NCBI RefSeq assembly: GCF_001677475.2 | Contig: NZ_CP015229.1 | DNA length: 64,000 nt | Reading direction: 5' to 3' (one strand) | DNA from: Escherichia coli | GTDB lineage: Bacteria > Pseudomonadota > Gammaproteobacteria > Enterobacterales > Enterobacteriaceae | Shown: positions 1 through 64,000 of the stretch, in pieces | Position numbering within the stretch: the stretch's first letter is position 1 | How the letters are laid out: each line of letters opens with the position of its first letter | Made by a program: the position numbers and the translations under genes | The notes under the pieces: generated by a model | Databases searched by the model: none | The model's input: the letters and a program-made list of their open reading frames with translations, nothing else | Told to the model about the DNA's origin: nothing

Positions 1-13685: not shown

Positions 13686-14210
13686 TTACTGATAAGTAAA
13701 TGTTGCCTGAACCAGGCCGGTGATTGAACCAGGCATCACATTTCCTTTCGATACAGCCCGCGTACGAAGCTGAAGGTCATAGGCGTGAGAACCAGGAATA
13801 GGGGTATTATTGATTGATGAACCATTACCCAACGTTGTAGAACCATCCTGCGTAGTGAGCTCAAGAGAGAGGTTAGTTGCTGAACCAGTATTGGCGTAGT
13901 TTGTGGCAATATCACCGTCCGGCGTACCAGAGAAAGCGACGCTAAAGCTGGAGGTTGAGAGTGGGCAATTGGTTAATTGCAAAGAGAAGTCTTTCCAGGT
14001 GGATGCGCTTCCCGCAGCCGAAAGAGAATCCGCCTGAATATTATCGCCAATATTTACATTCACGGCACTATTCCCACCATTAACGACGCACGGAGATGCC
14101 AGTACTAATCCATTAATATTGATATCTACCGCATTAACGGAGGAAGCCCCCAGAAGACTGCTGGCGATAACAAATATTATAAACTTACGCTTCCATATTA
14201 TATTCATCAT
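13686..14210 (-). CDS. fimbrial minor subunit (pilin domain)
   Basis: 174 aa, signal peptide, C-terminal ATFTYQ motif. Confidence 0.8.
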   Translation of the reverse strand: MMNIIWKRKFIIFVIASSLLGASSVNAVDININGLVLASPCVVNGGNSAVNVNIGDNIQADSLSAAGSASTWKDFSLQLTNCPLSTSSFSVAFSGTPDGDIATNYANTGSATNLSLELTTQDGSTTLGNGSSINNTPIPGSHAYDLQLRTRAVSKGNVMPGSITGLVQATFTYQ

Positions 14211-14216
14211 TTTTCC

Positions 14217-15212
14217 TTAATTATATTGTACAGTAAATTGCAATGCGGATTTTACCTCGCCGGTGGTTATGTTATTAACATCGTCAATGTAATAAGCTAC
14301 TTTATATTCGGGTATTGTATAATCACCTGAGCCGATATAATTCAATGCAAAGTTATTGTTAAACTGATCGAATCCGCTTCCATCGGGGTTTTGAAATTGC
14401 ACATATACGCCTTGCGCATAACCGGTTCCGGTCTCACCGTTCATCACGCCATCCACCGAGCCGTGAGTTCCGTATAAGGCGCTAAATTTGTAAGAGATAC
14501 CCGTAATTGCGCCCGGACAATTTGTTAATGTTATTGTAGGTATTGGCGTAGCCAGTTGTGCCCCACTAACTGCATTACCGCCATAAAGTGTTGTAAGGTT
14601 CACTTCTTTTGGAGCATTTATTATGCATGGCGTCATGGTAGGCTGCGAAGAAACTCCTGAGCGTGCAAGAAATGATTTATCCGAATAAGTGCTTCCCGGC
14701 GGGTTGTGATAATTTAATGTGACGTCAGGAACAGTGACAAGAGGTCCTGGCGGTATCTGCTCTGTAAGACGAACTAATTCATACTTGATGTGTAGGTAAC
14801 CACTCTTGCTTAAACCTTCCGGGAAAGTCAGCGTGTGAGGTGCTGCTTTCGCCAAATTTGGTGTGGTATCTGTTGGGGTTGAAAAATTGAGTTGATATGC
14901 AATGCCAATACCTGGATTGCTAGTTTGATATATGGTTGCTCCGTCGCCCGTTGTTCCGACCACCGTCCCATTTACTGTAAGATCGGCATATGCACTGCCA
15001 GAACCTCCGGACGCGATATTGATCCAATAAAATTTATTCCAGTCATCAAACCAGGTTGTTCCACCTACACTCGTTGGTATGCTCCACGTTGAAAAATCAT
15101 GAGGGTAAGTGACTACCTGTGCAGTATCAGTCTGAAATTGCGATGCTGTTGTTGTTAACGGCAGTGATGCAATGCCTGAGATAAGAAAGATGATTACCCT
15201 TTGTTTATTCAT
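14217..15212 (-). CDS. two-domain fimbrial tip adhesin (F17-G/ElfG-like)
   Basis: About 330 aa with signal peptide at MNKQRVIIFLISGIASL, C-terminal pilin-like FTVQYN; position immediately after the usher as in F17/elf operons; track ORF extends to 15257. Confidence 0.7.
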   Translation of the reverse strand: MNKQRVIIFLISGIASLPLTTTASQFQTDTAQVVTYPHDFSTWSIPTSVGGTTWFDDWNKFYWINIASGGSGSAYADLTVNGTVVGTTGDGATIYQTSNPGIGIAYQLNFSTPTDTTPNLAKAAPHTLTFPEGLSKSGYLHIKYELVRLTEQIPPGPLVTVPDVTLNYHNPPGSTYSDKSFLARSGVSSQPTMTPCIINAPKEVNLTTLYGGNAVSGAQLATPIPTITLTNCPGAITGISYKFSALYGTHGSVDGVMNGETGTGYAQGVYVQFQNPDGSGFDQFNNNFALNYIGSGDYTIPEYKVAYYIDDVNNITTGEVKSALQFTVQYN

Positions 15213-15240
15213 AGCATTGTTTCCTCTTTTCTGGCTCAAT

Positions 15241-17814
15241 TTATTCGCACCTTCCATGGTTCTCTAATACACTATTTGTCGATTGCTGTTGAGTGACATT
15301 GAATTCAACCCGGCAATTTTGGTGCGCATTGTTTCCCCATTTAACGGCGAGTACACCACTGTCCGGCATACCTGTCATATAGACTTGTCCGTTATCGCCG
15401 ACGATAAAGCTGTTTGCATTTTCACTGTTAAGCAGAGTGACAATGGCTCCGAAAGGTATCGCTTCTCCCGATGGTTTATCCAGCATCATTAATACACGAT
15501 TACCTATGCGAATATTAAAGTTTGCTCGCGCAATAGCGCCACGTGTTGGCGTTACGGTACGTGAGGAGAGCTCAACATCTGCATTTTCAGGTAATGCTTC
15601 AGTGTTAAGTGAAATAGTGTTTTCACGATAGGGGCTGATATAAGGAACGATCGTGTAGCCACGAAAGTCGGTGTTTACACCGGTCTGGTTACTGATATTT
15701 ACACCGCTGGCACCTGGCGCTTCAACCAGTGCAGTGGTTTCTCCCAGGGACTGGCTTAGTGTGATGCCATTGGCATGAACAACAATACCCCCATCAATAC
15801 CATAGTTCACCCGGTGCTGGTTCTGGTCATAACTGTACGCAGCATTGACGCGACCATAGGTTCCCTGATAGTCCAGGCTGGCATAACCGCCATTACCTAC
15901 ACCGTGATCCGTTTCACTTTCCTGAATATTCCAGTTGAGGTTCTGATCGTCAAGCGCAGAACCATTCAGGCCTACAGAATGACTGGTATCGCCGTGTTTA
16001 CTGGTATTCAGACTGTAGCTCGCCCAACTGTTATTCAACCAGCGATTTAATGGAATATTGATATTAAATGAGAAAATCTGATCGCTATTGTAGTACTTAT
16101 TACGCGTTGTATTATTGTCGCGGTAATTACTATTGTCGTTGGTATTACGGTTATAACTGTAATTCAGGCTGTAAGTCATGCCGCTCCAGCTATTACTGTA
16201 GCCAACGCCAACAGAACGCATTTGTCGATCGCTGTTCCAGTAATCTTCGCTAATGGCATTAAGCGATACTGAACCAGCATTCTGTCCAAGATTTTGGTTA
16301 AGCAGGAACTCCGCTCGATTACGCCGCCGTTCTGGCATGTTTTGATTATTTTCACGCCAGGTGTCGAGCGTTTCTTGTAGTGAATAATAACCCGATGTGG
16401 AATAGCGGTAGCCCGCGATAGAAACGTTAGTCCCGGTGGCGAGAATGTTTTTACTATAGCGTACCCGTACTGACTGACCGCTGGTTTTCTCTTGTTCCTG
16501 CTGTTGGGACCAGGCCTGGGCGGTATCGATAGATAAGGCGCCCATTTCACCCAGGTTTTTACCCATACCGAAAATTAATGATTGATAATGTTGCGAGAAT
16601 TGCCCACCGCCATATAAGGTAAATCCAACGGGCAGGCCATATATGGCAGTTGCTTGCGTGAAATACTCTTTATCAACACGACTGTCATAAGAGCGGTATT
16701 TCCCGCTGGTCACGCTATATTTCAGGCGGCCTTCACGTTGCAACACGGGGAGCGATGCAAAGGGAACAACCTGGTGCTGTTCACTGCCATCCGCTTCTTT
16801 AACCGTTACGTCCAGATCGCCGCTACTTCCGGTCGGATACATATCCGTGATTTCAAATGCGCCTGGCGAAACATAAGTTTGATAAATGGTATAACCATTT
16901 TGTTTAACAATAACCTGCGCATTGGTTCTGGCGATTCCGCGTACAACAGGTGCATAACCACGCATACTGTCAGGTAACATATCGTCATCAGAAGCTAGCT
17001 GCACACCGCGAAACGGAACGCTATCAAACATATCTGACGGAGAAGAGCTTTCTCCAAGCGTGAGCTGGCTCTTGAGCGAAATGATATTTCGCTGGGCATA
17101 GGTATACAGAGAATCCCAGTTGTTCTGGGTATCACTACCAAAAGTGTTACGACTCCAGGTACTGTAATTACGTAAGCGCCATGGCCCGATATTTAATCCA
17201 GGAAGGAGATTAAGATAATAGCTGTCAGAATCAGATGAATTGCTATCACGCGATTTTGTATTAGCACCGGTGAAATTGTAGTTCAGCAGTAACGCATTTA
17301 TTCCTTCATCCAGATTTTCAGGCGCCACGTATCCACGCGGTTTCGCTTCGACTGCCGCTTGAGGTATTTCCACCATTAGCTGCTGACGGTTAAAAATGAG
17401 TTTTGCCGAGGCCATCGGAATTGCCGCGAGATTGGCGCAGCCTTCATTATTGATCAGTTGCGGGAATAACTCGGTACGAACACCAAATTGCTTTAATTTT
17501 TCCACCGATATACACGGTTGCAATATGTTCTGACCCTGAAGGTCTTTCTGCATACTGAAAGTAATATCGTGTGTACCCAGCGACATTTTGTTTAGGTAAA
17601 CGTCAACACGATAGGTTCCAGGAATCTGACCGACACCCTCTTCAAAAGCGCTAAGATCTGAAATACCTGAGCCAGGGCCGTCGATTCCCAGTAATGCGGG
17701 GTTAAAATATTCGCGTGCATATGCCGATGAGGCGAGAGACAGGGCGCATTGCAGAGCAACGAAACAGGCAATTTTGTTCCGTATCATTTTCTTTTTATTG
17801 ATTCTTGAACTCAT
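15241..17814 (-). CDS. fimbrial outer-membrane usher
   Basis: 857-aa ORF with signal peptide, usher-family length and Cys pair near C-terminus. Confidence 0.85.
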   Translation of the reverse strand: MSSRINKKKMIRNKIACFVALQCALSLASSAYAREYFNPALLGIDGPGSGISDLSAFEEGVGQIPGTYRVDVYLNKMSLGTHDITFSMQKDLQGQNILQPCISVEKLKQFGVRTELFPQLINNEGCANLAAIPMASAKLIFNRQQLMVEIPQAAVEAKPRGYVAPENLDEGINALLLNYNFTGANTKSRDSNSSDSDSYYLNLLPGLNIGPWRLRNYSTWSRNTFGSDTQNNWDSLYTYAQRNIISLKSQLTLGESSSPSDMFDSVPFRGVQLASDDDMLPDSMRGYAPVVRGIARTNAQVIVKQNGYTIYQTYVSPGAFEITDMYPTGSSGDLDVTVKEADGSEQHQVVPFASLPVLQREGRLKYSVTSGKYRSYDSRVDKEYFTQATAIYGLPVGFTLYGGGQFSQHYQSLIFGMGKNLGEMGALSIDTAQAWSQQQEQEKTSGQSVRVRYSKNILATGTNVSIAGYRYSTSGYYSLQETLDTWRENNQNMPERRRNRAEFLLNQNLGQNAGSVSLNAISEDYWNSDRQMRSVGVGYSNSWSGMTYSLNYSYNRNTNDNSNYRDNNTTRNKYYNSDQIFSFNINIPLNRWLNNSWASYSLNTSKHGDTSHSVGLNGSALDDQNLNWNIQESETDHGVGNGGYASLDYQGTYGRVNAAYSYDQNQHRVNYGIDGGIVVHANGITLSQSLGETTALVEAPGASGVNISNQTGVNTDFRGYTIVPYISPYRENTISLNTEALPENADVELSSRTVTPTRGAIARANFNIRIGNRVLMMLDKPSGEAIPFGAIVTLLNSENANSFIVGDNGQVYMTGMPDSGVLAVKWGNNAHQNCRVEFNVTQQQSTNSVLENHGRCE

Positions 17815-17843
17815 TACACATCCTTATGCAGTTAAATGGCGTC

Positions 17844-18521
17844 TTACAAAGAAGCGTTGTGTACGTCGCCTGCTGCACCGTAATCACTGATGATTGTCCA
17901 GCTTACATTTCCTGTTGTGTTGGCTGGAATTTGAAATGTCGCACTACTCATAGGAGCAACATATGTGGCATCAGGTAATGCTTTTCCGCCAATCTTGACC
18001 TGACTGAAGTTCATATAGTAAGCAGTTGGGTTGGTGACAGTGATTTGCTGTCCGCTACGTCGCCAGGTCAAATTTTTCACGACTTGTTCTGGTAATGTGG
18101 ACGAAATCTCATGTGGTCGATAAATCAATTTAATTCGCGTTTTAATGGCAATTTGCAAGGTGTTGACATTTTCCTGCTTTTCAGTTGCAGGTATCGTTTT
18201 AATATTCATCCAGTACATCGTTTCGCGATCTGTCGGCAGATTGCCGCCAGCGCGAATAATGCGCAACGCATTTTCTTCAGTGGCGCCCAGGCGGAACAGA
18301 GGGGGGGTAATAATAAAAGGGGCTTTGGCGTTGGTTTGCGGATCTCCATCGACCCATGATTGAATAAGGTAGGAGGATTTATCCGGATTTTTCAGGTGCA
18401 GAGACGTTTCTTTTTTATCGCCATTATAAATAACTCGTGTTCCTCCAACAATGACACCCGCCTGTGCAACAGAGTTGGATAATAACAATGCAGTAGCAAG
18501 AAAATAAGTCGATAATTTCAT
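17844..18521 (-). CDS. PapD-like periplasmic fimbrial chaperone
   Basis: 225 aa, signal peptide, two-domain chaperone pattern. Confidence 0.85.
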   Translation of the reverse strand: MKLSTYFLATALLLSNSVAQAGVIVGGTRVIYNGDKKETSLHLKNPDKSSYLIQSWVDGDPQTNAKAPFIITPPLFRLGATEENALRIIRAGGNLPTDRETMYWMNIKTIPATEKQENVNTLQIAIKTRIKLIYRPHEISSTLPEQVVKNLTWRRSGQQITVTNPTAYYMNFSQVKIGGKALPDATYVAPMSSATFQIPANTTGNVSWTIISDYGAAGDVHNASL

Positions 18522-18595
18522 CTCAAAAACCTTTAAAAGGTAAAACCGAGTAACTCGGTTTTACCTGACGTAATTATATTAAAATCAGGCGTATC

Positions 18596-19129
18596 TTAGT
18601 TATACGCTAACGTAAAGTTCACAGTACCATTTGCACTACCAACCGCTATGGTATCTTCTGTAGCGATATAACGTGCAAAGAAGTCCAGGTTAGTGTCGCC
18701 AGTGCTATTGAGAGCCGTGCTATCAGATTCAGTACCGAGAGGCAGCACACTACCGGAAGAATTCATGAGCTGAATTGCAACACCTTTTGCTACACCGGTT
18801 GTACCGTAATCAGTAACTTGTAAAGCATCCTGATTGATCTGATCCGGAGTACCATCGTATTTAACAGCAACATTTTTGAGCTCATTCGGGCAATTTTTTA
18901 ATACCAGTGTAAATTTGGTATTTGCAGCAGTAGTCCCAGCCGTAGCGTTAAAAGCTGTTTTAGCAATTGTGCCTAATTTCACTGTCATTGGAGATGACAG
19001 CGTACTGTTAACTTCACAGCCTGATTCAATGATATCTCCAATAAAATTTATTTTACCATCATCTGCAGAGGCGACAGAGCTAAGACCAGCGGTTGTTACT
19101 AAAACCAGAGCGGCTAGTTTGAATTTCAT
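18596..19129 (-). CDS. fimbrial major subunit
   Basis: 177 aa, signal peptide, Cys pair (ESGCEV...KNCP), C-terminal NFTLAYN. Confidence 0.85.
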   Translation of the reverse strand: MKFKLAALVLVTTAGLSSVASADDGKINFIGDIIESGCEVNSTLSSPMTVKLGTIAKTAFNATAGTTAANTKFTLVLKNCPNELKNVAVKYDGTPDQINQDALQVTDYGTTGVAKGVAIQLMNSSGSVLPLGTESDSTALNSTGDTNLDFFARYIATEDTIAVGSANGTVNFTLAYN

Positions 19130-19484
19130 TTACATTATCCTTGAGATTGCAGCAAATATGCTTACTTTGACAGTACTAAGGCACTGCCATCACTCCAGTG
19201 AATTTTAAATTCCTCAGGAAAAAATATAATATTAAAGCACGAAACGTTAAACACCTTATTTTTACTTAAATATGTTTTTAGGCATACTTAATTGATTCGT
19301 ATTGCGTATGATTGGTGGTGAAGTTTGTGAGGATTGCTGGGGGGGTGTACAATCATATTGATGATTTAAATGTGTGCTGTTGTATAAATATCTTTGGGCA
19401 ATCAAAAAGAGGCCAGTGAACAGATAAATTTGAACATAGAAGCTAAAATAATTTACTGTATTTCTTTGTTTATTGGGGAAGTGA

Positions 19485-20294
19485 ATGTTTTTAATTAATG
19501 GAAAATGTAACGATGAGTTACCGGCTTGTGACAGGAGCATACAGTTCGGTGATGGATGTTTTACAACGGCTGTGATAAACCGTGGGCAGGTAGTACTCTT
19601 GACCGCGCATTTAACACGTTTACGTGAAGCCTGCTCCCGTTTAAGCATTCCTTATTCCGACTGGTCTATACTGGAAGATGAGATGCAAAGTCTGGCACGA
19701 CAAGCTGAGCGTGGCGTTTTAAAAGTTATTATCACTCGCGGCAGCGGTGGTCGAGGATATAGCATCGCCCACTGCGAATCGCCTGGGCGCATTTTATCTG
19801 TCTCCCCCTTTCCTGAACATTACACCCGCTGGCGGCGGGAAGGTATTACTCTGGCGCTAAGTCCAGTACGCCTTGGACGTAATCCTTATCTCGCAGGAAT
19901 TAAACATCTTAATCGGCTTGAGCAAGTATTGATCCGCTCTCATCTTGAGCAGACAAACGCTGATGAGGCGCTGGTCCTTGACAGCGAAGGGTGGGTTACG
20001 GAATGCTGTGCGGCTAATTTGTTCTGGCGGAAGGGCAACGTAGTTTATACGCCGCGACTGGATCAGGCAGGTGTTAACGGCATTATGCGACAATTCTGTA
20101 TCCGTTTACTGGCACAATCCTCTTATCAGCTTGTCGAAGTACAAGCCTCGCTGGAGGAGGTGATGCAGGCAGATGAGATGGTAGTCTGTAATGCGTTGAT
20201 GCCAGTGATTCCCGTGCGTGCCTGTGGCGAAGCCTCCTTTTCGTCAACAACGCTATATGAATATTTAGCCCCACTTTGTGAGCACCCGAATTAG
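19485..20294 (+). CDS. pabC: aminodeoxychorismate lyase
   Basis: 269-aa class IV aminotransferase-fold ORF; K-12 synteny. Confidence 0.9.
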
Positions 20295-20296
20295 TC

Positions 20297-21319
20297 ATGA
20301 AAAAAGTGTTTTTGATTATCTTGTTATTGCTGGTGGTACTGGGTATCGCCGCTGGTGTGGGCGTCTGGAAGGTTCGCCATCTTGCCGACAGCAAATTGCT
20401 TATCAAAGAAGAGACAATATTTACCCTGAAGCCAGGGACCGGACGTCTGGCGCTCGGTGAACAGCTTTATGCCGATAAGATCATCAATCGTCCACGGGTT
20501 TTTCAATGGCTGCTGCGTATCGAACCGGATCTTTCTCACTTTAAAGCCGGGACTTACCGCTTTACACCGCAGATGACCGTGCGCGAGATGCTGAAATTGC
20601 TGGAAAGCGGTAAAGAAGCACAGTTCCCTCTGCGACTGGTAGAAGGGATGCGTCTGAGCGATTACCTCAAGCAATTGCGTGAGGCCCCGTATATCAAGCA
20701 TACGCTGAGCGACGATAAGTACGCCACCGTAGCGCAGGCACTTGAACTGGAAAACCCGGAGTGGATTGAAGGTTGGTTCTGGCCAGATACCTGGATGTAT
20801 ACCGCCAATACCACCGATGTCGCGTTACTCAAGCGAGCGCACAAGAAAATGGTGAAAGCGGTCGATAGCGCCTGGGAAGGGCGTGCGGACGGTCTACCTT
20901 ATAAAGATAAAAACCAGCTGGTGACGATGGCATCAATTATCGAAAAAGAAACCGCCGTTGCCAGTGAACGCGATCAGGTTGCCTCGGTATTTATCAACCG
21001 TTTACGCATTGGTATGCGCCTGCAGACCGACCCAGCCGTGATTTACGGGATGGGAGAGCGTTATAATGGCAAACTTTCTCGTGCAGACCTGGAAACGCCG
21101 ACAGCGTATAACACCTATACCATTACCGGTTTGCCGCCAGGTGCGATAGCTACGCCGGGGGCGGATTCGCTGAAGGCTGCTGCGCATCCGGCAAAAACGC
21201 CGTATCTCTATTTTGTGGCCGATGGTAAAGGTGGTCACACGTTTAATACCAATCTTGCCAGTCATAACAAGTCTGTGCAGGATTATCTGAAAGTGCTTAA
21301 GGAAAAAAATGCGCAGTAA
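20297..21319 (+). CDS. mltG: endolytic murein transglycosylase MltG (YceG)
   Basis: 340 aa, N-terminal TM anchor, YceG family. Confidence 0.9.
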
Positions 21320-21950
21320 GTATATCGTCATTGAGGGGCTGGAAGGCGCAGGCAAAACTACCGCGCGTAATGTGGTGGTTGAGACGCTCGAGCAACTGGG
21401 TATCCGCGACATGGTTTTCACTCGGGAACCTGGCGGTACGCAACTTGCCGAAAAGTTAAGAAGCCTGGTGCTGGATATCAAATCGGTAGGCGATGAAGTC
21501 ATTACTGATAAAGCCGAAGTTCTGATGTTTTATGCCGCGCGCGTTCAACTGGTAGAAACGGTCATCAAACCTGCGCTGGCTAACGGCACCTGGGTGATTG
21601 GCGATCGCCACGATCTCTCCACTCAGGCGTATCAGGGCGGCGGACGTGGTATTGACCAACATATGCTGGCAACACTGCGTGATGCTGTTCTCGGGGATTT
21701 TCGCCCCGACTTAACGCTCTATCTCGATGTTACCCCGGAAGTTGGCTTAAAACGCGCGCGTGCGCGCGGCGAGCTGGATCGTATTGAGCAAGAGTCTTTC
21801 GATTTTTTTAATCGCACCCGCGCCCGCTATCTGGAACTGGCAGCACAAGATAAAAGCATTCATACCATTGATGCCACCCAGCCGCTGGAGGCCGTGATGG
21901 ATGCAATCCGCACTACCGTGACCAAATGGGTGAAGGAGTTGGACGCATGA
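21309..21950 (+). CDS. tmk: thymidylate kinase
   Basis: 213 aa; P-loop GLEGAGKTT. Confidence 0.95.
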
Positions 21951-22951
21951 GATGGTATCCATGGTTACGACCTGATTTCGAAAAACTGGTAGCCAGCTAT
22001 CAGGCCGGAAGAGGTCACCATGCGCTGCTCATTCAGGCGTTACCGGGCATGGGCGATGATGCTTTAATCTACGCCCTGAGCCGTTATTTACTCTGCCAAC
22101 AACCGCAGGGCCACAAAAGTTGCGGTCACTGTCGTGGATGTCAGTTGATGCAGGCTGGCACGCATCCCGATTACTACACCCTGGCTCCCGAGAAAGGGAA
22201 AAATGCGCTGGGCATTGATGCGGTACGTGAAGTCACCGAAAAGTTAAATGAGCACGCACGTTTAGGTGGTGCGAAAGTTGTCTGGGTAACCGATGCTGCC
22301 TTACTGACCGACGCCGCGGCTAACGCATTGCTGAAAACGCTTGAAGAGCCACCAGCAGAAACCTGGTTTTTCCTTGCTACCCGCGAGCCTGAACGTTTAC
22401 TGGCAACATTACGTAGTCGTTGTCGGTTACATTACCTTGCGCCGCCGCCGGAACAGTACGCCGTGACCTGGCTTTCACGCGAAGTGACAATGTCACAGGA
22501 TGCACTACTTGCCGCATTGCGCTTAAGCGCCGGTTCGCCTGGCGCGGCACTGGCGTTGTTTCAGGGAGAAAACTGGCAGGCTCGTGAAACATTGTGTCAG
22601 GCGTTGGCATATAGCGTGCCATCGGGCGACTGGTATTCGCTGCTAGCGGCCCTTAATCATGAACAAGCTCCGGCGCGTTTACACTGGCTGGCAACGTTGC
22701 TGATGGATGCGCTAAAACGCCATCATGGCGCTGCGCAGGTGACCAATGTTGATGTGCCGGGCCTTGTCGCCGAACTGGCAAACCATCTTTCTCCCTCGCG
22801 CCTGCAGGCTATACTGGGGGATGTTTGCCACATTCGTGAACAGTTAATGTCTGTCACAGGCATTAACCGCGAGCTTCTCATCACCGATCTTTTACTGCGT
22901 ATTGAGCATTACCTGCAACCGGGCGTTGTGCTACCGGTTCCTCATCTTTAA
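21947..22951 (+). CDS. holB: DNA polymerase III delta' subunit
   Basis: 334 aa from [14 protein letters not shown]; Cys-rich zinc module CGHCRGC; overlaps tmk stop (ATGA). Confidence 0.92.
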
Positions 22952-22961
22952 GAGAGACATC

Positions 22962-23759
22962 ATGTTTTTAGTCGACTCACACTGCCATCTCGATGGTCTG
23001 GATTATGAATCTTTGCATAAGGACGTGGATGACGTTCTGGCGAAAGCCGCCGCACGCGATGTGAAATTTTGTCTGGCAGTCGCCACAACATTACCGGGTT
23101 ATTTACACATGCGGGATCTGGTAGGTGAACGTGACAACGTCGTATTTTCTTGTGGCGTGCATCCACTCAACCAGAATGATCCCTACGATGTAGAAGATTT
23201 ACGCCGTCTGGCGGCAGAAGAGGGTGTTGTAGCGCTGGGTGAAACCGGGCTGGATTATTATTACACACCGGAAACTAAAGTACGTCAGCAAGAGTCCTTC
23301 ATCCATCATATCCAGATTGGTCGTGAACTGAACAAGCCGGTTATCGTCCATACCCGTGACGCCCGTGCCGATACGCTGGCAATTCTGCGCGAAGAAAAAG
23401 TGACGGATTGCGGTGGCGTACTACACTGTTTTACAGAGGACAGAGAAACGGCGGGTAAATTACTGGATCTCGGATTTTACATCTCCTTTTCCGGCATTGT
23501 GACCTTCCGTAATGCGGAGCAACTGCGCGATGCTGCGCGTTATGTCCCACTGGATCGGTTACTGGTGGAAACTGACTCACCTTACCTTGCGCCGGTACCG
23601 CATCGAGGAAAAGAGAATCAACCTGCGATGGTTCGTGACGTTGCAGAATACATGGCTGTGTTGAAAGGTGTTGCCGTTGAAGAACTGGCGCAGGTAACCA
23701 CCGATAACTTCGCCCGTCTGTTTCACATCGACGCTTCCCGCCTTCAATCCATCCGTTGA
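22962..23759 (+). CDS. ycfH: TatD-family metal-dependent hydrolase YcfH
   Basis: 265 aa from [11 protein letters not shown] (TatD HxH motif). Confidence 0.9.
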
Positions 23760-24053
23760 ATGAGTTTTTTTAAAGCTCGTAATTAATGGCTAAAACGAGT
23801 AAAGTTCACCGCCGAAAATTGGGCGGTGAATAACCACGTTTGAAATATTGTGACATATGTTTTGTCAAAATGTGCAACTTCTCCAATGATCTGAAGTTGA
23901 AACGTGATAGCCGTCAAACAAATTGGCACTGAATTATTTTACTCTGTGTAATAAATAAAGGGCGCTTAGATGCCCTGTACACGGCGAGGCTCTCCCCCCT
24001 TGCCACGCGTGAGAACGTAAAAAAAGCACCCATACTCAGGAGCACTCTCAATT

Positions 24054-25487
24054 ATGTTTAAGAATGCATTTGCTAACCTGCAAAAGGTCGGTAAATCGCT
24101 GATGCTGCCGGTATCCGTACTGCCTATCGCAGGTATTCTGCTGGGCGTCGGTTCCGCGAATTTCAGCTGGCTGCCCGCCGTTGTATCGCATGTTATGGCA
24201 GAAGCAGGCGGTTCCGTCTTTGCAAACATGCCACTGATTTTTGCGATCGGTGTCGCCCTCGGCTTTACCAATAACGATGGCGTATCCGCGCTGGCCGCAG
24301 TTGTTGCCTATGGCATTATGGTTAAAACCATGGCCGTGGTTGCGCCACTGGTACTGCATTTACCTGCTGAAGAAATCGCCTCTAAACACCTGGCGGATAC
24401 TGGCGTACTCGGGGGGATTATCTCCGGTGCGATCGCAGCGTACATGTTTAACCGTTTCTACCGTATTAAGCTGCCTGAGTATCTTGGCTTCTTTGCCGGT
24501 AAACGCTTTGTGCCGATCATTTCTGGCCTGGCTGCCATCTTTACTGGCGTTGTGCTGTCCTTCATTTGGCCGCCGATTGGTTCTGCAATCCAGACCTTCT
24601 CTCAGTGGGCTGCTTACCAGAACCCGGTAGTTGCGTTTGGCATTTACGGTTTCATCGAACGTTGCCTGGTACCGTTTGGTCTGCACCACATCTGGAACGT
24701 ACCTTTCCAGATGCAGATTGGTGAATACACCAACGCAGCAGGTCAGGTTTTCCACGGCGACATTCCGCGTTATATGGCGGGTGACCCGACTGCGGGTAAA
24801 CTGTCTGGTGGCTTCCTGTTCAAAATGTACGGTCTGCCAGCTGCCGCAATTGCTATCTGGCACTCTGCTAAACCAGAAAACCGCGCGAAAGTGGGCGGTA
24901 TTATGATCTCCGCGGCGCTGACCTCGTTCCTGACCGGTATCACCGAGCCGATCGAGTTCTCCTTCATGTTCGTTGCGCCGATCCTGTACATCATCCACGC
25001 GATTCTGGCAGGCCTGGCATTCCCAATCTGTATTCTTCTGGGGATGCGTGACGGTACGTCGTTCTCGCACGGTCTGATCGACTTCATCGTTCTGTCTGGT
25101 AACAGCAGCAAACTGTGGCTGTTCCCGATCGTCGGTATCGGTTATGCGATTGTTTACTACACCATCTTCCGCGTGCTGATTAAAGCACTGGATCTGAAAA
25201 CGCCGGGTCGTGAAGACGCGACTGAAGATGCAAAAGCGACAGGTACCAGCGAAATGGCACCGGCTCTGGTTGCTGCATTTGGTGGTAAAGAAAACATTAC
25301 TAACCTCGACGCATGTATTACCCGTCTGCGCGTCAGCGTTGCTGATGTGTCTAAAGTGGATCAGGCCGGCCTGAAGAAACTGGGCGCAGCGGGCGTAGTG
25401 GTTGCTGGTTCTGGTGTTCAGGCGATTTTCGGTACTAAATCCGATAACCTGAAAACCGAGATGGATGAGTACATCCGTAACCACTAA
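24054..25487 (+). CDS. ptsG: PTS glucose-specific EIICB component
   Basis: 477 aa, polytopic EIIC domain plus EIIB with [11 protein letters not shown] phosphocysteine motif. Confidence 0.96.
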
Positions 25488-25510
25488 TCCGTAAGACGTT
25501 GGGGAGACTA

Positions 25511-25536
25511 AGGCAGCCATCTGGCTGCCTTTTTTA
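25511..25536 (+). terminator. rho-independent terminator after ptsG
   Basis: aggcagcca-tct-ggctgcct hairpin followed by T5. Confidence 0.65.
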
Positions 25537-25546
25537 CAGGTGTTAT

Positions 25547-27736
25547 TCAGAATTGATACGTGCCGGTAATGCTGAAATTACGCGGTGCGCCGTAGACGAT
25601 AGAACCTTCCACGTTGGTATCGTAGGTTTTGTCGAACAGGTTATTGACGTTCCCCTGTAACGAGAAGTTTTTCGTCACCTGGTAGCGGGTGAAGAGATCC
25701 ACCAGCGCGTAGCTACCTTGCTCGGCGCGGAAGGTGCCATACGGTGTCACGGTGTCGGTATACACGCGATTTTGCCAGTTAACACCACCGCCAACTGTCA
25801 GCTCTGGCATGACAGGCAACCGATAGCTGGTGAACATTTTAACCGTGGTGCGTGGCAGATTAGGATTAACGGCGTTTCCTTCGTTATCCTCTGCAATATA
25901 GCGCGTTGCGCCAAATGTCAGCTGCCAGTTGTCGGTAATTGCGCCGTTGAGTTCAAATTCCACCCCTTTACTGACTGTCCCATCCACCGCTTTATAGGCG
26001 GTTTCGCCGTTGCTGCCGGGGATAGGTGTACCGGTGGACTGAGCGACATTATCCTGCTCAATACGGAAGATGGCTAACGTGGTGGTCAGACGGCTATTCA
26101 TCCAGTCCGATTTCAGACCCAGCTCGTAGTTGTTACCGGTGATTGGAGCCAGATATTTGCCTGAACTGTCACGATCATTTTGCGGCTGGAAAATAGAGGT
26201 ATAGCTGGCGTAGGTCGACCAGTTGTCATTGATGTCAAACACCAGACCAGCGTAAGGCGTGGTGTGGTTTTTCTCCATACTGTAAGTCAGCGTATCAACC
26301 CGCCAGTTGGTATAACGTGCGCCGAGGATCAGATGCAGCGGATCGGCAAGGGTGACACGAGTGGCAGCATATAACGATTTCATATGTGTGGTATCGTCCT
26401 GCGCCAGGCTCTGTGGTGACCAGTCGGTTTGTGGGAAATTGCCATTAAAGTGGTAGAAACTGCCAATTTCATCCGGGAAGATGTTGGCCCATGAACTGAA
26501 GTAACGATTGTTTTGTTTGCTGTAACTGCCACCAAACATTAGATTGTGCTGACGACCAAACAATTCATAACTACCGTCAGCGAACAAATCCAGCGCATCA
26601 ACTTTACGTTTGCCGCTGTTCCAACCGGTGCCGCCGACATAATCAAAGCCAGGTCCATAATTACTGTATGGCCCAACCAGCATACCATCCGCTTTGTTTA
26701 CATAGGCATCGACATACATCATTTTGCTGTCAAATTCGACTTCAGAGTGGGTGGCATTCAGCGTCGCTTGCCAGGTATCAGCAAACCGCTGCTTCAGGGT
26801 CATAAAGACCTTGTTGATCTCTTTATCGTTATACGCCCAGTCAGGTGCGGTACTGCGTGCGCGATCGTAACTGTTGCTGCTGCCATCAGTATTCCAGCGC
26901 GGTAAACCGCCCCAGGTTGGGCTATTAACATCAATGCGCTGATATTCGTAACCGGCTGAAAGCGTCGTAAGATCGCCTAAATCAGCATCGACAATGCCGG
27001 AGAAGAAGGTCTTTTCACTGTTGTAGCGGTCCAGCCATGAGTCGTTATTCTGGTAGCCGCCGACAATTCGCGCGCGGATTTTACCATCTTCGGTGAGTGG
27101 GCTTTGTAAATCCGCCACATACCGTTCTTTGTTCCAGCTACCGTATTCCGCCGAGACATCGCCTTTAAATTCACGACTGGTCGCGTGTTTTCGAATCATA
27201 TTAATTGCCGCAGATGGATTACCCGTCCCGGTCATGAGTCCTGTCGCGCCACGCACTACTTCTACGCGTTCAAACAGTGCCATATCAGAAAGTGCGTCGC
27301 CCAGATTCCAGCGCGATTCAAAATAGGTGGGGATACCATCAACCATATAGTTATCGATCTGGAATCCGCGGGAATAGTAAAGAGCACGATCGGAATCCGC
27401 CTGACTTTTGCTGATCCCCAGCGTGTTTTCCATCACTTCGCCCAGCGTTTGCAACTGCTGATCTTCCATCCGCTGCTGGCTAACAATAGTGACCGACTGA
27501 GGAATATCACGTTGAGTCATCTGCATTTTGGTACCTGCAGAGGTAGACGTTACGCTGTAATCATTTTCGCCATCATCTGGAGCTGTGGCTGAACCCTCAA
27601 CAATCACCGTTTCTTCAGTGGCTGGTGCAGCAAAAGCGGCAGAAGGTAATAGTGCCAGTACAATGCAACCGGCAAGGAGTGACGGTTTGGTGATGACTTG
27701 ATATTGATTATCCCTGTTAAATTGTGTTGAAAGCAT
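25547..27736 (-). CDS. fhuE: TonB-dependent ferric-rhodotorulic acid/coprogen receptor
   Basis: 729 aa, signal peptide, TonB-dependent receptor plug and barrel, C-terminal aromatic residue. Confidence 0.93.
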   Translation of the reverse strand: MLSTQFNRDNQYQVITKPSLLAGCIVLALLPSAAFAAPATEETVIVEGSATAPDDGENDYSVTSTSAGTKMQMTQRDIPQSVTIVSQQRMEDQQLQTLGEVMENTLGISKSQADSDRALYYSRGFQIDNYMVDGIPTYFESRWNLGDALSDMALFERVEVVRGATGLMTGTGNPSAAINMIRKHATSREFKGDVSAEYGSWNKERYVADLQSPLTEDGKIRARIVGGYQNNDSWLDRYNSEKTFFSGIVDADLGDLTTLSAGYEYQRIDVNSPTWGGLPRWNTDGSSNSYDRARSTAPDWAYNDKEINKVFMTLKQRFADTWQATLNATHSEVEFDSKMMYVDAYVNKADGMLVGPYSNYGPGFDYVGGTGWNSGKRKVDALDLFADGSYELFGRQHNLMFGGSYSKQNNRYFSSWANIFPDEIGSFYHFNGNFPQTDWSPQSLAQDDTTHMKSLYAATRVTLADPLHLILGARYTNWRVDTLTYSMEKNHTTPYAGLVFDINDNWSTYASYTSIFQPQNDRDSSGKYLAPITGNNYELGLKSDWMNSRLTTTLAIFRIEQDNVAQSTGTPIPGSNGETAYKAVDGTVSKGVEFELNGAITDNWQLTFGATRYIAEDNEGNAVNPNLPRTTVKMFTSYRLPVMPELTVGGGVNWQNRVYTDTVTPYGTFRAEQGSYALVDLFTRYQVTKNFSLQGNVNNLFDKTYDTNVEGSIVYGAPRNFSITGTYQF

Positions 27737-28069
27737 TTGAAATCTCTTGGTTTATGTTGTCGTCAGGCTCATGCCGGAGGAGGGTGATGAGCGGTTATAT
27801 TTAGTGTGCGAATAATTTTGCATGTAAATGCAAATGAGAAATATACGCATTCATATTTGACGTGTAAACCAAACAGAGAATGTCTTTTCAGCGCATTCGC
27901 AGGCAGAAATGGGAATAATGGCGATATATACGGCAGCAAAACGATTTTTTGCTTAAGAAATCGTGAGTTAAGGTTGAAAGAGCAGGTTTAACTCGACCAT
28001 ACTCTATACTCGCAGTGTGGCGCGGCGTAGCATGGCGCAACGCATGGCTATTTGAAAAAGGAAAATGTC

Positions 28070-28429
28070 GTGGCAGAAGAAACTATATTCAGCAAAATTA
28101 TTCGTCGTGAGATCCCCTCCGATATCGTCTACCAGGATGATCTGGTAACGGCGTTTCGCGATATTTCGCCGCAAGCGCCAACGCATATTCTGATCATTCC
28201 GAATATCCTCATTCCGACTGTGAACGACGTGTCAGCTGAGCATGAGCAGGCGCTGGGACGCATGATCACCGTAGCGGCAAAAATTGCTGAGCAAGAAGGT
28301 ATTGCCGAAGATGGCTATCGTCTGATCATGAATACCAACCGCCATGGCGGACAAGAGGTTTACCACATCCATATGCACTTGTTGGGTGGCCGTCCGCTGG
28401 GACCAATGCTGGCGCATAAAGGTCTGTAA
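28070..28429 (+). CDS. hinT: HIT-family purine nucleoside phosphoramidase
   Basis: 119 aa from GTG ([11 protein letters not shown]); HIT motif HIHMHLLGG; track ORF starts 18 nt upstream at TTG. Confidence 0.9.
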
Positions 28430-28431
28430 CG

Positions 28432-28809
28432 ATGAGAAAAGGATGCTTTGGGCTGGTGTCTCTGGCGTTGTTATTGCTGGTGGGCTGTCGTTCACATCCG
28501 GAAATTCCGGTGAATGATGAGCAATCGCTGGTGATGGAGTCATCTTTATTGGCTGCGGGCATCAGTGCAGAAAAGCCCGTCCTTTCGACGTCTGATATTC
28601 AACCTTCAGCATCCTCAACGCTTTATAACGAAAGGCAAGAACCCGTTACCGTTCATTATCGTTTTTACTGGTATGACGCCAGAGGGCTGGAGATGCATCC
28701 TCTGGAAAGGCCACGCAGCGTTACCATTCCTGCACATTCGGCGGTAACGCTGTACGGCAGCGCCAATTTTCTGGGGGCGCACAAAGTCAGACTTTATCTA
28801 TATTTGTAA
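28432..28809 (+). CDS. ycfL: lipoprotein YcfL
   Basis: 125 aa with lipobox LLLVGC. Confidence 0.88.
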   Translation: MRKGCFGLVSLALLLLVGCRSHPEIPVNDEQSLVMESSLLAAGISAEKPVLSTSDIQPSASSTLYNERQEPVTVHYRFYWYDARGLEMHPLERPRSVTIPAHSAVTLYGSANFLGAHKVRLYLYL

Positions 28810-28819
28810 GGGGTGAATC

Positions 28820-29444
28820 TTGATGACAAAAATGAGTCGCTACGCCTTGATTACCGCGCTGGCGATGTTTCTCGCCGGGTGTGTGGGGCAACGTGAACCT
28901 GCACCGGTAGAAGAAGTGAAACCAGCGCCGGAACAACCAGCCGAGCCACAACAGCCTGTCCCCACAGTGCCCTCGGTGCCGACGATCCCGCAGCAGCCAG
29001 GCCCAATTGAGCACGAAGATCAAACTGCACCGCCTGCGCCGCATATTCGCCATTATGACTGGAATGGCGCAATGCAGCCGATGGTCAGTAAGATGCTTGG
29101 GGCTGACGGGGTGACTGCGGGTAGCGTCCTGCTGGTTGATAGCGTTAACAACCGTACTAACGGTTCGCTGAATGCCGCAGAAGCGACCGAAACGCTGCGA
29201 AATGCGCTGGCTAATAACGGGAAATTTACCCTGGTTTCCGCCCAGCAGCTGTCGATGGCTAAGCAACAGTTAGGTTTGTCGCCGCAGGACAGTTTAGGCA
29301 CCCGTAGTAAAGCCATAGGCATTGCCCGCAATGTCGGCGCTCATTACGTGCTGTACTCCAGCGCCTCTGGCAACGTTAACGCACCGACCCTACAAATGCA
29401 GCTGATGCTGGTGCAGACGGGCGAAATTATCTGGTCAGGTAAAG

Positions 29445-29464
<20 letters not shown>
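28820..29464 (+). CDS. lpoB: PBP1b activator lipoprotein LpoB
   Basis: 214 aa, lipobox LAGC, Pro-rich linker then globular domain. Confidence 0.9.
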
Positions 29465-31305
<1,841 letters not shown>

Positions 31306-31327
31306 CCCTGGCTTATGTGAGGAAGCG

Positions 31328-31870
31328 ATGATTATCTATTTACACGGTTTTGACTCTAACAGTCCGGGTAACCACGAGAAAGTCTTACAATTGCAGTTTA
31401 TTGACCCGGATGTACGCTTGATAAGCTACAGTACGCGGCATCCGAAACATGATATGCAGCATCTGCTTAAAGAAGTGGACAAAATGTTACAACTAAACGT
31501 CGACGAGCGTCCGCTAATTTGCGGCGTTGGTCTGGGCGGATACTGGGCGGAACGGATTGGTTTTCTTTGCGACATCCGCCAGGTAATCTTCAACCCTAAT
31601 TTGTTCCCTTATGAGAACATGGAAGGCAAGATTGATCGCCCGGAAGAGTATGCCGATATTGCCACTAAGTGTGTGACCAACTTCCGTGAGAAGAATCGCG
31701 ATCGTTGCCTGGTGATTTTGTCGCGTAATGATGAAGCGCTTAACAGCCAGCGGACATCTGAAGAGCTGCATCATTATTACGAGATTGTCTGGGACGAAGA
31801 GCAGTCGCACAAATTCAAGAATATCTCCCCGCATTTGCAGCGCATTAAAGCGTTCAAAACCCTCGGGTAA
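31328..31870 (+). CDS. ycfP: alpha/beta hydrolase-fold protein YcfP
   Basis: 180 aa from [15 protein letters not shown]. Confidence 0.88.
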
Positions 31871-31960
31871 ATGCCCTCGTCGCATCAGGTAACCTTGCCG
31901 GTACCTGATGCGCCTCTTATCAGGCCTACCAAACGCCCTCCATACACCCCTCACGCTATA
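31871..31960. repeat. REP element
   Basis: tcgcatcaggtaacc...cctgatgcgc...cttatcaggcctac REP-like palindromes. Confidence 0.5.
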
Positions 31961-32200
31961 CCACTCTCACAAATTCGCTCAAATAATAAACAATAAACTC
32001 TGTTTTTTGATCTCACCCGGTAAAGTCGCCTATCTTTTCAGCAACAAAACTTGATTAACATCAATTTTGGTATGACCAATGCACCATTCATGTTATTCTC
32101 AATAGCGAAGAACATTTTCATTGCTGTAACCTGTTGTTAATTAAGAGCTATGTTAATAATCATTAATTAACAATTGGTTAATAAATTTAAGGGGGTCACG

Positions 32201-33505
32201 TTGACTACGCCATTGAAAAAAATTGTGATTGTCGGCGGCGGTGCTGGTGGGCTGGAAATGGCAACACAGCTGGGGCATAAGCTGGGACGCAAGAAAAAAG
32301 CCAAAATTACGCTGGTCGATCGTAACCACAGCCACCTGTGGAAACCGCTGCTGCACGAAGTGGCGACTGGCTCGCTTGATGAAGGCGTCGATGCGTTGAG
32401 CTATCTGGCACATGCGCGCAATCATGGTTTCCAGTTCCAGCTGGGTTCCGTCATTGATATTGATCGTGAAGCGAAAACAATCACTATTGCAGAACTGCGC
32501 GACGAGAAAGGTGAACTGCTGGTTCCGGAACGTAAAATCGCCTATGACACCCTGGTAATGGCGCTGGGTAGCACCTCTAACGATTTCAATACGCCAGGTG
32601 TCAAAGAGAACTGCATTTTCCTCGATAACCCGCACCAGGCGCGTCGCTTCCACCAGGAGATGCTGAATCTGTTCCTGAAATACTCCGCCAACCTGGGCGC
32701 GAATGGCAAAGTGAACATTGCGATTGTCGGCGGCGGCGCGACGGGTGTAGAACTCTCCGCTGAATTGCACAACGCGGTCAAGCAACTGCATAGCTATGGT
32801 TACAAAGGCCTGACCAACGAAGCCCTGAACGTAACGCTGGTAGAAGCGGGAGAACGTATTTTGCCTGCATTACCGCCACGTATCTCTGCTGCGGCCCACA
32901 ACGAGCTAACGAAACTTGGCGTTCGCGTGCTGACGCAAACCATGGTCACCAGTGCTGATGAAGGCGGCCTGCACACTAAAGATGGCGAATATATTGAGGC
33001 TGATCTGATGGTATGGGCAGCCGGGATCAAAGCGCCAGACTTCCTGAAAGATATCGGTGGTCTTGAAACCAACCGTATCAACCAGCTGGTGGTGGAACCG
33101 ACGCTGCAAACCACCCGTGATCCAGACATTTACGCTATTGGCGACTGCGCGTCATGCCCGCGTCCGGAAGGGGGCTTTGTTCCGCCGCGAGCTCAGGCTG
33201 CACACCAGATGGCGACCTGCGCAATGAACAACATTCTGGCGCAGATGAACGGTAAGCCGCTGAAAAATTATCAGTATAAAGATCATGGTTCACTGGTATC
33301 GCTGTCGAACTTCTCCACCGTCGGTAGCCTGATGGGTAACCTGACGCGCGGCTCAATGATGATTGAAGGACGAATTGCGCGCTTTGTATATATCTCGCTA
33401 TACCGAATGCATCAGATTGCGCTGCATGGTTACTTTAAAACCGGATTAATGATGCTGGTGGGGAGTATTAACCGCGTTATCCGTCCACGTTTGAAGTTGC
33501 ATTAA
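32201..33505 (+). CDS. ndh: type II NADH:quinone oxidoreductase (NDH-2)
   Basis: 434 aa from TTG start preceded by SD aggggg; two GxGxxG dinucleotide-binding motifs. Confidence 0.93.
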
Positions 33506-33650
33506 TCGGCTTGTACTGGCGGATGCGGCGCAAACGCCTTATCCGCCCTGGACAAATGGTATGAGCGGTAGGCCTGATAAGACGCGTTAAGCGTCGCATC
33601 AGGCATTCCTTCAGACTCCTCCGAATCCTTAAGTATTTCCAGCCATTCCC
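33506..33650. repeat. REP/BIME cluster
   Basis: gcggatgcggcg, gcctgataagacgcg...cgtcgcatcaggc palindromic units. Confidence 0.6.
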
Positions 33651-33731
33651 GCGCTTTTCATCTTCTGTCTGATAGCTGCTTTTCTCCTTCGCTTGCATGA
33701 TTGGCATAACTGCAAAGAAGGAGGTGTTCCC

Positions 33732-34271
33732 GTGAATAAATCAATGTTGGCGGGTATCGGGATTGGTGTCGCAGCTGCGCTGGGCGTAGCGGCAGTGGCC
33801 AGTCTGAACGTGTTTGAACGGGGCCCGCAATACGCTCAGGTTGTTTCTGCAACCCCAATCAAGGAAACGGTTAAAACACCGCGTCAGGAGTGTCGCAACG
33901 TCACAGTGACCCATCGTCGACCGGTGCAGGATGAAAATCGCATTACCGGGTCGGTGCTCGGCGCTGTTGCTGGCGGCGTGATAGGGCATCAGTTTGGTGG
34001 TGGTCGTGGTAAAGATGTCGCCACTGTTGTGGGGGCGCTGGGGGGGGGATATGCCGGTAACCAGATCCAGGGCTCTCTCCAGGAAAGCGATACTTACACG
34101 ACTACGCAACAGCGTTGTAAAACGGTGTATGACAAGTCAGAAAAAATGCTCGGTTATGATGTGACCTATAAGATTGGCGATCAGCAGGGCAAAATCCGCA
34201 TGGACCGCGATCCGGGTACGCAAATCCCACTAGATAGCAACGGGCAACTGATTTTGAATAACAAAGTATAA
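33732..34271 (+). CDS. ycfJ: Gly-rich outer-membrane lipoprotein-like protein YcfJ
   Basis: 179 aa from GTG; N-terminal hydrophobic segment, Gly-zipper repeats. Confidence 0.85.
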   Translation: MNKSMLAGIGIGVAAALGVAAVASLNVFERGPQYAQVVSATPIKETVKTPRQECRNVTVTHRRPVQDENRITGSVLGAVAGGVIGHQFGGGRGKDVATVVGALGGGYAGNQIQGSLQESDTYTTTQQRCKTVYDKSEKMLGYDVTYKIGDQQGKIRMDRDPGTQIPLDSNGQLILNNKV

Positions 34272-34332
34272 CAAGGCTGTACTCTGCAATTTAGCCCCTC
34301 ATTCGCTCAGGCTGAGGGGCTTTTTTTGCGAC

Positions 34333-34965
34333 TTATTTCACCAGTTCGGGCCATAAACGCAAAGTCGTTCCGGCAATCTGCATCAGTTTTTCCAGCGATG
34401 CACCTTCGCGTGCGCTGATCGACATCCCCTGAATAATACAATTAAGGAATTCTGCCAGATGTGTCACGTCACAGTGGGTCGGGATTTCCCCGCGCGCTTG
34501 TCGTTGACATAAAAACTGCTGCAAAGTGCGCTCTTGCATCGCATGGCGTGATTTCAACGTATTGGCGATATCTCCTGAATCCGGGGAGAGGGTGGTGCAG
34601 TTGTTGATCATGAAGCAGCCTGCCGGGGTGTCTTTGCTGGTAAAGCAGTTGGCGATGGCAGCAAAATAGTCAGCCAGCGCAGACTCCACGCTTTTCTCTT
34701 CACAAAACAGCTGTGCTTCATGCTTAGCGGCAAAACGATCGATATAGCGGTCGAGTACGGCGCGGAATAACCCCTCTTTGTTGGTAAATTCCGCGTATAG
34801 CGTGGGCGCTTTGGCTCCGGTCGCTTCGACGAGGTCCGCAAGAGAAGTCGCTTCATAACCATGCTGCCAGAACAATTTCATGGCCTTATCAAGCGCGGCA
34901 TCCCTGTCGAACACTTTTGGGCGGCCACGGCTTTTTTTTACACATTGTGTTGAGTCAGTTGCCAT
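34333..34965 (-). CDS. comR: TetR-family repressor ComR (YcfQ)
   Basis: 210 aa from MATDSTQCVKKSRGRPK; TetR HTH; track ORF extends 26 codons upstream. Confidence 0.88.
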   Translation of the reverse strand: MATDSTQCVKKSRGRPKVFDRDAALDKAMKLFWQHGYEATSLADLVEATGAKAPTLYAEFTNKEGLFRAVLDRYIDRFAAKHEAQLFCEEKSVESALADYFAAIANCFTSKDTPAGCFMINNCTTLSPDSGDIANTLKSRHAMQERTLQQFLCQRQARGEIPTHCDVTHLAEFLNCIIQGMSISAREGASLEKLMQIAGTTLRLWPELVK

Positions 34966-35205
34966 GATGCCGTTGTACCTGGTGACTGTGAATGGAAGGT
35001 TATTATAAAAATAATCACCTCCGTTCACCAGTCCAGAAACCATAAAAATAATTGCTTTCTATTTAACTGAAATTTAAAGGTTTTTAAATTAATTAATGAT
35101 TGTTATAAAAAATATCTTGTATGTGATCCAGATCACATCTATCATTTAGTTATCGATCGTTAAGTAATTGCTTACGACGCCATTCATCTGCATAAGGCCA
35201 CTATT

Positions 35206-35463
35206 ATGAAAAACGTAAAAACCCTCATCGCTGCGGCGATTTTAAGCTCCATGTCATTTGCCAGCTTTGCGGCTGTCGAAGTTCAGTCAACGCCAGAAGG
35301 CCAACAAAAAGTCGGTACTATCAGTGCTAACGCGGGGACAAATCTGGGATCGCTGGAAGAGTAGCTGGCGCAAAAAGCGGATGAGATGGGCGCAAAATCT
35401 TTCCGTATTACTTCTGTAACCGGTCCGAATACCCTCCATGGAACAGCAGTAATTTATAAATAA
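35206..35463 (+). pseudogene. bhsA: bhsA/ycfR (YhcN/DUF1471 family stress protein) interrupted by in-frame amber codon
   Basis: 85-codon frame MKNVKTLIAAAILSSMSFASFA...GSLEE-TAG-LAQKADEMGAKSFRITSVTGPNTLHGTAVIYK; TAG at 35362-35364 (codon 53); absent from the >=60-aa ORF track for this reason. Confidence 0.8.
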
Positions 35464-35544
35464 GCATTAACCCTCATTAATGCCTGCTACTGCTGATTTT
35501 TTCCCCGCGACATGCCGTGTCGCGGGGATTTTTTTATCCGGGCT

Positions 35545-36510
35545 TTACAGAGTTTGTGGGCTCACTTGATGACGGCGGACATCCACCGGCATCCCGGAAC
35601 GGACATCCATGACATGTTGCATCACTTCAGCGTCAGTTTGTGCTGCATCTTTAAATGATTGCATTGCGCTATTCAGCGTAATTGGCAGCAGCTGCGGATC
35701 GTCATCAATCTTCTCTGACAGCGGCTGATGTACTTCAACCAGACGCGCACCGTTTGGTTCGGCAGAGACTTTAATCGGGGTGTTGATGATATTTACTTTG
35801 GTACCTGGGGTGACCTGGCTAAAGAGTGTTTTGATATCGTCATCCCGCAGACGAATACAGCCAGAACTTACCCGCATGCCAATGCCGAAATCGGCGTTCG
35901 TACCGTGAAGCAAATAAACGCCGCCATAGGCCGCCAGGCGAATCGCATGATGGCCCATTGGGTTATCCGGTCCAGCCGGAACTACCGCAGGCAACTCAAT
36001 TCCCTGTGCCTTATACCGCGCGCGGATGTTTGCCGTTGGCGTCCAGGTTGGGTTTGCACGTTTGTCTGAAACGGTGGTCACCATTGTCGGTGTCAGCGTG
36101 TCACCACCCAACTGACCAATGCCGATGGGATACACGGTTACCGAATTTTTACCCGGCGGGTAGTAATAGAGACGCAGCTCCGCAATGTTGATCACAATGC
36201 CTTCGCGCGGCGCGTCTGGAAGTAGGGTTTGCAACGGGATCGTTAACACGCTACCCGCGCGCGGTACGTAAGGATCAACGCCGGGGTTAGCCTGTAACAG
36301 AGCGAGAAAGCCGACGTTATATTTTTTGGCGATGGCTTCCAGAGAACCACCGTCATTTTCCACCACATGAAATTTGTTTTCACCAACCAGACGACTGCCC
36401 GCTGGTGGCAGCGGCCAGGTGTTGGCTTTTGCCGGTAGCGCCAGCGCCACGGCAGCGGCGAACGTAAAAAACGTTAGCCAGCGAGAAAAACGCGTTTTGA
36501 TCATCACCAA
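35545..36510 (-). CDS. ldtC: L,D-transpeptidase LdtC (YcfS)
   Basis: About 320 aa, signal peptide, YkuD domain with catalytic Cys in SSGCIRL; start may be GTG at 36507. Confidence 0.9.
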   Translation of the reverse strand: MVMIKTRFSRWLTFFTFAAAVALALPAKANTWPLPPAGSRLVGENKFHVVENDGGSLEAIAKKYNVGFLALLQANPGVDPYVPRAGSVLTIPLQTLLPDAPREGIVINIAELRLYYYPPGKNSVTVYPIGIGQLGGDTLTPTMVTTVSDKRANPTWTPTANIRARYKAQGIELPAVVPAGPDNPMGHHAIRLAAYGGVYLLHGTNADFGIGMRVSSGCIRLRDDDIKTLFSQVTPGTKVNIINTPIKVSAEPNGARLVEVHQPLSEKIDDDPQLLPITLNSAMQSFKDAAQTDAEVMQHVMDVRSGMPVDVRRHQVSPQTL

Positions 36511-36650
36511 AAATCCATAATAAATATAAGGTTATTGTAATAAACAGATAAGCCTGAATTATGGATGGTGACAGTGTCGGATAGTGCAGGGAAGTGCAAA
36601 GAATTTGTAAATGTTGCAGATGGGGGCGCAGAAACGCCCCCGATTTACCA

Positions 36651-39600
36651 TTAAGCGATCGCGTTCTCTTCCAGTTCACGCATAAACTGGCGTACCCATT
36701 CGATACGCGTTTTCCGCTCACTCAAATCCTGAATAAATTTCAGACGCGTCGGACCATCAAGGCGGTAATGCTGCGGCTGTTTTTGCAGCAAACCAATCAA
36801 CCAGGCCGGATTAACGTGATTCTTCTCGGCAAATTCGATCACGCCGCCTTTCTCATTACCTTCCAGCTTCTTGATCCCCAGTTTCTGCGCTTGCTGGCGC
36901 AGACGGGCAATATCCAGCAGGGTACGCGCCGGATCCGGCAGCAAGCCGAAGCGATCGATAAGCTCGACTTTGATCTCTTCCAGTTCGTTTTCCGTTTTGG
37001 CGCTGGCAATACGTTTATAGAACGACAAACGCGTATTCACGTCAGGAATGAAATCATCTGGCAATAGCGACGGCATCCGCAGCTCGACTTCTGTTTGCTG
37101 GCTGGTGAGATCTTCCAGCGACGGCTCGCGTCCGGCTTTCAGCGCATCGACGGCGTTTTCCAGCAACTCCATATACAGCGAGAAACCGATGGTTTCCATT
37201 GAGCCGCTTTGTTCTTCGCCAAGCAGTTCACCCGCGCCGCGGATCTCCAGATCGTGCGTTGCCAGCGCAAAACCTGCACCGAGATCTTCCAGCGAGGCAA
37301 TCGCTTCAAGACGTTTTTGTGCATCGGTAGTCATCGCTTTTGGATGCGGCGTCAGCAGCCATGCATATGCCTGATGATGTGAACGTCCGACGCGACCGCG
37401 CAACTGGTGCAGCTGCGCCAGACCGAAGTGATCCGCGCGTTCAATGATAATGGTGTTGGCTGTCGGGATGTCGATCCCGGTTTCGATTATGGTGGTACAA
37501 ACCAGCACGTTGAAACGTTGATGATGGAAATCATTCATCACCCGTTCCAGTTCGCGCTCACGCATCTGCCCGTGACCGATGGCAATCCGTGCTTCAGGCA
37601 CCAGTTCTGCCAGCCGTTCGGCAGCTTTCTGGATGTTTTCCACATCATTGTAGAGATAATAAACCTGCCCCCCGCGCAAAATTTCACGCAGGATCGCCTC
37701 CCGGACCACCAGACTGTCATACTCACGGACGAAGGTTTTAACTGCCAGACGACGGGCGGGCGGCGTGGCGATAATCGACAGGTCACGCATTCCGCTCATA
37801 GCCATATTCAGCGTACGAGGGATCGGCGTTGCGGTAAGCGTCAGAATATCCACGTTCGCGCGCATCGCTTTAATGCGCTCTTTATGACGCACCCCGAAGC
37901 GGTGTTCTTCATCGACAATCAGCAGACCTAAATCTTTAAACTTGACGTCATTTTGCAGCAGTTTGTGCGTACCGATCAGAATATCGATTTTCCCTTCCGC
38001 CACTTCCGCAAGGATTTGCGTCTGCTCTTTGGCGCTGCGGAAACGGGAGATCATTTCGATACGTACCGGCCAGTTGGCGAAACGGTCGCGGAAGTTGTCG
38101 TAATGCTGCTGCGCGAGAAGGGTGGTAGGCACCAGCACCGCCACCTGCTTGTGGTTATCTACCGCCAGGAAAGCGGCGCGCATCGCCACTTCTGTTTTAC
38201 CAAAGCCAACATCGCCGCACACCAGACGATCCATTGCCAGCGGCTGGCTCATGTCGCTAAGCACCGCATTAATGGCCTGCGCCTGATCCGGCGTGGTTTC
38301 AAACGGGAAGCTGTCGCAGAACAACTGATACTGCTCACGATCGTGTTTAAACGCGAAGCCCTCTTTGGCGGCGCGTTGCGCGTAGATATCCAGCAATTCT
38401 GCCGCCACATCACGCACTTTTTCCGCCGCTTTCTGCCGCGCGCGTGACCACGCATCGCCGCCAAGTTTATGCAGCGGGGCATTTTCTTCCGCGCCACCTG
38501 CGTAACGGCTAATCAGATGCAGTGACGACACCGGAACATACAGTTTGGCGTCGTTGGCATAGGTGAGCATCAAGTACTCGCCAGTAATGCCGCCAGCTTC
38601 CAGCGTGGTCATTCCGGCATAGCGCCCGACGCCGTGCTCCAGATGGACCACCGGCTGACCAATATGCAGCTCCGCGAGGTTGCGGATCAGTGTATCGGGG
38701 TTGATGGTGCGGCGAGAGTCCTGACGACGGCGGGCAACGCGTTCACCGAGCAGATCGCTTTCGCAAATCAGCGCCAGGTTACGCACCGTATCGACAAAAC
38801 CATGTTCGGCAGCGCCAATCATCAGATAACGCCCACGGTCGCTGGCTTCATCAAGACGCATAATGCGTTGCGGAGCAATTTTAATTCGTGCGAGCAGTTC
38901 ACCCAGCGCTTCACGGCGACCTTCACTTTCTACCGAGAATACCACCGGACCGTCGAAAGTCTCGAGGAACTTACGCAGCGTATCCAGCGGCGCTTTTTGT
39001 TGTGCCTGAACGGCCAGGTCTGGCAGTTTCTGGAAACCTAAATTGGAATTCGCGGCTTTTGTCGGTAAATGTTCAGTTTTTAGTTGCACTCGGGGCCAGT
39101 TTTTCAGCTCTGAGAAGAGCTCGTCCACCCGCAGCCAGAGCGATTGTGGTGGCAACAGTGGGCGCATCGGATCGACGCCGCGATTCTCAAAACGCGCCAG
39201 CGTGTCAGCCTGGAAACGTTCGGCACTGTTTTCCAGATCGCCAGTATTCACCAGCAAGGTATTGGCAGGGAAATAACTGAACAGCGGCGGCAGTGGTTCG
39301 CTGAAGAACAATGGCTGCCAGTACTCGATCCCGGCAGGTAATGTGCCTTTACTCACTTGCTGGTAAATATGTTCCGGATCGCGCTTCACTTCGAAGGTAT
39401 CGCGCCACTGGCTGCGGAACAGTTCAATTGCCGCTTTATCGGTCGGAAATTCGTGTGCGGGCAGCAGATTGATCGCTTCTACTTCCTCCAGCGTGCGCTG
39501 GCTGTCGACGTCAAACACCCGCAGGCTGTCGATTTCATCATCAAAGAAATCAAGACGATAAGGCAGCTCACTCCCCATCGGGAAGAGATCCAGCAACGCG

Positions 39601-40097
39601 CCGCGCGTGGCGTATTCGCCGTGCTCCATCACCTGGTCAACATGGCGATAACCGGCGCTGTCCAGTTGGGTTCGTAATGCATCTCGTGACAGGCGCTGAC
39701 CTTTTTTCATCACCAGCGCATGGCCGTGGAGAAAACTGTGCGGGCAAACGCGCTGCATAAGCGTATTCACCGGAACAATCAGTACGCCACGCTGCATCGT
39801 CGGTAGCTGGTAAAGGGTGGAAAGGCGCGAGGAGATAATGTCCTGATGAGGCGAAAAACTGTCGTAAGGGAGGGTTTCCCAGTCCGCCAGATTCATCACC
39901 ATCTGATCGGTGAACTGGCTGATTTCATCATGCAAACGCAGAGCATTTTGCATATCTGGTGCAATGAGTACCACCGGACCGGCGTGACGTTCGGCAATTT
40001 CCGCCACCAGCGTCGCGCAGGCAGCGCCAGTTAACTCGCCCAGCAGACGCTGCTCACCCGCTTTGACGGGCAGCGTATAACGATATTGTTCAGGCAT
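36651..40097 (-). CDS. mfd: transcription-repair coupling factor
   Basis: 1148 aa from MPEQYRYTLP; superfamily-2 helicase motifs GDVGFGKTEVA and DEEHRFG; track ORF extends 21 codons upstream. Confidence 0.95.
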   Translation of the reverse strand: MPEQYRYTLPVKAGEQRLLGELTGAACATLVAEIAERHAGPVVLIAPDMQNALRLHDEISQFTDQMVMNLADWETLPYDSFSPHQDIISSRLSTLYQLPTMQRGVLIVPVNTLMQRVCPHSFLHGHALVMKKGQRLSRDALRTQLDSAGYRHVDQVMEHGEYATRGALLDLFPMGSELPYRLDFFDDEIDSLRVFDVDSQRTLEEVEAINLLPAHEFPTDKAAIELFRSQWRDTFEVKRDPEHIYQQVSKGTLPAGIEYWQPLFFSEPLPPLFSYFPANTLLVNTGDLENSAERFQADTLARFENRGVDPMRPLLPPQSLWLRVDELFSELKNWPRVQLKTEHLPTKAANSNLGFQKLPDLAVQAQQKAPLDTLRKFLETFDGPVVFSVESEGRREALGELLARIKIAPQRIMRLDEASDRGRYLMIGAAEHGFVDTVRNLALICESDLLGERVARRRQDSRRTINPDTLIRNLAELHIGQPVVHLEHGVGRYAGMTTLEAGGITGEYLMLTYANDAKLYVPVSSLHLISRYAGGAEENAPLHKLGGDAWSRARQKAAEKVRDVAAELLDIYAQRAAKEGFAFKHDREQYQLFCDSFPFETTPDQAQAINAVLSDMSQPLAMDRLVCGDVGFGKTEVAMRAAFLAVDNHKQVAVLVPTTLLAQQHYDNFRDRFANWPVRIEMISRFRSAKEQTQILAEVAEGKIDILIGTHKLLQNDVKFKDLGLLIVDEEHRFGVRHKERIKAMRANVDILTLTATPIPRTLNMAMSGMRDLSIIATPPARRLAVKTFVREYDSLVVREAILREILRGGQVYYLYNDVENIQKAAERLAELVPEARIAIGHGQMRERELERVMNDFHHQRFNVLVCTTIIETGIDIPTANTIIIERADHFGLAQLHQLRGRVGRSHHQAYAWLLTPHPKAMTTDAQKRLEAIASLEDLGAGFALATHDLEIRGAGELLGEEQSGSMETIGFSLYMELLENAVDALKAGREPSLEDLTSQQTEVELRMPSLLPDDFIPDVNTRLSFYKRIASAKTENELEEIKVELIDRFGLLPDPARTLLDIARLRQQAQKLGIKKLEGNEKGGVIEFAEKNHVNPAWLIGLLQKQPQHYRLDGPTRLKFIQDLSERKTRIEWVRQFMRELEENAIA

Positions 40098-40224
40098 AAC
40101 GGTTGTCAGATTCTCGTTAGGATATGCCTCAACATATGGGGGCATATCTCTGATAAGCAATGCTGTTCATTATCCGTAATCGACATGGTTTAGCAAATTG
40201 AATCGCCCCGGCTGGGGCGATGGC

Positions 40225-41298
40225 TTAGCGGGAGTAACTGACGGCAGCGGGCAGTGAAGGCGGGGAGAACAACAGATCGCTGAATGCACGCTGTGAAAGT
40301 TTTCTTACCAGCAAGCCCGCAACAGTACAGATGAACAAACTGACAAAGGGATAAACCAGCAGGAGTGTCAGTTCGACTTGCGGCGACCAGCGTGCTGCGT
40401 TCATTTGCGCAAGCAGAGTTAAGCTGAATATTTCAACCAGAATGCGATGGGAGGTGTAGATAGCAATGGTGTTGGAGCCAATCACATTCAGCAGGCTGGT
40501 GGAGCGCATACCGAATCGTTGCTCGTATTGATAAAACAGCTTCATGATCACCACAATCGATACCAGCGACAACAGCAGCGAGATAGTAAACAACCAGGCA
40601 CCGACCGCCAGAACGGTCAGCAAAGAAGCCATCAGTAGATGGCGGCGCAACGGCACCTCTTTAACACAGGTCATTAATGTTGCGCCAAACCATGCACCAA
40701 GGCTGTAATAAGGCAAATTGCGGATCACACTGTTCATTCCCCACCACGGCGTGGGAACGAAATTAACCGCCACACTCATCAGTACAAACAAGGCGAATAG
40801 TGGCAGCGCCAGACGGCTAAAAATTTTACATACCACGAAATAGACAATTAACGCATACAGATACCACAAGCTGGTGCTGGCGGTGATCATCCCGTGCAGG
40901 AACTCACCGGTGGAATCGGCATAAGCGGCATTGGAGGCATTGCTTAAATCGCGCTCAGGTGCCAGCCACTGGTTCAGCACACTTAACGCCAGCCACTGCA
41001 CCACGCCCCAAAGCGCCAGCACCCAGAAGATGTTCCAGACCCGTTTATCAAGACAATTTCCCCACGGTACGCTGTCGATATAGCGGCGAATCAAATAGCC
41101 GGATATAAAGAAAAAAACCGGCATACGAAAGGGTGCAAGGTAAAGGTTGAAATAGATCCAGCATTTGCTCAGGACTTCCGATAACGGATGCTGAAAAGTG
41201 GTCATATGCGGATAAAAGGTAATGACCGAGTGATAAATCACCACCAGGCAAATACATAACCCTTTGATCTGGTTAATCCATAGCTCTTTTTGTTTCAT
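40225..41298 (-). CDS. ycfT: inner-membrane acyltransferase-family protein YcfT
   Basis: 357-aa polytopic membrane ORF. Confidence 0.85.
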   Translation of the reverse strand: MKQKELWINQIKGLCICLVVIYHSVITFYPHMTTFQHPLSEVLSKCWIYFNLYLAPFRMPVFFFISGYLIRRYIDSVPWGNCLDKRVWNIFWVLALWGVVQWLALSVLNQWLAPERDLSNASNAAYADSTGEFLHGMITASTSLWYLYALIVYFVVCKIFSRLALPLFALFVLMSVAVNFVPTPWWGMNSVIRNLPYYSLGAWFGATLMTCVKEVPLRRHLLMASLLTVLAVGAWLFTISLLLSLVSIVVIMKLFYQYEQRFGMRSTSLLNVIGSNTIAIYTSHRILVEIFSLTLLAQMNAARWSPQVELTLLLVYPFVSLFICTVAGLLVRKLSQRAFSDLLFSPPSLPAAVSYSR

Positions 41299-41448
41299 CA
41301 GGACAACACGCTCTTTTTTAATTTACATGCGGTTGATCCTGCGGGTTATGACCCTATGTGTAATGGGTATCTGTCTGTATTGGATGATTTTTCAGATTAA
41401 GATCAGGCGGCAAGATTGATGATAAAACATGGCACTTTAGCCGATTGA

Positions 41449-44697
<3,249 letters not shown>

Positions 44698-44725
44698 AGG
44701 CAGTACATTAAAACAAGGAGCGGCA

Positions 44726-45637
44726 ATGTATTACGGGTTTGATATTGGTGGAACAAAAATTGCGCTTGGCGTATTTGATAGCAGTCGGCAGTTGCAGTGG
44801 GAAAAGCGGGTGCCGACACCGCGTGACAGCTATGATGCTTTTTTAGATGCAGTATGCGAGCTGGTAGCCGAAGCCGATCAGCGTTTTGGTTGTAAAGGTT
44901 ATGTCGGCATCGGTATTCCGGGAATGCCGGAAACAGAAGATGGCACGCTGTATGCCGCCAATGTCCCCGCTGCCAGCGGTAAACCGCTGCGTGCCGACCT
45001 GAGCGCACGTCTTGAGCGCGATGTACGCCTTGATAACGATGCCAACTGTTTTGCCCTTTCAGAAGCCTGGGATGATGAATTTACCCAATATCCGCTGGTG
45101 ATGGGGTTAATTCTCGGCACCGGCGTTGGCGGTGGACTGGTGTTTAACGGTAAAGCGGTGACGGGTAAAAGCTATATTACCGGCGAGTTTGGTCATATGC
45201 GTCTGCCGGTCGATGCGTTAACCATGATGGGGCTTGATTTCCCATTACGCCGCTGCGGCTGTGGTCAGCATGGCTGCATTGAAAATTATCTGTCTGGTCG
45301 CGGTTTTGCGTGGCTGTATCAACACTATTATCATCAACCGTTGCAGGCTCCCGAAATTATTGCGCTTTATGATCAAGGCGATGAGCAGGCAAGGGCGCAC
45401 GTTGAGCGTTATCTGGATTTATTAGCGGTTTGTCTGGGAAATATCCTGACCATTGTTGACCCTGATTTGCTGGTCATTGGCGGTGGCTTATCGAATTTCC
45501 CGGCAATCACAACGCAACTGGCGGACAGGCTGCCTCGTCATCTCTTACCTGTAGCTCGTGTTCCGCGCATTGAACGCGCGCGCCACGGTGATGCGGGAGG
45601 AATGCGTGGTGCGGCTTTCCTACATCTAACCGATTAA
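44726..45637 (+). CDS. nagK: N-acetyl-D-glucosamine kinase (ROK family)
   Basis: 303 aa from [11 protein letters not shown]; ROK zinc motif [10 protein letters not shown]. Confidence 0.92.
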
Positions 45638-45652
45638 ACAACAGAGGTTGCT

Positions 45653-46474
45653 ATGCTGTCGCGTCGGGGTCATCGGTTAAGTCGTTTTCGTAAAAATAAA
45701 CGCCGCCTGCGCGAGCGTTTGCGTCAGCGTATTTTTTTCAGAGATAAAGTGGTGCCGGAAGCAATGGAAAAACCAAGAGTACTCGTACTGACAGGGGCAG
45801 GGATTTCTGCGGAATCAGGTATTCGTACCTTTCGCGCCGCAGATGGCCTGTGGGAAGAACATCGGGTTGAAGATGTGGCAACGCCGGAAGGTTTCGATCG
45901 CGATCCTGAACTGGTGCAAGCGTTTTATAACGCCCGTCGTCGACAGCTGCAGCAGCCAGAAATTCAGCCTAACGCCGCGCATCTTGCGCTGGCTAAACTG
46001 CAAGACGCCCTCGGCGACCGCTTTTTGCTGGTGACGCAGAATATCGATAACCTGCATGAACGCGCAGGCAATACCAATGTGATTCATATGCATGGAGAAT
46101 TGCTGAAAGTACGTTGTGCGCAAAGCGGGCAGGTTCTCGACTGGACTGGTGATGTTACGCCAGAAGATAAATGTCATTGCTGCCAGTTTCCGGCTCCGCT
46201 GCGCCCGCACGTGGTGTGGTTTGGCGAAATGCCGCTTGACATGGATGAAATTTATATGGCACTGGCGATGGCGGATATTTTCATTGCCATTGGCACATCC
46301 GGGCATGTTTATCCGGCTGCCGGTTTTGTTCATGAAGCAAAATTGCATGGCGCGCACACCGTGGAACTCAATCTTGAGCCGAGCCAGGTTGGTAACGAAT
46401 TTGCCGAGAAATATTACGGCCCGGCAAGCCAGGTGGTGCCAGAGTTTGTTGAAAAGTTGCTGAAGGGATTATAA
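45653..46474 (+). CDS. cobB: NAD-dependent protein deacylase (sirtuin) CobB, long isoform
   Basis: 273 aa; [14 protein letters not shown] Rossmann motif and CxxC...CxxC zinc module; internal alternative start MEKPRVLVL. Confidence 0.92.
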
Positions 46475-46477
46475 AGC

Positions 46478-46600
46478 AGGAAGCATTGCCTGATGCGCTA
46501 CGCTTATCAGGCCTACAAGGGGACGCAATTAATTGAATTTGCGGGTTTTGTGGGCCGGATAAGGCGTTCGCGCCGCATCCGGCATAATACACGCGCATTT
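46478..46600. repeat. REP/BIME cluster
   Basis: gcctgatgcgctacgcttatcaggcctac and ggccggataaggcgttcgcgccgcatccggc units. Confidence 0.6.
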
Positions 46601-46611
46601 TACTGCCTCTT

Positions 46612-47400
46612 TTACCGTTTACTCGTCAATAACAACGCGGCAATAAACGTACAGACACCAATCAGCCCTGCCCAGAGTGGCGATATTCTGGTAATTGCAA
46701 AGCTATTATCGATATACAGGCATAAAGCCTGATAGCCCATATTGGCAACAGTCATCGCCACTGCAAATTTTAATGCATAAATAAAACGAGTCGTGTAGTA
46801 AAAGACCGAGGAAAATAAGATAAACGTCGCAGCCCAGGCGATAAAACCTAATGTGTTGGTACTGCCGGGGGGATCATTTTCATGCTGTTGTCCTGGATGC
46901 GGATAATACGTCAGTGGCGGCGTCGGTTGTTTTAATATCTGTACTTGTAGAACAGCCAATGCATTATTGATTCCCTGATACCATAGGCCAGCATGTAAAT
47001 AAGCCAGCGTGTGATTTTCTATCAGAAGGCCGAGATGTTTATCGTCCAGACCGCTTTCAACCTGGCCATTGGTGATCATAATTAACCGTGGTTCGCGGGT
47101 AGTAAATAGTAACAGAACACTTCCTTTTACATCACTCAATGAAGATGACGCATGCGCCAGCATCGCTTTACCATTTTGTCTGAGACTGGCTTCATTATTA
47201 ATGTCGGGTAAAACCACAATAAACGGTGCAACTCCGGTTTGTTGGCGAAAAAGCTCGGCTTTATGCGCGATCTCTTCAGCATCTGGTACAGTACCGGTAA
47301 CATCCGTAAAAAGTGTCTTCATTATTGGAATTAATGGTTTGCTGGCTGCTGTCAGAGGCAGGAGTATCAGTAAACTGAGCAGTATTATGATTTTTTTCAT
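46612..47400 (-). CDS. ycfZ: TPM-domain membrane-associated protein YcfZ
   Basis: 262 aa, signal peptide and C-terminal TM segments; K-12 synteny. Confidence 0.85.
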
Positions 47401-47900
47401 GGGCGGGACTTCCGTTTCCTGCGAGATTTTTTGGTGGAGGGGAGAGTGATTATCAGACCGACACTACCGAAAATAATGCCTGCTATGCCAACAAAGCCCC
47501 ATTTAAAAAAATTAACCCAGGGATTGTTTATTTCGGCTTGTTCTGGATGCCCTGGCGGATAATAGACATTGACTCTGCCACCTTCGCTATCTTCATAAAA
47601 ATCACTACCGATACTCGAATTGAAAATTAGCGTGTAATCTGGCGTAGGGCGAAAGGCAACCACTGGATACCAGGAGCCATTATCACCGACGTCGTTTGAG
47701 TGATTGTTGTACCAAACGACATCAACAATGATTCCTTCTGTATGAACCGCGCTTTTGGTAAAAGTAAAATGGTAACAAAAGATAATTGCAGAAATAACGA
47801 GCAATATCAGACCGATACCGAGAAAAGCGTGGGATAACACTTTACTGTCCTGACTCATTAGCCACATCCTTGCTAAATAAAAAACGGGCGGTAATACCAC
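47397..47900 (-). CDS. ymfA: inner-membrane protein YmfA
   Basis: Small TM protein overlapping ycfZ start; the true start may be about 14 codons inside the track ORF. Confidence 0.8.
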
Positions 47901-47915
47901 CGCCCGTTTGCTGAA

Positions 47916-48962
47916 TTAACGTCCTGCTTTCAGCTTCTGATAATACTCTTCATAAATGCTGCTGGCTGCGCCAACGTCATTCTGCCATTCACCATTTTTA
48001 ATGGTTTCAGCATCCGGGTAGAGCGTTTTATCGTTCGCCACTTCCGGGCTTAACAGCTTACGCGCCGCAAGGTTTGGCGTTGGATAACCGATAGTTTCGG
48101 CAACCTGTTTTGCCACATCCGGGCGCAGCAGGAAGTTGATCAGTTTCAGCGCGCCTTCTTTGTTTTTGGCATTCGCCGGAATTGCCAGGCTGTCCATCCA
48201 GAAAATGCCGCCTTCTTTCGGCCACACGACGTCAATTGGTGTACCCGCCTGGCGTGCAACGAAAGCAGAACCGTTCCAGATCATGCCGAGGTTAACTTCG
48301 CCTTCCATGTACGGGTTAGCCGGGTTATCGGAGTTAAACGCTGCGACGTTTGGCATCAGTTTTTTCAGCTCGTTATATGCAGCTTCAATCTCTTTCGGAT
48401 CGGTGGTGTTACCGGAATAGCCCAGCTTACGCAGCGCCATCTGGAACACTTCACGGGCATCGTCGGTCAGCAGCAGGCTGCCTTTGTACTCAGGCTTCCA
48501 CAGATCGGCCCAGCTGGTAACGGATTTCGGATCCACCGCATCACCGTTAACGCCAATCGCCGTCGCACCCCAGATATACGGAATGGAGTAGTCGTTATTC
48601 GGGTCAAAAGGCTTGTTGAGCATGTCTGGATCGAGATTGCTGAAGTTCGTTAACTTCGACTTGTCGATCTTCTGGATCATCCCTTCTTTACGCATTTTAT
48701 CGACGTAATAGGTTGAAGGAACCACCAGGTCATAGGCACCGTCTTTGTACGTTTTCAGCTTGGCATACATGGTTTCGTTCGACTCGTAAGTCGAATAGAT
48801 AACCTTAATACCGGTTTCTTTGGTGAACTGTTCAAGCAGTCCTGGCGGCACGTACTCGGTCCAGTTGTAGAAATACAGCGTGTTGTTGTCATCGGCGTGA
48901 GCGGCGCTCATGCCCAGTGCCAGAGCACCCGCCGCGAGCAGGTGGCGTGACCATTTTTTCAT
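47916..48962 (-). CDS. potD: spermidine/putrescine ABC transporter periplasmic binding protein
   Basis: 348 aa with signal peptide. Confidence 0.95.
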   Translation of the reverse strand: MKKWSRHLLAAGALALGMSAAHADDNNTLYFYNWTEYVPPGLLEQFTKETGIKVIYSTYESNETMYAKLKTYKDGAYDLVVPSTYYVDKMRKEGMIQKIDKSKLTNFSNLDPDMLNKPFDPNNDYSIPYIWGATAIGVNGDAVDPKSVTSWADLWKPEYKGSLLLTDDAREVFQMALRKLGYSGNTTDPKEIEAAYNELKKLMPNVAAFNSDNPANPYMEGEVNLGMIWNGSAFVARQAGTPIDVVWPKEGGIFWMDSLAIPANAKNKEGALKLINFLLRPDVAKQVAETIGYPTPNLAARKLLSPEVANDKTLYPDAETIKNGEWQNDVGAASSIYEEYYQKLKAGR

Positions 48963-49753
48963 TTAACGTCCCCTGTGTTACCTTTCGTTTTATCACGAGC
49001 AATAAGCTGGCTGGCAATAACCATCACCAGCGACAGCACCAGTAATATGGTTGCCAGCGCGTTAACTTCCGGCGATACGCCGACTTTGACCATCGAATAA
49101 ATTTTTAACGGCAGAATTTCATAACTTGGTCCGGTGACGAACGAAGAAACTACCACATCGTCCATCGACAGGGTAAAGCTTAACACCCAGCCCGCCGCTA
49201 CCGCTGGCATTGCCAGTGGCAGAATGATTTTTCGCAGAATGGTAAATTCGCTGGCACCGAGATCTTTCGCCGCTTCCAGCATTCGCACGTCAAAACCTTT
49301 CAGGCGCGAATACACTGTCACCACCACAAATGGCAGGCAGAAGGTGATATGCGAGAACAGCAGCGACCAGAAGCCAAGCTGAATACCCAGCAGCATAAAC
49401 AGCACCAGCAGCGAAATCGCCATCACGATATCTGGTGACATCATCACTACAAACAGCATTCCGCTAACGAACGGCTTACCACGAAAGCGATAACGGTACA
49501 GTGCAACTGCCGTCAGTGAACCGATAAGCGTAGCAAACGTCGCCGAAAACACCGCCATTGTTAGTGAATGCTGCGCTGCCTGTAACAGGCTGTCGTTGTT
49601 CATCAGCAGGCTATACCATTTGGTGGTAAAACCCTGCCAGTTGATGCCAAAGCGCGAGCTGTTAAAGGAGTTCACAATCAAAATAATGATTGGGATATAC
49701 AGGTACGCGTAGATAGCGGTCATAAAACCGCCGCGAAGCAGTCGACCGATCAT
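48959..49753 (-). CDS. potC: spermidine/putrescine ABC transporter permease
   Basis: 264 aa, six-TM permease with ABC EAA-loop region. Confidence 0.95.
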   Translation of the reverse strand: MIGRLLRGGFMTAIYAYLYIPIIILIVNSFNSSRFGINWQGFTTKWYSLLMNNDSLLQAAQHSLTMAVFSATFATLIGSLTAVALYRYRFRGKPFVSGMLFVVMMSPDIVMAISLLVLFMLLGIQLGFWSLLFSHITFCLPFVVVTVYSRLKGFDVRMLEAAKDLGASEFTILRKIILPLAMPAVAAGWVLSFTLSMDDVVVSSFVTGPSYEILPLKIYSMVKVGVSPEVNALATILLVLSLVMVIASQLIARDKTKGNTGDVK

Positions 49754-49788
49754 TCGAGTTCCACCTTCTTATTCATAAGGCGGGACAC
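49750..49788 (-). other. potB: potB 3'-terminal codons (…SRLMNKKVELE-stop) retained next to potC; probable prophage att core / junction
   Basis: Minus-strand frame upstream of potC reads …KVSRLMNKKVELE with TGA overlapping the potC ATG, matching the remembered PotB C-terminus; the frame closes about 40 codons upstream with non-PotB sequence. Confidence 0.55.
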
Positions 49789-49919
49789 TTTCAGGATTTT
49801 GAATTTATTCAATTTTTTCCTTTCTCCAAAATCTCTCCAAAACGTTTCCCCAAAACTAGGCCACGCATTTTACAACACTTTTTTCCTGAGATGGTGACGG
49901 ATATTCCATATGGTGTTTG

Positions 49920-51038
49920 TCAAATAACCAACTTAACCCATTCCTGACCTCGAGTATCGTTATAGCGATCGGTGGTTGCCTGGACTTTATGTCCTAGTAA
50001 TGTTTTTGTATCGATACCCTGTGCACGGTACAGCCGTTCTGATAGAGAGCGTTGTTCATGAAATGTTGGCGGAGTTTTTCCTGCTGGTGGAATTATCCCA
50101 GCCAGATCCCGTGCTTTGGCAAAGTAGTCGCTCAGGTTGTCTTTACTCATCGACTTCGGTTGTTTCTGGTGCCGACTATGGATTAGATATGGACTTAATA
50201 TTCTGTCTCGGCACCCATCAATAACTTCTTTTAACGTTATCCCAATGGCATCACAGCGTAGTGTAAGCGGTAACGCCAGACGCATTCCGGTTTTTCCTTG
50301 GGTGATATGCAAGTGTTCGTTCCACACATCTGAAAAACGCATGTGGCAAATGTCATCACGGCGCTGACCAGTAACAATCGCAAGAAGCATTGCGTTACGG
50401 ATAAAGTGTTTTTCAGGCGTTGCGTTGTAAATTTTTTGCCAGTCTTCCAGGGTGAGTCTGGCTCTGGTTACTTTAGGGATTGGTTTACGGGTAGCCTCCG
50501 GAGGATTCCATCCAGGAGGAACTTCCCCTGCATGCTGTGCTTCTTTATAAATATCAAGCCATAATCCGCGATTTACTCTCGCTGTGCTGACCATGTCTTT
50601 ATCCAGCCACTCATCCAGTATTAATGCAAAGTCTCTTACTTCCAGTTCTTTCAATGGGTGGTTTCCCAGACGGGAAACCAGGAATGCAGCCATTCGCGCT
50701 TTTTCTTTGTGGGTTGTAGCTGCAATATCTCCATTTTTCAGGCGCGCGTCCTGTATTTTCAGATATCGATCAACCCATGCCTTTAATCTGATACCCCGAC
50801 GTTTTGTTGCTGATGGACTTTCATCAATTTTGCGCATGAAATATTCAGCTTCTGCTGCAGCTATTCGCTGATTGGCTGTGGAAGCGATTTTTTCTGCCTT
50901 ACCTTTGTCTGTTCCGAGTCCGTGAAATTTTCCAGTCACAGGATTTTTATACTGGTAGTAAACTCTGCCAGTTCTGCGATCAAACTTTTCGTAAAGACCG
51001 GCTACGTCAGTGCTGTTTTTTCGTGGCCTCGGTGACAT
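49920..51038 (-). CDS. int: lambda-family tyrosine integrase
   Basis: 372 aa; C-terminal catalytic region HEQRSLSERLY…LLGHKVQATTDRYNDTRGQEW resembling lambda Int. Confidence 0.93.
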   Translation of the reverse strand: MSPRPRKNSTDVAGLYEKFDRRTGRVYYQYKNPVTGKFHGLGTDKGKAEKIASTANQRIAAAEAEYFMRKIDESPSATKRRGIRLKAWVDRYLKIQDARLKNGDIAATTHKEKARMAAFLVSRLGNHPLKELEVRDFALILDEWLDKDMVSTARVNRGLWLDIYKEAQHAGEVPPGWNPPEATRKPIPKVTRARLTLEDWQKIYNATPEKHFIRNAMLLAIVTGQRRDDICHMRFSDVWNEHLHITQGKTGMRLALPLTLRCDAIGITLKEVIDGCRDRILSPYLIHSRHQKQPKSMSKDNLSDYFAKARDLAGIIPPAGKTPPTFHEQRSLSERLYRAQGIDTKTLLGHKVQATTDRYNDTRGQEWVKLVI

Positions 51039-51285
51039 GAGTTAAAATCTCCTTCAGTGCATCATCATCGCCAGTATGAATTTCCGGCGCAATTCCCGTT
51101 TCACCAGGCCCAACAAATACTGCTCGGCGATCTATCAGCCAACGCCCACGAATTTTTTGTGGTCTTGGAACGATGTATCCTAGTTTTCCGTATTTCACCA
51201 GGGTAGTGTTTGTTATTGGGAGACTGAACCGTTTTGGTTTCCACTCGTCGAGCGTTATCAGGTACTGTTCGCTCATGGCTATCAC
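51007..51285 (-). CDS. xis: excisionase (Xis-like)
   Basis: Small basic ORF overlapping int start; LITLDEW…VFVGP pattern resembling lambda Xis; start may be at MSEQYL (51276). Confidence 0.7.
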   Translation of the reverse strand: MIAMSEQYLITLDEWKPKRFSLPITNTTLVKYGKLGYIVPRPQKIRGRWLIDRRAVFVGPGETGIAPEIHTGDDDALKEILTHVTEATKKQH

Positions 51286-51337
51286 TCCGGAACGCGCCAG
51301 TTGCAGAATATCAACGACAACTGGCGACGGTTGAACA

Positions 51338-53809
51338 TTAAAAATCAGCCTGATTCGGGATCAGTTTTTGCCAGATAGCTGAAACGTATTTTGCCTGGTG
51401 ACGAGCGTCATCAAGTGCATTATGGCGCTCACCTTCGAATGGGATAGCAGTTCTGGCATCGAAGTCTATGGTTTTCCCCAGCTCAACGATTGTGCGTACA
51501 TCGCGATCGTTGTAGTAACGCCACGGGCAGGGGATCCCCTGCCGTTCGTATGAACGGCGCAAAATCGTGTTGTCGAAGTTGGCTCCATTTCCCCAGACCT
51601 GAACAAAAAACTCACCGGAGTTTTCGGCGATAAATTCCCGCAATTGCAGTAGTGCATCATCTAACGGGATTTCATCGGTCATAATGGCAGACTGCGCTTC
51701 ACGTGATTGCTTCAGCCACCATTTAATGACGTCACGATCAATGACTCCGCCAGCAGTATCCAGATCGATGGTCTTGCTAAATTCCGGTCCCATATCACCG
51801 GTTTGCGGATCGAAAAATATTGCACCTATTGAGATAATCGGGGCATCAGGATTTTTTCCCATGGTTTCAAGGTCGATCATCAGATGAATCCCCGCTCTGC
51901 TGGTGGATGTGAGATTATGATGACTGTTCATCTTAATTAAGGGATCTGTCGCCTCGCCAGTTTTATTATCGCTGGCGTGATGCTGATTGCCGCCAGGGTT
52001 CTCCTTGTGTGGATGTTCAGCGCCTTCCATTTCCTCCGGATCATTTTCCTGAACTTCAGGCTGATTCTCTTCATCGAATATTTCCTGGTATGTTGCGTCA
52101 CCCATCACCGCGCCACAATCAGGGCAGTTGCCGCCACCGCTCTGACCGCAGGCTGTGCAGACTTTTTCCGGTTCCTGTTGCGCTACTGGCTCAGGTTGTT
52201 TCGTTTCTGGCTCGTTTTGTTGCGTATTTGGGCTGTTTTGTTCCGCTTTCTGGTCGTTCTGTTCCGTTTCTTGCTGGTTCTGGTTCACAGAATCGCGGGT
52301 TTCAATCCCCTTCACCCATTTCGGATCATTCGGATCGCTAATCCCTGCAACAAATTCACCACGTGATACTGCAAGCAGTTCATCGGCGTCATGCTGGCTG
52401 ATATTGGCTGCCTGCATAATTTTGTTTACTTCGTCAGCGGTAACTTTTACCGGCCCTGGTTGTGCGGTCGTGTCAGATGCACCAGTATTTTGTTGTGAAC
52501 CTGAGTATGTACCGTTTTTGCGGGCGAAATATTCTTCTTTCGTGATTTCAGTAGCCCCGGCAGCCAGTGCCTTATCCAGACCAGAAAGTTTGTTTGCGCG
52601 ACCGTATTTTTCGCCATCCTTGTCGGTGAAGAGGAAGTAGAATGGCCCCTCACGCTCTACAGATGGTTCGACTTCCACTTTGCATTCGGTTTTTTCGTTG
52701 TCCGGAATTGCCGTTTCCACTGCATCAGTTTCTGGTACTGGCGACGAGAGAGTATCAGTTGCGCTCTGATTTCTTCCTTCATCTTCAAACACGCCCTTTG
52801 TAGTCAGGTATTCAGTAATGTATTTGTTCAGTGCCACAGGGTCTTTGTGAATGTCGATCGGACGTTCACGAACAAGGCCAAAAATAGTCTGGCGGTCGTA
52901 GCGAAGGGCATCAGGCTGTTTGCGCATTGATGCCGAGATACGCTTCCAGTCTTCGCGGTCGTTGTCGATAACTTCATTTTTTGCCCAGCGATGGATGCTG
53001 CCATCAATGTTTCCGACATCCACATCACCAGGCCAGAGAGCGTAGGCCAGTTCGTCATCCAGTGTTTTCCATGTCTGCTTGTATTCGCGATGAGTGGCAG
53101 CAATGACCGGGCTGATTTTTCCTGTTGAATTTTCAGTGTGCTGTTGATTGGCTCTGGCGCGGGCGAGATCAACAACAGACGTGTATTTTCCGGTTTCCTT
53201 GCGTTCACCTTCGCGACGTTTTTTCCAGATGCGCATCTCTGCCTGAATTTCGGGCCATTTGGCACCAGGCTTACATTTATGCTTAACCCACCCGATGGCA
53301 TGCAGCTTAAGCTCCGGATACATGGCGTTAACTTCTGGCATTTTCATCAACGCTTCAACGATATGTCCGTCGAATGTTGCCATGTCTTCCTGCAACAATT
53401 CCTGCGCGCTAATCACCATATCAACGGTGATGTTTTCACATGTACCGAACTTAACCAGGACCGCGTTCTGTACTTCAAGGGACAGCTTGTCAAAATTGAC
53501 GTTAATAGGATCGGATTCTGGTTCGACCGGAATAAAGGAAGCGGATTCCTCATCCCAGCGGTTTTCCTGCATATATTCGGTATCCCAGGAGTCGATAGCA
53601 GGGCGGGGCATGCCGGGTTTATCTTCGCAGACAAGAAATTTATAAGCGCAGTCCTGAGCAGCAGGATATTGCTCCAGGAATTGCCAGGTAAATTTGGCAC
53701 GGGCGCGGCGTTCATCACCGGCTTCAATGGCAGTGGCTACAGCAACTGCGCCCTCTTCTTTTATTGCCTGTTCGTCCGGAATGGCGGCGCAAATAAAGAC
53801 TTTACTCAT
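51338..53809 (-). CDS. large phage protein with C-terminal DEDDh 3'-5' exonuclease domain (often annotated exonuclease VIII-like)
   Basis: 823 aa; C-terminal IHLMIDLETMG…GNGANFDNTIL…HNALDDARH (DnaQ-like Exo I/II/III motifs); central CTACGQSGGGNCPDCG zinc ribbon; Q/E-rich linker. Confidence 0.8.
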   Translation of the reverse strand: MSKVFICAAIPDEQAIKEEGAVAVATAIEAGDERRARAKFTWQFLEQYPAAQDCAYKFLVCEDKPGMPRPAIDSWDTEYMQENRWDEESASFIPVEPESDPINVNFDKLSLEVQNAVLVKFGTCENITVDMVISAQELLQEDMATFDGHIVEALMKMPEVNAMYPELKLHAIGWVKHKCKPGAKWPEIQAEMRIWKKRREGERKETGKYTSVVDLARARANQQHTENSTGKISPVIAATHREYKQTWKTLDDELAYALWPGDVDVGNIDGSIHRWAKNEVIDNDREDWKRISASMRKQPDALRYDRQTIFGLVRERPIDIHKDPVALNKYITEYLTTKGVFEDEGRNQSATDTLSSPVPETDAVETAIPDNEKTECKVEVEPSVEREGPFYFLFTDKDGEKYGRANKLSGLDKALAAGATEITKEEYFARKNGTYSGSQQNTGASDTTAQPGPVKVTADEVNKIMQAANISQHDADELLAVSRGEFVAGISDPNDPKWVKGIETRDSVNQNQQETEQNDQKAEQNSPNTQQNEPETKQPEPVAQQEPEKVCTACGQSGGGNCPDCGAVMGDATYQEIFDEENQPEVQENDPEEMEGAEHPHKENPGGNQHHASDNKTGEATDPLIKMNSHHNLTSTSRAGIHLMIDLETMGKNPDAPIISIGAIFFDPQTGDMGPEFSKTIDLDTAGGVIDRDVIKWWLKQSREAQSAIMTDEIPLDDALLQLREFIAENSGEFFVQVWGNGANFDNTILRRSYERQGIPCPWRYYNDRDVRTIVELGKTIDFDARTAIPFEGERHNALDDARHQAKYVSAIWQKLIPNQADF

Positions 53810-53902
53810 TTTGTTTTAACCTCATTACAGATTTAAGGGTGAACAAATCCCTGCCATTGCTGGCATATAAAAATGAAACCGGATATTAATTACGGTGCTG
53901 TT

Positions 53903-54094
53903 TTAAAGTCCTGCCGGTATTTCGTTATTATTAGTGTGAGTAGTTTTATCTACCGGATAACAGTTACCGGGAATTTTTTGTTCTGCTGCTGCAGCCATGC
54001 ATTCTTTCATTGAACCGTATAAGCCAGTCACCAGCTCAAGAGATTCGCCGGAAACAAGATAAACTGTCAGAACGAGTGCAAATGTTGTATTCAT
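53903..54094 (-). CDS. small membrane-anchored protein (kil-position), unknown function
   Basis: 63 aa with N-terminal hydrophobic helix; start overlaps upstream gene stop (ATGA). Confidence 0.55.
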   Translation of the reverse strand: MNTTFALVLTVYLVSGESLELVTGLYGSMKECMAAAAEQKIPGNCYPVDKTTHTNNNEIPAGL

Positions 54095-54279
54095 TGTTTA
54101 TATCCTTTTTGCAGCAGGTCCAGACGAGCCAGCATTGAAGGAATGCATACTTCATTTAACAGGTCCTGCTCGAGTTTTCTCTGCTTAATGGCGTCTTCAA
54201 TAAATGTTTTGTCTCCAGTGATAACGCCAATTTCGAAACGAAGTTCAGACGTGCTGGCATTACATGATAACTTTTCCAT
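54091..54279 (-). CDS. small hypothetical protein (kil-position)
   Basis: 62 aa from MEKLSCNASTSEL with GAGGA SD 9 nt upstream; the track's 97-aa version lacks an RBS and overlaps an inverted repeat. Confidence 0.55.
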   Translation of the reverse strand: MEKLSCNASTSELRFEIGVITGDKTFIEDAIKQRKLEQDLLNEVCIPSMLARLDLLQKGYKQ

Positions 54280-54296
54280 TATCGCGTCCTCAACAA

Positions 54297-54444
54297 TGAA
54301 TTTTGTGATGCGGTGCCTGGTGCCTCCAGGTGACGTTAACCAGTTAACAATTAACGCAGGATACAGAGAATCCACCCATAACACTGTTTTTGGTTTTTAC
54401 TGTTCCGCGTGCGCTGAGCCGCATTCACCGCATCACAAAATTCA
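54297..54444. repeat. perfect 19-bp inverted repeat pair (tgaattttgtgatgcggtg / caccgcatcacaaaattca) flanking a 110-bp palindrome-rich spacer
   Basis: Arms at 54297-54315 and 54426-54444 checked base by base; spacer contains cctggtgcctccagg and gttaaccagttaac palindromes. Confidence 0.85.
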
Positions 54445-54856
54445 CTTTTAAAAAAGGGCGGCAGAGCAGTCACGGAGTAAAACTGATACCGCCAAATGTC
54501 ACCAGAATATTGATAACAGAGGGCGTTGTAGCGGGGTTGTCACTTAAGCGTATGGTCAACCTGACAACCCGGTGTCCTCAACGGGGAAAGGCGTCCCTCC
54601 CACCCCCGCCATACTTACCGCCGCGCCATTTCGCGGGTCGCCACAACCGGAAGCGCACGGTCGAATTAAATTTAACGACACCGTGCAGTGAGACGAACTT
54701 CGCCGTGCGCTTTCGTGTTGTGTGCCTGCTTTTAACCACGTCAGGCGAGGTGGTTTCCGTCATTCCCCAACGACAGGAAATCTGTATAATCTGGGTATCC
54801 CCAACGATCCAAGGAAATCATATGACAGAGCAAAGAGCACAAGCAGGTGATGGTGT

Positions 54857-55303
54857 ATGGACCGGGATGATATTCTTGACAGAATTTTTTATGGCTATTT
54901 TCTTGAGCAACTGTTTTCTGTAGCGACTGGTCGTCTCGATAAACTTCTCTCAGTAGTGAGTATTATCCTCGGTTCATCTGTCATTGGCGGATTCATTCCG
55001 GAAATTTCTGGCGTTTTTATTGTTGTGATCGCAACCGTCCAAACGATTTATGGATTCGGACAAAAGTCAGGTAATACCATGAGAAAATCCGCAGAATATT
55101 TGCAGCTTTTTGATGATGCAGAAAAATATTCTGATTCGGAATTGAAAATTCAGTTAAAAACTCTGGAAAAAACAGATGATCATATTTGGTCATCACTTAA
55201 AGATATTGCGATCTTAAAAACACAGATCAAAATAGGCGTCTCCATCGAACAACAAGAGAAGTTGCCCACAAAATCCAAATTGATGCGATTTCTTTGTGGT
55301 TAG
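54857..55303 (+). CDS. 2-TM membrane protein on opposite strand at the Rac sieB position; candidate superinfection-exclusion / abortive-infection effector
   Basis: 148 aa, SD AGGTGA 6 nt upstream; two adjacent hydrophobic helices (LSVVSIILGSSVIGGFIP / ISGVFIVVIATVQTIYGF) then charged C-terminal tail; convergent with flanking minus-strand genes. Confidence 0.65.
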   Translation: MDRDDILDRIFYGYFLEQLFSVATGRLDKLLSVVSIILGSSVIGGFIPEISGVFIVVIATVQTIYGFGQKSGNTMRKSAEYLQLFDDAEKYSDSELKIQLKTLEKTDDHIWSSLKDIAILKTQIKIGVSIEQQEKLPTKSKLMRFLCG

Positions 55304-55392
55304 GAATATCCAGATTGTTAAAGAGCATGCCGGAGGTTTATCCGTGTCCGGCGCACGCACTTCATCTGCGGAGAACTACTTGAGCTCATTGG

Positions 55393-55608
55393 TCAGTAGT
55401 TTTCAATCACTCGCGAAACGTTTAATGCCGCGCTTTTTGCCAGAGTGGTAATATCCTGCTCCGCTGACACCAGTTCTTTAGAGAGGCGCTCTTTGTAGTC
55501 AGCGGCCTGCTTCAGGTCATTAATGGCGCGTATCTTTCCGCACATCCATTCGTAAATTTCATCCTCGGTATAGTCTGGTGCGATGATGACGGGTTCTCGT
55601 TTCTGCAT
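55393..55608 (-). CDS. hypothetical protein
   Basis: 71-aa ORF MQKREPVIIAPDYTEDEIYEWM…; hairpin gccggag…tccggc between it and the convergent 2-TM gene. Confidence 0.5.
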   Translation of the reverse strand: MQKREPVIIAPDYTEDEIYEWMCGKIRAINDLKQAADYKERLSKELVSAEQDITTLAKSAALNVSRVIENY

Positions 55609-55637
55609 ACTGATTCCTCGCGGTGCCGCTTCGCTTA

Positions 55638-55766
55638 TCAGCCGTTAGATTTTGCCGAACTGGAAAGCGCCTGTTTAAACTCACTGAAGCTGAGAGCTTC
55701 TTCGCCTTCGGCAAGGTCTTCGAAGTATTCTTCGTAAGCCTTTTCCATGATTGCGTCGAAATCCAT
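55638..55766 (-). CDS. small acidic hypothetical protein (42 aa), ydaF-position
   Basis: Hand translation MDFDAIMEKAYEEYFEDLAEGEEALSFSEFKQALSSSAKSNG; starts 2 nt after stop of upstream gene; not in track (<60 aa). Confidence 0.5.
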   Translation of the reverse strand: MDFDAIMEKAYEEYFEDLAEGEEALSFSEFKQALSSSAKSNG

Positions 55767-55767
55767 A

Positions 55768-56010
55768 TCACTCACCTGAATTTCTTTCCAGCCAGCGACG
55801 AGCGCCAGTTTCGGTTTTAAACGTTTTACTTTTGGTATACGTCATCGCGGTGAATGTGCCGTCCTGGTTGGGAAACACGCCGTACACCAGAGATTCGTTG
55901 TTGCCAAGATCGATAGTATCCATGTTGACCTCATTTCCCCTTAACGCTGGGGTAGCGGAACTAAAAACCTGCTGCGCTGTTATACAAAGTGTTCCCGCCG
56001 TCATGTTCAT
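55768..56010 (-). CDS. small hypothetical protein, ydaG-position
   Basis: 80-aa track ORF; real start may be the internal Met (MDTIDLGNNESL…). Confidence 0.45.
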   Translation of the reverse strand: MNMTAGTLCITAQQVFSSATPALRGNEVNMDTIDLGNNESLVYGVFPNQDGTFTAMTYTKSKTFKTETGARRWLERNSGE

Positions 56011-56126
56011 ACGCCTCGGGCTGGCTACTTAATCCCTGACCACTACCGGGTAACTCTAGGTATTGCCCTGTATTGTGTGGGACGGGATGGGTTGGTATGG
56101 GAAAACTATAGGAAATGCCTAATTGC

Positions 56127-56147
56127 TTGTCAATAGGCTATGCCTAA
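56127..56147. promoter_or_regulatory. operator-like site, downstream copy of 21-bp inverted repeat flanking repressor gene
   Basis: ttgtcaataggctatgcctaa is the exact reverse complement of 56772-56792; additional tgcctaat half-sites at 56114-56124 and 56160-56170. Confidence 0.6.
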
Positions 56148-56241
56148 TGATTTGGGTGCGACCTAATAGGTGATGGTTTGTGGGAGAGGTAGTAGGAGTT
56201 AACTAACGGGAACTAGGAATTTCCCGTCGGACCATATAAGT

Positions 56242-56718
56242 TTAAGTTCCTGTCTTGGTGATGTTCTGGCTTTTCCGTTTTGATTCTTGATTTTTCAGAT
56301 AGTTAGCTACCTTCATTTCCATTGCGGCAATGTAGGCGCGAACGTCATGATCAACCCAACTAGGCTCCGTAGCATTTCCAGATAAGAGGAAAGCCACAAT
56401 TGCTCTTTTTTCATCAGAGGCGGCTTGATAAAGGCTGTTTATGTCTAAAAGTTCACTTTTTGTATCTGAAGTGGATGGGGTTGGTATGGGGTATTCGTTA
56501 AGCCCCCAATGCTCTGGACCAACCACATCAGAAAAGAAACGCCATAGTTCTGGAAGTTTGTCTTTACTTATCGAACCTTTCTTAATCCAGTCATGGATTG
56601 ATGGTGGTTGGACTTTGAAATGACGTGCGATTTCCGCCTTTGATTTGACGGCTCCTGATGCAATTTTTTTGTTAATGGCCTGCTCTATCGCTCGGCCTAA
56701 GTCTTTACCACTAAGCAT
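56242..56718 (-). CDS. prophage repressor, RacR-like (HTH, no S24 peptidase domain)
   Basis: 158 aa with N-terminal HTH (KAEIARHFKVQPPSIHDWIKKG); divergent from Cro-like gene; same length and position as Rac RacR. Confidence 0.75.
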   Translation of the reverse strand: MLSGKDLGRAIEQAINKKIASGAVKSKAEIARHFKVQPPSIHDWIKKGSISKDKLPELWRFFSDVVGPEHWGLNEYPIPTPSTSDTKSELLDINSLYQAASDEKRAIVAFLLSGNATEPSWVDHDVRAYIAAMEMKVANYLKNQESKRKSQNITKTGT

Positions 56719-56771
56719 TGCTTAATAGTCTCCTATGCGCATCGCGTTAGGCAATACCTACTCTCGAAGCG

Positions 56772-56792
56772 TTAGGCATAGCCTATTGACAA
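56772..56792. promoter_or_regulatory. operator-like site in divergent repressor/cro promoter region
   Basis: ttaggcatagcctattgacaa plus neighbouring ttaggca and attaggctaagcctaat near-palindromes between repressor and cro-like genes. Confidence 0.6.
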
Positions 56793-56842
56793 TCACATTA
56801 GGCTAAGCCTAATATTATTGTGTGTTTTTTGGAGTTCATTCG

Positions 56843-57166
56843 ATGAAAAAAGATAACTATTCATTCAAACGAGCTTGTGCTGTTGTCGGTGGGCAATCAG
56901 CAATGGCTAGGCTTTTAGGTGTATCTCCTCCAAGCGTAAATCAATGGATCAAAGGTGTACGTCAGTTGCCTGCTGAGAGATGTCCTGCGATTGAACGAGC
57001 AACAAAAGGTGGTGTCCTGTGTGAAGAACTTCGTCCTGATGTTGATTGGACATACTTACGACGCTCGTCATGTTATTCGCAGAATATGTCGATGAAGCAA
57101 CCAAATGACGAAAACGATCATACCCGAAGCATCAAGAGGCAAATGATTCATGAAAATCAAACATGA
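56843..57166 (+). CDS. Cro-like HTH regulator (YdaS family)
   Basis: 107 aa from ATG with GGAG SD; HTH ARLLGVSPPSVNQWIKGVRQLP; divergent from repressor. Confidence 0.75.
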   Translation: MKKDNYSFKRACAVVGGQSAMARLLGVSPPSVNQWIKGVRQLPAERCPAIERATKGGVLCEELRPDVDWTYLRRSSCYSQNMSMKQPNDENDHTRSIKRQMIHENQT

Positions 57167-57575
57167 GCATATCCGCATGGCGATGAATGCCTGGGCATAC
57201 CCTGATGGTGAGAAAGTTCCTGCAGCTGAAATAGCCCGGACTTATTTCGAACTGGGAATGACGTTCCCGGAACTGTACGACGACAGCCATCCGGAAGCCC
57301 TGGCCCGTAATACCCAGAAAATTTTCCGTTGGCTGGATAAAGACACCCCTGATGCTGTTGAAAAAATGCAGGCTCTGTTACCGGCGATCGAAAAGGCGAT
57401 GCCGCCTTTGCTGGTGGCCCGTATGCGCAGCCACAGTTCTGAGTATTACCGTGAGATTGTCGAACGGAGGGATCGGTTGGTGAAAGATGTCGACGATTTT
57501 GTTGCGTCAGCGGTTGTTTTGTATGACCAGATGAATCGCGGCGGCCCGGCAGGAAATGCCGTGGTGATGCACTAA
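57150..57575 (+). CDS. YdaT-like (CII-like) regulatory protein
   Basis: 141-aa ORF immediately after the Cro-like gene with overlapping start, as ydaS-ydaT in Rac. Confidence 0.65.
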   Translation: MKIKHEHIRMAMNAWAYPDGEKVPAAEIARTYFELGMTFPELYDDSHPEALARNTQKIFRWLDKDTPDAVEKMQALLPAIEKAMPPLLVARMRSHSSEYYREIVERRDRLVKDVDDFVASAVVLYDQMNRGGPAGNAVVMH

Positions 57576-57582
57576 CAGCACG

Positions 57583-58566
57583 GTGTTCGGGGGTTTTATG
57601 AGCAGCAAGCTTCATGGTCTTGTCTGGGAAGGATGCGCCTTCACCGGCATGATCTTATCCCGGGTGGCAGTGATGGCCCGTCTTGCAGACTACAGCAATG
57701 ACGAGGGCGTGTCATGGCCTGCTATTGAAACTATCCGGCGTCAGATCGGTGCAAGAAGTGAATCCACAGTGAAATCGGCTATTGCAGAACTGGCGAAAGA
57801 GGGCTGGCTGACGAAGGAAGAGCGTAAGGTCGGTGGGCGTAATGTAAGCAATATCTATCGGCTTAATGTGGAAAAACTCGAAGCAGCAGCTGCGGCGGCG
57901 CGTGAGTCATATAAACCGAAAAGAAAAATTAGCCCGGCAAAAAATGACCCGTTAACAGTTGACCCGTCAAATATTGACCCCTCAACGGTTGACCCGTCAA
58001 ATTTTGATGGATCAACTGTTGATAAAAAACTGCCGATTAGGGGGACGATGATTGACCCCGATCAGTCAGTATTAAAACCTGATCCGTCAGATGAAAGATC
58101 TTCTTGTCCTGACGTTTCACTGCCGGACAAAAAACAATCATCACCAGTTGAGCGATTTCTGGAGAAACACCCGGATGCGCATACCTGGAATGTGCAGAAG
58201 CGACAGTGGGGTACCCGTGAGGATGTCGCCTGTGCGCAGTGGATTTGGGGACGGGTTGTTGCGTTGTATGAACAGGCCGCCAGTGATGATGGTGAGGTAT
58301 CACGCCCCAGAGAACCTAACTGGACGACCTGGGCGAATGATGTGCGCATGATGCGTATGCTGGATGGACGTAGTCACCGGCAGATTTGTGAAATGTTTGG
58401 GCGTGTCCAGCGGGATTCGTTCTGGGTAAAAAACATCATGAGTCCGGCAAAACTCCGGGAAAAATGGGATGAGCTGGTTATTCGTCTGGGGCGTTCGCCT
58501 GTACAGCGTTGCGTGAATCACATTTCTGAACCGGATACCGAAATTCCGCCGGGGTTCAGGGGGTAA
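57583..58566 (+). CDS. phage replication initiation protein (O-like, winged-HTH N-terminus)
   Basis: About 322-327 aa (ATG at 57598 has GGGGG SD); N-terminal HTH region; internal iteron array encoding repetitive linker PLTVDPSNIDPSTVDPSNFDGSTVD. Confidence 0.75.
   Translation: MFGGFMSSKLHGLVWEGCAFTGMILSRVAVMARLADYSNDEGVSWPAIETIRRQIGARSESTVKSAIAELAKEGWLTKEERKVGGRNVSNIYRLNVEKLEAAAAAARESYKPKRKISPAKNDPLTVDPSNIDPSTVDPSNFDGSTVDKKLPIRGTMIDPDQSVLKPDPSDERSSCPDVSLPDKKQSSPVERFLEKHPDAHTWNVQKRQWGTREDVACAQWIWGRVVALYEQAASDDGEVSRPREPNWTTWANDVRMMRMLDGRSHRQICEMFGRVQRDSFWVKNIMSPAKLREKWDELVIRLGRSPVQRCVNHISEPDTEIPPGFRG
57945..58090. repeat. iteron array (putative prophage origin of replication) inside replication gene
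   Basis: Direct repeats tgacccgttaac, ttgacccgtcaa (x2), ttgacccctcaa, ttgaccccgatc, tgatccgtcaga at 14-16 bp spacing. Confidence 0.7.
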
Positions 58567-58608
58567 GTGCTGATTTGAGGTCATGAAGTTATTTTCTCAG
58601 GAGAGTTT

Positions 58609-59010
58609 ATGGGGGCTATTTATACCGAAGAACAGCGGGAAAGGTTACAGCGTCACATCGTTGACCTTGTACGTAAAAACGGGCGTATGACAATGCCACA
58701 ACTGGCATCGGCAACATATGCTTCACATGATTCCATTCGCCGGTACCTGAAGATGCTGGTGAGCCAGGGCGAAGTGTATGTTGTCAGCGGAAAAGGGGTA
58801 TTCCTTTCAGAGAGAGTTTACCGTGAATGGCTGGCAAGTTCGGCAAAAAAATCAAGGGTTATCCGCAAACCAGCACAAAAACAGGGTAAGGCCGGAGTAC
58901 AACCCTACGACCGGCACCAGAACGTAATTTGCCGGGAATGTCGTAACAGCGAATCAATGCAGCGGGTACTGGCTTTTTACAGGGGTGGATTTCAGGAGCT
59001 CGTATCGTGA
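58609..59010 (+). CDS. hypothetical DNA-binding protein (winged-helix-like N-terminus)
   Basis: 133-aa ORF, translationally coupled to next ORF. Confidence 0.5.
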   Translation: MGAIYTEEQRERLQRHIVDLVRKNGRMTMPQLASATYASHDSIRRYLKMLVSQGEVYVVSGKGVFLSERVYREWLASSAKKSRVIRKPAQKQGKAGVQPYDRHQNVICRECRNSESMQRVLAFYRGGFQELVS

Positions 59011-59315
59011 AAAAGTGGGTGCGTGCCGAGATACTGATTCTACGGCAGTGTGCGGGAACAATGACGGTGGAATGCATCGGGATGCTTATTGGTCGTAGTG
59101 AGGCTGCGGTCAGAACGAAAGCGCGGGAACTGGGTATTAGTATGATGTTACGGGGTGATTATCACCAGTCAGCAAAATATCCGCAGAGTGATATTGAGCT
59201 GGCGCGACAGCTGCATCAACGTGGCGTGTCCAGGAGAGAAATCGCCAGAAAATTTGGAATGCCGCTGCGCACAGTGAATAACTACGTTTATTTCGACAGG
59301 AGGGTGTCTGCGTGA
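59007..59315 (+). CDS. hypothetical protein with two HTH-like segments
   Basis: 102 aa; RSEAAVRTKARELGIS and VSRREIARKFGMPLRTV helix-turn-helix-like motifs. Confidence 0.5.
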   Translation: MKKWVRAEILILRQCAGTMTVECIGMLIGRSEAAVRTKARELGISMMLRGDYHQSAKYPQSDIELARQLHQRGVSRREIARKFGMPLRTVNNYVYFDRRVSA

Positions 59316-59557
59316 AAATCCTGTATCAGGATTACGGCCCGGTGGGACAGGTGGTTATCAGCAGTACTGTAATGGAGTTCCGGAAGCATAACCGTGTGGT
59401 GGATGCAGTGCTGTTAGCCTGTCCGGGGATATCGGCGAGCCGTGCAGGTGTGTTTTTTATGAAGACGAAGTTATATGGCAGTACAGCGTGGATAAAGAAG
59501 GCGTACCGGGTAGCGTTGCAGGAGGTAAACAGTGAGCGAATCGGCAACCATTCTTGA
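59312..59557 (+). CDS. hypothetical protein
   Basis: 81-aa ORF overlapping neighbours at both ends. Confidence 0.4.
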   Translation: MKILYQDYGPVGQVVISSTVMEFRKHNRVVDAVLLACPGISASRAGVFFMKTKLYGSTAWIKKAYRVALQEVNSERIGNHS

Positions 59558-60020
59558 TATGTCCTGTGGCAGTCGTATGTTCTGGTTCGATAAGAATGAC
59601 GACCGGGCGATATTTAGCGATATCAGAAAAGAAGAGCACACATTATGTGATGGACGACGCCTGATAATTAGCCCTGACCTGATAGCAGATTTTCGTGCAT
59701 TACCATTTGCAGACGCATCGTTTCCGGTTGTTGTATTCGACCCTCCGCATCTTGAGCGTGTTGGTGATAACGCCTGGATGGGAAAGAAATATGGACGGCT
59801 GAATAAAGATACCTGGCGTGATGATTTGCGGCAGGGATTTAAAGAAGCCTTTCGTGTGTTGTGGCCACACGGTGTTCTGATTTTTAAATGGAATGAAACG
59901 CAAATACCTGTCCGCCAGATATTGGCACTAACCGACGCGAAACCAATCATCAGCCAGCGCACCGGTAAGAACGATAAAACACATTGGATTATTTTTGTGA
60001 AGGAAGCGACCAGTGGGTAA
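59532..60020 (+). CDS. orphan DNA methyltransferase (amino-MTase, DPPH motif)
   Basis: 162 aa from GTG with GGAGG SD; motif I-like DMSCGSRMFW and motif IV VVVFDPPH; no adjacent restriction endonuclease gene. Confidence 0.7.
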   Translation: MSESATILDMSCGSRMFWFDKNDDRAIFSDIRKEEHTLCDGRRLIISPDLIADFRALPFADASFPVVVFDPPHLERVGDNAWMGKKYGRLNKDTWRDDLRQGFKEAFRVLWPHGVLIFKWNETQIPVRQILALTDAKPIISQRTGKNDKTHWIIFVKEATSG

Positions 60021-60267
60021 ATCAAAATGCCAGGTTTATGGCAACAAGATAGAACCGTGTACGGCACTGGCAAACTCCCTTGAGCATGATGCTGAATACA
60101 CGACGCGAAAAGGTCTGCTGATATACGAAATCTGGAATGAGAGTTTAACTCGCGGCCCTGATTTGGTGATGTTGCGATCCGGTGAATTTTCTAAATCACC
60201 AGTTCGGGTTTCATTTTTCCCGTTCTGCGGTGAAAGTCTGAAAACGTGGGAGAACAGAAATGAATGA
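60013..60267 (+). CDS. hypothetical small Cys-containing protein
   Basis: 84-aa ORF from GTG, overlapping MTase stop. Confidence 0.45.
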   Translation: MGKSKCQVYGNKIEPCTALANSLEHDAEYTTRKGLLIYEIWNESLTRGPDLVMLRSGEFSKSPVRVSFFPFCGESLKTWENRNE

Positions 60268-60571
60268 AATTAGAGAAATACCAGTAGAACGTGATGAATA
60301 TGGCTGCTGGACACATCCAGAATATGAAAAATTCTGTGACGGTCGGGAATATATTTCAACGGAAGAGTTTAACGCCTGGATGAAGGAAAATAATCTTCAG
60401 TGGACTATTTGCAGCATGGATGAAGATTATTTAAATCCGGTTGCAGATGACCCCGATATTTCCGCCTGGGAACCGGAACGACCAGAGGGCGAAGGCTGGT
60501 TTATTAGCTCCATTCATGATACTGAAGATGGTCCGGTTTGTGTCTGGTTGCGAAACAAGGTGATGGCATAG
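60260..60571 (+). CDS. hypothetical protein
   Basis: 103-aa acidic ORF, overlapping starts/stops in array. Confidence 0.5.
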   Translation: MNEIREIPVERDEYGCWTHPEYEKFCDGREYISTEEFNAWMKENNLQWTICSMDEDYLNPVADDPDISAWEPERPEGEGWFISSIHDTEDGPVCVWLRNKVMA

Positions 60572-60874
60572 ATGAGAATAGAAAAAGCGAAAGCACAGCT
60601 CAGGATAATGCTTGCTGGTCCGGCTGCGAGTTATATGACACATTCACCAGCCATAAAGAAGGTTCTTGATGAACTGGAAGCCAAAGACAAGCGCATTGCA
60701 GAACTGGAGGCGAGGGAAATCCAGTTACCTGCTGGCTTCGACCTTCGATATGGACACCCGATAAATGCTGATGAGCGACATGTGATGATACCTAAAGAAA
60801 ATGGCAACTGGATTTATCGGACTGACTTAGAGCACGTACTACGTGTTGCAGGGATTCGAATTAAAGGAGACTAA
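60572..60874 (+). CDS. hypothetical protein
   Basis: 100-aa ORF starting at stop of previous gene. Confidence 0.5.
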   Translation: MRIEKAKAQLRIMLAGPAASYMTHSPAIKKVLDELEAKDKRIAELEAREIQLPAGFDLRYGHPINADERHVMIPKENGNWIYRTDLEHVLRVAGIRIKGD

Positions 60875-60875
60875 C

Positions 60876-61232
60876 GTGGAAATAAAACCAGAAGATGAGT
60901 TAAGTAATATTGTTTTATTTCCGGTAAAAGAGGATGACCCACGTAATCAGGTTAATTTTCTTTATGAGCCATCGGAAAGACCATATTGTCATCACGCCTC
61001 TGTCCGGGTTGACGAAAAAGAGCGTCAGGTCCGCTGTAAAATCTGCGGTGCAGTTGTGGAGCTATTTGACTGGATGCTCTCTGTGGCGAAAAGAGAAACC
61101 AGACTGGCAGATGATGTAAGGATCTTGCGCCAGGAGGAACGGGAAAGGCGGAGAAATATAGAAAAGCTAATTCAGATTGAGCGTAACGTGAAAGCGCGGA
61201 TACGCAGGGTGACAAAATCCAGAACTGAATAA
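60876..61232 (+). CDS. hypothetical zinc-ribbon protein
   Basis: 118 aa from GTG with AAGGAG SD; CHH…CKICG motif; basic C-terminus. Confidence 0.5.
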   Translation: MEIKPEDELSNIVLFPVKEDDPRNQVNFLYEPSERPYCHHASVRVDEKERQVRCKICGAVVELFDWMLSVAKRETRLADDVRILRQEERERRRNIEKLIQIERNVKARIRRVTKSRTE

Positions 61233-61280
61233 TTAAATTTAGCTCTGTTAAAAATTTAATCCTTAACCGGAGGTATATCA

Positions 61281-61493
61281 ATGTCAAACGCACAGAAAGT
61301 TATTAACGCTGAAAAATATAACGAGTGGGTGAAAAAGTTCTCAGAGCAGATTTTTAAAATTACTGGCGACGAGAATGCGGCAAAAAATGAATTAGAGCCG
61401 TGGACACCTGAAGGTGTCGACCCAAATTATTGCTGGTGGGATGTTGATCCAGTTGATGCTGCAAATGAAGCTATGAGTTATCACAACGATTAA
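61281..61493 (+). CDS. hypothetical protein
   Basis: 70-aa ORF with GGAGG SD. Confidence 0.5.
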   Translation: MSNAQKVINAEKYNEWVKKFSEQIFKITGDENAAKNELEPWTPEGVDPNYCWWDVDPVDAANEAMSYHND

Positions 61494-61528
61494 TGTCAGG
61501 AGGCCGCCCGAAAGGGCGGTAATGAAAA

Positions 61529-62362
61529 GTGACTGAATTAACCAAAGAGCAATTAATCGAAGAAGCCAAATTAAAAATAGCGATTGCGAAATGCTACCCC
61601 AGTTCAGGGATGGCACGGGTAGAGGGCGAGTTATTCAAAATTGCACTGGCATCGCTGGAAGCAGAACCAATAGGTGCTTTCCACATTGTAGAACAGCAAG
61701 TTGACGGAACAAGTTACTATATCAAGGATGGGGAATGGCCTATTGATACTGGGATTATTGAAGTCTACGCCGCCTCACCGATGACGGTAGTGCTGAACGA
61801 TGTATCTGGACCTCTTGCTCTTGCTTACAAAGAGCTTACACCTGCGATTATGCGCAACCATATCGCTGTATTCGAACGATACGGAATAACCCCAAACGAT
61901 AGCATTACTACAATTCATGCGCTTCGAATTGCGCTGGATGGCATAGAGCGGAGCGACGCCATGCTTCATGGACGTCAGCCATGCCATCAAATTACCGCCT
62001 CAATGGCAAAAGCTATTGCGCTTAAACTTGGTGCCGAACTGAATAACGAAGAAGCAGAGATTTTCGCGGATGGGTATAACACCGCCATGCTTCATGCCGA
62101 AAACTTTCGGGAAAATAAGAATTCGTCAACCAATAATTTTCGGATAACCTCGGAAACGTCAACCAACTCTCCGGCAATCCCTGATGAGGTGTTGTCCGCA
62201 ATCCTGAAGGTCGCCAGGCTTCGTGCAGATTTCGATGCTTCTGAAGGTGACAGGCGAGGTATCGGTGGTTGTCTGGATGAGGCCGAGCAAGAACTTATCG
62301 TTACCATTAACAAATACGCCAGTCAGATCGCAGTAGAAGCGATACAGGGGGCGCACCAATGA
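61529..62362 (+). CDS. hypothetical phage protein (277 aa), function unknown
   Basis: Largest ORF of nin-like array, GTG start after hairpin ggccgcccgaaagggcgg; no recognisable catalytic motif. Confidence 0.6.
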   Translation: MTELTKEQLIEEAKLKIAIAKCYPSSGMARVEGELFKIALASLEAEPIGAFHIVEQQVDGTSYYIKDGEWPIDTGIIEVYAASPMTVVLNDVSGPLALAYKELTPAIMRNHIAVFERYGITPNDSITTIHALRIALDGIERSDAMLHGRQPCHQITASMAKAIALKLGAELNNEEAEIFADGYNTAMLHAENFRENKNSSTNNFRITSETSTNSPAIPDEVLSAILKVARLRADFDASEGDRRGIGGCLDEAEQELIVTINKYASQIAVEAIQGAHQ

Positions 62363-62471
62363 GCCGGCCCGATGCATTTGCAGGCGTTGCTATAGCTATT
62401 GCTTTTCCAGTATATGTTATTTGTCGGTGGGGGTAAAAACGTTCGCCGGAATTCACACCAAGGGAGGGAAT

Positions 62472-62576
62472 ATGTCGGATGATATTTCACTGGTAATGGA
62501 AGGCGCTCTGGCTGTTATTGCTGTTGTGGGTGTTTACTGCCTGGTTGTGTTTTTGATGGATCGCCTGGGGAACTGA
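62472..62576 (+). CDS. 34-aa single-TM hydrophobic peptide
   Basis: MSDDISLVMEGALAVIAVVGVYCLVVFLMDRLGN with strong SD AGGGAGGG 3-4 nt upstream; not in track (<60 aa). Confidence 0.5.
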   Translation: MSDDISLVMEGALAVIAVVGVYCLVVFLMDRLGN

Positions 62577-62820
62577 ATTCATTCCGTATGGGAATTCCCA
62601 TATCGGGCAAAAACGGTTTGCTGTAAAGCGAGAGTTAAGTAGAATTGCTGCGGGTGCTTGAGGCTATCTGCCTCGGGCATGCCGCCGTAAGGCAGACAGA
62701 GAAAAGCCCCAGTTAACATTACGCGTCCTGCAAGACGCTTAACATTAATCTGAGGCCATATCTATGACTTGCACACGTAGGTTAGCCTCTTACGTGCCGA
62801 AAGGCAAGGAGAAGCAGGCT

Positions 62821-62976
62821 ATGAAGCAGCAAAAGGCGATGTTAATCGCCCTGATCGTCATCTGTTTAACCGTTATAGTGACGGCACTGGTAACGAGGAA
62901 AGACCTCTGCGAGGTACGAATCCGAACCGGCCAGACGGAGGTCGCTGTCTTCACAGCTTACGAACCTGAGGAGTAA
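62821..62976 (+). CDS. hok: Hok/Gef-family type I toxin (HokD/RelF-like)
   Basis: 51 aa MKQQKAMLIALIVICLTVIVTALVTRKDLCEVRIRTGQTEVAVFTAYEPEE; AAGGAG SD; in-frame upstream ATG at 62764 gives a 70-aa mok-like extension. Confidence 0.85.
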   Translation: MKQQKAMLIALIVICLTVIVTALVTRKDLCEVRIRTGQTEVAVFTAYEPEE

Positions 62977-63014
62977 GAGACCTGGCGGGGGAGAAATCCC
63001 TCGCCACCTCTGAT

Positions 63015-63422
63015 GTGTCAGGCTTCCTCAACGCACCCGCACTTAACCCGCTTCGGCGGGTTTTGTTTTTTCTGTGCATTCTGGTTTACAATTCGCACGC
63101 CAGCCTGAACAACTGGCACCTGCTGCGCCAGCAGAGACAACCGATGGCGCACGATACCAAATTACACAATTCTGATGATTCTGCCGTTTTTGCCAGCAGG
63201 CACGGGCTGCGTTCTCACGCATTCAAATATGACTGGTATCAGCACGATCCCTGCACTGAAGAACAGGCCGAATGGCTGATTCATAACTACCGCAGACGTG
63301 GGTATGAGTTTAAGAAAGCCCTCAGTCTCGATTATCGTCACTGGATAATCTACGTCAGACTCCCTTATTCCGAACGCCCGCCGCGTCCATCCCGCACATT
63401 CCAGCAACGGATCTGGAGGTAA
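63015..63422 (+). CDS. hypothetical protein (Rem-position), start uncertain
   Basis: ORF after hok; likely start at ATG 63144 (92 aa). Confidence 0.45.
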   Translation: MSGFLNAPALNPLRRVLFFLCILVYNSHASLNNWHLLRQQRQPMAHDTKLHNSDDSAVFASRHGLRSHAFKYDWYQHDPCTEEQAEWLIHNYRRRGYEFKKALSLDYRHWIIYVRLPYSERPPRPSRTFQQRIWR

Positions 63423-63423
63423 C

Positions 63424-64000
63424 GTGCGGGTATTACTTCGACCTGTTCCGGTGCCGGAACTCGGGCTGGTGGTCCTTAAGCCGGGCCGTGAATCCATGCA
63501 GGTATTTCATAACCCTCGAGTGCTGGTGGAGCCGGAACCGAAAAGCATGCGCGGTCTGCCGTCCGGAGTTGTTCCTGCCGTTCGCCAGCCGCTGGCGGAA
63601 GATAAATCATTGCTGCCATTTTTCAGCGACGAACGGGTGATTCGTGCTGCCGGCGGCGCTGGTGCACTGTCTGACTGGCTCCTGCGTCATGTTAAATCCT
63701 GCCAGTGGCCTCATGGTGACTACCATCACAGTGAAACCGTCATACATCGTTACGGTACCGACGCGATGGTGTTGTGCTGGCACTGCGACAACCAGCTGCG
63801 TGACCAGACCTCAGAATCACTTGAGCAACTTGCTCAACAAAACCTGACAGCATGGATGATTGACGTCATCCGTCACGCAATAAGCGGTGCGCAGGAGCGG
63901 GAATTATCGCTGGCTGAATTATCCTGGTGGGCTGTCTGCAATCAGGTGGCGGACGCACTACCGGAGGTAGTATTACGTCGTTCTCTGGGGTTACGTGCGG
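63424..64000 (+). CDS. hypothetical Cys/His-rich protein (possibly DUF968/YdfU-like), 3'-truncated by window end
   Basis: GTG start 1 nt after previous stop; CQWPHGDYHH…CWHCDNQ motif; open to window edge. Confidence 0.5.
   Translation, partial: MRVLLRPVPVPELGLVVLKPGRESMQVFHNPRVLVEPEPKSMRGLPSGVVPAVRQPLAEDKSLLPFFSDERVIRAAGGAGALSDWLLRHVKSCQWPHGDYHHSETVIHRYGTDAMVLCWHCDNQLRDQTSESLEQLAQQNLTAWMIDVIRHAISGAQERELSLAELSWWAVCNQVADALPEVVLRRSLGLRA

Follow-up and report, generated by a model that had tools for sequence, protein, structure and literature searches.

The 148-aa ORF at 54,857–55,303 (plus strand) of the window, a stretch of 64,000 nt of Escherichia coli DNA, is a conserved gene, and its product very probably combines the anatomy of a two-helix inner-membrane protein with a SLATT-like fold. 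Comparison with intact relatives indicates that the cassette to which it belongs was ancestrally bicistronic, with a proline-rich micro-ORF as first cistron and the 148-aa effector as second, and that the window carries a derived, partner-less allele. The preferred reading as a whole has about an even chance: the 148-aa protein would be the effector of a mobile "moron" cassette inserted in the ydfC-dicF spacer of a prophage, and the intact cassette a moron of two genes acting in abortive infection or superinfection exclusion, of which the window copy is a partner-less and possibly decaying version.

The host element is a lambdoid prophage of the Rac/Qin type, and the ORF lies in its early-left arm. 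The genes used to place the ORF are:
54094–54282, minus strand: dicB, cell-division inhibitor (NCBIfam NF049927, 123.6 bits against a cut-off of 100)
54456–54507, minus strand: DicF sRNA, left neighbour (Rfam RF00039, 77 bits against a gathering score of 48)
54857–55303, plus strand: 148-aa ORF, ATG start, predicted SLATT-like two-helix inner-membrane protein
55393–55608, minus strand: 71-aa gene at the ydfC position, converging on the ORF and flanking the insertion on the right (phrog_1744)
56242–56718, minus strand: RacR-type prophage repressor, which defines the immunity region (NCBIfam NF049929, 246.8 bits against a cut-off of 200)

The gene order in the window is dicB(-) DicF(-) 148-aa ORF(+) 71aa(-) ydfB(-) DUF1391(-) RacR(-), while that in the Rac prophage of K-12 is kilR(-) kilS(-) sieB(+) ydaF/DUF1391(-) ydaG(-) racR(-). 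The "sieB position" named in the original prediction is therefore literal, by synteny with K-12 Rac. The ORF was also said to be the only plus-strand gene of the early-left region and to converge on the gene downstream; both hold, as all other genes from integrase to repressor lie on the opposite strand in the annotation of a 99.6%-identical RefSeq locus, and the 71-aa gene at 55393–55608 runs on the minus strand. The leftward early operon, including DicF, must be transcribed antisense through the cassette. The ORF is held by a low-GC insertion of about 600 bp in the ydfC-dicF spacer, which is lacking from the corresponding spacer of K-12 Qin, and its own GC content (37%) is below that of the neighbouring genes (43–51%) and of the window as a whole (50%). 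Among 5426 complete E. coli genomes the gene was matched in 88 and its flanks in 4315. The insertion, the opposite strand and a conserved TATAAT upstream (see below) agree with the moron layout that had been proposed. A GC-rich stretch at 54560–54720 was considered as a possible retron or other ncRNA, and this idea was rejected: Rfam gives DicF only, and the stretch is Qin/Rac backbone upstream of dicF. The same prophage also carries hok/sok.

The anatomy of the ORF and its product is as originally described, with a good Shine-Dalgarno sequence, two adjacent hydrophobic helices and a charged tail:
54845–54850, plus strand: Shine-Dalgarno sequence AGGTGA, 6 nt ahead of the ATG
54944–54997, plus strand: TM1, residues 30–47, LLSVVSIILGSSVIGGFI, from hydropathy
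55004–55057, plus strand: TM2, residues 50–67, ISGVFIVVIATVQTIYGF, from hydropathy

The Kyte-Doolittle maxima of the two helices (17-residue means) are 2.15 and 2.22, and the helices are joined by Pro-Glu. Basic residues lie beside the hairpin on both its N side (R26, K29) and its C side (K70, R76, K77), which argues for an N-in/C-in topology. The C-terminal 81 residues are hydrophilic and include 14 K/R and 12 D/E. The AlphaFold2 (AF2) model (pLDDT 86, pTM 0.73) places helices at residues 3–44, 48–65, 67–86, 93–105, 112–125 and 138–147, so that beyond the transmembrane hairpin the protein is predicted to be a cytoplasmic helical bundle. In PHROGs it is placed in phrog_6315 (E = 6.8e-24). The RefSeq label of the product is "hypothetical protein" only, and a literature search found no mention of its RefSeq accessions or of phrog_6315.

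Relatives of the protein form 199 clusters at 50% identity (E<=1e-3), all of them stand-alone proteins of 145–190 aa, and span the Gamma- and Betaproteobacteria. The family is almost confined to prophages, where its members usually lie antisense inside a lytic operon; a search for related loci gave mainly close E. coli relatives. Between diverged E. coli alleles dN/dS is 0.06–0.14, and we conclude from these comparisons that the gene is conserved and under purifying selection. The uninformative RefSeq label and the empty Pfam search, with no match even at E<=10, would suit an ORF that arose by chance antisense to the early-left operon and is not a gene. Such an origin has practically no probability left: the homologous clusters across two proteobacterial classes and the low dN/dS refute it at the level of sequence conservation, and the confident AF2 model and the distinct base composition of the insertion also speak against it. 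The model has no counterpart in the PDB.

SLATT proteins are SMODS- and SLOG-associating two-TM effectors (Pfam SLATT_1-6 and DUF4231; NCBIfam NF033632 SLATT_4 and NF033634 SLATT_1), predicted to form pores in CBASS-like, TIR and reverse-transcriptase (DRT10/UG17) defence systems; their classic companion is a nucleotide-signal enzyme of the SMODS, TIR or RT type. The definition applied here is that of later papers. A Foldseek search of AFDB50 with the AF2 model gave 94 matches at E<1e-3, with TM-scores of about 0.9 over 145–155 columns, and many of the targets are annotated as SLATT two-TM effectors, being themselves predicted AFDB models rather than solved structures. At the sequence level the likeness is fainter. 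Co-linear, sub-threshold matches to NCBIfam SLATT_4 or SLATT_1 were obtained at E<=0.1 for 11 of 20 diverse relatives, a twelfth (P0031) standing at 0.11; the best relative scored 25.2 bits against a cut-off of 55 (E = 1.2e-5), and a control with reversed sequences gave one match only (E = 0.035). The window protein itself has no NCBIfam SLATT match, and neither it nor any of the 20 relatives tested reached a curated SLATT threshold. In Pfam, a search with 87 relatives gave SLATT_4 (0.067) and SLATT_fungal (0.095) for one member each, which we regard as scattered noise, and the P0150 homologue search toward bona fide Pfam-annotated SLATT proteins returned four close relatives only. With PADLOC, the window protein matched RTasSLATT weakly (E = 0.013), and no defence model was significant, nothing falling below E = 0.008 for the window protein and 10 relatives. 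The original prediction had offered two families, SieB and SLATT. The fold match, the sub-threshold SLATT_4/SLATT_1 matches of the relatives and the RTasSLATT match favour SLATT; the proposed HMM comparison gave nothing for SieB (hhalign 0.4%) and, for SLATT, sub-threshold matches (SLATT_4/SLATT_1 in relatives, RTasSLATT for the window protein), with no match at a curated threshold.

Further likenesses to SLATT proteins are the size (about 150–180 aa), the TM hairpin with N- and C-terminal cytoplasmic flanking helices, and the occurrence in mobile, phage-related contexts. The family differs in its surroundings. No SMODS, SLOG, TIR or RT gene was found within 4–6 kb in the window and the other lineages examined (15 lineages); a proline-rich micro-ORF is the partner instead, and the gene is embedded antisense in the lytic operons of prophages, not in defence islands. 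Such a partner is not mentioned in the later SLATT papers covered.

Kinship with SieB can be set aside. BLASTP gave no alignment at E<=100, the hhalign probability is 0.4%, and the PHROGs differ: the K-12 SieB control went to phrog_6399 (E = 5e-70), the window protein to phrog_6315. SieB has no SLATT match. The resemblance is one of position and form. Both genes occupy the same slot in the same orientation, with the division-inhibitor/sRNA pair on one side and the DUF1391 gene on the other, and both lie opposite to the early-left operon; for the 148-aa ORF, independent transcription is judged from strand only. Each gene encodes a protein of about 150–160 aa whose two adjacent TM helices lie close to the N-terminus, the C-terminal part being cytoplasmic, and for both a role expressed from the prophage is presumed. 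In K-12, however, sieB lacks the upstream proline-rich micro-ORF. Another comparison is with two-component membrane modules for abortive infection in prophages, such as the RexA/RexB pair of lambda, where depolarisation of the cell is attributed to a membrane protein that responds when a cytoplasmic partner or signal changes on superinfection. The pair is expressed from the prophage and shares the immunity/early-left neighbourhood with the 148-aa cassette, but the proteins are not homologous. RexB has four TM helices, and RexA, at 279 aa, contrasts with a partner peptide of 23–52 aa, a putative inhibitor, activator or leader.

The two-gene arrangement was absent from the original prediction. 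In 13 of 15 sampled lineages a proline-rich micro-ORF of 23–52 aa ends 3–18 nt upstream of the effector; its PxPxP motif is invariant, the usual form being H-x-P...R-P-x-P-x-P followed by a charged tail. Intact versions of 48–52 aa are present in E. coli GB089, RM11911 and 2013C-3033, and alignment with GB089 places the AGGTGA at 54845–54850 within the 3' end of the micro-ORF of intact relatives. Substitutions in the core of the micro-ORF are 8 synonymous to 5 non-synonymous in frame, compared with 3:9 and 0:12 in the other frames. The micro-protein, which is short and of low complexity, has no match in PHROGs or by tblastn against phages. When peptide and effector were modelled together with AF2, fused by a linker (pLDDT 67), only the conserved core (residues 19–33) exceeded a pLDDT of 50, a modest rise that is at most a hint. 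The micro-ORF is naturally missing from two lineages, L056 and L064, so the effector can exist alone.

Upstream of the ORF lie the following elements, which mark the left edge of the cassette and its putative promoter:
54723–54728 and 54742–54747, plus strand: cassette left edge, inverted repeat TGCCTG...CAGGCG, invariant
54734–54739 and 54750–54755, plus strand: AACCAC...GTGGTT, interleaved with the preceding repeat at the left edge
54763–54768, plus strand: weak -35 TTCCCC, paired with the TATAAT at 54785
54764–54773 and 54798–54807, plus strand: direct repeat TCCCCAACGA, two copies bracketing the -10 hexamer
54785–54790, plus strand: putative -10 TATAAT of the cassette promoter, a consensus hexamer 31 nt before the micro-ORF ATG

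The TATAAT is found at the same position in the E. coli alleles, in lineage L007 and in Providencia phage PSTNGR2lys, and we infer from this sequence that it would act as a sigma-70 promoter, with transcription predicted to start near 54797; a generic promoter scan is silent here because the -35 is weak. The two copies of TCCCCAACGA vary in concert between lineages. The second stem of the left edge reads AACCTC/GAGGTT in the Providencia phage, and the inverted-repeat element as a whole is absent from K-12 Qin. RNAalifold of the leader in six lineages gave one invariant stem of 6 bp only and no covariation.

Downstream, the original prediction had a hairpin separating the convergent genes:
55329–55352, no strand assigned: hairpin GCCGGA-N12-TCCGGC with a 6-bp stem, between the convergent genes, early-left backbone

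The stem exists, but the role as separator or terminator did not survive. Folding of the region is no better than that of shuffled sequences on the plus strand (z = 0.21; minus strand z = -1.77), there is no T-run, and a terminator scan called no intrinsic terminator downstream of the ORF. The same hairpin follows ydfC in K-12 Qin and is present in the Citrobacter prophage L009; since it is backbone sequence, kept in K-12 Qin without the gene, it is not the terminator of the 148-aa gene.

In comparison with intact cassettes, the window has lost 118 nt between 11-nt direct repeats, and with them the micro-ORF. The traces of this event are:
54822–54856, plus strand: micro-ORF remnant, start codon and nine codons (MTEQRAQAG), then the deletion junction
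54839–54849, plus strand: deletion scar, the one remaining copy of ACAAGCAGGTG; intact cassettes have two copies at a distance of 118 nt

Beyond the junction the reading frame of the remnant continues into the 148-aa ORF, out of register with it, and ends at 54923 (MTEQRAQAGDGVWTGMIFLTEFFMAIFLSNCFL*). The effector of the window also bears two derived substitutions, L11F and A74T, the latter replacing an Ala that the other close relatives in the alignment share. Polymorphisms within the deletion lineage comprise 0 synonymous and 8 non-synonymous changes (including V61D in TM2), one nonsense mutation (Q69*) and one frameshifted copy; in 15 intact haplotypes the changes number 40 synonymous and 24 non-synonymous, and no copy is disrupted. 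These counts reflect few independent events, partly non-independent, and the non-synonymous excess is not significant against the shallow polymorphism of intact copies (3 synonymous to 7 non-synonymous). The nonsense mutation is borne by L017 and L018, the IMG/VR copies closest to the window, while partner-less alleles with an intact ORF occur in at least four complete E. coli genomes from different sources. The window allele is probably attenuated or starting to decay: the gene is real, but its form here is derived, lacks the partner and may be on the way to losing its function. A stronger reading is that the copy is already a non-functional remnant, its translation uncoupled or occluded since ribosomes starting at the retained ATG at 54822 would cross the effector start out of frame, and its ORF intact merely for lack of time. 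The deletion and the out-of-frame read-through are directly visible, and the wholly non-synonymous or disrupting polymorphism of the lineage, the Q69* of its nearest copies and the A74T of the window point the same way. The ORF is nevertheless full length with its Shine-Dalgarno sequence and start codon intact, the partner-less allele is intact in several unrelated strains, and some partner-less members of the family work or at least persist. Given also that the counts are small and partly non-independent, an outright remnant is a substantial minority possibility.

For the intact cassette, a function in abortive infection or exclusion, taken by itself, falls slightly short of an even chance. 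As proposed, the micro-protein/effector pair would have a sigma-70 promoter of its own and be transcribed in the lysogen, when the lytic operon around it is repressed. The 148-aa protein would be held closed in the inner membrane, with the micro-protein regulating it, until a cytoplasmic cue from a superinfecting phage released it; it might then oligomerise into a pore, depolarise the cell and abort the infection, making the cassette a functional analogue of SieB or RexB. Upon induction of the resident prophage, convergent lytic transcription would silence the cassette.

Two other functions are each considered unlikely, and to a similar degree. Like SieA, Imm, Sim or DicB, the protein might exclude superinfecting phages without killing: it would block genome entry or interfere with a receptor or transport component of the inner membrane, with no pore. 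An inner-membrane protein predicted to be expressed from the prophage, situated in the sieB slot, would suit such a role, and the same operon encodes DicB, which blocks phage entry through ManYZ. Furthermore, the L056 member is found on a P22-like contig in an immI-type region adjoining arc and ant, directly after an SLT-domain (putative ejection) gene, the kind of position at which P22 carries sieA. The periplasmic loop, however, is of only about 2–5 residues (Pro-Glu), and nearly all soluble mass and all conserved polar positions are cytoplasmic, which fits the sensing of a cytoplasmic cue better than the blocking of entry from outside; the fold, too, resembles that of predicted pore-forming effectors. 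Alternatively, the cassette may be a toxin-antitoxin-like or phage-benefit module, in which a two-TM toxin serves addiction, host physiology or lysis timing and the micro-protein is an antidote or a translational leader. The tight spacing behind a tiny upstream cistron is that of antitoxin-toxin operons, and mutations that are only amino-acid-changing or disrupting after loss of the micro-ORF are what would be expected of an unguarded toxin selected against. In phage EKP1 the pair adjoins the lysis cassette, and hok/sok in the same prophage offers a further parallel. Against this, the EKP1 pair lies on the strand opposite to holin-endolysin-Rz and the phage has its own holin, and the persistence of partner-less intact alleles in the complete E. 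coli genomes, together with the natural solo members L056 and L064, implies that lack of the peptide does not make the protein acutely toxic. Nor is a leader that stalls on polyproline a conserved feature, as the micro-ORFs of E. coli lack any PP or PPP motif.

The boldest form of the preferred abortive-infection or exclusion reading is that the intact cassette is a self-contained, previously unrecognised prophage immunity system, in which a proline-rich peptide of 23–52 aa, and not a nucleotide or cDNA, gates a SLATT-type pore. This is speculative and, on present evidence, rather doubtful. If true, a PxPxP-peptide immunity system would be widespread in temperate phages of the Gamma- and Betaproteobacteria, antisense placement in lytic operons would amount to automatic self-silencing on induction, and the partner-less alleles, including that of the window, would be natural "knock-outs" exposing the dependency. 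Several defence systems (CBASS-like, TIR, DRT10) are widely predicted to kill through pores formed by SLATT effectors, and the family would be a minimal stand-alone version of such effectors on temperate phages, with an unannotated peptide partner and no enzyme. The gating of SLATT proteins is still open according to the DRT10 preprint, and the family would provide a simple genetic system for what opens the pore. It also represents a second, unrelated type of cargo for the classic sieB slot of Rac/Qin-type prophages. Finally, the micro-ORF is left uncalled by PGAP in the E. coli records inspected, and the cassette is an example of how annotation pipelines can miss micro-ORFs that are an integral part of defence cassettes.

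The window contains the left arm of an Escherichia coli prophage, lambdoid and of Rac/Qin type. An rne 5'UTR element (4297-4633, minus strand) and the SraB sRNA (6494-6662, plus strand) are also present, so that the first ~50 kb are host chromosome and the prophage starts near the integrase gene at 49920. Its genes around the target are as follows.

49920-51038, minus strand: integrase, followed by an excisionase-like gene
Minus strand, between the excisionase-like and DUF1482-type genes: exonuclease of 823 aa
Minus strand, between the exonuclease and dicB: DUF1482-type gene
54094-54282, minus strand: dicB (NCBIfam, 123.6 bits, cut-off 100)
54456-54507, minus strand: DicF sRNA (Rfam, 77 bits)
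54857-55303, plus strand: target, a 148-aa ORF with an ATG start
Minus strand, past the target and before the repressor, in this order: a 71-aa gene, ydfB and a DUF1391 gene
56242-56718, minus strand: RacR-type repressor (246.8 bits, cut-off 200)

The target has the good Shine-Dalgarno sequence that the original prediction described (AGGTGA, 6 nt upstream), and in an annotated RefSeq locus of 99.6% identity it is indeed the sole plus-strand gene from integrase to repressor. The K-12 Rac prophage has the order kilR, kilS sRNA, sieB (opposite strand), ydaF (DUF1391), ydaG, racR; because this gene order is shared, the proposed 'sieB position' is literally correct. Between DicF and dicB lies a weak Rfam match to STnc100 (54302-54442, minus strand; 28.7 bits against a gathering threshold of 47, E = 0.006), and the spacer upstream of dicF carries, at 54593-54600, an 8-nt insertion with local divergence relative to K-12 Qin and to GB089, an E. 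coli with an intact cassette (GGCGTCCCTCCCACC vs A--------ATAACC).

Four findings show that the target is a real gene. A profile built from close relatives recovers 199 clusters (representatives at 50% identity, E<=1e-3), all of stand-alone proteins of about 145-190 aa; dN/dS between diverged E. coli alleles is 0.06-0.14; the protein falls in PHROG 6315, a group without assigned function, at 6.8e-24; and its GC content is 37%, against 43-51% for its neighbours and 50% for the window. Alignment with K-12 Qin, where the ydfC-dicF spacer is present and the target gene absent, places it within an insertion of ~600 bp (roughly 54723-55328). The gene is matched in 88 of 5426 complete E. coli genomes (71 with at least 80% coverage), and the flanks in 4315.

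Hydropathy recovers the two adjacent hydrophobic helices of the original prediction (residues 30-47 and 50-67, with a Pro-Glu junction). Basic residues on the outer flanks (R26, K29; K70, R76, K77) imply, together with the hydropathy, a predicted N-in/C-in topology in which the hairpin exposes a minimal loop to the periplasm. The AlphaFold2 model built from the family alignment (pLDDT 86, pTM 0.73) has a long helix (3-44) continuing into TM1, a TM2 at 48-65 and four cytoplasmic helices. Small and polar residues of the membrane helices that are conserved among nine close relatives (G39, S40, Q62) might serve to pack the helices or to line a polar pore.

Kinship with SieB, one of two options raised earlier, is rejected: K-12 SieB gives no BLASTP alignment, and hhalign of the 87-member profile against it yields a probability of 0.4%, while as a positive control K-12 SieB finds phrog_6399 ('SieB superinfection exclusion') at 5e-70. 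The SLATT option fares better in part. Sub-threshold, co-linear NCBIfam SLATT_4 and/or SLATT_1 matches occur in 11 of 20 diverse members at E<=0.1 (best values 1.2e-5, 2.7e-5 and 4.5e-5), with a twelfth protein at 0.11, but none of the 20 reaches the curated cut-off; reversed sequences gave one SLATT match (0.035) and SieB none. For the window protein, PADLOC returns only RTasSLATT (E = 0.013) and Csx1 (E = 0.008), and Pfam has zero matches with the limit relaxed to E<=10; across 87 relatives it gives no consistent match. Compared with AFDB50, the AlphaFold2 model has 94 hits at E<1e-3 that superpose over the full length with TM-scores near 0.9, one being labelled a Fels-2 prophage protein. 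Papers on SLATT proteins present them as effectors, predicted to form pores, that are coupled to enzymes producing nucleotides or cDNA, and leave the gating mechanism open; no SMODS, TIR, SLOG or reverse-transcriptase genes lie near the target or any relative examined. The modelled fold is SLATT-like, of a divergent branch outside every current model, and this branch probably belongs to the SLATT superfamily. Since neither a profile match at a curated cut-off nor a partner gene was found, the target is assigned to no defined SLATT family.

In 13 of 15 distinct lineages the effector gene is preceded by a micro-ORF for a hydrophilic, proline-rich peptide of 23-52 aa; the gap to the effector start is 3-18 nt. 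A tiny ORF in this place (7-9 nt upstream of the homologue) is annotated in both deposited phage genomes; PGAP leaves it uncalled in all E. coli records examined. Intact copies lie at L004:3315-3461, L006:3291-3449, L002:4875-4991 and L003:4847-4993 among the sampled loci. Examples of the peptide are:

E. coli: MTEQRAQAGGGNSTHKTVWDHIPEKNIRPKPSPTPSEERGNSNNQTSR
Providencia phage: MLKVNYASQGDIVPNHLNPKPIRPTPPPPSTPSDGGKK
Vibrio: MGNPDKFKDHRPPKPTPPKEDRK
Sampled locus L061: MEKMLDDDEMEKRKDGVPPKNPPRPKVF

A P-x-P-x-P motif is invariant in the alignment (11 pairs). Within the conserved core, E. coli alleles show 8 synonymous versus 5 non-synonymous changes in the micro-ORF frame (three of the five at the recombinant N-terminal boundary), as against 3:9 and 0:12 in the other frames, a bias which indicates translation of the ORF and constraint on its product. 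The peptide has no match in PHROG or by tblastn against phages. In a linker-fused AlphaFold2 model, pLDDT exceeds 50 in the conserved peptide core alone (residues 19-33, block mean 67), a weak hint that it may dock on the effector.

Within the cassette, a consensus TATAAT (54785-54790) lies 31 nt before the micro-ORF ATG, with a poor -35; further E. coli alleles, the Providencia phage and L007, another relative, keep this spacing. The direct repeat TCCCCAACGA lies on either side of this putative -10 (54764-54773 and 54798-54807). Its copies vary in concert by lineage, the pairs of L007, L008, L002 and L052 being unlike those of E. coli and alike within each locus, which points to a recognition element common to the two copies or to a tandem duplication of the leader that has been conserved. 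At the left edge (54723-54755), the inverted repeat TGCCTG-N13-CAGGCG is invariant in six lineages, with variable loop length and no covariation found among them; interleaved with it is a further stem, AACCAC/GTGGTT for E. coli but AACCTC/GAGGTT for Providencia phage PSTNGR2lys. These repeats could be pseudoknot-like or a protein-binding site. The hairpin predicted past the target (GCCGGA-N12-TCCGGC, 55329-55352) does exist, but as early-left backbone: it follows ydfC in K-12 Qin, where the cassette is absent, lacks a T-run, and its plus-strand stability is no greater than that of shuffles. The same hairpin lies upstream of the micro-ORF in the Citrobacter prophage.

Intact cassettes carry two copies of an 11-nt direct repeat, ACAAGCAGGTG, 118 nt apart. 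The window retains one (54839-54849) and lacks the intervening 118 nt, and its allele is a deletion derivative of the intact cassette. Only the first 9 micro-ORF codons survive in the remnant (54822-54856), whose frame crosses the effector start codon out of frame and ends at 54923. The deletion is rare: of the 88 complete genomes with a match, ~4 have it (three sequence-confirmed, the fourth, OkiPb01678, L055, inferred), as do 8 of 38 IMG/VR loci.

Differences in the effector gene, by cassette type
Deletion lineage, 12 copies: synonymous 0; non-synonymous 8 (V61D in TM2 included); disrupting, Q69* in two copies
Intact cassettes, 15 haplotypes: synonymous 40; non-synonymous 24; disrupting, none

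In sum, the deletion lineage has 0 synonymous versus 9 amino-acid-changing differences. The Q69* copies (L017:4001-4444, L018:2481-2924) are those closest to the window, whose protein has L11F and A74T (A74 is otherwise conserved); V61D, a charged residue in TM2, is carried by L025 and L026. A further copy with the same deletion, outside the 12 counted, is frameshifted (L051:4001-4443). The contrast with intact cassettes is suggestive and not statistically secure, because events are few and the shallow polymorphism of one intact clade is itself 3 synonymous to 7 non-synonymous. It fits relaxed selection, the effector being useless without peptide or coupled translation, or else counter-selection, the effector being harmful without peptide. 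That the window copy alone is a non-functional remnant is a real, if less favoured, possibility, and one that does not conflict with the reading preferred for the family.

All relatives that could be placed belong to temperate phages or prophages. In lambdoid elements (E. coli, Citrobacter, Providencia phage PSTNGR2lys and several metagenomic contigs) the gene lies on the opposite strand, with early-left genes to one side and the repressor to the other. Two P2-like prophages (L012:6001-6465, L064:4001-4513) have it antisense within the early operon, adjoining replication gene A, and phage EKP1 has it antisense between a Q-like antiterminator and a holin. On a P22-like contig (L056:4001-4471) a family member without the micro-ORF lies directly past an SLT-domain (putative ejection) gene, adjoining arc and ant, in an immI-type region, which in P22 is the place of sieA; across different phage types the family thus takes up the two classic 'sie' slots. 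An antisense position relative to a lytic operon recurs in 13 of 15 sampled lineages; L007 is not judgeable, as its contig stops directly after the gene and the sole context is early-left genes upstream of it (KilR, exonuclease VIII). With this placement, lytic transcription would silence the gene and repression in the lysogen would free its expression.

The family is a prophage-borne, horizontally mobile cassette for a two-helix membrane protein of SLATT-like predicted fold, with a conserved peptide partner lost in the window, and we hold the structural and anatomical part of this explanation with high confidence. A function in abortive infection or exclusion is put forward tentatively. The cassette would be expressed in the lysogen, with the effector N-in/C-in in the inner membrane and regulated by the micro-protein; a cytoplasmic cue from a superinfecting phage might then open or assemble a pore, collapsing the membrane potential and aborting the infection. 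On induction of the resident prophage, lytic antisense transcription would silence the cassette. Non-lethal exclusion at entry seems unlikely, and a toxin-antitoxin-like or phage-benefit module equally so. A literature search found no paper mentioning these proteins. The SLATT kind is already known; new is a stand-alone SLATT-like protein with a PxPxP micro-protein, antisense in prophage lytic operons. This family-level pattern is testable, the window's own copy being a degraded allele of putative function.

Further right in the prophage are a sok antitoxin RNA of the hok/sok type (110.6 bits) and, adjoining it, a weak isrK-like match (26.7 bits, below gathering), at 62652-62826 and 62985-63066, both on the plus strand.

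Follow-up and report, generated by a model that had tools for sequence, protein, structure and literature searches.

[quoted passage not shown] A closer relative of the locus described here is the dicBF operon of the Qin prophage of Escherichia coli K-12, in which ydfA and ydfB, genes of 156 and 129 nt separated by a 1-nt spacer, are followed by ydfC, then DicF, and then dicB. Transcription of dicBF begins ahead of ydfA, under repression by DicA (PMC10448788; PMC5069750). When a Qin operon without dicF and dicB, but still carrying ydfABC, was induced, no growth inhibition was seen (PMC5069750). In the Rac prophage, the slot between racR and sieB, an antisense membrane-protein gene, is occupied by ydaG and then ydaF, and these genes are up about 40-fold on RacR displacement (PMC6765115). 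In published work, both YdfA and YdfB are labelled proteins of unknown function.

The window analyzed here is a stretch of 64,000 nucleotides of E. coli DNA, in which a first-pass annotation had pointed to two adjacent small ORFs near a repressor gene. We are practically certain that these are ydfA, which encodes a 51-aa DUF1391 protein, and ydfB, which encodes a 42-aa protein, and that they are the two leading cistrons in the repressor-controlled early-left operon of a lambdoid prophage of the Rac/Qin type, integrated beside potC. Thus, they are prophage genes that have already been catalogued, and are not new.

Results

The features of the locus are as follows, with positions numbered from the start of the window.

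54091–54279, minus strand: dicB (cell-division inhibitor), distal in the operon; 62 aa from an internal Met (MEKLSC...)
54456–54507, minus strand: DicF small RNA
54857–55303, plus strand: opposite-strand gene, 148 aa, with a hydrophobic hairpin
55393–55608, minus strand: ydfC-like third cistron, 71 aa
55638–55766, minus strand: ydfB, 42 aa, acidic; translation starts MDFDAIMEKAYEEYFEDLAEGEE...
55768–55923, minus strand: ydfA, 51 aa, DUF1391
55924–55962, minus strand: conserved 39-nt element, AGTTCCGCTACCCCAGCGTTAAGGGGAAATGAGGTCAAC
55924–56098, minus strand: leader of about 175 nt, from promoter to ydfA, its far end placed from the position of the −10 hexamer
56105–56133, minus strand: putative early-left promoter (PL/dicBp-like), TTGACA-17-TATAGT
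56106–56148, no strand assigned: operator-like repeats of the TAGGnnnnnGCCTAA type
56242–56718, minus strand: RacR-type repressor gene

Identity of the two ORFs

YdfA matches the Pfam model PF07151 (DUF1391) with 96.6 bits, where the cut-off is 27.3, covering model positions 1–48 of 48, and 50 of its 51 residues are identical to those of YdfA from K-12 Qin. YdfB is identical to K-12 YdfB at 40 of 42 residues and matches the PHROG profile phrog_2061 with E = 1.1e-25. A scan of NCBIfam gave no model matching either protein. The ORFs had been described as unannotated, but RefSeq lists CDSs at exactly these coordinates in the 99.9%-identical strain NZ_CP013662.1, under the names 'DUF1391 family protein' for ydfA and 'protein YdfB' for ydfB. 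DNA similar to this region is present in 4095 of 5426 complete E. coli genomes. The Pfam and PHROG matches, the purifying selection discussed below, and the conserved spacing are concordant, and the ORFs are far beyond chance.

The length of the upstream ORF had been left at 50–80 aa. The ORF is real, and it has 80 aa if counted from its first ATG (55768–56010), but what is conserved is the 51-aa form beginning at the ATG at 55923. We rejected the 80-aa form because the RefSeq ydfA CDS is 156 nt, the 48 positions of the DUF1391 model align to residues 31–78 of the longer ORF, and the upstream extension (55924–56010) has an in-frame stop in Salmonella loci. This extension lies inside the leader and is not conserved as coding sequence. 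A GAGG Shine–Dalgarno motif (55932–55929) is located 5 nt upstream of the ATG at 55923.

That a 42-aa highly acidic ORF comes right after the upstream stop codon was confirmed, with one base between the TGA of ydfA (55770–55768) and the ATG of ydfB (55766–55764). The junction reads ...TCAGGTGAGTGATATG..., so there is an AGGTGA Shine–Dalgarno-like motif within the 3′ end of ydfA. The 1-nt spacer is found in all 78 of the related loci that are long enough to check; these were found with a YdfA query and are relatives of 96–100% identity, while divergent loci were examined singly. Both the Shine–Dalgarno motifs and the coupling spacer are conserved. The tight coupling brought up an obligate complex of YdfA and YdfB, which was rejected since each gene occurs without the other. 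In Citrobacter and Cronobacter loci, ydfB stands alone straight after the leader, and in Rac, ydaF is present and ydfB is absent.

Promoter, repressor and operon

The order of the early-left operon is ydfA, ydfB, the ydfC-like cistron, the antisense two-membrane-helix gene, DicF, dicB, DUF1482, a RecE-like exonuclease, xis, and int. As in the dicBF operon of Qin, ydfA, ydfB, a ydfC-like gene, DicF, and dicB are on one strand below a repressor-controlled promoter, and the 51-aa DUF1391 protein is encoded by the first cistron after 56105–56133. A promoter-proximal ydfA following the repressor gene is likewise found in Qin and in one Salmonella locus. The repressor matches the NCBIfam RacR equivalog model NF049929 with 246.8 bits (cut-off, 200), and RefSeq names the gene racR. 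The two ORFs had been placed upstream of this gene, but they are actually downstream (3′) of it.

The promoter sequence has 11 of 12 consensus matches and is overlapped by the operator-like repeats, which have a 25-nt spacing. These belong to the repeat family D1 and the inverted repeats I1, I3, and I6, which have partners at 56745–56813. A mirror-image rightward promoter sequence is located at 56786–56815, across the repressor gene from it. From these sequence elements, the strong promoter with its operator repeats just downstream of the RacR-type repressor gene appears to drive the ydfA/ydfB operon.

The ydfC-like protein matches phrog_1744 with E = 2.3e-27; its first 14 residues are those of K-12 YdfC, and the remainder has diverged. 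DicF matches Rfam RF00039 with 77 bits (gathering score, 48; E = 4.5e-16), and a dicB CDS is annotated in the near-identical strain. The 148-aa protein of the opposite strand matches phrog_6315 with E = 6.8e-24, and a Pfam scan of it gave no match. It had been read as the product of a gene with two transmembrane segments, and its 40-residue hydrophobic stretch (residues 29–68) is consistent with two membrane helices. In Rac and related loci, the slot of this gene is held by sieB. The earlier placement of the two ORFs on the strand of the repressor gene, between the operator-like repeats and the opposite-strand gene, is correct.

The leader

Loci of Rac, Salmonella, and Citrobacter have a conserved leader of the same class, and the fold of the leader here is not unusually stable (z = +1.0). 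The 39-nt element is immediately 5′ of the first cistron, and it precedes whichever gene is first, whether that is ydfA, Rac ydaG, or ydfB alone. The element may form a pseudoknot, with possible pairing of CGCU (55957–55954) to AGCG (55948–55945) and of CCCC (55952–55949) to GGGG (55940–55937). In a check with 11 sequences, the same ones from which the structure was derived, 94.8% of cells were paired and 3 pairs were changed on both sides, compared with ≤51% for slid controls.

Comparison with Qin and Rac

The first-pass annotation had compared the position of the ORFs with that of Rac ydaF/ydaG. The slot does match, lying in both prophages between a repressor gene of the same family and an antisense membrane-protein gene, and YdfA is a paralogue of YdaF. 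However, the exact counterparts are ydfA and ydfB of the Qin dicBF operon. Rac YdaF is itself a DUF1391 protein, with a translation that matches YdfA at most positions, and the first gene in Rac is preceded by the same conserved leader element. In contrast to the present locus, Rac has ydaG before ydaF and has no ydfB; in a comparison of the translations by eye, YdaG (MVHYEVVQYLMDCCGITYNQAVQALRSNDWDLWQAEVAIRSNKM) has no evident similarity or motif in common with YdfB. The locus also differs from Qin. It has a RacR-type repressor gene, TAGG...CCTAA operators, and a leader of about 175 nt, whereas Qin has DicA, a TTAGCCATGGCTAA operator, and a short leader. Furthermore, the third cistron has diverged from that of Qin after residue 14, and the antisense two-membrane-helix gene is inserted before DicF.

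Composition and predicted fold of the proteins

The 42 residues of YdfB include 11 Asp/Glu and 3 basic residues, giving a net charge of −8.5 and a pI of 4.05, and the conserved acidic positions are E12, E20, E22, E23, and E29. The AF2 model of YdfB has helices at 3–17 and 27–39, joined by the conserved EGEE loop (mean pLDDT 85), and that of YdfA has three beta strands and then a helix (mean pLDDT 77), both models being built on shallow alignments of 26 sequences. Foldseek comparison of the YdfB model with solved structures in the PDB gave no match below E = 2–2.5. For the YdfA model, no PDB fold was below E = 0.55, and weak matches to PH domains and to the N-terminal domain of lambda integrase, with rmsd of 4–7 Å, are not meaningful. 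A PDB sequence-profile search with both families gave nothing significant, and for YdfB nothing with E < 0.5.

The ...EGEEALSFSEF... stretch of YdfB was also read as a possible EF-hand. No register of residues 16–30 fits the 12-residue loop D-x-[DNS]-x-[DNSG]-G-x-[ILV]-x-x-x-E, and this reading was rejected. The sole EF-hand-type match to the YdfB profile, calcium-binding protein p22, is not significant (E = 0.9).

Relatives of YdfB in SP6-like phages

Of 1.84 billion representatives searched with a YdfB profile, no more than 80 matched, all of them short proteins. Gp2 of Salmonella phage SP6 and gp54 of phage ACG-C91 align with YdfB over a 28-residue core in which 19 residues are identical (68%), with scores of 35–44 bits; the maximum in 15,000 composition-matched shuffles was 17.8. 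On this sequence comparison, the relationship of YdfB to SP6 gp2 is apparently new. The gp2 proteins of SP6 and of Vectrevirus/Zindervirus phages (ACG-C91 gp54 and the K1E and K1-5 group) share with YdfB the core Y-E-x-Y-F-x-S-L-x-E-G-E-E-A-L-S-F-x-E-F, and with a net charge of −9 to −10 they are as acidic as YdfB. They are shorter, with a core of 31–33 aa, and are without the N-terminal MDFDAI and the Ser-rich tail of YdfB. Unlike the prophage gene, gp2 is carried by virulent podophages. Counting annotated genes from the left end of the genome, it comes first or second, 0.9–1.1 kb from that end, upstream of ocr, which is a few genes on, and of the phage RNA polymerase gene.

Discussion

The proposed expression of ydfA and ydfB is drawn from the sequence together with what has been published on the Qin and Rac prophages. 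In this scheme, the RacR-type repressor would bind to the TAGG...CCTAA operators that overlap the near-consensus promoter at 56105–56133. Relief of repression would yield a transcript with a leader of about 175 nt, and ydfA and ydfB would be the first genes to be turned on. Translation of ydfA would then start from the GAGG Shine–Dalgarno motif, and that of ydfB would occur by termination–reinitiation coupling, since there is only 1 nt between the two genes.

What is the function of YdfB? We tentatively suggest that it is an immediate-early, non-toxic binder or inhibitor of a conserved enterobacterial protein, either a host factor or a defence protein, and not a regulator of lysogeny; this suggestion is more apt to be wrong than right. 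YdfB would be a compact, very acidic helix–loop–helix, in which an aromatic core (Y11, Y14, F15, F27, and F30) displays the conserved acidic E-G-E-E loop. Among the annotated early genes of the SP6-like virulent phages, the first or second would encode a member of the same family, and YdfA would be a separate, optional module. Note that the position of gp2 beside ocr is guilt by association, and nothing on the YdfB motif or on the functions of SP6 early genes turned up in the literature searched. Taking identity, expression, and mechanism as a whole, we consider this the best explanation, with about an even chance of being correct throughout. It is doubtful, though conceivable, that YdfB, SP6 gp2, and their relatives constitute one family of acidic helix–loop–helix proteins of about 30–45 aa, expressed at or close to the onset of the early programme in temperate lambdoid and virulent SP6-like phages of enterobacteria alike, that neutralize a conserved DNA-binding protein of the host, either a defence or a nucleoid protein, perhaps as nucleic-acid mimics.

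Both frames are under purifying selection, which for ydfB refers to the core compared between genera. For ydfA, pN/pS is 0.10, and the segregating sites number 2, 5, and 20 by codon position, so that 20 of 27 are at third positions. In the core of ydfB, dN/dS between genera is 0.05–0.27, at synonymous divergence up to about 1; among close E. coli alleles pN/pS is 0.39, without an excess at third positions, so a clear constraint is confined to the core and to comparisons between genera. This lack of third-position bias would be expected if the frames were untranslated or decaying remnants kept only for their DNA or RNA, for example as part of the DicF precursor, and in the literature searched there is no protein-level detection of YdfA or YdfB, only ydfA mRNA having been shown. 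However, the strong selection on ydfA, the constraint on the ydfB core, the conserved Shine–Dalgarno motifs and 1-nt coupling spacer, and the retention of the YdfB protein motif in unrelated phage genomes, whose DNA is not retained, make such remnants extremely improbable. Conservation of the frames among homologous prophages was a test that the first-pass annotation had set for its own refutation; both ORFs are conserved, so the refutation fails. If the proteins are made, one or both could instead regulate phage development, standing in for lambda N or cIII, for example by promoting transcription through into the distal genes dicB, exo, xis, and int or by shifting the choice between lysis and lysogeny. 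From textbook knowledge of lambda, ydfA and ydfB are in the slot of N, and like N, Ral, and cIII they are leftward-operon genes under an immunity repressor. In terms of annotation names, neither the prophage nor its near-identical RefSeq copy has a product called an N homologue, and there are long untranslated stretches and an antisense gene for transcription to cross in the operon. The YdfA model, a three-stranded sheet with a helix, is compatible with nucleic-acid binding, although its matches to the integrase N-terminus are weak and non-significant. On the other hand, a Pfam scan gave no similarity of YdfA or YdfB to N, Ral, or cIII, no arginine-rich motif is apparent in either protein by eye, and YdfB is unlikely to bind RNA or DNA because it is acidic. 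Either gene is absent from some otherwise similar operons, and homologues of YdfB are found in the strictly virulent SP6-like phages, which have no lysogeny switch. We consider a regulatory role of this kind unlikely.

The acidity of YdfB also brings up the idea of the first-pass annotation, DNA mimicry or anti-restriction; like Ocr and ArdA, YdfB would imitate DNA to inhibit type I restriction–modification and thereby protect incoming or induced phage DNA. The charge of −8.5 over 42 residues with conserved acidic positions, the place of ydfB among the first genes expressed, and the SP6-like homologues a few genes upstream of ocr are in keeping with this, as is the non-toxicity expected of an anti-restriction factor. 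T7 gp5.9 is a DNA-mimicking acidic helical dimer of about 50 aa (PMC9836394). Like YdfB, T7 Ocr, T7 gp5.9, and lambda Gam are small, helical, strongly acidic, and not toxic, but this is a resemblance of possible action and not membership, since they have no sequence or fold similarity to YdfB; gp5.9 is a parallel coiled-coil dimer (PMC9836394) and not a helical hairpin of the kind predicted for YdfB. Comparisons by Pfam, NCBIfam, PDB sequence, and predicted fold gave no likeness of YdfB to Ocr (PF08684), ArdA, or any solved mimic. Moreover, its six aromatic residues, with an apparent hydrophobic core, would leave only a small acidic surface. The SP6-like phages with a YdfB-like gene already carry an ocr-like gene, which would make another inhibitor of type I enzymes superfluous, and we find a mimic of this type quite improbable. 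The small size of the proteins and the location of their genes in an early operon among the division inhibitors DicF and dicB would suit takeover peptides that kill the host, for instance by blocking its division or transcription in the manner of Kil, DicB, or T7 gp0.4, and a filamentation screen (PMC6206680) showed enrichment of a region in which ydfA, ydfB, and ydfC accompany dicF and dicB. However, dicF and dicB fully explain the toxicity and filamentation caused by Qin, and the double deletion that retains ydfABC grows normally (PMC5069750). Host killing is thus largely refuted and very unlikely. A Rho inhibitor should be toxic in K-12. Inhibition of Rho was set aside as a mechanism because there is no toxicity from the operon once dicF and dicB are removed.

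As a find, ydfA and ydfB are ordinary, being catalogued genes of the well-studied dicBF/Rac immunity region, found in roughly three quarters of complete E. coli genomes. The link to a left-end early gene beside ocr in SP6-like phages leads to a concrete and cheap hypothesis, that YdfB acts immediately early to inhibit a host factor or defence system. Should this hold, a silent prophage gene that is widespread would have a role in counter-defence, and phage engineers would have a very small factor of this kind. If the family neutralizes a host DNA-binding defence or nucleoid protein, it would be among the smallest known anti-defence proteins, silent in most E. coli genomes.

In an ASKA overexpression screen, ydfB was among the candidates for peroxide and hypochlorite resistance, a listing that does not indicate a specific function. 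The names ydfA and ydfB are also mentioned in papers on IncI1 and IncK plasmids, and we assume that these belong to a separate gene-naming scheme for plasmids.

Identity of the reading frames

The ORFs were listed and the sequence was read over window positions 54800–57200, and three successive minus-strand ORFs were found at the locus:

55768–56010, minus strand: upstream ORF (ydfA), 80 aa counted from the first ATG
55638–55775, minus strand: ydfB ORF, 42 aa if read from the ATG at 55766 and 45 aa with a GTG start
55393–55608, minus strand: third ORF, 71 aa

The 42-aa product of ydfB, MDFDAIMEKAYEEYFEDLAEGEEALSFSEFKQALSSSAKSNG, has 3 basic and 11 acidic residues, with a pI of 4.05 and a net charge of −8.5. 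At the ydfA/ydfB junction (...AAT TCA GGT GAG TGA T ATG GAT...), a single base separates stop from start, and a Shine–Dalgarno-like AGGTGA for ydfB falls within the 3′ end of ydfA. The ORF listing, the charge, and the junction sequence thus bear out the first-pass annotation's description of the ORFs, apart from minor wording.

The upstream ORF is a member of DUF1391 (Pfam, 96.6 bits; cut-off 27.3). The 48 positions of the Pfam model match residues 31–78 of the 80-aa ORF, so the family starts at an internal Met. The 80-aa form was therefore rejected in favor of one of 51 aa, on this alignment and the RefSeq start. The corresponding ATG at 55923 has GAGG 5 nt before it, and Salmonella loci have an in-frame stop within the upstream extension. 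Other prophages carry the sequence found here upstream of ydfA in front of very different first genes, which shows that it is a non-coding leader.

Similar DNA is present in 4095 of 5426 complete E. coli genomes, and strain 08-00022 (NZ_CP013662.1) is 99.9% identical across the full query (megablast). Although the two ORFs had been taken as unannotated, RefSeq places a 156-nt CDS, 'DUF1391 family protein', in that strain exactly at window 55768–55923, and a 129-nt CDS, 'ydfB: protein YdfB', exactly at 55638–55766. The K-12 prophage Qin has ydfA, ydfB, and ydfC with lengths and a 1-nt spacer that match those seen here, and its proteins are nearly those of the window (YdfA, 50/51 identical; YdfB, 40/42). 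Rac of K-12 encodes a DUF1391 paralogue, YdaF, whereas its YdaG is a different sequence with no evident motif in common with YdfB. The proposed positional analogy to Rac ydaF/ydaG is correct, then, but the genes truly correspond to ydfA and ydfB of Qin. These are two known, annotated prophage genes at their expected place, an ordinary finding; the original observation is confirmed, and its interpretation is supported in part. All three proteins match PHROGs families of unknown function (phrog_751, phrog_2061, and phrog_1744).

Immunity region and leader

The following features surround the two genes:

56242–56718, minus strand: RacR equivalog repressor gene (246.8 bits; cut-off 200)
56133–56105, minus strand: predicted early-left promoter, TTGACA-17-TATAGT (promoter scan, 11/12 matches)
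56786–56815, plus strand: predicted mirror promoter, TTGACA-18-TAATAT (promoter scan)
55924–55962, minus strand: 39-nt leader element, also in comparison loci L002, L003 (K-12 Rac), L084–L089, and L092
54857–55303, plus strand: antisense 148-aa gene with a 40-residue hydrophobic hairpin (phrog_6315)
54456–54507, minus strand: DicF RNA (77 bits)

Beyond the repressor gene lie divergent ydaS-like and ydaT-like genes. TAGG...CCTAA repeats with 25-nt spacing overlap both predicted promoters and make inverted repeats across the repressor gene. As read from the sequence, the predicted promoters and operator-like repeats have the classic lambdoid immunity-region layout. The genes had been placed upstream of the repressor gene; instead they sit downstream of it, with their own promoter, and are the predicted first cistrons of a leftward early operon with a putatively repressor-controlled promoter. 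In Qin, transcription of dicBF begins upstream of ydfA under repression by DicA, and ydfA mRNA is detectable (PMC10448788); in Rac, displacement of RacR raises ydaF and ydaG about 40-fold (PMC6765115; PMC11014345). DicF is followed by dicB, a DUF1482 gene, a RecE-like exonuclease (823 aa), xis, and int, and potC adjoins. Between DicF and dicB there is a sub-threshold Rfam match to STnc100 at 54302–54442 (minus strand; 28.7 bits, gathering score 47, E 0.004). The antisense gene has no match to a Pfam family; it fills the slot held by sieB in Rac-like prophages, possibly as a superinfection-exclusion analogue. The 13-nt sequence GGGTTGGTATGGG is repeated exactly, in direct orientation, at 56089–56101, at the predicted early-left transcription start, and at 56478–56490, within the repressor gene.

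The 39-nt element lies directly 5′ of the first cistron. It is almost invariant in E. coli, Citrobacter, Cronobacter, Salmonella, and Rac loci, and it is kept regardless of first gene or promoter type. Its sequence would permit a small pseudoknot (CGCY/RGCG and CCCC/GGGG) ending 4 nt before the Shine–Dalgarno motif, which we offer as a lead only. In 11 distinct sequences, the same from which the structure was derived, 94.8% of cells pair, as against at most 51% in slid controls. Three pairs, in stems of only 3–4 bp, are altered on both sides in this set, and the compensatory changes come from one Citrobacter and one metagenomic locus. Taken as a whole, the leader shows no unusual stability (z = +1.0). 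Transcripts of ydfA are reported to be lost in an RNase III mutant (PMC10448788), which may or may not be connected to the leader element.

Conservation of the two proteins

Among close relatives, the 80 IMG/VR loci retrieved with YdfA, the gap between ydfA and ydfB is exactly 1 nt in all 78 that could be checked. The pN/pS of ydfA is 0.10, with 2/5/20 variable sites by codon position (27 unique alleles), and that of ydfB is 0.39, with no third-position excess (24 alleles). For the YdfB core (codons 7–35), dN/dS is 0.05–0.27 at synonymous divergence up to about 1 in a set from E. coli, Citrobacter, Cronobacter, Salmonella, and one metagenomic locus. M7, Y11, E12, Y14, F15, A24, S26, and F27 are invariant, and the E-G-E-E loop almost so. 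Lack of conservation in homologous prophages, named beforehand as the point against these frames, is not what we find: by selection, spacer, and invariant residues, both are conserved as proteins. Because the 29-aa variants P0064, P0068, P0075, and P0090 run from the equivalent of Met7 to ...QAVS, comparison of the sequences suggests that the functional core of YdfB is residues 7–35, as in the podophage versions. In four IMG/VR loci, the 3′ end of ydfB after ...FKQAL is swapped for ...RIRM..., a mosaic recombination boundary within the gene tail that fuses ydfB to a frame of 130–190 aa that has a CxxC motif and is probably phrog_35040. The third cistron is identical to K-12 YdfC for 14 residues and divergent thereafter, another mosaic joint inside a small gene.

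Each gene also occurs without the other. Citrobacter and Cronobacter prophages have ydfB directly after the leader, without ydfA, and Rac has ydaF without ydfB; thus, the tight coupling does not imply an obligate YdfA–YdfB complex. The upstream repressor varies among loci (RacR-type, DicA-like HTH_3, or S24 CI-like). In Rac, ydaG (L003 5323–5457, minus strand) takes the first-gene slot; YdaG has no evident similarity to YdfB, and its ...ITYNQAVQALRSNDWDLWQAEVAI resembles, by eye, a UBA/TS-N-type helical motif.

Structure models and podophage relatives

The AlphaFold2 model of YdfB has helices at 3–17 and 27–39 joined by a loop at 18–26 (mean pLDDT 85), and that of YdfA has strands at 15–18, 24–27, and 32–35 and a helix at 38–48 (mean pLDDT 77). 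Among solved structures, neither model had a significant match by fold, and neither family had one by sequence profile. The DUF1391 matches listed are from Escherichia, Shigella, and Salmonella, with at least 78% identity. Searched with a YdfB profile, 1.84 billion representative proteins gave only 80 matches, all short, with the common core Y-E-x-Y-F-x-S-L-x-E-G-E-E-A-L-S-F-x-E-F. One distant member, P0275, is encoded on an SP6-like podophage contig, where its gene comes first after about 1.2 kb without a called gene, with ocr about 800 nt downstream. By tblastn of GenBank phages, the motif is present in SP6, ACG-C91, K1E, and many Vectrevirus genomes, typically 0.9–1.1 kb from the left end, with an ocr-like gene and the gene for RNA polymerase downstream of it:

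L096 (SP6), 998–1099: gp2, YdfB motif (tblastn)
L095 (ACG-C91), 860–997: gp54, YdfB motif (tblastn)
L090, 4001–4129: YdfB-like

YdfB and podophage proteins share 19/28 identities (BLASTP). Three podophage proteins score 35–44 bits with a prophage-only YdfB profile, and the maximum for 5000 composition-matched shuffles of each is 17.8, so a composition artefact was rejected. In SP6-like podophages, the gene for the YdfB-like acidic protein comes first or second among the annotated early genes; for K1E and the temperate Cronobacter phage phiES15, at least one GenBank/RefSeq record has no annotated feature under the match. We found no mention of this link in the literature searched, and the kinship of YdfB with left-end early genes of SP6-like phages is apparently unreported. 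That kinship and the function of both genes are what remains of interest.

Possible functions

YdfA, YdfB, and YdfC have been described as small proteins of unknown function (PMC5069750), and YdfD is the only operon gene characterized besides DicF and DicB (PMC10448788). A host-killing role is argued against by the Plac-driven Qin operon, which does not inhibit growth when it lacks dicF and dicB but retains ydfABC (PMC5069750). An overexpression screen that placed ydfB among oxidant-resistance candidates is uninformative. YdfB is acidic, compact, and non-toxic, is predicted to come on at or close to the onset of the early program, is conserved among phages of differing lifestyles, and lies near ocr in podophages. 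From these points we tentatively infer, as the best-supported mechanism, that YdfB would act at the immediate-early stage by binding and inhibiting a conserved enterobacterial protein, for example a defense or nucleoid factor.

The narrower version proposed at first, in which YdfB would counter type I restriction by mimicking DNA, has a precedent in T7 gp5.9, an acidic helical dimer of about 50 aa that can mimic DNA (PMC9836394), but we consider it improbable, as ocr is already present in the same podophage early regions and a second such protein would be less economical. The occurrence of YdfB in virulent phages speaks against an N- or cIII-like regulatory role for it; for such a role, YdfA is still a possible candidate.

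Follow-up and report, generated by a model that had tools for sequence, protein, structure and literature searches.

A perfect inverted repeat around racR probably marks both early promoters and their operators in a Rac-type lambdoid prophage

The repressor gene of an Escherichia coli prophage is bracketed by a perfect 21-bp inverted repeat, one copy of which lies in the divergent repressor/cro promoter region and the other beyond the 3' end of the gene. What is the repeat for, and what does the downstream copy belong to? We suggest, with a probability of roughly 85%, that the inverted repeat marks pR and pL, the two early promoters of a lambdoid prophage of Rac type, together with their operators. 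Positions in the text and in Table 1 are those of the window, that is, the whole 64-kb stretch of DNA that was analysed.

In the window lies a lambdoid prophage whose immunity region is of the Rac type, with racR and genes resembling ydaS/cro and ydaT/cII. The product of racR scores 246.8 bits against the NCBIfam equivalog NF049929 (cutoff 200), and the gene is annotated as racR in an E. coli genome of 100% identity. A Pfam search with RacR gave nothing significant and a PDB sequence search with a RacR profile gave no relative. The AlphaFold2 model of RacR has two helical domains (pLDDT 80.7), and its top Foldseek matches in the PDB are all XRE/cI/HipB/Cro HTH domains, though weak (best E = 0.06). 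We did not find an S24 peptidase domain in RacR of the window using Pfam or NCBIfam; such a domain is present in distant homologues that share its N-domain and operators. The gene order on the + strand after racR, itself on the − strand, is the ydaS-like gene, ydaT and an O-like initiator gene (phrog_391). This is the lambdoid layout, with the repressor divergent from a cro-like gene that is followed by cII-like and replication genes. Rfam gave no hits in the immunity region itself, and no tRNA was found near the integrase end of the prophage.

Table 1. Genes, operators, promoters and other features in and around the immunity region.
Feature	Position	Strand	Details and basis
racR, 158-aa prophage repressor, no S24 peptidase domain	56242..56718	−	ORF; NCBIfam
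ydaS-like cro gene	56843..57166	+	annotation; phrog_35 (transcriptional repressor)
ydaT (CII-like) gene	57150..57575	+	phrog_163
YdaT box, ATGATTCATGAAAATCAA	57143-57160		identical to footprinted Rac YdaT box (PMC11879457)
Right arm of repeat	56772-56792	+	OR2 (56772-56786, 1 mismatch) plus pR −35 TTGACA (56786-56791)
OR1, perfect palindrome TTAGGCTAAGCCTAA	56798..56812		0 mismatches; overlaps pR −10
OR3, TTAGGCAATACCTAC	56747..56761		2 mismatches; racR promoter region
Degenerate fourth OR-side palindrome, CTAAGCATTGCTTAA	56711..56725		3 mismatches; around racR start codon
pR (ydaS/cro promoter)	56786..56815	+	−35 TTGACA, 18-nt spacer, −10 TAATAT; 10/12 match
Left arm of repeat	56127-56147	−	predicted OL2 (56133-56147) plus pL −35 TTGACA (56133 down to 56128)
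Predicted pL	56105..56133	−	−35 TTGACA, 17-nt spacer, −10 TATAGT; predicted +1 near 56098; 11/12 match
Predicted OL1, ATAGGAAATGCCTAA	56108..56122		2 mismatches; overlaps pL −10 and spacer
Candidate weak OL3, TTGGGTGCGACCTAA	56152..56166		3 mismatches; 19 bp from OL2
Hairpin between racR stop and OL, candidate racR terminator	56205..56228	−	8-bp stem in MFE structure
Predicted pL leader, ~175 nt	55924..56098	−	5' end C-rich and G-poor
ydfA/ydaF-like DUF1391 gene, first gene of leftward operon	55768..55923	−	annotation; phrog_751
ydfB-like gene, leftward operon	55638-55766	−	annotation
ydfC-like gene, leftward operon	55393-55608	−	annotation
DicF sRNA, farther down leftward operon	54456..54507	−	Rfam RF00039, 77 bits vs gathering score 48
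dicB-like ORF, leftward operon	within 54091-54384	−	annotation

The repeat was confirmed. TTAGGCATAGCCTATTGACAA has two exact copies in the window, one on each strand, and no match in 100 dinucleotide-preserving shuffles with up to 3 mismatches allowed, so that none is expected by chance. A repeat search extended the pair to 29-nt arms that are 90% complementary and 614 nt apart, with a single 158-aa ORF between them. The left arm ends 95 bp past the racR stop codon (56242-56244), close to the 100 bp first estimated. The related motifs reported on either side are also present (tgcctaat at 56116-56123, attaggctaagcctaat at 56797-56813). Scanning for TTAGGCNNNGCCTAA with at most 2 mismatches gave six sites in 64 kb against about 2.4 expected; five of them fall inside the immunity region, where 0.03 would be expected in 800 bp. 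Exact TTAGGC/GCCTAA hexamers are similarly concentrated, with 7 of the 16 in the window located within 56100-56820 (Poisson P ~2e-11). A terminator-like match at 56797-56813 in a promoter scan was discarded, being nothing more than the OR1 palindrome.

The 21-mer combines two elements, a 15-bp RacR operator of the type TTAGGC-n3-GCCTAA and, fused to it, a TTGACA −35 box. An operator is present, as the original prediction had it, but the repeat as a whole is an operator plus a promoter element. Its perfection is incidental, because only 10 of 39 viral contigs with the inverted pair have identical 21-mers; the other 29 differ in the n3 spacer or in the last base. Perfect inversion around a single gene might also suggest that the arms are terminal inverted repeats of a small racR cassette, mobile or invertible (IS/MITE-like ends or recombinase sites), and the immunity module is indeed mosaic, with a junction adjoining the left arm. 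That junction coincides, however, with the predicted transcription start, outside the repeat and not at its outer edge. No transposase or recombinase lies between the arms, the arms differ from each other in 29 of the 39 pairs, their separation lies anywhere between 0.6 and 2.8 kb, with unrelated genes in between, and the second palindrome at fixed spacing beside each arm suits operators, not transposon ends. Neither racR in both orientations between fixed arms nor target-site duplications flanking the arms were seen. We consider this origin of the repeat extremely improbable, and have rejected the mobile-element reading along with the terminator reading.

The right-hand unit can be compared with experiment. 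In strain K-12, the (T/A)TAGGC-n3-GCCTA(T/A) repeats of the racR-ydaS intergenic region bind RacR in EMSA and DNase I footprinting, and ChIP-qPCR has been published too (PMC5700373, PMC9638921). The lowest RacR concentration protects the ydaS promoter region, and the racR promoters are footprinted at higher concentrations (PMC9638921). The K-12 ydaS promoter has the same hexamers, TTGACA/TAATAT, mapped by primer extension and −10 mutagenesis (PMC9638921). For K-12, experiments have established that RacR binds and represses at OR, and where pR starts. Between the window and K-12, 35 of 36 half-site positions in OR are identical. The pR hexamers of the window overlap OR1 and OR2, and several partly symmetric operators span pR and the racR promoter. 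The degenerate palindrome over the racR start codon is identical in sequence in K-12, where it is the published 'O3' and the off-target site of C.Csp231I (PMC9638921); in other genera this −7 site at the repressor start codon is only 1-2 mismatches from consensus.

The left copy is, as read from the sequence, part of a predicted leftward promoter pL that mirrors pR and points from racR into the ydfA-ydfB-ydfC-DicF-dicB operon, with a start site probably near 56098. Both arms have a TTGACA −35 with a well-spaced −10, and pR and pL face outward. It should be noted that we take promoter status from position and conservation, because a promoter scan of the region was no richer than shuffles (2 promoter-like matches vs 2.7 expected). 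The same OL1, OL2, −35 and −10 are found in K-12 Rac, where the pL core is identical at 41 of 43 positions and the adjacent spacer at 13 of 30. The candidate OL3 lies in a block that is 84% conserved with K-12 and has 2 mismatches in the version of phage ON470595; it is confined to the E. coli lineage, is not kept in other genera, and was rejected as a firm third operator. The predicted pL leader is common to heteroimmune prophages, and some sequence matches to the window cover only 55900-56100. RNA folding gave no significant structure for the leader (z = +1.0) or for the spacer between racR and OL (z = −1.18). The hairpin in this spacer has one G:C to A:T compensatory change in the alignment with K-12; its assignment as a racR terminator is tentative because the tail is not U-rich.

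The pL unit, with O2 fused to the −35 and O1 25 bp away over the −10, is kept in 13 independent loci from Escherichia to Burkholderia. This phylogenetic footprint covers repressors of 54-92% protein identity and includes S24-fusion repressors and beta-proteobacteria. The four half-sites and the −35 and −10 boxes stand out with the highest information content, whereas the n3 spacers and flanks carry almost none. In every locus, the unit faces away from the repressor gene and comes after any moron genes in between. Among viral contigs with the RacR N-domain, 67 of 68 have a pL unit (60 with both units flanking the gene and 7 more with pL) and none has a unit elsewhere than at the flanking positions, in a set that was chosen by the DNA element itself and hence has one unit per locus by construction. 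Two heteroimmune loci are without RacR motifs. In L026, the leader is shared up to about 56099, after which come two copies of TACCCATGGGTA, 25 bp apart, that match the TACC-n4-GGTA sites of its own repressor/cro intergenic region. L025 has TGAGAAAACTCAA both at the pL position and in its own repressor/cro intergenic region. In both, the operator sequence changes together with the repressor at OL and OR alike. The downstream copy might have belonged to some other functional element in related phages; it is always found at the leftward promoter position, where heteroimmune phages put their own operator.

Published expression data point in the same direction. Lowered racR expression brings an increase of about 40-fold in ydaF, ydaG, ydaE and racC and of more than 70-fold in kilR, ydaC and ralA (PMC6765115, PMC11014345), and zygotic induction of the Rac recombination genes is cited in PMC5917428. 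The leftward genes could respond to RacR depletion by an indirect route, through YdaS/YdaT or read-through, and one published model has kil silenced by Rho termination inside racR (PMC4150792).

The left copy could also be a relic of promoter duplication, or a promoter outside RacR control, in which case its likeness to OR would reflect ancestry and not binding. Of the 21 positions, 18 would be constrained anyway in a strong promoter beside an old operator. Against this, the half-sites of OL1 and OL2 persist in different genera, whereas the n3 spacers and flanks vary at random; those of OL1 are unneeded for promoter function, yet retained. The heteroimmune operators at the OL position and the derepression of leftward genes upon a drop in RacR also argue for an operator, and we judge a relic very unlikely. 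The original interpretation as OL/OR-type operator sets flanking an immunity gene is supported by the identity of RacR, the published OR footprints, the outward promoters and the 25-bp spacing kept in homologues. The further suggestion that the repeat defines the immunity specificity of this prophage needs revision; the specificity is the widespread Rac type and not peculiar to this prophage, RacR being 92% identical to K-12 RacR.

We suggest that the two units work as follows. In brief, each would consist of O2 (TTAGGC-n3-GCCTAT, 15 bp), with its last base fused to TTGACA, and O1, 25-26 bp away over the −10, a layout of operator sites that can be read directly in both units. pR would drive the ydaS(cro), ydaT(cII) and replication genes rightward, and pL, 95-135 bp past the 3' end of racR, would drive ydfA-ydfB-ydfC-DicF-dicB and recombination genes leftward. 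In the lysogen, RacR on O1 and O2 at both promoters would exclude RNA polymerase. RacR is presumably dimeric, with one dimer per palindrome, and probably cooperative on adjacent sites; this mode of binding, occupation of OL, and the activity and +1 of pL are what we infer. Autoregulation of racR would proceed via OR3 and the degenerate site over its start codon.

Beside or instead of occluding pL, OL might mainly loop with OR across the roughly 640 bp enclosing racR, in the manner of the lambda CI octamer, which would tighten pR repression and tune racR autoregulation. The operator sets are inverted and just 639 bp apart centre to centre, lambda and CP-933P offer precedents, PaaR2 octamerises (PMC8630535), and the separate helical C-terminal domain in the RacR model could mediate oligomerisation. 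However, OL2 and OR2 are between 591 and 2809 bp apart in the 13 loci, with scattered fractional turns, although phase matters little for loops >500 bp. Our literature search turned up no RacR oligomerisation data, and the near-consensus promoter under OL suffices to explain its conservation. We regard looping as unlikely to be the main role of OL and, because the OL-OR helical phase is not conserved, make no claim for it.

The OR half of this switch is already published. The OL/pL set was found in no paper, though it is an expected lambda-like feature; a literature search with subscription journals, EcoCyc and RegulonDB outside its scope gave no description of a RacR OL/pL, no direct binding, footprint or reporter data for it in any Rac-type phage, no genome-wide RacR binding data and no sbcA-type leftward promoter mutations. 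The predicted OL/pL completes the map of the Rac-type switch and leaves concepts unchanged, as it follows the expected lambda design. Published work on RacR, whose gene is essential in K-12, explains the toxicity of RacR loss via YdaS/YdaT and the silencing of kil via Rho. A RacR-operated pL, if true, would provide a direct route from RacR loss to the inhibitors of cell division, kilR in Rac and DicF and DicB in the window, and to recET. RacR would then bind in two regions some 640 bp from each other, and the prophage should be homoimmune with Rac-type phages. For annotation of pL/OL in Rac-type prophages we propose the rule TTAGGC-n3-RCCTATTGAC, followed 25 bp on by TTAGGC-n3-GCCTAA.

More broadly, we speculate, at somewhat less than even odds, that the TTAGGC-n3-GCCTAA operator/promoter cassette is an old portable cis-module conferring one immunity specificity over many phage lineages, and that a RacR-controlled pL, not only Rho termination inside racR, silences kilR and recET in K-12 Rac and DicF/dicB in the window. 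In such a module, O2 would be fused to the −35, O1 would cover the −10, and the proximal operator would surround a leaderless start codon. If true, temperate phages of gamma- and beta-proteobacteria have preserved it intact while exchanging the sensor domain of the repressor (RacR-type C-domain or S24 peptidase). Repressors of the 'MPK...VTANDWLNG' family, with no demonstrable homology outside the HTH, appear to use the same cassette; hhalign did not demonstrate homology between them and RacR (probability 0.6%, E = 0.1).

Among the closest known systems is the OR of K-12 Rac (Krishnamurthi 2017, PMC5700373; Wisniewska 2022, PMC9638921), which has the same repressor family, consensus and pR hexamers as the window. 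These papers cover the intergenic region and the racR start only; OL1, OL2 and pL are unmentioned, with 0 occurrences of ydaF, ydaG or sieB. The prophage in the window is also distinct from Rac: its dicBF left arm resembles that of Qin, and its replication module is another one. Phage lambda likewise has a repressor gene divergent from cro, a multipartite OR that covers pR together with the promoter of the repressor gene, a further set of operators at pL past the 3' end of the repressor transcription unit, O1 and O2 about 24-25 bp apart, and a leaderless repressor mRNA; moron genes may lie between the repressor gene and OL (as in L023), compare rexAB. Unlike the lambda repressor, RacR is without the S24 autocleavage domain, so that induction by the RecA-CI route is impossible. 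Its operators are 15-bp palindromes with a 3-bp spacer, whereas lambda sites are 17-bp; at OL, two sites are clear and a third, weak one is confined to E. coli, and OL and OR are about 0.64 kb apart in the window, compared with 2.3 kb in lambda. In addition, K-12 YdaS is reported not to repress racR.

The PaaR2/YdaS system of CP-933P (Jurenas 2021, PMC8630535) belongs to a cryptic lambdoid prophage that has ydaS-ydaT in its right arm and the promoters PR933P, PRM933P and PL933P. Here, the −35 and −10 of PL933P are identical to those of PR, OL1-3 lie downstream of the repressor operon, and repressor control has been shown by reporters (PMC8630535). CP-933P differs from the window in its repressor (PaaR2), its operators (GTTTAGTAA-type repeats) and a toxin-antitoxin pair between repressor and PL. 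In the DicA/DicC system of Qin, the same ydfABC-dicF-dicB operon follows the repressor gene directly and is driven by a PL-like promoter under repressor control; dicBp is derepressed 22-fold in a dicA deletion. Qin shares the ydfA coding region with the window; the leader up to about 56099 is common to the window, L026 and K-12 Rac, and not shared with the Qin-like L025. The repressor and operators of Qin are different, being of the TGAGAAAACTCAA type in L025.

The perfect 21-bp inverted repeat noted around the repressor gene is present. TTAGGCATAGCCTATTGACAA and its exact reverse complement lie on either side of a 158-aa ORF, racR, and the left arm ends 95 bp beyond the racR stop codon. No further copy was found in the window with up to 3 mismatches, nor in 100 shuffles. 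A repeat search extended the pair to 29-nt arms that are 90% complementary and 614 nt apart. The shorter motifs reported on both sides belong to a family of 15-bp palindromes, TTAGGC-n3-GCCTAA. Six palindromes with at most 2 mismatches occur in 64 kb, five of them inside the 0.7-kb immunity region (0.03 expected there), which also holds 7 of the 16 exact half-site hexamers of the window (P ~2e-11). Outside the prophage there is a lone operator-like TTAGGATATGCCTCA (2 mismatches); chance alone would give ~2.4 sites of this quality per 64 kb. A 13-nt sequence, GGGTTGGTATGGG, occurs as an exact direct repeat at the predicted pL start and inside racR; it lacks conservation in K-12 and is probably a chance match.

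Features of the window and of comparison loci (L numbers); mismatches are to TTAGGC-n3-GCCTAA
Feature	Position	Strand	Remark
TTAGGCATAGCCTATTGACAA	56772-56792	+	
Reverse complement of TTAGGCATAGCCTATTGACAA	56127-56147		
racR	56242-56718	−	
OR1	start 56798		0 mismatches
OR2	start 56772		1 mismatch
OR3	start 56747		2 mismatches
OL2	start 56133		1 mismatch
OL1	start 56108		2 mismatches
Weaker palindrome	56711		3 mismatches; over racR start codon
Weaker palindrome	56152		3 mismatches
Predicted pR	56786-56815	+	TTGACA-18-TAATAT; promoter scan
Predicted pL	56133-56105	−	TTGACA-17-TATAGT; promoter scan
Hairpin	56205-56228	−	ACGGGAA...TTCCCGT
GGGTTGGTATGGG	56089-56101, 56478-56490		
ATGATTCATGAAAATCAA	57143-57160		
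TTAGGATATGCCTCA	40117-40131		
DicF sRNA	54456-54507	−	Rfam RF00039, 77 bits
dicB-like ORF	within 54091-54384	−	leftward operon
rne 5' UTR element and SraB	4297-4633, 6494-6662		mark host chromosome at window left
sok antitoxin RNA (hok/sok-type module)	62652-62826		prophage right arm; hokD annotated in identical strain
RacR N-domain–S24 fusion, L020	3501-4208		
RacR N-domain–S24 fusion, L021	3501-4208		
RacR N-domain–S24 fusion, L013	1268-1948		
RacR N-domain–S24 fusions, L014, L016, L017			
'MPK' repressor, L047	7387-8085	+	
'MPK' repressor, L069	6123-6818	−	
'MPK' repressor, L079	4638-5075	−	
'MPK' repressor, L083	4155-4673	−	
HSDR_N protein, Klebsiella L023	3137-4291		between racR and OL pair
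PLD-nuclease-like protein, Salmonella L022	3153-4427		after racR
DUF6694 protein, Salmonella L022	4601-5401		after racR
racR module, L027	2505-3211		ON470595.1

A 1.3-kb query around the repeat matches E. coli 08-00022 at 100% identity and K-12 Rac at 86%; the annotations under it are racR, a ydaS-like HTH protein and a member of the YdaT family. Against the NCBIfam RacR equivalog, whose cutoff is 200, the repressor reaches 246.8 bits, and its identity to K-12 RacR is 92%. The genes to its right are one cro-like (phrog_35), one CII-like (phrog_163) and one for an O-like replication initiator; those to its left share the racR strand and comprise a DUF1391 gene (ydfA/ydaF-like), ydfB, a ydfC-like gene, DicF and dicB. 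From this gene content and the RacR identity, the locus is a lambdoid prophage whose immunity is of the Rac type and whose dicBF left arm is Qin-like. ATGATTCATGAAAATCAA encloses the ydaT start codon. It matches at every base the 'YdaT box' that DNase footprinting showed in K-12 Rac (PMC11879457) and is presumably the activating site for a reverse, pRE-like racR promoter.

A promoter scan over 1.9 kb gave only two sigma-70-like sites, exactly on the arms and facing outward. Each 21-mer is therefore a 15-bp operator that shares its last base with the first base of a −35 box, plus two more bases. A second operator, 25 bp off at pL and 26 bp off at pR, overlaps the −10, and the two units are mirror images in the order O2, −35, O1/−10. 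Most of the perfection of the repeat stems from its make-up, 12 of the 21 positions being operator half-site and 6 being −35. Since only 10 of 39 viral contigs with an inverted pair have identical 21-mers, the others varying in the n3 spacer or the last base, the exact arm identity in the window is incidental.

The OR half of the operator hypothesis is established biology for the 92%-identical K-12 repressor. [quoted passage not shown] DNase I footprints define operators O1-O3 with the consensus (T/A)TAGGC-n3-GCCTA(T/A), and primer extension places PydaS at TTGACA/TAATAT, exactly the pR hexamers of the window (PMC9638921). We found no mention of binding sites downstream of racR in the RacR literature searched. 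When RacR expression is lowered in K-12, ydaF, ydaG, ydaE and racC rise ~40-fold and kilR, ydaC and ralA >70-fold (PMC6765115, PMC11014345), and zygotic induction of Rac recombination genes is mentioned, as cited work, in PMC5917428. Both are hints compatible with pL control; indirect routes fit too.

Silencing of kil has been ascribed to Rho termination inside racR (PMC4150792). The first ~30 nt of the predicted pL transcript (56069-56098, − strand RNA) hold ~14 C and 1 G by manual count. K-12 Rac and the heteroimmune prophage L026 share this very C-rich, G-poor start, which looks like a Rho-loading (rut) site. If so, it would add a second silencing layer for the left operon. A hairpin between the racR stop codon and OL is a candidate racR terminator; it carries one compensatory change (G:C to A:T) relative to K-12, its tail is not U-rich and its fold z-score is only −1.18.

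K-12 Rac has the same OL1, OL2, −35 and −10, with 41/43 positions identical in the pL core and 13/30 just beyond; at OR, 35/36 half-site positions but 5/9 spacer positions are identical. Diverged homologous loci were gathered from genomes and by exact protein look-up. All enterobacterial loci examined from E. coli, Mixta, Morganella, Proteus, Erwinia, Yersinia, Klebsiella and Pectobacterium carry an operator pair 3' of the repressor gene, and it is found as well in Achromobacter, Burkholderia, Herbaspirillum and one unclassified proteobacterial MAG (L016). The pair lies 61 bp to ~2.5 kb beyond the stop codon, and its two sites are spaced by exactly 25 bp (26 in one locus). TTGAC adjoins the proximal site, in a pL-like unit directed away from the repressor gene. 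Along the consensus of 13 independent loci, ATTAGGC-n3-gCCTATTGAca-n5-TTAGGC-n3-gCCTAataT, information content approaches its maximum on half-sites and hexamers and falls close to zero at the other positions. In loci with extra genes after the repressor, the pair lies beyond them, just as OL lies beyond rexAB in lambda. The genes after the repressor in L023 and L022 occupy the rexAB position and are therefore candidates for defence genes expressed in the lysogen; in L022 the 2.5 kb available held no OL pair.

An exact-pattern scan of viral contigs returned 80 loci. As the element served to select them, information comes only from the second unit and from where it sits. A RacR-type N-domain is encoded in 68: both units flank the gene divergently in 60, seven more have pL and the last has <1 kb of room. 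No operator-promoter unit was found elsewhere in these 68 loci. The phage genome L027 (Escherichia phage vB_EcoS-683R6) has a racR module of the K-12 type, OL/OR sites included; its labels 'repressor protein cI' for ydaS and 'head-DNA stabilization protein D' for ydaF are probably misannotations. MAG contigs labelled Lachnospiraceae, Candidatus Nanosynbacter and Alistipes (L003, L004, L012) hold E. coli-type (100%, 92% identical) or RacR-like immunity regions, and these taxon labels probably reflect binning contamination.

Heteroimmune prophages bear on whether the downstream copy belongs to a different functional element in relatives. L026 and the window have ydfA and its leader in common up to ~56099, where the two sequences part; the neighbouring base, the A at 56098, is 7 nt downstream from the pL −10. 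Beyond this edge L026 carries TACCCATGGGTA twice, 25 bp apart, its repressor/cro intergenic region has TACCGTAAGGTA and TACCTATAGGTA, and it contains no RacR motif. In the Qin-like L025, TGAGAAAACTCAA flanks the repressor gene on either side. Since both hold their own operators there, the downstream position reads, by sequence comparison, as an operator slot that moves with the immunity module, bounded by the predicted transcription start. The operator hypothesis withstands this comparison, which the original prediction had named as a way to refute it.

In the AlphaFold2 model of RacR (pLDDT 80.7), a disordered linker (residues 80-91) joins two helical domains, the N-terminal one with an HTH at about residues 27-47. 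All top Foldseek matches are XRE/Cro/lambda-cI/HipB-type HTH domains (best E-value 0.06), which is suggestive only of such a fold. In E. coli, Pectobacterium and beta-proteobacteria the N-domain (~75 residues, 53-86% identical) is also found joined to S24 domains that are LexA/UmuD-like. These loci have TTAGGC-n3-GCCTAA operators at OR, and at OL too in L020, L021, L013 and L016; in L020 and L021 two small ORFs precede the pair, and in L014 and L017 no OL pair was found within range. The sensor domain thus appears exchanged and the DNA specificity retained. In four viral contigs, operator sets of the RacR type, one OR-like and one pL-like, enclose a gene of another repressor family ('MPKRPPD...VTANDWLNG', 146-233 aa), whose homology to RacR is not significant (hhalign probability 0.6%, E = 0.1, 20 HTH columns aligned). 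At the promoter-proximal operator (window 56711-56725; '−7' sites of L005-L024) the leaderless start codon lies inside the n3 spacer, so the right half-site sets the first codons. RacR proteins, with GCTTAG/GCTTAA, begin Met-Leu-Ser or Met-Leu-Asn; 'MPK' repressors, with GCCTAAG, begin Met-Pro-Lys.

We suggest that RacR would occupy O1 and O2 at pR and pL and block RNA polymerase. Palindromic 15-bp sites point to binding as dimers, and pairwise cooperativity between O1 and O2 is suggested by their fixed spacing, which at ~2.4 helical turns is like that of lambda. OR3 and the start-codon site may serve racR autoregulation. Looping between the OL and OR sets, 639 bp apart, is possible; however, OL2-OR2 centre-to-centre distances span 591-2809 bp among loci with no conserved helical phase, and no RacR oligomerisation data were found in the literature searched. 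With DicF and dicB downstream of the predicted RacR-controlled pL, Qin-type cell-division inhibitors would come under Rac-type immunity, and RacR loss should stop cell division. Profile searches found no S24 domain in the window RacR, so induction cannot follow the autocleavage route of lambda CI; an antirepressor, by analogy with Rem on DicA, is a reasonable guess.

Taken together, OL/OR-type operator sets around the immunity gene, the core of the original prediction, are supported as the standard lambdoid arrangement with Rac immunity type. The OR half is already published; the predicted OL/pL half, not found in the papers searched, is strongly supported by conservation and the heteroimmune swap. 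A PL-like promoter, dicBp, has been demonstrated under DicA in Qin. PL/OL has likewise been demonstrated in CP-933P, a related prophage with a different repressor (PMC8630535).

Follow-up and report, generated by a model that had tools for sequence, protein, structure and literature searches.

What a racR-ydaS-ydaT-like module does in a prophage other than Rac is the question raised by positions 56242-57575 of a 64,000-nt stretch of Escherichia coli DNA (GCF_001677475.2, NZ_CP015229.1), the whole of which is referred to here as the window. A previous interpretation made without database searches (the sequence-only reading) had placed here a 158-aa repressor gene divergent from a Cro-like gene of the YdaS family and followed by a YdaT-like gene, an arrangement borne out by the three open reading frames (ORFs) of the ORF list (Table 1). 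Our analysis indicates that the region is very probably the lysis-lysogeny switch, or immunity region, that controls an Sp6-like lambdoid prophage integrated between potC and potB, and sequence comparison suggests that the switch would be active in the source strain. The system is already known, since Sakai Sp6 has an identical RacR and an identical Cro-like protein, and the CII analogue shares ~96% identity with a protein that has been crystallised.

Table 1 Features of the switch and of the visible part of the prophage, with positions in the window.
Feature	Position	Strand	Evidence
ABC-transporter permease ORF	48959-49753	-	Position annotated potC in nearest genome
Lambda-type integrase, prophage left end, adjoining potC	49920-51038	-	Pfam Arm-DNA-bind_1 and Phage_integrase
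823-aa exonuclease with C-terminal Rv2179c-like 3'-5' exoribonuclease domain, at the position of Rac RecE	51338-53809	-	
dicB, cell-division inhibitor	54091-54279	-	Pfam DicB 3.6e-38, full length
DicF sRNA, cell-division inhibitor	54456-54507	-	Rfam, 77 bits (gathering score 48)
OL/PL-like region downstream of racR	56105-56166	-	Pattern search and promoter scan
racR, prophage maintenance repressor, CI analogue, 158 aa	56242-56718	-	NCBIfam NF049929
OR-like operator region	56711-56812	.	Pattern search
PydaST, PR analogue (TTGACA, 18-nt spacer, TAATAT)	56786-56815	+	Promoter scan, 10/12 matches
ydaS, Cro-like HTH regulator, 107 aa	56843-57166	+	Pfam PF15943 (YdaS_toxin)
YdaT-box ATGATTCATGAAAATCAA, inverted repeat with the ydaT ATG in its spacer	57143-57160	+	Pattern match
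ydaT-family gene, CP-933P subtype, CII analogue, 141 aa	57150-57575	+	Pfam PF06254
Replication initiator (O-like), first gene after the switch	57598-58566	+	PHROG 391 'replication initiation O-like', 2.6e-105

Genomic site and prophage content

The prophage can be followed from its left end to the end of the window (position 64000), with its late half lying beyond, and the late region was approximated from the prophage of strain 08-00022. This strain has the best-matching genome in a search of 5426 complete E. coli genomes; its lambdoid prophage of ~43 kb lies between potC and potB and aligns with 94% of the visible prophage (96.3% identity), while its host flank is 97.2% identical. The gene upstream of potD is free of IS1 in the window, unlike its counterpart in 08-00022. 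The left flank encodes an ABC solute-binding protein and a permease, which the nearest genome annotates as potD and potC, and the combination of int adjoining potC with potB at the far end is found in relatives. In O157:H7, Sp6 is the prophage that occupies potC|potB (PMC8190617; Sakai annotation), and its integrase shares 98% identity with that of the window, while sequence comparison detected no significant similarity of the latter to the Rac integrase IntR. As K-12 Rac is located at ttcA (MG1655 Rac region), this is not a Rac prophage in the strict sense, which requires insertion at ttcA and an IntR-type integrase, and the sequence-only reading was right to assign the module to a different chromosomal site.

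The left arm further encodes an excisionase and the 823-aa exonuclease, together with DicF and DicB. The latter two are known from prophage Qin; here they belong to a prophage with RacR, not DicA, as its repressor. On the opposite strand of the left arm, at approximately the position held by sieB in Rac, a 148-aa ORF (54857-55303, +) appears hydrophobic by eye; its sole match was PHROG 6315, a family of unknown function, with none in Pfam or PADLOC, and it could be a superinfection-exclusion gene. To the right of the switch, the O-like replication initiator is unrelated to the replication genes of Sp6 and Rac, and a DUF977/Ren-like protein is also encoded. Rfam additionally identified a sok antitoxin RNA in the early-right region (62652-62826, +; 110.6 bits), which points to a type I toxin-antitoxin locus of the hok/sok type, and relatives have hokD annotated at the equivalent position.

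The RacR repressor and its operators

The repressor matches the RacR equivalog profile NCBIfam NF049929 with 246.8 bits (cut-off 200), residues 1-145 aligning with positions 1-149 of the 150 in the profile. Its sequence identity is 92% with K-12 RacR and 100% with the Sakai Sp6 repressor ECs_1506. The repressor has no match in Pfam at E<=0.01, and even at E<=10 the Pfam search returned no Peptidase_S24 domain, the only matches being weak ones of HTH type over residues 22-61. The protein is therefore not a SOS-cleavable repressor of the LexA/CI type, which is defined by a C-terminal S24 autopeptidase domain. The absence of this domain had been recognised in the sequence-only reading, and the Sp6 repressor was previously noted to be without the peptidase domain on which SOS induction depends (PMC2669165). 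No sequence similarity to lambda CI was detectable, and a single-sequence AlphaFold model was all-helical but poor (pLDDT 50.8).

Binding to the racR-ydaS intergenic region and repression of ydaS/ydaST have been shown for K-12 RacR only (PMC5700373, PMC9638921), where operators of the consensus TTAGGC-N3-GCCTAA were mapped in the intergenic region by DNase I footprinting (PMC9638921) and, together with PydaST, by footprinting and mutagenesis (PMC9638921; PMC5700373). In the window, three near-palindromes of this form occupy 56747-56761, 56772-56786 and 56798-56812, with 0-2 mismatches, the last being perfect, and a weaker operator-like site (56711-56725) overlaps the ATG of racR. The perfect palindrome overlaps the -10 hexamer of PydaST, as operator O1 coincides with the ydaST promoter in K-12 (PMC9638921), and the OR-like sites are the same as those of K-12 Rac. 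The repressor is thus accompanied by the cognate operators expected of the RacR family, located in the divergent intergenic region and overlapping the ydaS promoter.

A second cluster of operator-like sites (56108-56122, 56133-56147 and 56152-56166) lies downstream of racR, where it overlaps a leftward promoter-like sequence running from 56133 down to 56105 (TTGACA-17-TATAGT, 11/12 matches), and is conserved in K-12 Rac and in Sp6. The concentration of the half-site is pronounced, with 7 of the 16 TTAGGC hexamers in the window falling within 56117-56812 (0.28 expected, Poisson P ~2e-8). In the Rac literature, which deals with the racR-ydaS intergenic region, we found no description of this OL-like cluster, nor did we find in the literature a demonstration that RacR binds it. 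Judging from the arrangement of the sites, RacR probably controls the PL-like promoter as well. Such control would fit the 40-70-fold rise of leftward Rac genes (ydaF, ydaG, kilR and others) when RacR falls (PMC6765115).

With operator clusters on both sides, racR is flanked by two tripartite operator regions, as is cI in lambda. This bears on the proposal that the locus follows the Rac layout and not that of lambda, which has to be corrected: order and orientation are those of lambda, with a repressor gene between two operator clusters followed by a cro-like gene, a cII-like gene and replication genes, and only the protein families differ.

A mosaic of Rac-type and CP-933P-type components

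The gene divergent from racR encodes a member of the Cro-like YdaS family, with matches to Pfam PF15943 (4e-30, 103.8 bits, gathering score 30), P22_Cro (1e-8) and HTH_3, and its best solved relatives in the PDB are Cro proteins. It is 85% identical to K-12 YdaS and 100% identical to ECs_1507 of Sp6. The ORF has an alternative GTG start at 56822; the ATG at 56843 is preceded by GGAG, is the annotated start in the nearest genome and aligns with residue 1 of K-12 YdaS.

The third protein belongs to the YdaT family (Pfam PF06254, YdaT_toxin; 2.8e-10, 40.9 bits, gathering score 21) and also matches PHROG 163, 'CII-like transcriptional activator' (2e-47). With these matches, the homology of all three proteins to RacR, YdaS and YdaT claimed in the sequence-only reading is confirmed. 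The YdaT of the window is of the CP-933P subtype, being ~96% identical to PDB 8BT1 (CP-933P YdaT; E 3e-89), 91% identical to ECs_1508 of Sp6 and 31% identical to the YdaT of K-12 Rac. CP-933P YdaT is a tetrameric, DNA-binding protein with a POU-like HTH that recognises TTGATT-N6-AATCAA (PMC9986795), and it is a CII analogue activating a PRE-like promoter (PMC8630535).

An operator of the form (T/A)TGATT-N6-AATCAA is present at the ydaS-ydaT junction. This YdaT-box has one mismatch to TTGATT-N6-AATCAA, and the prophage portion of the window contains no second site of this kind. The box agrees in every letter with the footprinted YdaT-box of K-12 Rac, through which Rac YdaT turns on a reverse promoter within ydaS and increases the expression of racR (PMC11879457), and it differs by one base from the CP-933P operator (PMC9986795).

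The switch is accordingly a natural hybrid, in which Rac-type RacR, YdaS and operators are combined with a CP-933P-type YdaT. Alignment with K-12 Rac gave ~90% identity at the DNA level over the ydaF/ydfA-like gene, racR, the racR-ydaS intergenic region and ydaS, and on into ydaT; this identity collapses at ~57180, ~10 codons into ydaT and right after the shared YdaT-box. A second mosaic joint lies at ~57500, near YdaT codon 120, where identity to Sakai Sp6 ends. One may speculate, although we consider it unlikely, that the YdaT-box serves both as a conserved recombination joint and as a cross-compatible regulatory socket for the swapping of immunity and replication modules among lambdoid prophages, and that RacR-type switches place Qin-type DicF and DicB under a repressor answering a non-SOS signal, for which OxyR provides a lead. 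In K-12, OxyR acts on PydaST.

Proposed operation and induction of the switch

In the mechanism that we propose, RacR would act as maintenance repressor on the intergenic TTAGGC-N3-GCCTAA operators, shutting PydaST and autoregulating racR, and would probably also occupy the OL-like cluster overlapping the PL-like promoter. The left arm, comprising ydfA/ydfB-like genes, DicF, DicB, the exonuclease, xis and int, would thereby be kept silent. When RacR falls, PydaST would fire and YdaS, as the Cro analogue, would push the prophage toward the lytic state and excision; in K-12, excision is affected by YdaS and not by YdaT (PMC11014345). YdaT, as the CII analogue, would bind the YdaT-box, which spans the ydaT start codon, and activate a reverse promoter inside ydaS, boosting racR. 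Because RacR has no S24 domain, the switch is expected not to be tripped by RecA-stimulated self-cleavage, and induction would be spontaneous or would follow some other signal. The sequence-only reading had reached the same expectation, and the behaviour of Sp6, whose RacR and YdaS are identical, agrees with it: Sp6 circularises spontaneously, whereas mitomycin C did not induce it and the amount of circular DNA fell (Asadulghani et al., PMC2669165).

Alternative explanations

A different reading would make the module a toxin-repressor or addiction system, in which YdaS and YdaT are toxins held in check by RacR and the loss of racR or of the module kills the cell. The sequence-only reading inclined this way, pointing out that loss of racR is lethal in K-12 through derepression of ydaS/ydaT and suggesting that the locus may behave as an addiction-like switch. 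The K-12 part of this argument holds, as deletion of racR there requires the removal of ydaS-ydaT, and YdaS or YdaT expressed ectopically is toxic (PMC5700373, PMC5700377), and both families are still named 'toxin' in Pfam. Its transfer to this locus is poorly supported: the CP-933P subtype of YdaT to which the protein belongs showed no detectable toxicity (PMC8630535), so that the toxicity of K-12 YdaT is not simply transferable, and in Rac itself toxicity was later found from YdaT only and not from YdaS (PMC11014345). Addiction as such is also doubtful, since silencing is purely transcriptional, for which reason the describers of the system judged post-segregational killing unlikely (PMC5700373), and since deletion of the whole of Rac, or its excision, rescues K-12 cells (PMC11014345). 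The critique by Jobling regards these proteins as regulators, not toxins, and a repressor that is essential only while the prophage is present as normal prophage biology (PMC5917428). The switch proteins and their neighbours gave no match to the PADLOC defence models. We therefore consider an addiction function very unlikely. Deletion of racR here may well be harmful, because loss of RacR would derepress the prophage, including DicF, DicB and the replication genes, but this would be the usual consequence of losing a prophage repressor and not addiction.

If the region is instead taken as an immunity switch, as we prefer, it might still be inducible by the SOS response through a LexA-controlled antirepressor, encoded elsewhere in the prophage, that inactivates RacR in the manner of the Gifsy prophages. 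Repressors of other lambdoid prophages that lack a cleavage domain, such as those of Salmonella Gifsy, are induced in this way, and Sakai Sp6 carries genes annotated 'antirepressor'. Against this, a pattern search found no LexA box (CTGT-N8-ACAG) in the window, and the two matches in the related prophage are G+C-rich and occur at approximately chance frequency. Ten scanned unnamed genes of that related prophage are without any Pfam family, hence without an antirepressor domain, and after mitomycin C treatment circular Sp6 DNA went down, not up (PMC2669165); we give an antirepressor of this kind very little credence. It is just as improbable, in our assessment, that the module is a decaying, non-functional immunity remnant of a cryptic prophage. 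Many Rac-like elements are defective, gpJ is a pseudogene in the nearest relative and Sp6 has head and tail defects (PMC2669165), but the three ORFs are intact, as are all operators and the YdaT-box, the RacR and YdaS of the window are those of a prophage that excises spontaneously and can be transferred to K-12, where it lysogenises at the same site (PMC2669165), and 1085 of the 5426 complete E. coli genomes, a large number of them O157:H7, carry the racR-operator segment with at least 99% identity.

Comparison with known systems

An immunity switch of this type can be placed among several described systems, and RacR, YdaS and YdaT have been treated as analogues of CI, Cro and CII, respectively (PMC5917428, PMC9638921, PMC8630535). 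The closest is Sakai Sp6 (ECs_1506 repressor, ECs_1507 ydaS and ECs_1508), which shares the insertion site potC|potB and whose DNA is ~99% identical from the OL-like region to YdaT residue ~120. The two differ in the last ~20 residues of YdaT and in everything rightward, and also in the left arm, where Sp6 has a truncated exonuclease and no annotated dicB, while the window has a full-length exonuclease, DicF and DicB. K-12 Rac resembles the locus in its conserved operators, PydaST, OL-like cluster and YdaT-box, the last being identical. It differs in the integrase and attachment site (ttcA as opposed to potC/potB), in the replication genes (YdaU/YdaV as opposed to the O-like protein) and in the division inhibitor of the left arm (KilR as opposed to DicF/DicB). 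The paaR2-ydaS-ydaT module of CP-933P/Sp12 in O157:H7 has a YdaT ~96% identical to that of the window and an operator one base apart, but its repressor is PaaR2 and a paaA2-parE2 toxin-antitoxin pair lies downstream, whereas no such pair follows racR here.

The likeness to the cI-cro-cII region of lambda extends to gene order, orientation, the tripartite operators that flank the repressor gene and the establishment of the repressor from a reverse promoter under a cII-type activator (PMC5917428). Unlike lambda, the repressor has no S24 domain and RecA-mediated induction is not expected, and the analogy of YdaS to Cro is incomplete because K-12 YdaS reportedly does not repress racR (PMC9638921).

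Implications

The inference that a repressor without an S24 domain is not induced through RecA-mediated cleavage is right, but it has already been published and tested (PMC2669165). The deletion of racR (in K-12) and induction by mitomycin C (in Sp6) have likewise largely been carried out already on identical or near-identical parts. As for the signal that inactivates RacR-family repressors, which are not open to cleavage through RecA, the locus is no more tractable than K-12 Rac or Sp6. Its significance lies in correct annotation, as the switch of an Sp6-like prophage and not as a toxin-antitoxin system, and it matters little beyond that.

Follow-up and report, generated by a model that had tools for sequence, protein, structure and literature searches.

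A putative replication origin inside the initiator gene of a lambdoid Escherichia coli prophage, with a DnaT-like initiator tail and no helicase-loader gene

The origin of phage lambda consists of four iterons of ~19 bp at roughly two-turn spacing. These dyad-symmetric direct repeats are located where the initiator gene codes for the linker between the domains of the protein; the DNA to their right is richer in AT, and the genes follow the order repressor, cro, cII-position gene, initiator, and ren-position gene. The same placement of repeats and the same gene order are found in the 64,000-nucleotide stretch of Escherichia coli DNA analyzed here (contig NZ_CP015229.1, RefSeq assembly GCF_001677475.2; from here on, the window). 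However, the window has six to seven sites of 12 bp, set 15 bp apart, instead of four longer iterons, its initiator carries an HTH_36 domain where lambda O has a Phage_rep_O N-terminal domain and ends in a DnaT-like tail in place of the ...DLTNTDWIYG... of lambda O, and the P gene is missing. The iteron replicons of the RepA/pi plasmid class have a tandem winged-helix Rep, iterons of ~17 to 22 bp at about two helical turns, and DnaA boxes, while the window has an initiator with one winged helix and a helical lambda-O-like domain, a 15-bp phase, and one DnaA-box-like 9-mer.

The replication modules of Rac (ydaU-ydaV-ydaW-lygF), Gifsy-1 and Gifsy-2, and the Stx phage 75/02 (“Eru4”) have the DnaT-like 20-residue tail, the downstream LygF/DUF977 gene, and the immunity layout (racR, ydaS, and ydaT) in common with the window, but carry a DnaC paralog directly after an initiator whose N- and C-terminal domains are both unrelated to those described here. 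The order of these full phage modules is also that of the host dnaT-dnaC operon, where the gene for DnaT, whose last 20 residues are a flexible tail, precedes the gene for the DnaC-type loader. DnaT, however, is targeted by PriA/PriB, while the window initiator would be targeted by sequence-specific DNA binding. Two further systems can be likened by description only. The Eru8 and Eru11 types (Fagerlund et al. 2022, PMC8951638) have YdaT and an HTH_36 protein in a window-like layout, and the papers on the Eru scheme do not mention iterons, DnaT, or DnaC. DopC of the Cellvibrionales (Brezellec et al. 2017, PMC5509034) combines HTH_36 with the DnaT C-terminal motif, the same two-element makeup, but DopC is encoded on the chromosome, lacks iterons, and has the P-like protein DopE as its partner, so that a DnaT-like C terminus does not in all cases rule out P.

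We identify the segment as the replication module of an E. coli prophage, lambdoid (Rac/SfII-type) and inserted beside potC, and the presence of racR, dicB, DicF, and hok/sok places the prophage in the Rac/Qin kind. RefSeq annotation of some of the genes came through a 99.6% identical locus (L001). A RacR-type repressor gene in the CI position (56242 to 56718, minus strand; racR in L001) diverges from the early-right operon, which is preceded on the plus strand by a pR-like sigma-70 promoter candidate (56786 to 56815; TTGACA-18-TAATAT, 10 of 12 positions, by consensus match only). The operon opens with a YdaS/Cro-like HTH gene (56843 to 57166, plus strand, RefSeq start; Pfam YdaS_toxin, E = 4.6e-30, and P22_Cro, E = 1.2e-8) and a YdaT-family gene in the CII position (57150 to 57575, plus strand; YdaT_toxin, E = 2.8e-10). 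Next comes the replication initiator gene (57598 to 58566, plus strand), an intact ORF of 322 aa whose ATG at 57598 agrees with the RefSeq start of the 99.6% identical gene. A close copy of it is found in ~1500 of 5426 complete E. coli genomes.

The initiator matches PHROG 391, “replication initiation O-like,” over its entire length (E = 2.5e-105; residues 1 to 322 against profile positions 1 to 298 of 298), while the Pfam search returned HTH_36 and a weak DnaD_N match. Phage_rep_O was not found by Pfam, and BLASTP with lambda O aligned the C-terminal domain only. In the AlphaFold2 model, residues 1 to 105 form a winged-helix DNA-binding domain (57598 to 57912, plus strand; pLDDT 75 to 91) that resembles MarR/PadR/AbfR-type dimeric regulators, several of them solved on DNA, in a Foldseek comparison with the PDB; this search, run with the full model, retrieved only winged-helix regulators for this domain and nothing for the C-terminal one. 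The latter is helical (residues 183 to 297; 58144 to 58488, plus strand; pLDDT 78 to 94) and, by tblastn and BLASTP, 43% identical to lambda O residues 188 to 270 over 93 aa (E = 2e-24), with further matches to the O proteins of phages 21, 434, and VT1-Sakai. On these alignments, it is a true homologue of the lambda O C-terminal domain.

The putative iteron array (57929 to 58030) codes for residues 111 to 145, within a linker predicted to be disordered (residues 109 to 179). Six 12-bp sites start at 57929, 57944, 57959, 57974, 57989, and 58004, i.e., exactly 15 bp apart over 57929 to 58015, and each corresponds to TTGACCCGTCAA or its dyad variant TTGATGGATCAA with 0 to 3 mismatches. A degenerate seventh unit (TTGATAAAAAAC) follows at 58019, and two degenerate, out-of-phase relatives of the site lie farther right in 58052 to 58090, at 58052 (TTGACCCCGATCAG) and 58079 (CTGATCCGTCAG). 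The TTGAC and GTCAA half-sites alternate, inverted, along the array, and each site has an internal dyad, TTGAC-NN-GTCAA. In 94 to 98% of 464 units, positions 2 and 9 and positions 3 and 8 of the 10-bp core are complementary, figures that are indicative only because these units had been selected for their resemblance to the consensus. The repeats are genuine and nonrandom. Three matches with at most one mismatch occur in the window, all of them within the array, against 0.3 expected per 64 kb; the longest run in 15-bp phase has six sites, against a maximum of two in 200 first-order Markov resamples; and Tandem Repeats Finder reports a period of 15 with 5.1 copies, plus a 30-bp superperiod. As single-stranded DNA, each of the two strands of the array gives a long but imperfect hairpin (-19.7 kcal/mol; z scores of -5.5 and -4.4).

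On the right flank of the array, an AT-rich patch (58000 to 58039) has a GC content of 0.30, the minimum of the gene, in a region (57500 to 58700) where 40-bp windows range from 0.30 to 0.68 and mostly fall between 0.45 and 0.60. As a candidate unwinding element the patch is weak (40 bp at 30% GC), which counts against the model proposed below. One DnaA-box-like 9-mer (TTTTCCACA) is located 55 bp to the left of the array; we took it as a chance occurrence because the window shows no enrichment of the motif.

The array is under constraint at the DNA level. Among 75 distinct genes of the family, the serine codon of the [DE]xS tripeptides in the linker is TCA in 78 to 88% of cases, versus 14 to 17% elsewhere in the same genes, with units picked by peptide pattern only. 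The 15-bp period and a TGAC-NN-GTCA-type core are kept in relatives that share the N-terminal domain, namely SfII, 569R4, and 733R5 (51 to 54% identity to the window initiator) and the loci L011 and L012 (59 to 62%), and the number of copies among relatives varies from 2 to 10. In phage HannyBb, which shares the C-terminal domain and has a different N-terminal domain, the same place is occupied by five 23-bp repeats of unrelated sequence. The repeat sequence therefore covaries with the initiator's N-terminal domain. The first-pass annotation had described at least six direct repeats inside the initiator ORF, which agrees with the six phased sites and the degenerate seventh. The interval it gave, 57945 to 58566, began one unit late and ended with the ORF, the true extent of the array being 57929 to 58030. 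Its proposal that the origin lies inside the initiator gene, as in lambda, gains support from the linker position, the lambda-O-like C-terminal domain, and the DNA-level constraint, all of which are consistent with a candidate origin at this place.

No helicase-loader gene follows the initiator, as had been claimed from the sequence alone. The ten ORFs between 58609 and 62362 gave no match to AAA+ (PF01695/PF00308), DnaC/IstB, lambda P (PF06992), or DnaB families in Pfam, NCBIfam, or PHROGs, and four DnaC paralogs and four P proteins searched by tblastn against the whole window reached a best E value of 0.2. These searches included the 133-, 102-, and 81-aa proteins singled out by the earlier annotation, among which no AAA+, DnaC-, or P-like protein was detected. 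The first gene after the initiator (58609 to 59010, plus strand; Pfam DUF977, E = 9e-26) codes for a winged-helix homologue of Rac LygF (43% identity, E = 2e-34) that falls in PHROG 142, “Ren-like,” and is not a loader. It is followed on the plus strand by genes for a small HTH protein (59034 to 59315; Pfam HTH_23, PHROG 323, “DNA-binding protein” in RefSeq), an 81-aa protein of PHROG 1001, of unknown function and without a Pfam or NCBIfam family (59312 to 59557), and a DNA methyltransferase (59532 to 60020; PHROG 954, E = 3.6e-86). Of the two options left by the first reading, use of host DnaC/DnaB is favored, while a loader hidden in the small downstream ORFs is disfavored because full modules that include the DnaC paralog (Rac, 75/02, and the loci L036 and L074) have DUF977/LygF downstream of it as well and the next genes vary among loader-less relatives, which have PerC, methylases, or a ParB-like protein instead.

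The last 20 residues of the initiator (QRCVNHISEPDTEIPPGFRG; 58504 to 58566 with the stop codon, plus strand) are nearly identical to the C terminus of host DnaT (15 of 20 positions). By phmmer and NCBIfam, the similarity is confined to residues 303 to 322 of the initiator and ~159 to 179 of DnaT, and the score on the NCBIfam DnaT model NF002770 (16.3 bits) is below the curated cutoff of 201 bits. The N-terminal domain, acidic linker, and three-helix bundle of DnaT showed no resemblance to the initiator. We also considered the whole C-terminal domain as DnaT-like and discarded the idea; the likeness is limited to the tail because a profile of this domain retrieved no DnaT chain, nor any other match, among PDB sequences, and phmmer aligned the tail alone. 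The tail is predicted to be disordered (AlphaFold2 pLDDT 38 to 44), and the corresponding segment of DnaT is likewise a flexible tail (PMC5778457). It is present on at least six unrelated initiator C-terminal domains, and SPN1S/PAT1-type initiators carry the whole DnaT C-terminal domain. Of 5426 E. coli genomes, 3958 (73%) have prophage genes that share the DNA coding for the tail; a recent capture from host dnaT was rejected because the DNA-level search matched these prophage genes and not dnaT. The string PPGFRG does not occur in the searchable literature.

In a 2026 structure of the preprimosome (PMC13377028), the C-terminal domain of DnaT docks on PriA by way of a hydrophobic surface that is conserved; its authors propose the N-terminal domain of DnaT, and not the C terminus, as the likely recruiter of DnaB/DnaC and declare the handover of DnaB/DnaC to the restart fork unknown. 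The available text and supplements of that paper make no statement on contacts of the DnaT tail. A single-chain AlphaFold2 model, in which a (GGGGS)6 linker joined the tail (24 residues) to a cognate phage DnaC paralog (from L031), predicted no docking, with tail pLDDT values of 26 to 36. This is a crude assay (a monomer with a shallow 51-row alignment, without contact output or control), and its outcome is uninformative rather than a refutation.

Initiators 80 to 97% identical to that of the window and with the same tail are found with a DnaC paralog at 32 loci and without one at 16. Where present in these close relatives, the paralog begins 7 nt past the initiator stop, and the full module has the order initiator-DnaC-YdaW-LygF. 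The junction seen in the window, from initiator to DUF977 across a conserved spacer of ~40 nt, recurs in viral contigs, 16 of them and independent of one another, as well as in the isolated phage HannyBb, which has the same C-terminal domain, tail, and DUF977 neighbor and differs in the N-terminal domain and the 23-bp repeats. SfII, vB_EcoS-569R4, and 733R5 have full-length initiator homologues, the 15-bp-period array in place, a GFRG-type tail, and no loader; this group (the SfII/SfV/SfIV type of Shigella serotype-converting phages and the E. coli phages 569R4 and 733R5) differs from the window in its tail, VDYSQIPAGFRG versus the DnaT-identical SEPDTEIPPGFRG, and in the next genes. The complete genomes of HannyBb and SfII contain no DnaC- or P-like sequence anywhere.

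Within the C-terminal-domain family of the initiator, the last ~20 residues predict the type of loader. Counting distinct combinations of sequence and arrangement, GFRG tails were accompanied by a DnaC paralog in 14 cases, by no loader in 36, and by lambda P in none, while GWxxVL or lambda-like tails were followed by lambda P in six of six (Fisher p ~3e-8, without correction for shared ancestry). In IMG/VR, the ORFs that end in PDxxIPxGFRG-stop span at least six C-terminal-domain families; a census of them counted 78 with a DnaC paralog next, 25 with no loader, and none with P, while 7 were too short to tell. It is plausible, and we advance it tentatively, that the disordered R[CD]VNxxSxPDxxIPPGFRG tail is a portable docking peptide that sets the route of helicase loading, always of the DnaC type and never lambda P. 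If true, the DnaT C-terminal tail, instead of or beside the N-terminal domain, would be the missing DnaB/DnaC contact in replication restart, and dnaT-dnaC would resemble a domesticated phage cassette of initiator tail and loader.

We favor, as a reasonably probable reading of these sequences, a loader-less lambdoid origin with the array in its own initiator gene, at which the tail would recruit host DnaC-dependent loading of DnaB. The initiator would be transcribed from the pR-like promoter, and its winged-helix domain, probably as dimers, would bind the alternating half-sites in the linker-coding stretch. It counts against the model that the sites, 15 bp apart, are packed more closely than those of lambda or of plasmid iteron origins, so that dimers could not occupy all of them simultaneously. 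The nucleoprotein complex would then destabilize the adjoining AT-rich patch, and the C-terminal domain and disordered tail (...SEPDTEIPPGFRG) would couple it to the host DnaB/DnaC machinery, so that a phage-encoded loader would not be needed; the DnaC paralog of the relatives would be an optional, private loader of this same kind. We infer the binding of the initiator to the repeats, the firing of the origin, and the role of the tail as the DnaB/DnaC contact.

Given that most of the very close relatives have the DnaC paralog (32 of the 48 loci whose initiators reach at least 80% identity), the window copy could be a deletion derivative, i.e., a defective remnant that lost this gene and ydaW and whose origin and initiator no longer drive replication. 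Rac/Qin-kind prophages are often cryptic, but the initiator ORF, array, and tail are all intact here, the junction with DUF977 is the same in the independent contigs and HannyBb, and both HannyBb and the SfII-type phages, which lack a loader, propagate (PMC3772137 for the latter); we regard this explanation as unlikely. The small downstream proteins (DUF977/LygF, the 102-aa HTH protein, or the 81-aa protein) might instead include a novel adaptor or loader replacing P/DnaC, and DUF977 does directly follow the initiator in many loader-less loci. Its presence in full modules as well, its absence from SfII-, Klebsiella-, and Pantoea-type loader-less modules, the lack of an ATPase motif, and its PHROG grouping with Ren-like exclusion proteins make such a replacement highly improbable.

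The tail might also act through PriA, with the hairpin of the unwound array serving as a primosome assembly site from which the restart primosome loads DnaB, in place of a direct DnaB/DnaC contact. Docking of the DnaT C-terminal domain on PriA (PMC13377028), the folding energy of the array, and the whole DnaT C-terminal domain of SPN1S/PAT1-type initiators would fit. However, the window initiator and DnaT have only the last ~20 residues in common and not the three-helix bundle, the tail is not named as part of the PriA interface in the available parts of that paper, palindromic iterons automatically have hairpin potential, and the tight genomic linkage of the tail is to DnaC paralogs; this route seems to us improbable as well. 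That slippage made the repeats, which would then only code for the DPSxx pentapeptides of a flexible linker, with the real origin elsewhere, would agree with a 15-bp unit of five codons in frame and with the copy number of 2 to 10. Peptide selection, however, does not explain the synonymous constraint on TCA or the dyad half-sites, a different DNA-binding domain comes with a different repeat sequence and period, and the position matches that of ori-lambda, all of which makes this the most remote of the alternatives.

The origin itself is a routine variant of the lambdoid replicon, of a known kind and common in E. coli prophages. The comparison among phages amounts to a natural experiment, in which one initiator is found both alongside a private DnaC paralog and without it, and sister initiators, distinguished mainly by the last ~20 residues, use loaders of the lambda-P type instead. 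This pattern makes the short tail shared with DnaT a likely specificity element for helicase loading, and the phage comparison offers a concrete and cheap hypothesis for the role of DnaT in replication restart. It also bears on the typing of replication regions in Stx and other prophages (the Eru scheme), suggesting which of them depend on host DnaC.

The gene at 57598-58566 (plus strand) encodes a 322-aa initiator protein that matched PHROG 391 ("replication initiation O-like") from end to end (E = 2.5e-105) and the Pfam family HTH_36. In an AlphaFold2 model based on an alignment of 23 family sequences, a confidently predicted winged-helix N-terminal domain (aa 1-105) is joined through a disordered linker (109-179) to a helical C-terminal domain (183-297), with residues 300-322 forming a disordered tail. 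Foldseek grouped the N-terminal domain with dimeric winged-helix DNA binders of the MarR/PadR type, and the C-terminal domain is, by sequence, a true homologue of that of lambda O (43% identity over 93 residues, E = 2e-24). The gene belongs to a lambdoid prophage of the Rac/Qin dicB-dicF kind, inserted beside potD/potC, which forms the right end of the window from ca. 49.9 kb and carries an integrase, a large exonuclease gene, the DicF antisense sRNA in its early-left region (54456-54507, minus; Rfam RF00039, 77 bits), and a racR-type repressor (56242-56718, minus). A YdaS/Cro-like and a YdaT-family gene stand before the initiator, and farther along comes a hok/sok-type type I toxin-antitoxin locus (62652-62976). 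The sok match (Rfam RF01794, 110.6 bits, 62652-62826) runs into the beginning of an ORF (62764-62976) for a protein that includes the Hok-like peptide MKQQKAMLIALIVICLTVIV... Of 5426 complete E. coli genomes, 1512 have a close copy of the initiator gene (≥80% of the gene covered); the copy in strain 08-00022, 99.6% identical and with the same neighbours, is named in RefSeq only "helix-turn-helix domain-containing protein."

Six 12-bp sites of the TTGACCCGTCAA family, spaced by exactly 15 bp, start at 57929, 57944, 57959, 57974, 57989, and 58004, and a seventh, degenerate unit lies at 58019, in agreement with the at least six direct repeats that the first-pass annotation had noticed in this ORF. 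The longest 15-bp-phased run was six, versus two in 200 Markov resamples, and all three matches with ≤1 mismatch in the 64-kb window fell within the array (0.3 expected). Tandem Repeats Finder reported a period of 15 with 5.1 copies, together with a 30-bp super-period, and two relatives of the family are located out of phase at 58052 and 58079. The array proper covers 57929-58030; the interval proposed earlier (57945-58566) does contain repeats but begins one unit late and runs on to the end of the ORF. Since the array codes for residues 111-145, within the linker, and the C-terminal domain is homologous to that of lambda O, the suggested likeness to lambda, whose origin lies inside the initiator gene in the O linker, holds as a matter of design. 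The window differs from lambda, however, in the N-terminal domain, the repeat geometry, the tail, and the lack of P.

Being part of a gene, the repeats might be a mere coding repeat, a reading against which three features argue. The half-sites are inverted in alternation (TTGAC cc GTCAA ata TTGAC cc CTCAA cgg TTGAC and so on), so that each 12-mer is a dyad and the entire array one long imperfect palindrome. Among 75 distinct family genes, TCA is the Ser codon in 78 to 88% of linker [DE]xS tripeptides, which were picked solely on their peptide pattern, versus 14 to 17% elsewhere in those genes, a synonymous-site constraint. Finally, the type of array follows the DNA-binding domain of the initiator. 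Phages SfII, vB_EcoS-569R4, and 733R5 (initiators 51 to 54% identical to that of the window) and the P-linked related loci L011 and L012 (59 to 62%) share its N-terminal domain, and all five retain both the 15-bp period and a core of the TGAC-NN-GTCA type, while phage HannyBb, with the same C-terminal domain and tail and an unrelated N-terminal domain, has at the array position five 23-bp repeats of unrelated sequence. Together, these features favour candidate initiator-binding sites over a mere coding repeat. Either strand of the array, when single-stranded, forms a long hairpin (-19.7 kcal/mol; z of -5.5 and -4.4), and for SfII, 733R5, and HannyBb the arrays likewise outdo shuffled sequence in folding (z of -2.9 to -4.5). 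The imperfect palindrome measures ca. 66 bp (in the stretch 57925-58035). A 40-bp patch at 30% GC (58000-58039) adjoins the array on the right, weaker than the AT-rich region of lambda. A lone DnaA-box-like 9-mer, TTTTCCACA, is located 55 bp to the left (57867-57875, minus); such motifs were not enriched in the window (4 found versus 5.9 expected).

Searches of the ten ORFs between 58609 and 62362 against Pfam, NCBIfam, and PHROGs gave no signature of AAA+, IstB/DnaC, DnaB, or lambda-P type, and the best tblastn match in the whole window to any of eight loaders, four P proteins and four DnaC paralogs from phages, had an E value of 0.2, bearing out the claim that no helicase-loader gene follows. 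The genes downstream had been described as small HTH proteins rather than a loader; none is indeed loader-like, but the small HTH protein comes second, after a DUF977 gene (58609-59010) that is 43% identical to LygF of Rac and labeled "Ren-like" in PHROGs, and precedes an 81-aa unknown and a DNA methyltransferase. DUF977 as a substitute loader is disfavoured, since full modules contain both it and the DnaC paralog, and SfII-type loader-less modules lack it. A 277-aa ORF (61529-62362), with no family in Pfam or NCBIfam and only unknown-function PHROG matches (phrog_14306, 6847, and 60), is apparently a fusion of two phage domains. On sequence grounds, the finding is real and was correctly read: the lambda-O-related initiator gene contains an iteron-type origin, and its module has no helicase loader.

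A family-alignment scan of IMG/VR yielded 80 loci, in which ORFs were called and then compared with reference loaders. In 32 of them, with initiators ≥80% identical to that of the window, a DnaC paralog ("DNA replication protein DnaC" in its sources; PF01695 and PF00308) starts 7 nt past the initiator stop; a YdaW-like gene and LygF/DUF977 usually come next, in that order. In 16 further loci at the same identity threshold, there is no DnaC paralog and the order is initiator-DUF977 or initiator-YdaW-DUF977. The loader-less module could be deletion-derived and defective; against this, the initiator-to-DUF977 junction, with a conserved spacer of ca. 40 nt, is common to the window, several loader-less contigs, and HannyBb, so that the loader-less form is a recurrent arrangement and not a private lesion. 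The 38 more distant members (<80% identity, enough downstream sequence) ending in a GFRG-type tail all lacked a loader except one with a DnaC paralog, and neither HannyBb (45 kb) nor SfII (41 kb) has any DnaC- or P-like sequence in its complete genome. SfII, SfIV, SfV-type phages, and HannyBb, all sequenced, propagating phages, carry the same module, annotated as "O protein family," "primosomal protein," or "replication initiation O-like"; we found no mechanistic study of it in these phages in the literature. In one IMG/VR contig (L032, 4976-5700; initiator 96% identical), the DnaC paralog is broken into two ORFs of 88 and 151 aa, which looks like a decaying loader gene beside an intact initiator. 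In Stx-phage typing, Eru4 (phage 75/02) has an initiator and an "AAA helicase" (PMC8951638), which we identified as GFRG-tailed and as a DnaC paralog, respectively; Eru8 and Eru11, described as YdaT plus an HTH_36 protein (PMC8951638), would by that description have the window's layout.

The last ca. 20 residues of the initiator (QRCVNHISEPDTEIPPGFRG) match the C terminus of the host restart protein DnaT, the initiator's sole likeness to any solved structure or NCBIfam equivalog. The equivalent DnaT segment is a flexible tail past a three-helix bundle (PMC5778457); a profile of the initiator C-terminal domain did not find this bundle, so the likeness is to the tail alone. The 86 nt coding for the tail, with no DNA-level match to dnaT, recur in 3958 of 5426 E. 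coli genomes, in prophage initiator genes that bear several different annotations, and the same tail follows six or more unrelated initiator C-terminal domains, among them the 75/02/Tritos/Evi, Gifsy-2/phi80-gp15, Rac YdaU, and SPN1S/PAT1 types. The initiators of the Uetakevirus phages SPN1S (L010, 2748-3563) and PAT1 (L028, 1748-2563) contain the entire DnaT C-terminal domain, bundle and tail (...PEPDSEIPPGFRG), in nearly identical form; no loader gene is annotated downstream within the ca. 2.7 kb (SPN1S) and ca. 2.5 kb (PAT1) examined.

Within the window's own initiator family there are three kinds of tail, GFRG, ...WNTxxGWxxVL, and ...LDFSNTNWIDGIEDDLVNAGVLP, the last resembling the ...DLTNTDWIYG... 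of lambda O. Counted as distinct sequence/arrangement combinations, GFRG tails went with a DnaC paralog in 14 cases, no loader in 36, and lambda P in none, while all six GWxxVL or lambda-like tails were paired with a P gene overlapping the initiator stop (Fisher p of about 3e-8, with no correction for common descent). A separate, independent IMG/VR census with a degenerate DNA pattern for PDxxIPxGFRG-stop gave at least 120 stretches and at least 110 ORFs; among the 110 ORFs listed, 78 were followed by a DnaC paralog, 25 by no loader, and none by P, with too little sequence in 7. In this family, tail type predicts loader type. The P-paired initiators of L011, L012, L014, and L015 end in ...WNTxxGW[ER][DN][VT]L or ...LDFSNTNWIDGIEDDLVNAGVLP, short tails that may be the P-docking counterparts of GFRG. 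DopC, with an HTH_36 plus DnaT-C-terminal-motif architecture, is paired with the P-like DopE (Brezellec et al. 2017, PMC5509034), a caveat to any universal exclusion between this tail and P.

From these computed features we infer initiator binding and origin firing: the winged-helix domain would bind the half-site array, the bound initiator would open the adjoining AT-richer DNA, and the O-like C-terminal domain and DnaT-like tail would link the complex to host DnaB/DnaC, a coupling that would make a phage loader dispensable. Under a rival explanation, one of the small ORFs would encode a hidden adaptor. When the tail was fused to a cognate DnaC paralog in a crude single-chain AlphaFold2 model, no docking was predicted (tail pLDDT 26 to 36). 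A PriA-mediated route is also live, because a 2026 preprimosome paper places the C-terminal domain of DnaT on PriA and proposes that DnaB/DnaC are recruited through its N-terminal domain, by a mechanism that the paper itself calls unknown (PMC13377028). Modules of this kind are common in E. coli and their design was already known from lambda; what is added here is the rule connecting tail and loader and the link to DnaT, a testable lead rather than a result.

Follow-up and report, generated by a model that had tools for sequence, protein, structure and literature searches.

The ten plus-strand ORFs (O1 to O10) at positions 58609–62362 of the window, i.e., the 64,000-nucleotide stretch of the Escherichia coli contig NZ_CP015229.1 that was analysed, are best explained, with a probability of roughly 80%, as the variable accessory part of an early-right operon that belongs to a Rac-type lambdoid prophage. 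By its position, this segment corresponds to the ren-nin region of phage lambda; it would be composed of independently mobile cassettes rather than of the parts of one machine.

All ten ORFs are present, and their union covers 3671 of the 3754 nt (≈ 98% coding density). Every one has a match among the phage protein families of PHROG (E values from 3e-19 to 3.6e-86), and therefore these ORFs are genes rather than chance frames. Of the nine junctions, seven are an overlap, an abutment or a 1-nt gap: the reading frames overlap by 4 nt at O1/O2 (the alternative O2 start of the NCBI PGAP annotation, 59034, would leave a 23-nt gap) and at O2/O3, by 26 nt at O3/O4, and by 8 nt at O4/O5 and again at O5/O6; O6 abuts O7 (TAG ATG), and 1 nt separates O7 from O8. 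Gaps of 48 and 35 nt are located at O8/O9 and O9/O10, respectively. The O7/O8 distance follows from the revised O8 start, GTG at 60876, because this codon has AAAGGAG 6 nt upstream and agrees with annotated homologues of 118 aa. The mechanically assigned GTG at 60843, which resulted in a 32-nt O7/O8 overlap, was rejected, as it has no Shine-Dalgarno (SD) sequence; apart from that start, every gene has its own SD of good quality, and all ten reading frames are intact. So, coordinates, PHROG matches and junctions agree with the original prediction of a tightly packed plus-strand set, and the early operons of phages are typically packed in this way, which is nothing unusual per se.

The array sits within a Rac-type lambdoid prophage, with racR/ydaS/ydaT and the replication-initiator gene directly before it and hok/sok after it. 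The upstream part of the prophage carries int, xis, a recE-like exonuclease gene, DicF, racR, ydaS, ydaT and the replication gene, and in a 99%-identical relative the RusA and DUF968 genes are located downstream, only after hok. A predicted pR-like sigma-70 promoter facing the array (56786–56815, plus strand; TTGACA-18-TAATAT, 10 of 12 matches in a consensus scan) lies between the racR-like repressor gene (56242–56718, minus strand) and the ydaS-like gene. The right boundary is formed by a plus-strand sok/hok type I toxin-antitoxin locus (62652–62976; Rfam sok, 110.6 bits), with hokD annotated in relatives, and the first strong intrinsic terminator past the array is predicted at 63045–63062 (plus strand; stem AACCCGC-TTCG-GCGGGTT, then a T run). 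The terminator scan revealed no convincing plus-strand terminator between this promoter and this terminator, which is consistent with one transcript; the pR-like promoter is likely to be the start of a transcript reading through the ten genes. The array is thus a co-oriented, probably co-transcribed block of early genes, in agreement with the original prediction.

The first gene, O1 (58609–59010; 133 aa, basic), encodes a Ren-like/DUF977 winged-HTH protein. It matches Pfam DUF977 over its full length (4.2e-24), HTH_24 (1e-4), and phrog_142, "Ren-like exclusion protein" (1.1e-31), to which lambda Ren also belongs (1.6e-41); the C-termini of O1 and lambda Ren are 55% identical, and O1 is positioned directly after the replication-initiator gene, like ren in lambda. 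O2 (59007–59315; 102 aa, basic) is an HTH DNA-binding protein according to phrog_323 (1.1e-27), phrog_3855 ("HTH DNA binding protein"), Pfam HTH_23 (0.006) and the annotation of its relatives as "DNA-binding protein". Its GTG start at 59007 is supported, because the phrog_323 alignment begins at residue 2. O3 (59312–59557; 81 aa, basic) belongs to phrog_1001 (2.1e-37), with no match in Pfam, NCBIfam or PADLOC and 2 cluster representatives among the best 150 matches in a search of a 1.84-billion-protein library. O2 and O3 were always found together in the related loci examined.

The product of O4 (59532–60020; 162 aa) is an orphan SAM-dependent amino-methyltransferase core; its motif I spans residues 8–18, and DPPH is at 70–73. 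It matches phrog_954 (3.6e-86) and, nearly over its full length, the PADLOC models MTase_II (8.9e-71) and oMTase (1.2e-46). Relatives occur in 254 phage records; those from Listeria, Lactobacillus, Streptococcus, Vibrio and Porphyromonas phages are ≈ 50% identical to O4 and one from a haloarchaeal virus 34%, and DPPH, KYG, FKWN and THW are invariant. Cytosine methylation by the homologue from Listeria phage A118 is an annotation note only. No nuclease partner is adjacent to O4 here or in the relatives inspected across phyla, whose neighbours differ. In these respects (model match, SAM motif, DPPH and no neighbouring nuclease) O4 resembles the phage orphan DNA methyltransferases of REBASE and PADLOC, but sequence analysis recognised no target-recognition domain in its 162 aa.

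The next genes encode small proteins. O5 (60013–60267; 84 aa) has no family match beyond phrog_4030 (2e-35) and 6 representatives among the best 150 matches in the same library. O6 (60260–60571; 103 aa, acidic) is a member of a widespread portable phage domain catalogued in PHROG, which is fused to many unrelated modules; it has a confidently predicted fold, no Pfam family, no solved structural relative in the fold search, and no enzyme-like relatives. O7 (60572–60874; 100 aa) is a short Ea22-like protein, with a coiled coil and an Ea22-type C-terminus. It matches phrog_250 over residues 32–100 (3e-19; lambda Ea22, 3.9e-63), and BLASTP with lambda Ea22 gave two short colinear matches, among them AGIRIKG(D/E), found at the C-terminus of each protein; O7 lacks the N-terminal segment that is usual in Ea22, Pfam Ead_Ea22 stays below significance (i-E 0.66), and a 93%-identical relative is annotated "ead/Ea22-like". 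O8 (60876–61232; 118 aa) is a zinc ribbon followed by one long helix: it belongs to phrog_1621 (3.2e-52), has invariant C38, H40, C54 and C57 (Cys-His-Cys-Cys; numbered on the 118-aa form) and a conserved basic helix, and weakly resembles the TFIIB zinc ribbon (Pfam 0.012; Foldseek E 0.3). Its AlphaFold2 model (pLDDT 72) has a disordered N-terminus, two beta-hairpins and a helix at 63–117. O9 (61281–61493; 70 aa, acidic, Trp-rich) has no family match besides phrog_4659 (3.7e-50).

The last gene, O10 (61529–62362), encodes an acidic, modular Eaa-type protein of 277 aa (P22 Eaa/"DUF551-containing" family). Many of its 6693 homologues are named Eaa or DUF551 domain-containing, and most carry PF04448, which is missing from O10's own 98%-identical cluster; O10 itself has no Pfam match, DUF551 being undetectable. 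Its PHROG matches are mosaic (6847 and 660 at the N-terminus, 14306 at the C-terminus). The genes named in the original prediction can be recognised: its methyltransferase, the sole catalytic motif in the array, is O4, its HTH proteins are O1 and O2, its zinc-ribbon protein is O8 and its 277-aa protein is O10. That most products have no known function also holds, O3, O5, O6 and O9 being members of catalogued PHROG families only. Its counter-case, in which all the ORFs would fall into well-characterised Nin/Ead-type families, holds only by half: O1, O7 and O10 belong to the Ren, Ea22 and Eaa families, respectively, and none of the ten is a Nin protein. The biochemistry of the Ren, Ea22 and Eaa families is itself poorly known.

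Between O9 and O10 is an intercistronic element (61498–61521, plus strand) in which the SD (AGGAG) abuts a 7-pair hairpin with a GAAA tetraloop (−18.7 kcal/mol, z −3.84), and the O10 start codon is located 9 nt past the stem. The exact 24-mer is found in at least 120 viral contig stretches; in all 119 analysed occurrences it is flanked by ORFs of one and the same strand, which make up 40 different upstream/downstream pairs, and in the oriented loci it is always on the transcribed strand. Rare variants keep the pairing, and no Rfam family corresponds to the element. Similarity to three related loci (L001, L007 and L089) picks up again exactly at 61496, next to it; the element is a portable junction element and a recurrent mosaic breakpoint. 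Hairpin-bridged ("split") SD sites have been described, e.g., for phage T4 gene 38. Here too a stable hairpin directly follows the SD, and the start codon lies 6–9 nt 3′ of that hairpin, so that folding would put the SD at a normal distance from the start; in contrast to the T4 type, the element is near-invariant and is reused before many unrelated genes at mosaic breakpoints.

The array itself is mosaic. At least 80% of the region is held by one of 5,426 complete E. coli genomes, and pieces of it occur in 3,170. The full array never recurs among 160 related IMG/VR viral loci, these being the closest relatives anchored on O8 or O4, in which co-occurrence of the other eight genes is sampled indirectly. 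In 45 of 57 loci O4 is unaccompanied by the rest of the array, and O8 is alone in 18 of 48. The O7-O8-O9 block is duplicated in related loci, and its internal order flips (O8-O9 in 7 loci, O9-O8 in 4). Sub-cassettes recur in other orders, in other phages, within the Stx-phage exo-xis region and on a plasmid of 100 kb; the O7–O9 DNA shares ≈ 90% identity with the exo-xis DNA of Stx2a phages. Breakpoints recur at 59516–59520, 60706, 60848 and 61496. Often linked are O2-O3, O4-O5-O6 and O7-O8, and O10 co-travels with hok and a small membrane ORF between them (62472–62576).

According to the proposed scheme, loss of the RacR-type repressor would start a transcript at the pR-like promoter through ydaS/ydaT, the replication initiator and O1 to O10, up to the post-hok terminator, and ribosomes could pass from gene to gene owing to the short overlaps and the SD of each gene. 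The mobile cassettes would be O1; O2-O3; O4; O5-O6; O7-O8; O9; and O10 with the small membrane ORF and hok. Recombination presumably joined them where genes meet and also at conserved short linkers, among them the SD-hairpin that precedes O10, the stretch of Ea22-type genes that codes for the coiled coil, and the sequence immediately ahead of the O4 start. Each product most likely acts singly. O1 may be linked to the replication module and O2 would bind DNA. O4 would modify nucleic acid, most likely phage and host DNA with a blunting of restriction, or possibly RNA. O7 and O10 may be oligomeric adaptors biasing the lysis-lysogeny decision via host partners, O8 a coiled-coil dimer, and O3, O5, O6 and O9 small binders.

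It is possible, though less likely than not, that the array stacks up factors for counter-defence or host modulation that each consist of a single gene. One or more of the small products would then directly inhibit an immune or housekeeping protein of the host, and O4, an orphan methyltransferase, would guard DNA against restriction. Variable blocks like this one have been termed "accessory regions", in which counter-defence genes tend to be located (Silas et al. 2023, preprint, bioRxiv 10.1101/2023.04.06.535777), and the setting is of the kind anticipated in the original prediction. The array shares with such regions its variable small early genes, located between a conserved replication module on the left and hok on the right, and the horizontal exchange of single genes; it differs from them in that no product resembles a known anti-defence protein in Pfam, PHROG annotation, PDB sequence or fold searches, and PADLOC defence models match nothing but O4. 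Candidates would be O6 and O9, small and strongly acidic (pI 4.1 and 4.4) like many protein inhibitors, O8, O7 and O10; O6 is additionally a highly conserved portable domain. However, acidity and size predict weakly, and the only relatives that have been studied, Ea22 and Ren, are connected with the control of lysogeny and with escape from Rex rather than with classical defence systems.

The linked sub-blocks could possibly be functional units of two or three genes. Obligate modules, in which O5 and/or O6 would serve O4 as its subunit for specificity or targeting and O2-O3 would be a regulator-effector pair, are nevertheless unlikely. Overlapping frames within the recurring blocks and the missing target-recognition domain of O4 favour them, as does the two-subunit methyltransferase of Stx phage PA8, which was annotated as a DNA enzyme but methylated 16S rRNA and depended on a neighbouring winged-HTH protein (PMC10810198). 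At the same time, the PA8 enzyme is from another family (MT-A70, DPPW), O4 lacks O5 and O6 in most loci and has different neighbours across phyla, O6 occurs without O5 and without O4 (loci L040 and L078), and the O2-O3 linkage may only mirror recent common descent, the copies being 99% identical. Decay of a cryptic prophage, leaving truncated genes with no current function, is less probable still. Frameshifted or partial pseudogenes are annotated among the relatives of several cassettes, and O10 and O7 lack the segments noted above, but the frames and SDs are intact, the 277-aa O10 variant forms its own cluster of 52 member sequences, and the families are 90–99% identical across hundreds of prophages (O6, 36–60% across Proteobacteria), which argues for purifying selection. 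The original idea of one uncharacterised system, when read as a host-takeover or anti-defence machine of ten cooperating products, fits the packed, co-oriented, probably co-translated genes, their mostly obscure products and a phage region of a type enriched in counter-defence genes, but it is highly improbable and largely refuted by the co-occurrence data, since the genes neither travel together nor keep their order, the cassettes recur separately in different operons of other phages, and PADLOC finds the orphan methyltransferase alone.

The accessory segment proposed here occupies the same early-right position as the delayed-early ren-nin region between O/P and Q of lambda, directly after the replication genes, likewise opens with a Ren-family gene, and consists, like it, of small, overlapping, non-essential, mosaic genes. 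In contrast to ren-nin, NinB to NinI are all missing (PHROG, Pfam), and the content is of the ea type, early-left (exo-xis) in lambda, P22 and Stx phages. Ea22 proteins, for which a pro-lysogenic role was reported, are themselves mosaic, in that they have their N-terminal and coiled-coil part in common while their C-terminal domains can be swapped (PMC10834534), and the modular build of the ea-type genes of the array, O7 with its phrog_250 match and C-terminal AGIRIKG and O10 of the Eaa family, fits this scheme; the array copies differ in their location, which is the pR operon on the opposite arm, and in their shortened O7 and DUF551-free O10. The immunity region is homologous to that of K-12 Rac (racR-ydaS-ydaT-ydaU-ydaV-ydaW), with racR 92% and ydaS 84% identical and the YdaT-family gene more distant (31%), and the replication genes of both prophages are followed by a gene of the DUF977 kind or a related one; ydaW of K-12 matches phrog_142 weakly (E 2e-4). 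Whereas K-12 Rac carries ydaU together with a DnaC-like ydaV and is deleted from just behind ydaW onwards, the present prophage has no loader gene and carries a single 327-aa initiator with a lambda-O-like C-terminus, followed by the full accessory array.

The block of ten plus-strand ORFs at 58609-62362 (O1-O10) is best understood, with a probability of about 0.8, as the accessory part of an early-right operon in a Rac-type prophage, made up of independently mobile genes that are co-expressed and each act alone. The array itself, as outlined in the original prediction, was confirmed by the ORF listing and by a PHROG family for each member: O1 (58609-59010, 133 aa), O2 (59007-59315, 102 aa), O3 (59312-59557, 81 aa), O4 (59532-60020, 162 aa), O5 (60013-60267, 84 aa), O6 (60260-60571, 103 aa), O7 (60572-60874, 100 aa), O8 (60843-61232 as mechanically listed, 129 aa), O9 (61281-61493, 70 aa), and O10 (61529-62362, 277 aa). 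Since all ten match phage protein families in PHROGs (E-values from 3e-19 to 3.6e-86), they are genes rather than chance ORFs. The near-universal overlap or abutment of neighbors ascribed to the array holds from O1 through O7, with successive overlaps of 4, 4, 26, 8, and 8 nt from O1 to O6 and a direct abutment (TAG ATG) at the O6/O7 junction, but not for the remaining genes. The mechanical O8 start, GTG 60843, is devoid of a Shine-Dalgarno (SD) sequence; the in-frame GTG 60876 is preceded by AAAGGAG 6 nt upstream, and the homologues are annotated with 118 aa. With the O8 start moved to GTG 60876, the O7/O8 junction becomes a 1-nt gap instead of a 32-nt overlap, and the O8/O9 and O9/O10 pairs are separated by gaps of 48 and 35 nt. 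For O2, the PGAP annotation (NCBI) of relatives uses ATG 59034, but the GTG 59007 start is supported because the longer form aligns to the PHROG from its residue 2 onward. Revised gene starts are one product of the analysis; the boundaries of the cassettes, i.e., of the mobile genes or small gene blocks, are the other.

A pR-like promoter (56786-56815) precedes the array, and the first strong plus-strand terminator, an intrinsic one at 63045-63062, is located behind hok, so transcription of the whole block as a single unit is plausible, and we infer this arrangement. The closest DNA match, E. coli 08-00022 (99.4% identity across 81% of the region), has the block annotated within a Rac-type lambdoid prophage, in the order integrase, excisionase, exonuclease, dicB, racR, ydaS-like HTH, and YdaT-family gene, followed by a 323-aa HTH (replication) protein, the array, hokD, DUF968, RusA, and the lysis genes. 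The gene order in the window is the same: int (49920-51038), xis (51007-51285), the recE-like exonuclease gene (51338-53809), racR (56242-56718), the ydaS-like (56822-57166) and ydaT-like (57150-57575) genes, and the gene of a 327-aa replication initiator (57583-58566) directly before the array. The right border is formed by sok/hok (62652-62976), comprising the sok antisense RNA (Rfam, 110.6 bits) and the hok toxin gene. The prophage also has DicF RNA in its early-left region, on the minus strand at 54456-54507 (Rfam, 77 bits); dicB is annotated in the near-identical relative, and together with DicF it makes up a dicBF module for the inhibition of cell division, here set in a Rac-type immunity background. 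The initiator has HTH_36 and DnaD_N-like matches at its N-terminus, and residues 208-300 align with the C-terminal part of lambda O at 43% identity; the initiator gene is not followed by a helicase-loader gene (P- or DnaC-like), O1 (DUF977) being found in this place. Between O10 and hok, at 62472-62576, there is a 34-aa ORF with a strong SD and a predicted hydrophobic helix (MSDDISLVMEGALAVIAVVGVYCLVVFLMDRLGN), which is annotated as a hypothetical protein in relatives and is constantly linked to O10 and hok.

The only catalytic motif that had been noticed in the array, that of the methyltransferase, was verified: O4 carries DPPH, and PADLOC recognizes nothing else. O4 gave nearly full-length matches to DNA methyltransferase PHROGs and to the PADLOC models of Type II (MTase_II, 8.9e-71) and orphan methyltransferases. 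Its residues 8-18 (LDMSCGSRMFW) correspond to the N-terminal SAM-binding motif I; the catalytic DPPH (residues 70-73) is invariant in the alignment of homologues from E. coli to a haloarchaeal virus, as are the further motifs KYG, FKWN, and THW. With 162 aa, the protein is too short for a target-recognition domain, and no restriction endonuclease lies beside it, the neighboring O3 and O5 having no nuclease family matches in PHROG, NCBIfam, or PADLOC. O4 is therefore a predicted orphan amino-methyltransferase of the N6-adenine/N4-cytosine type. Its relatives occur in 254 phage records, including Listeria A118, Lactobacillus A2, and Streptococcus, Vibrio, and Porphyromonas phages at about 50% identity and the haloarchaeal virus at 34%; they are mostly located near replication genes, and the neighbors differ in six distant phages. 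A minimal DPPH methyltransferase conserved over this range is a lead in its own right. A "DNA methyltransferase" annotation in a prophage can conceal an RNA enzyme, as in Stx phage PA8, whose two-subunit rRNA methyltransferase pairs an MT-A70 protein carrying DPPW with a winged-HTH partner encoded next to it (PMC10810198). This assignment was rejected for O4, which belongs to another family (DPPH, no MT-A70 Pfam match). A PA8-style partner subunit is disfavored, since the downstream O5 and O6 are missing from most O4 loci.

The second protein of particular interest is O6 (60260-60571). A fused O3+O5+O6+O8+O9 query was run against a library of 1.84 billion cluster representatives. Of the 150 best hits, the set inspected, over 100 were O6 relatives with 36-60% identity, either standalone proteins of about 100-115 aa or domains whose N- or C-terminal side is joined to another phage module, among them Eaa-type modules, a DHH phosphoesterase, and a tandem second copy of the O6 domain itself. 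The family is large, strongly conserved across Proteobacteria, and characterized by the motifs PVERDxxGxWxHP and GWFxxSIHDTEDGPVCxWLR; G15, H19, and W80 of O6 are among its invariant residues. The AlphaFold2 model has a pLDDT of 91; there is no Pfam family for this protein and no solved structural relative. The WxPxxPxGxGWF motif prompted consideration of O6 as a divergent DUF551, and this was rejected, as none of 65 members matched any Pfam family. O6 is a well-defined, functionally blank domain, and its family, amounting to hundreds of prophage proteins with neither annotation nor structural relative, is another lead.

These two proteins bear on the best surviving alternative to independent accessory genes as a general description, namely that one cassette or more would each act as a single-gene factor that counters defence or modulates the host, or that O4 would shield DNA from restriction. 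Among the PADLOC-DB 2.0 defence models, O4 alone found matches, and the other ORFs gave only scattered hits with E-values of at least 0.002; we regard this alternative as possible, at somewhat less than even odds.

The distribution of the genes is the evidence that carries the preferred reading of independent cassettes. Some piece of the 4.2-kb region is present in 3,170 of 5,426 complete E. coli genomes, and coverage of at least 80% was reached in a single one, from which O8 and O9 are missing. The ten proteins and flanking markers were also mapped onto related viral-contig loci, 80 anchored on O8 and 80 on O4, and the full ten-gene set was found in none of the 160. Co-occurrence was counted in the loci with at least 3 kb on either side (48 for O8 and 57 for O4), a gene being considered present at ≥ 70% identity. 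O8 was without any of the other nine genes in 18 of 48 loci, and among the same 48 the arrangements O7-O8, O8-O9, and the swapped O9-O8 were seen 12, 7, and 4 times, respectively; O4 was alone in 45 of 57. Moreover, the exo-xis (early-left) region of Stx2 phages carries the same cassettes. Linkage was seen in sub-blocks: O2-O3, O4-O5-O6, O7-O8, O8-O9, and a block in which O10 is accompanied by the small membrane ORF and hok. Such sub-blocks are what small obligate modules (O4 with O5/O6, or O2 with O3, for example) would look like, but the occurrence data disfavor them, and this explanation is quite improbable. Decaying junk is still less probable, given the intact reading frames, the good SD sequences, and the family-wide conservation. 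Finally, a single coherent ten-gene system, the uncharacterised multi-gene system suspected at the outset, is hardly tenable, as the genes neither co-occur nor keep their order in the 160 loci and the 5,426 genomes and PADLOC gives no indication of it. For shuffled independent cassettes, it follows that the genes should be tested singly rather than as parts of a ten-gene system. In terms of the preferred reading, the array genes would be expressed together early after induction, with each product acting alone.

Two further observations concern the range of these cassettes. A 100-kb E. coli plasmid (locus L004, NZ_CP045829.1), possibly a phage-plasmid, carries O4, O8, O9, and O10 cassettes at 2974-5545 with 91-100% protein identity, adjoining 3'-phosphatase and toprim genes, so the accessory gene pool extends beyond integrated lambdoid prophages. 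In two IMG/VR contigs (L011 and L017), the O7-O8-O9 block is tandemly duplicated with diverged copies (80-90% vs 94-100% identity for O8 and O9, and only 37% for the second O7); cassette gain by local duplication or by recurrent insertion at the linker can therefore occur.

Comparison of the window with seven relatives placed shared similarity breakpoints at 59516-59520, shortly 5' of the O4 start, and at 60706, within the part of O7 coding for the coiled coil. Further repeated breakpoints were located at 60848, 61279, 61668, and 61496, the last of which corresponds to the start of a 24-nt element between O9 and O10 (61498-61521, AGGAG-GCCGCCCGAAAGGGCGGT-A). In this element, the SD AGGAG abuts a hairpin of seven pairs with a GAAA loop (arms GCCGCCC and GGGCGGT), the O10 start codon lies 9 nt further on, and the region has a predicted RNA folding energy of -18.7 kcal/mol (z = -3.84). 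The exact 24-mer was found in at least 120 viral-contig stretches. In all of the 119 occurrences listed, it stands between same-strand ORFs, with at least six unrelated gene families on either side and 40 distinct gene pairs; in the oriented loci of the O8- and O4-anchored sets it is always on the transcribed strand, and among the matches listed the start codon is 6-9 nt 3' of the stem. The rare variants preserve pairing (six changes of G.U to A-U, one of C-G to U.G, and one of GAAA to GAGA), which is weak evidence since part of the sample was chosen by exact match. Rfam, searched with gathering as well as permissive cutoffs, has no family for the hairpin. An integron-attC-like interpretation was discarded: the stem has only seven pairs, there is no such integrase, and homologous recombination suffices.

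Judged from its sequence and contexts, the 24-mer appears to be a reusable intercistronic linker. Once folded, the hairpin would leave the SD normally spaced from the start codon that follows, and as conserved DNA the element would be among the short homologies that allow cassettes to be exchanged, used by RecET/Red-type recombinases for swapping accessory genes. Cassette exchange of this kind is documented for lambdoid phages with such recombinases (cf. PMC2327257, PMC3945230), and the prophage itself encodes a recE-like exonuclease. A reusable SD-hairpin junction may help to explain the reassortment of lambdoid accessory regions. Two bolder readings are rather unlikely: that the 24-mer is a dedicated cassette-junction element, which would make it a plug-and-play socket through which enterobacterial lambdoid phages take up accessory genes, and that at least one cassette is an unrecognised inhibitor of host immunity or physiology. 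The top inhibitor candidates are the O6 domain, which is acidic, confidently folded, and widespread in Proteobacteria, and the acidic O9.

As for the other proteins, the 277-aa product, the HTH proteins, and the zinc-ribbon protein announced for the array were recognized as O10, O1 and O2 (the latter by PHROG and Pfam), and O8, respectively. In the 118-aa form of O8, the residues C38, H40, C54, and C57 do not vary among 12 sequences with identity down to 40%, and the basic helix is conserved as well; the AlphaFold2 model (pLDDT 72) consists of a disordered N-terminus, a small zinc ribbon with strands at 43-46 and 51-54, and one 55-residue helix. O8 has a weak match to Pfam Zn_Ribbon_TF (i-E 0.012) and a weak Foldseek match to the TFIIB N-terminal domain (E 0.3, probability 0.93, 27 columns). 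The PHROGs of O3, O5, and O9 are small, and these three proteins gave no further hits and have few diverse relatives. None of O1-O10 has a sequence relative in the PDB (best E 0.12, two concatenated queries covering all ten proteins), and the NCBIfam search gave only sub-threshold HTH and methyltransferase noise. Literature searches under the RefSeq accessions of relatives found nothing, DUF977 turned up in one unrelated paper, and the genes are not mentioned in PMC9836094, which deals with co-transferred lambdoid genes.

Membership of all ORFs in Nin/Ead-type families, the competing case in the original prediction, was borne out in part only, for O7 (Ea22) and O10 (Eaa), with O1 in the Ren family. 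O7 and lambda Ea22 both fall into phrog_250 (3e-19 and 3.9e-63); the match begins at O7 residue 32 and covers only profile positions 172-240, and BLASTP aligned two short colinear segments, one being the C-terminal AGIRIKG. The Ea22 N-terminal segment before the coiled coil has no similarity in O7, and against Pfam Ead_Ea22 (coiled-coil signature IPR025153) O7 remained below threshold (i-E 0.66) and O10 gave no match. O10 is of Eaa type: its 6693 homologues are named "DUF551 domain-containing" or "Eaa", the latter with 45% identity over 98% of the query. DUF551 (PF04448) was absent from O10 in a Pfam search up to E 10 and from the precomputed annotation of its 98%-identical cluster, whereas most homologues carry it. 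This fits the modular organization of Ea22/Eaa proteins, with common N-terminal and coiled-coil parts and exchangeable C-terminal domains (PMC10834534). On the Nin side, none of the ten ORFs matched NinB/Orf, NinC, NinG/Rap, NinH, or NinI in Pfam or PHROG, and tblastn against lambda 27-46 kb returned a sole match, between O1 and Ren.

O1 is a full-length DUF977 protein (Pfam 4.2e-24, residues 5-129) whose N-terminus forms a winged HTH. Like lambda Ren (1.6e-41), it matches phrog_142, "Ren-like exclusion protein" (1.1e-31), and the C-termini of the two are 55% identical. In 44 of 48 O8 loci, an O1-like gene, preceded by a replication gene, lies no more than about 3.5 kb from O8. For every array gene, many sequenced E. 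coli prophages carry copies at 90-99% identity, and PHROGs includes all ten. The O6, O4, and SD-hairpin leads leave the current understanding of lambdoid phage biology unchanged. This type of region, with mosaic ren-nin or ea-type accessory genes of lambdoid phages, has long been known, and only the exact combination is rare. In lambda, ren directly follows P, and in the array O1 directly follows the replication initiator gene, starting 42 nt past its end; with the replication gene on the left and the array next to it, the block holds the ren-nin slot of lambda.
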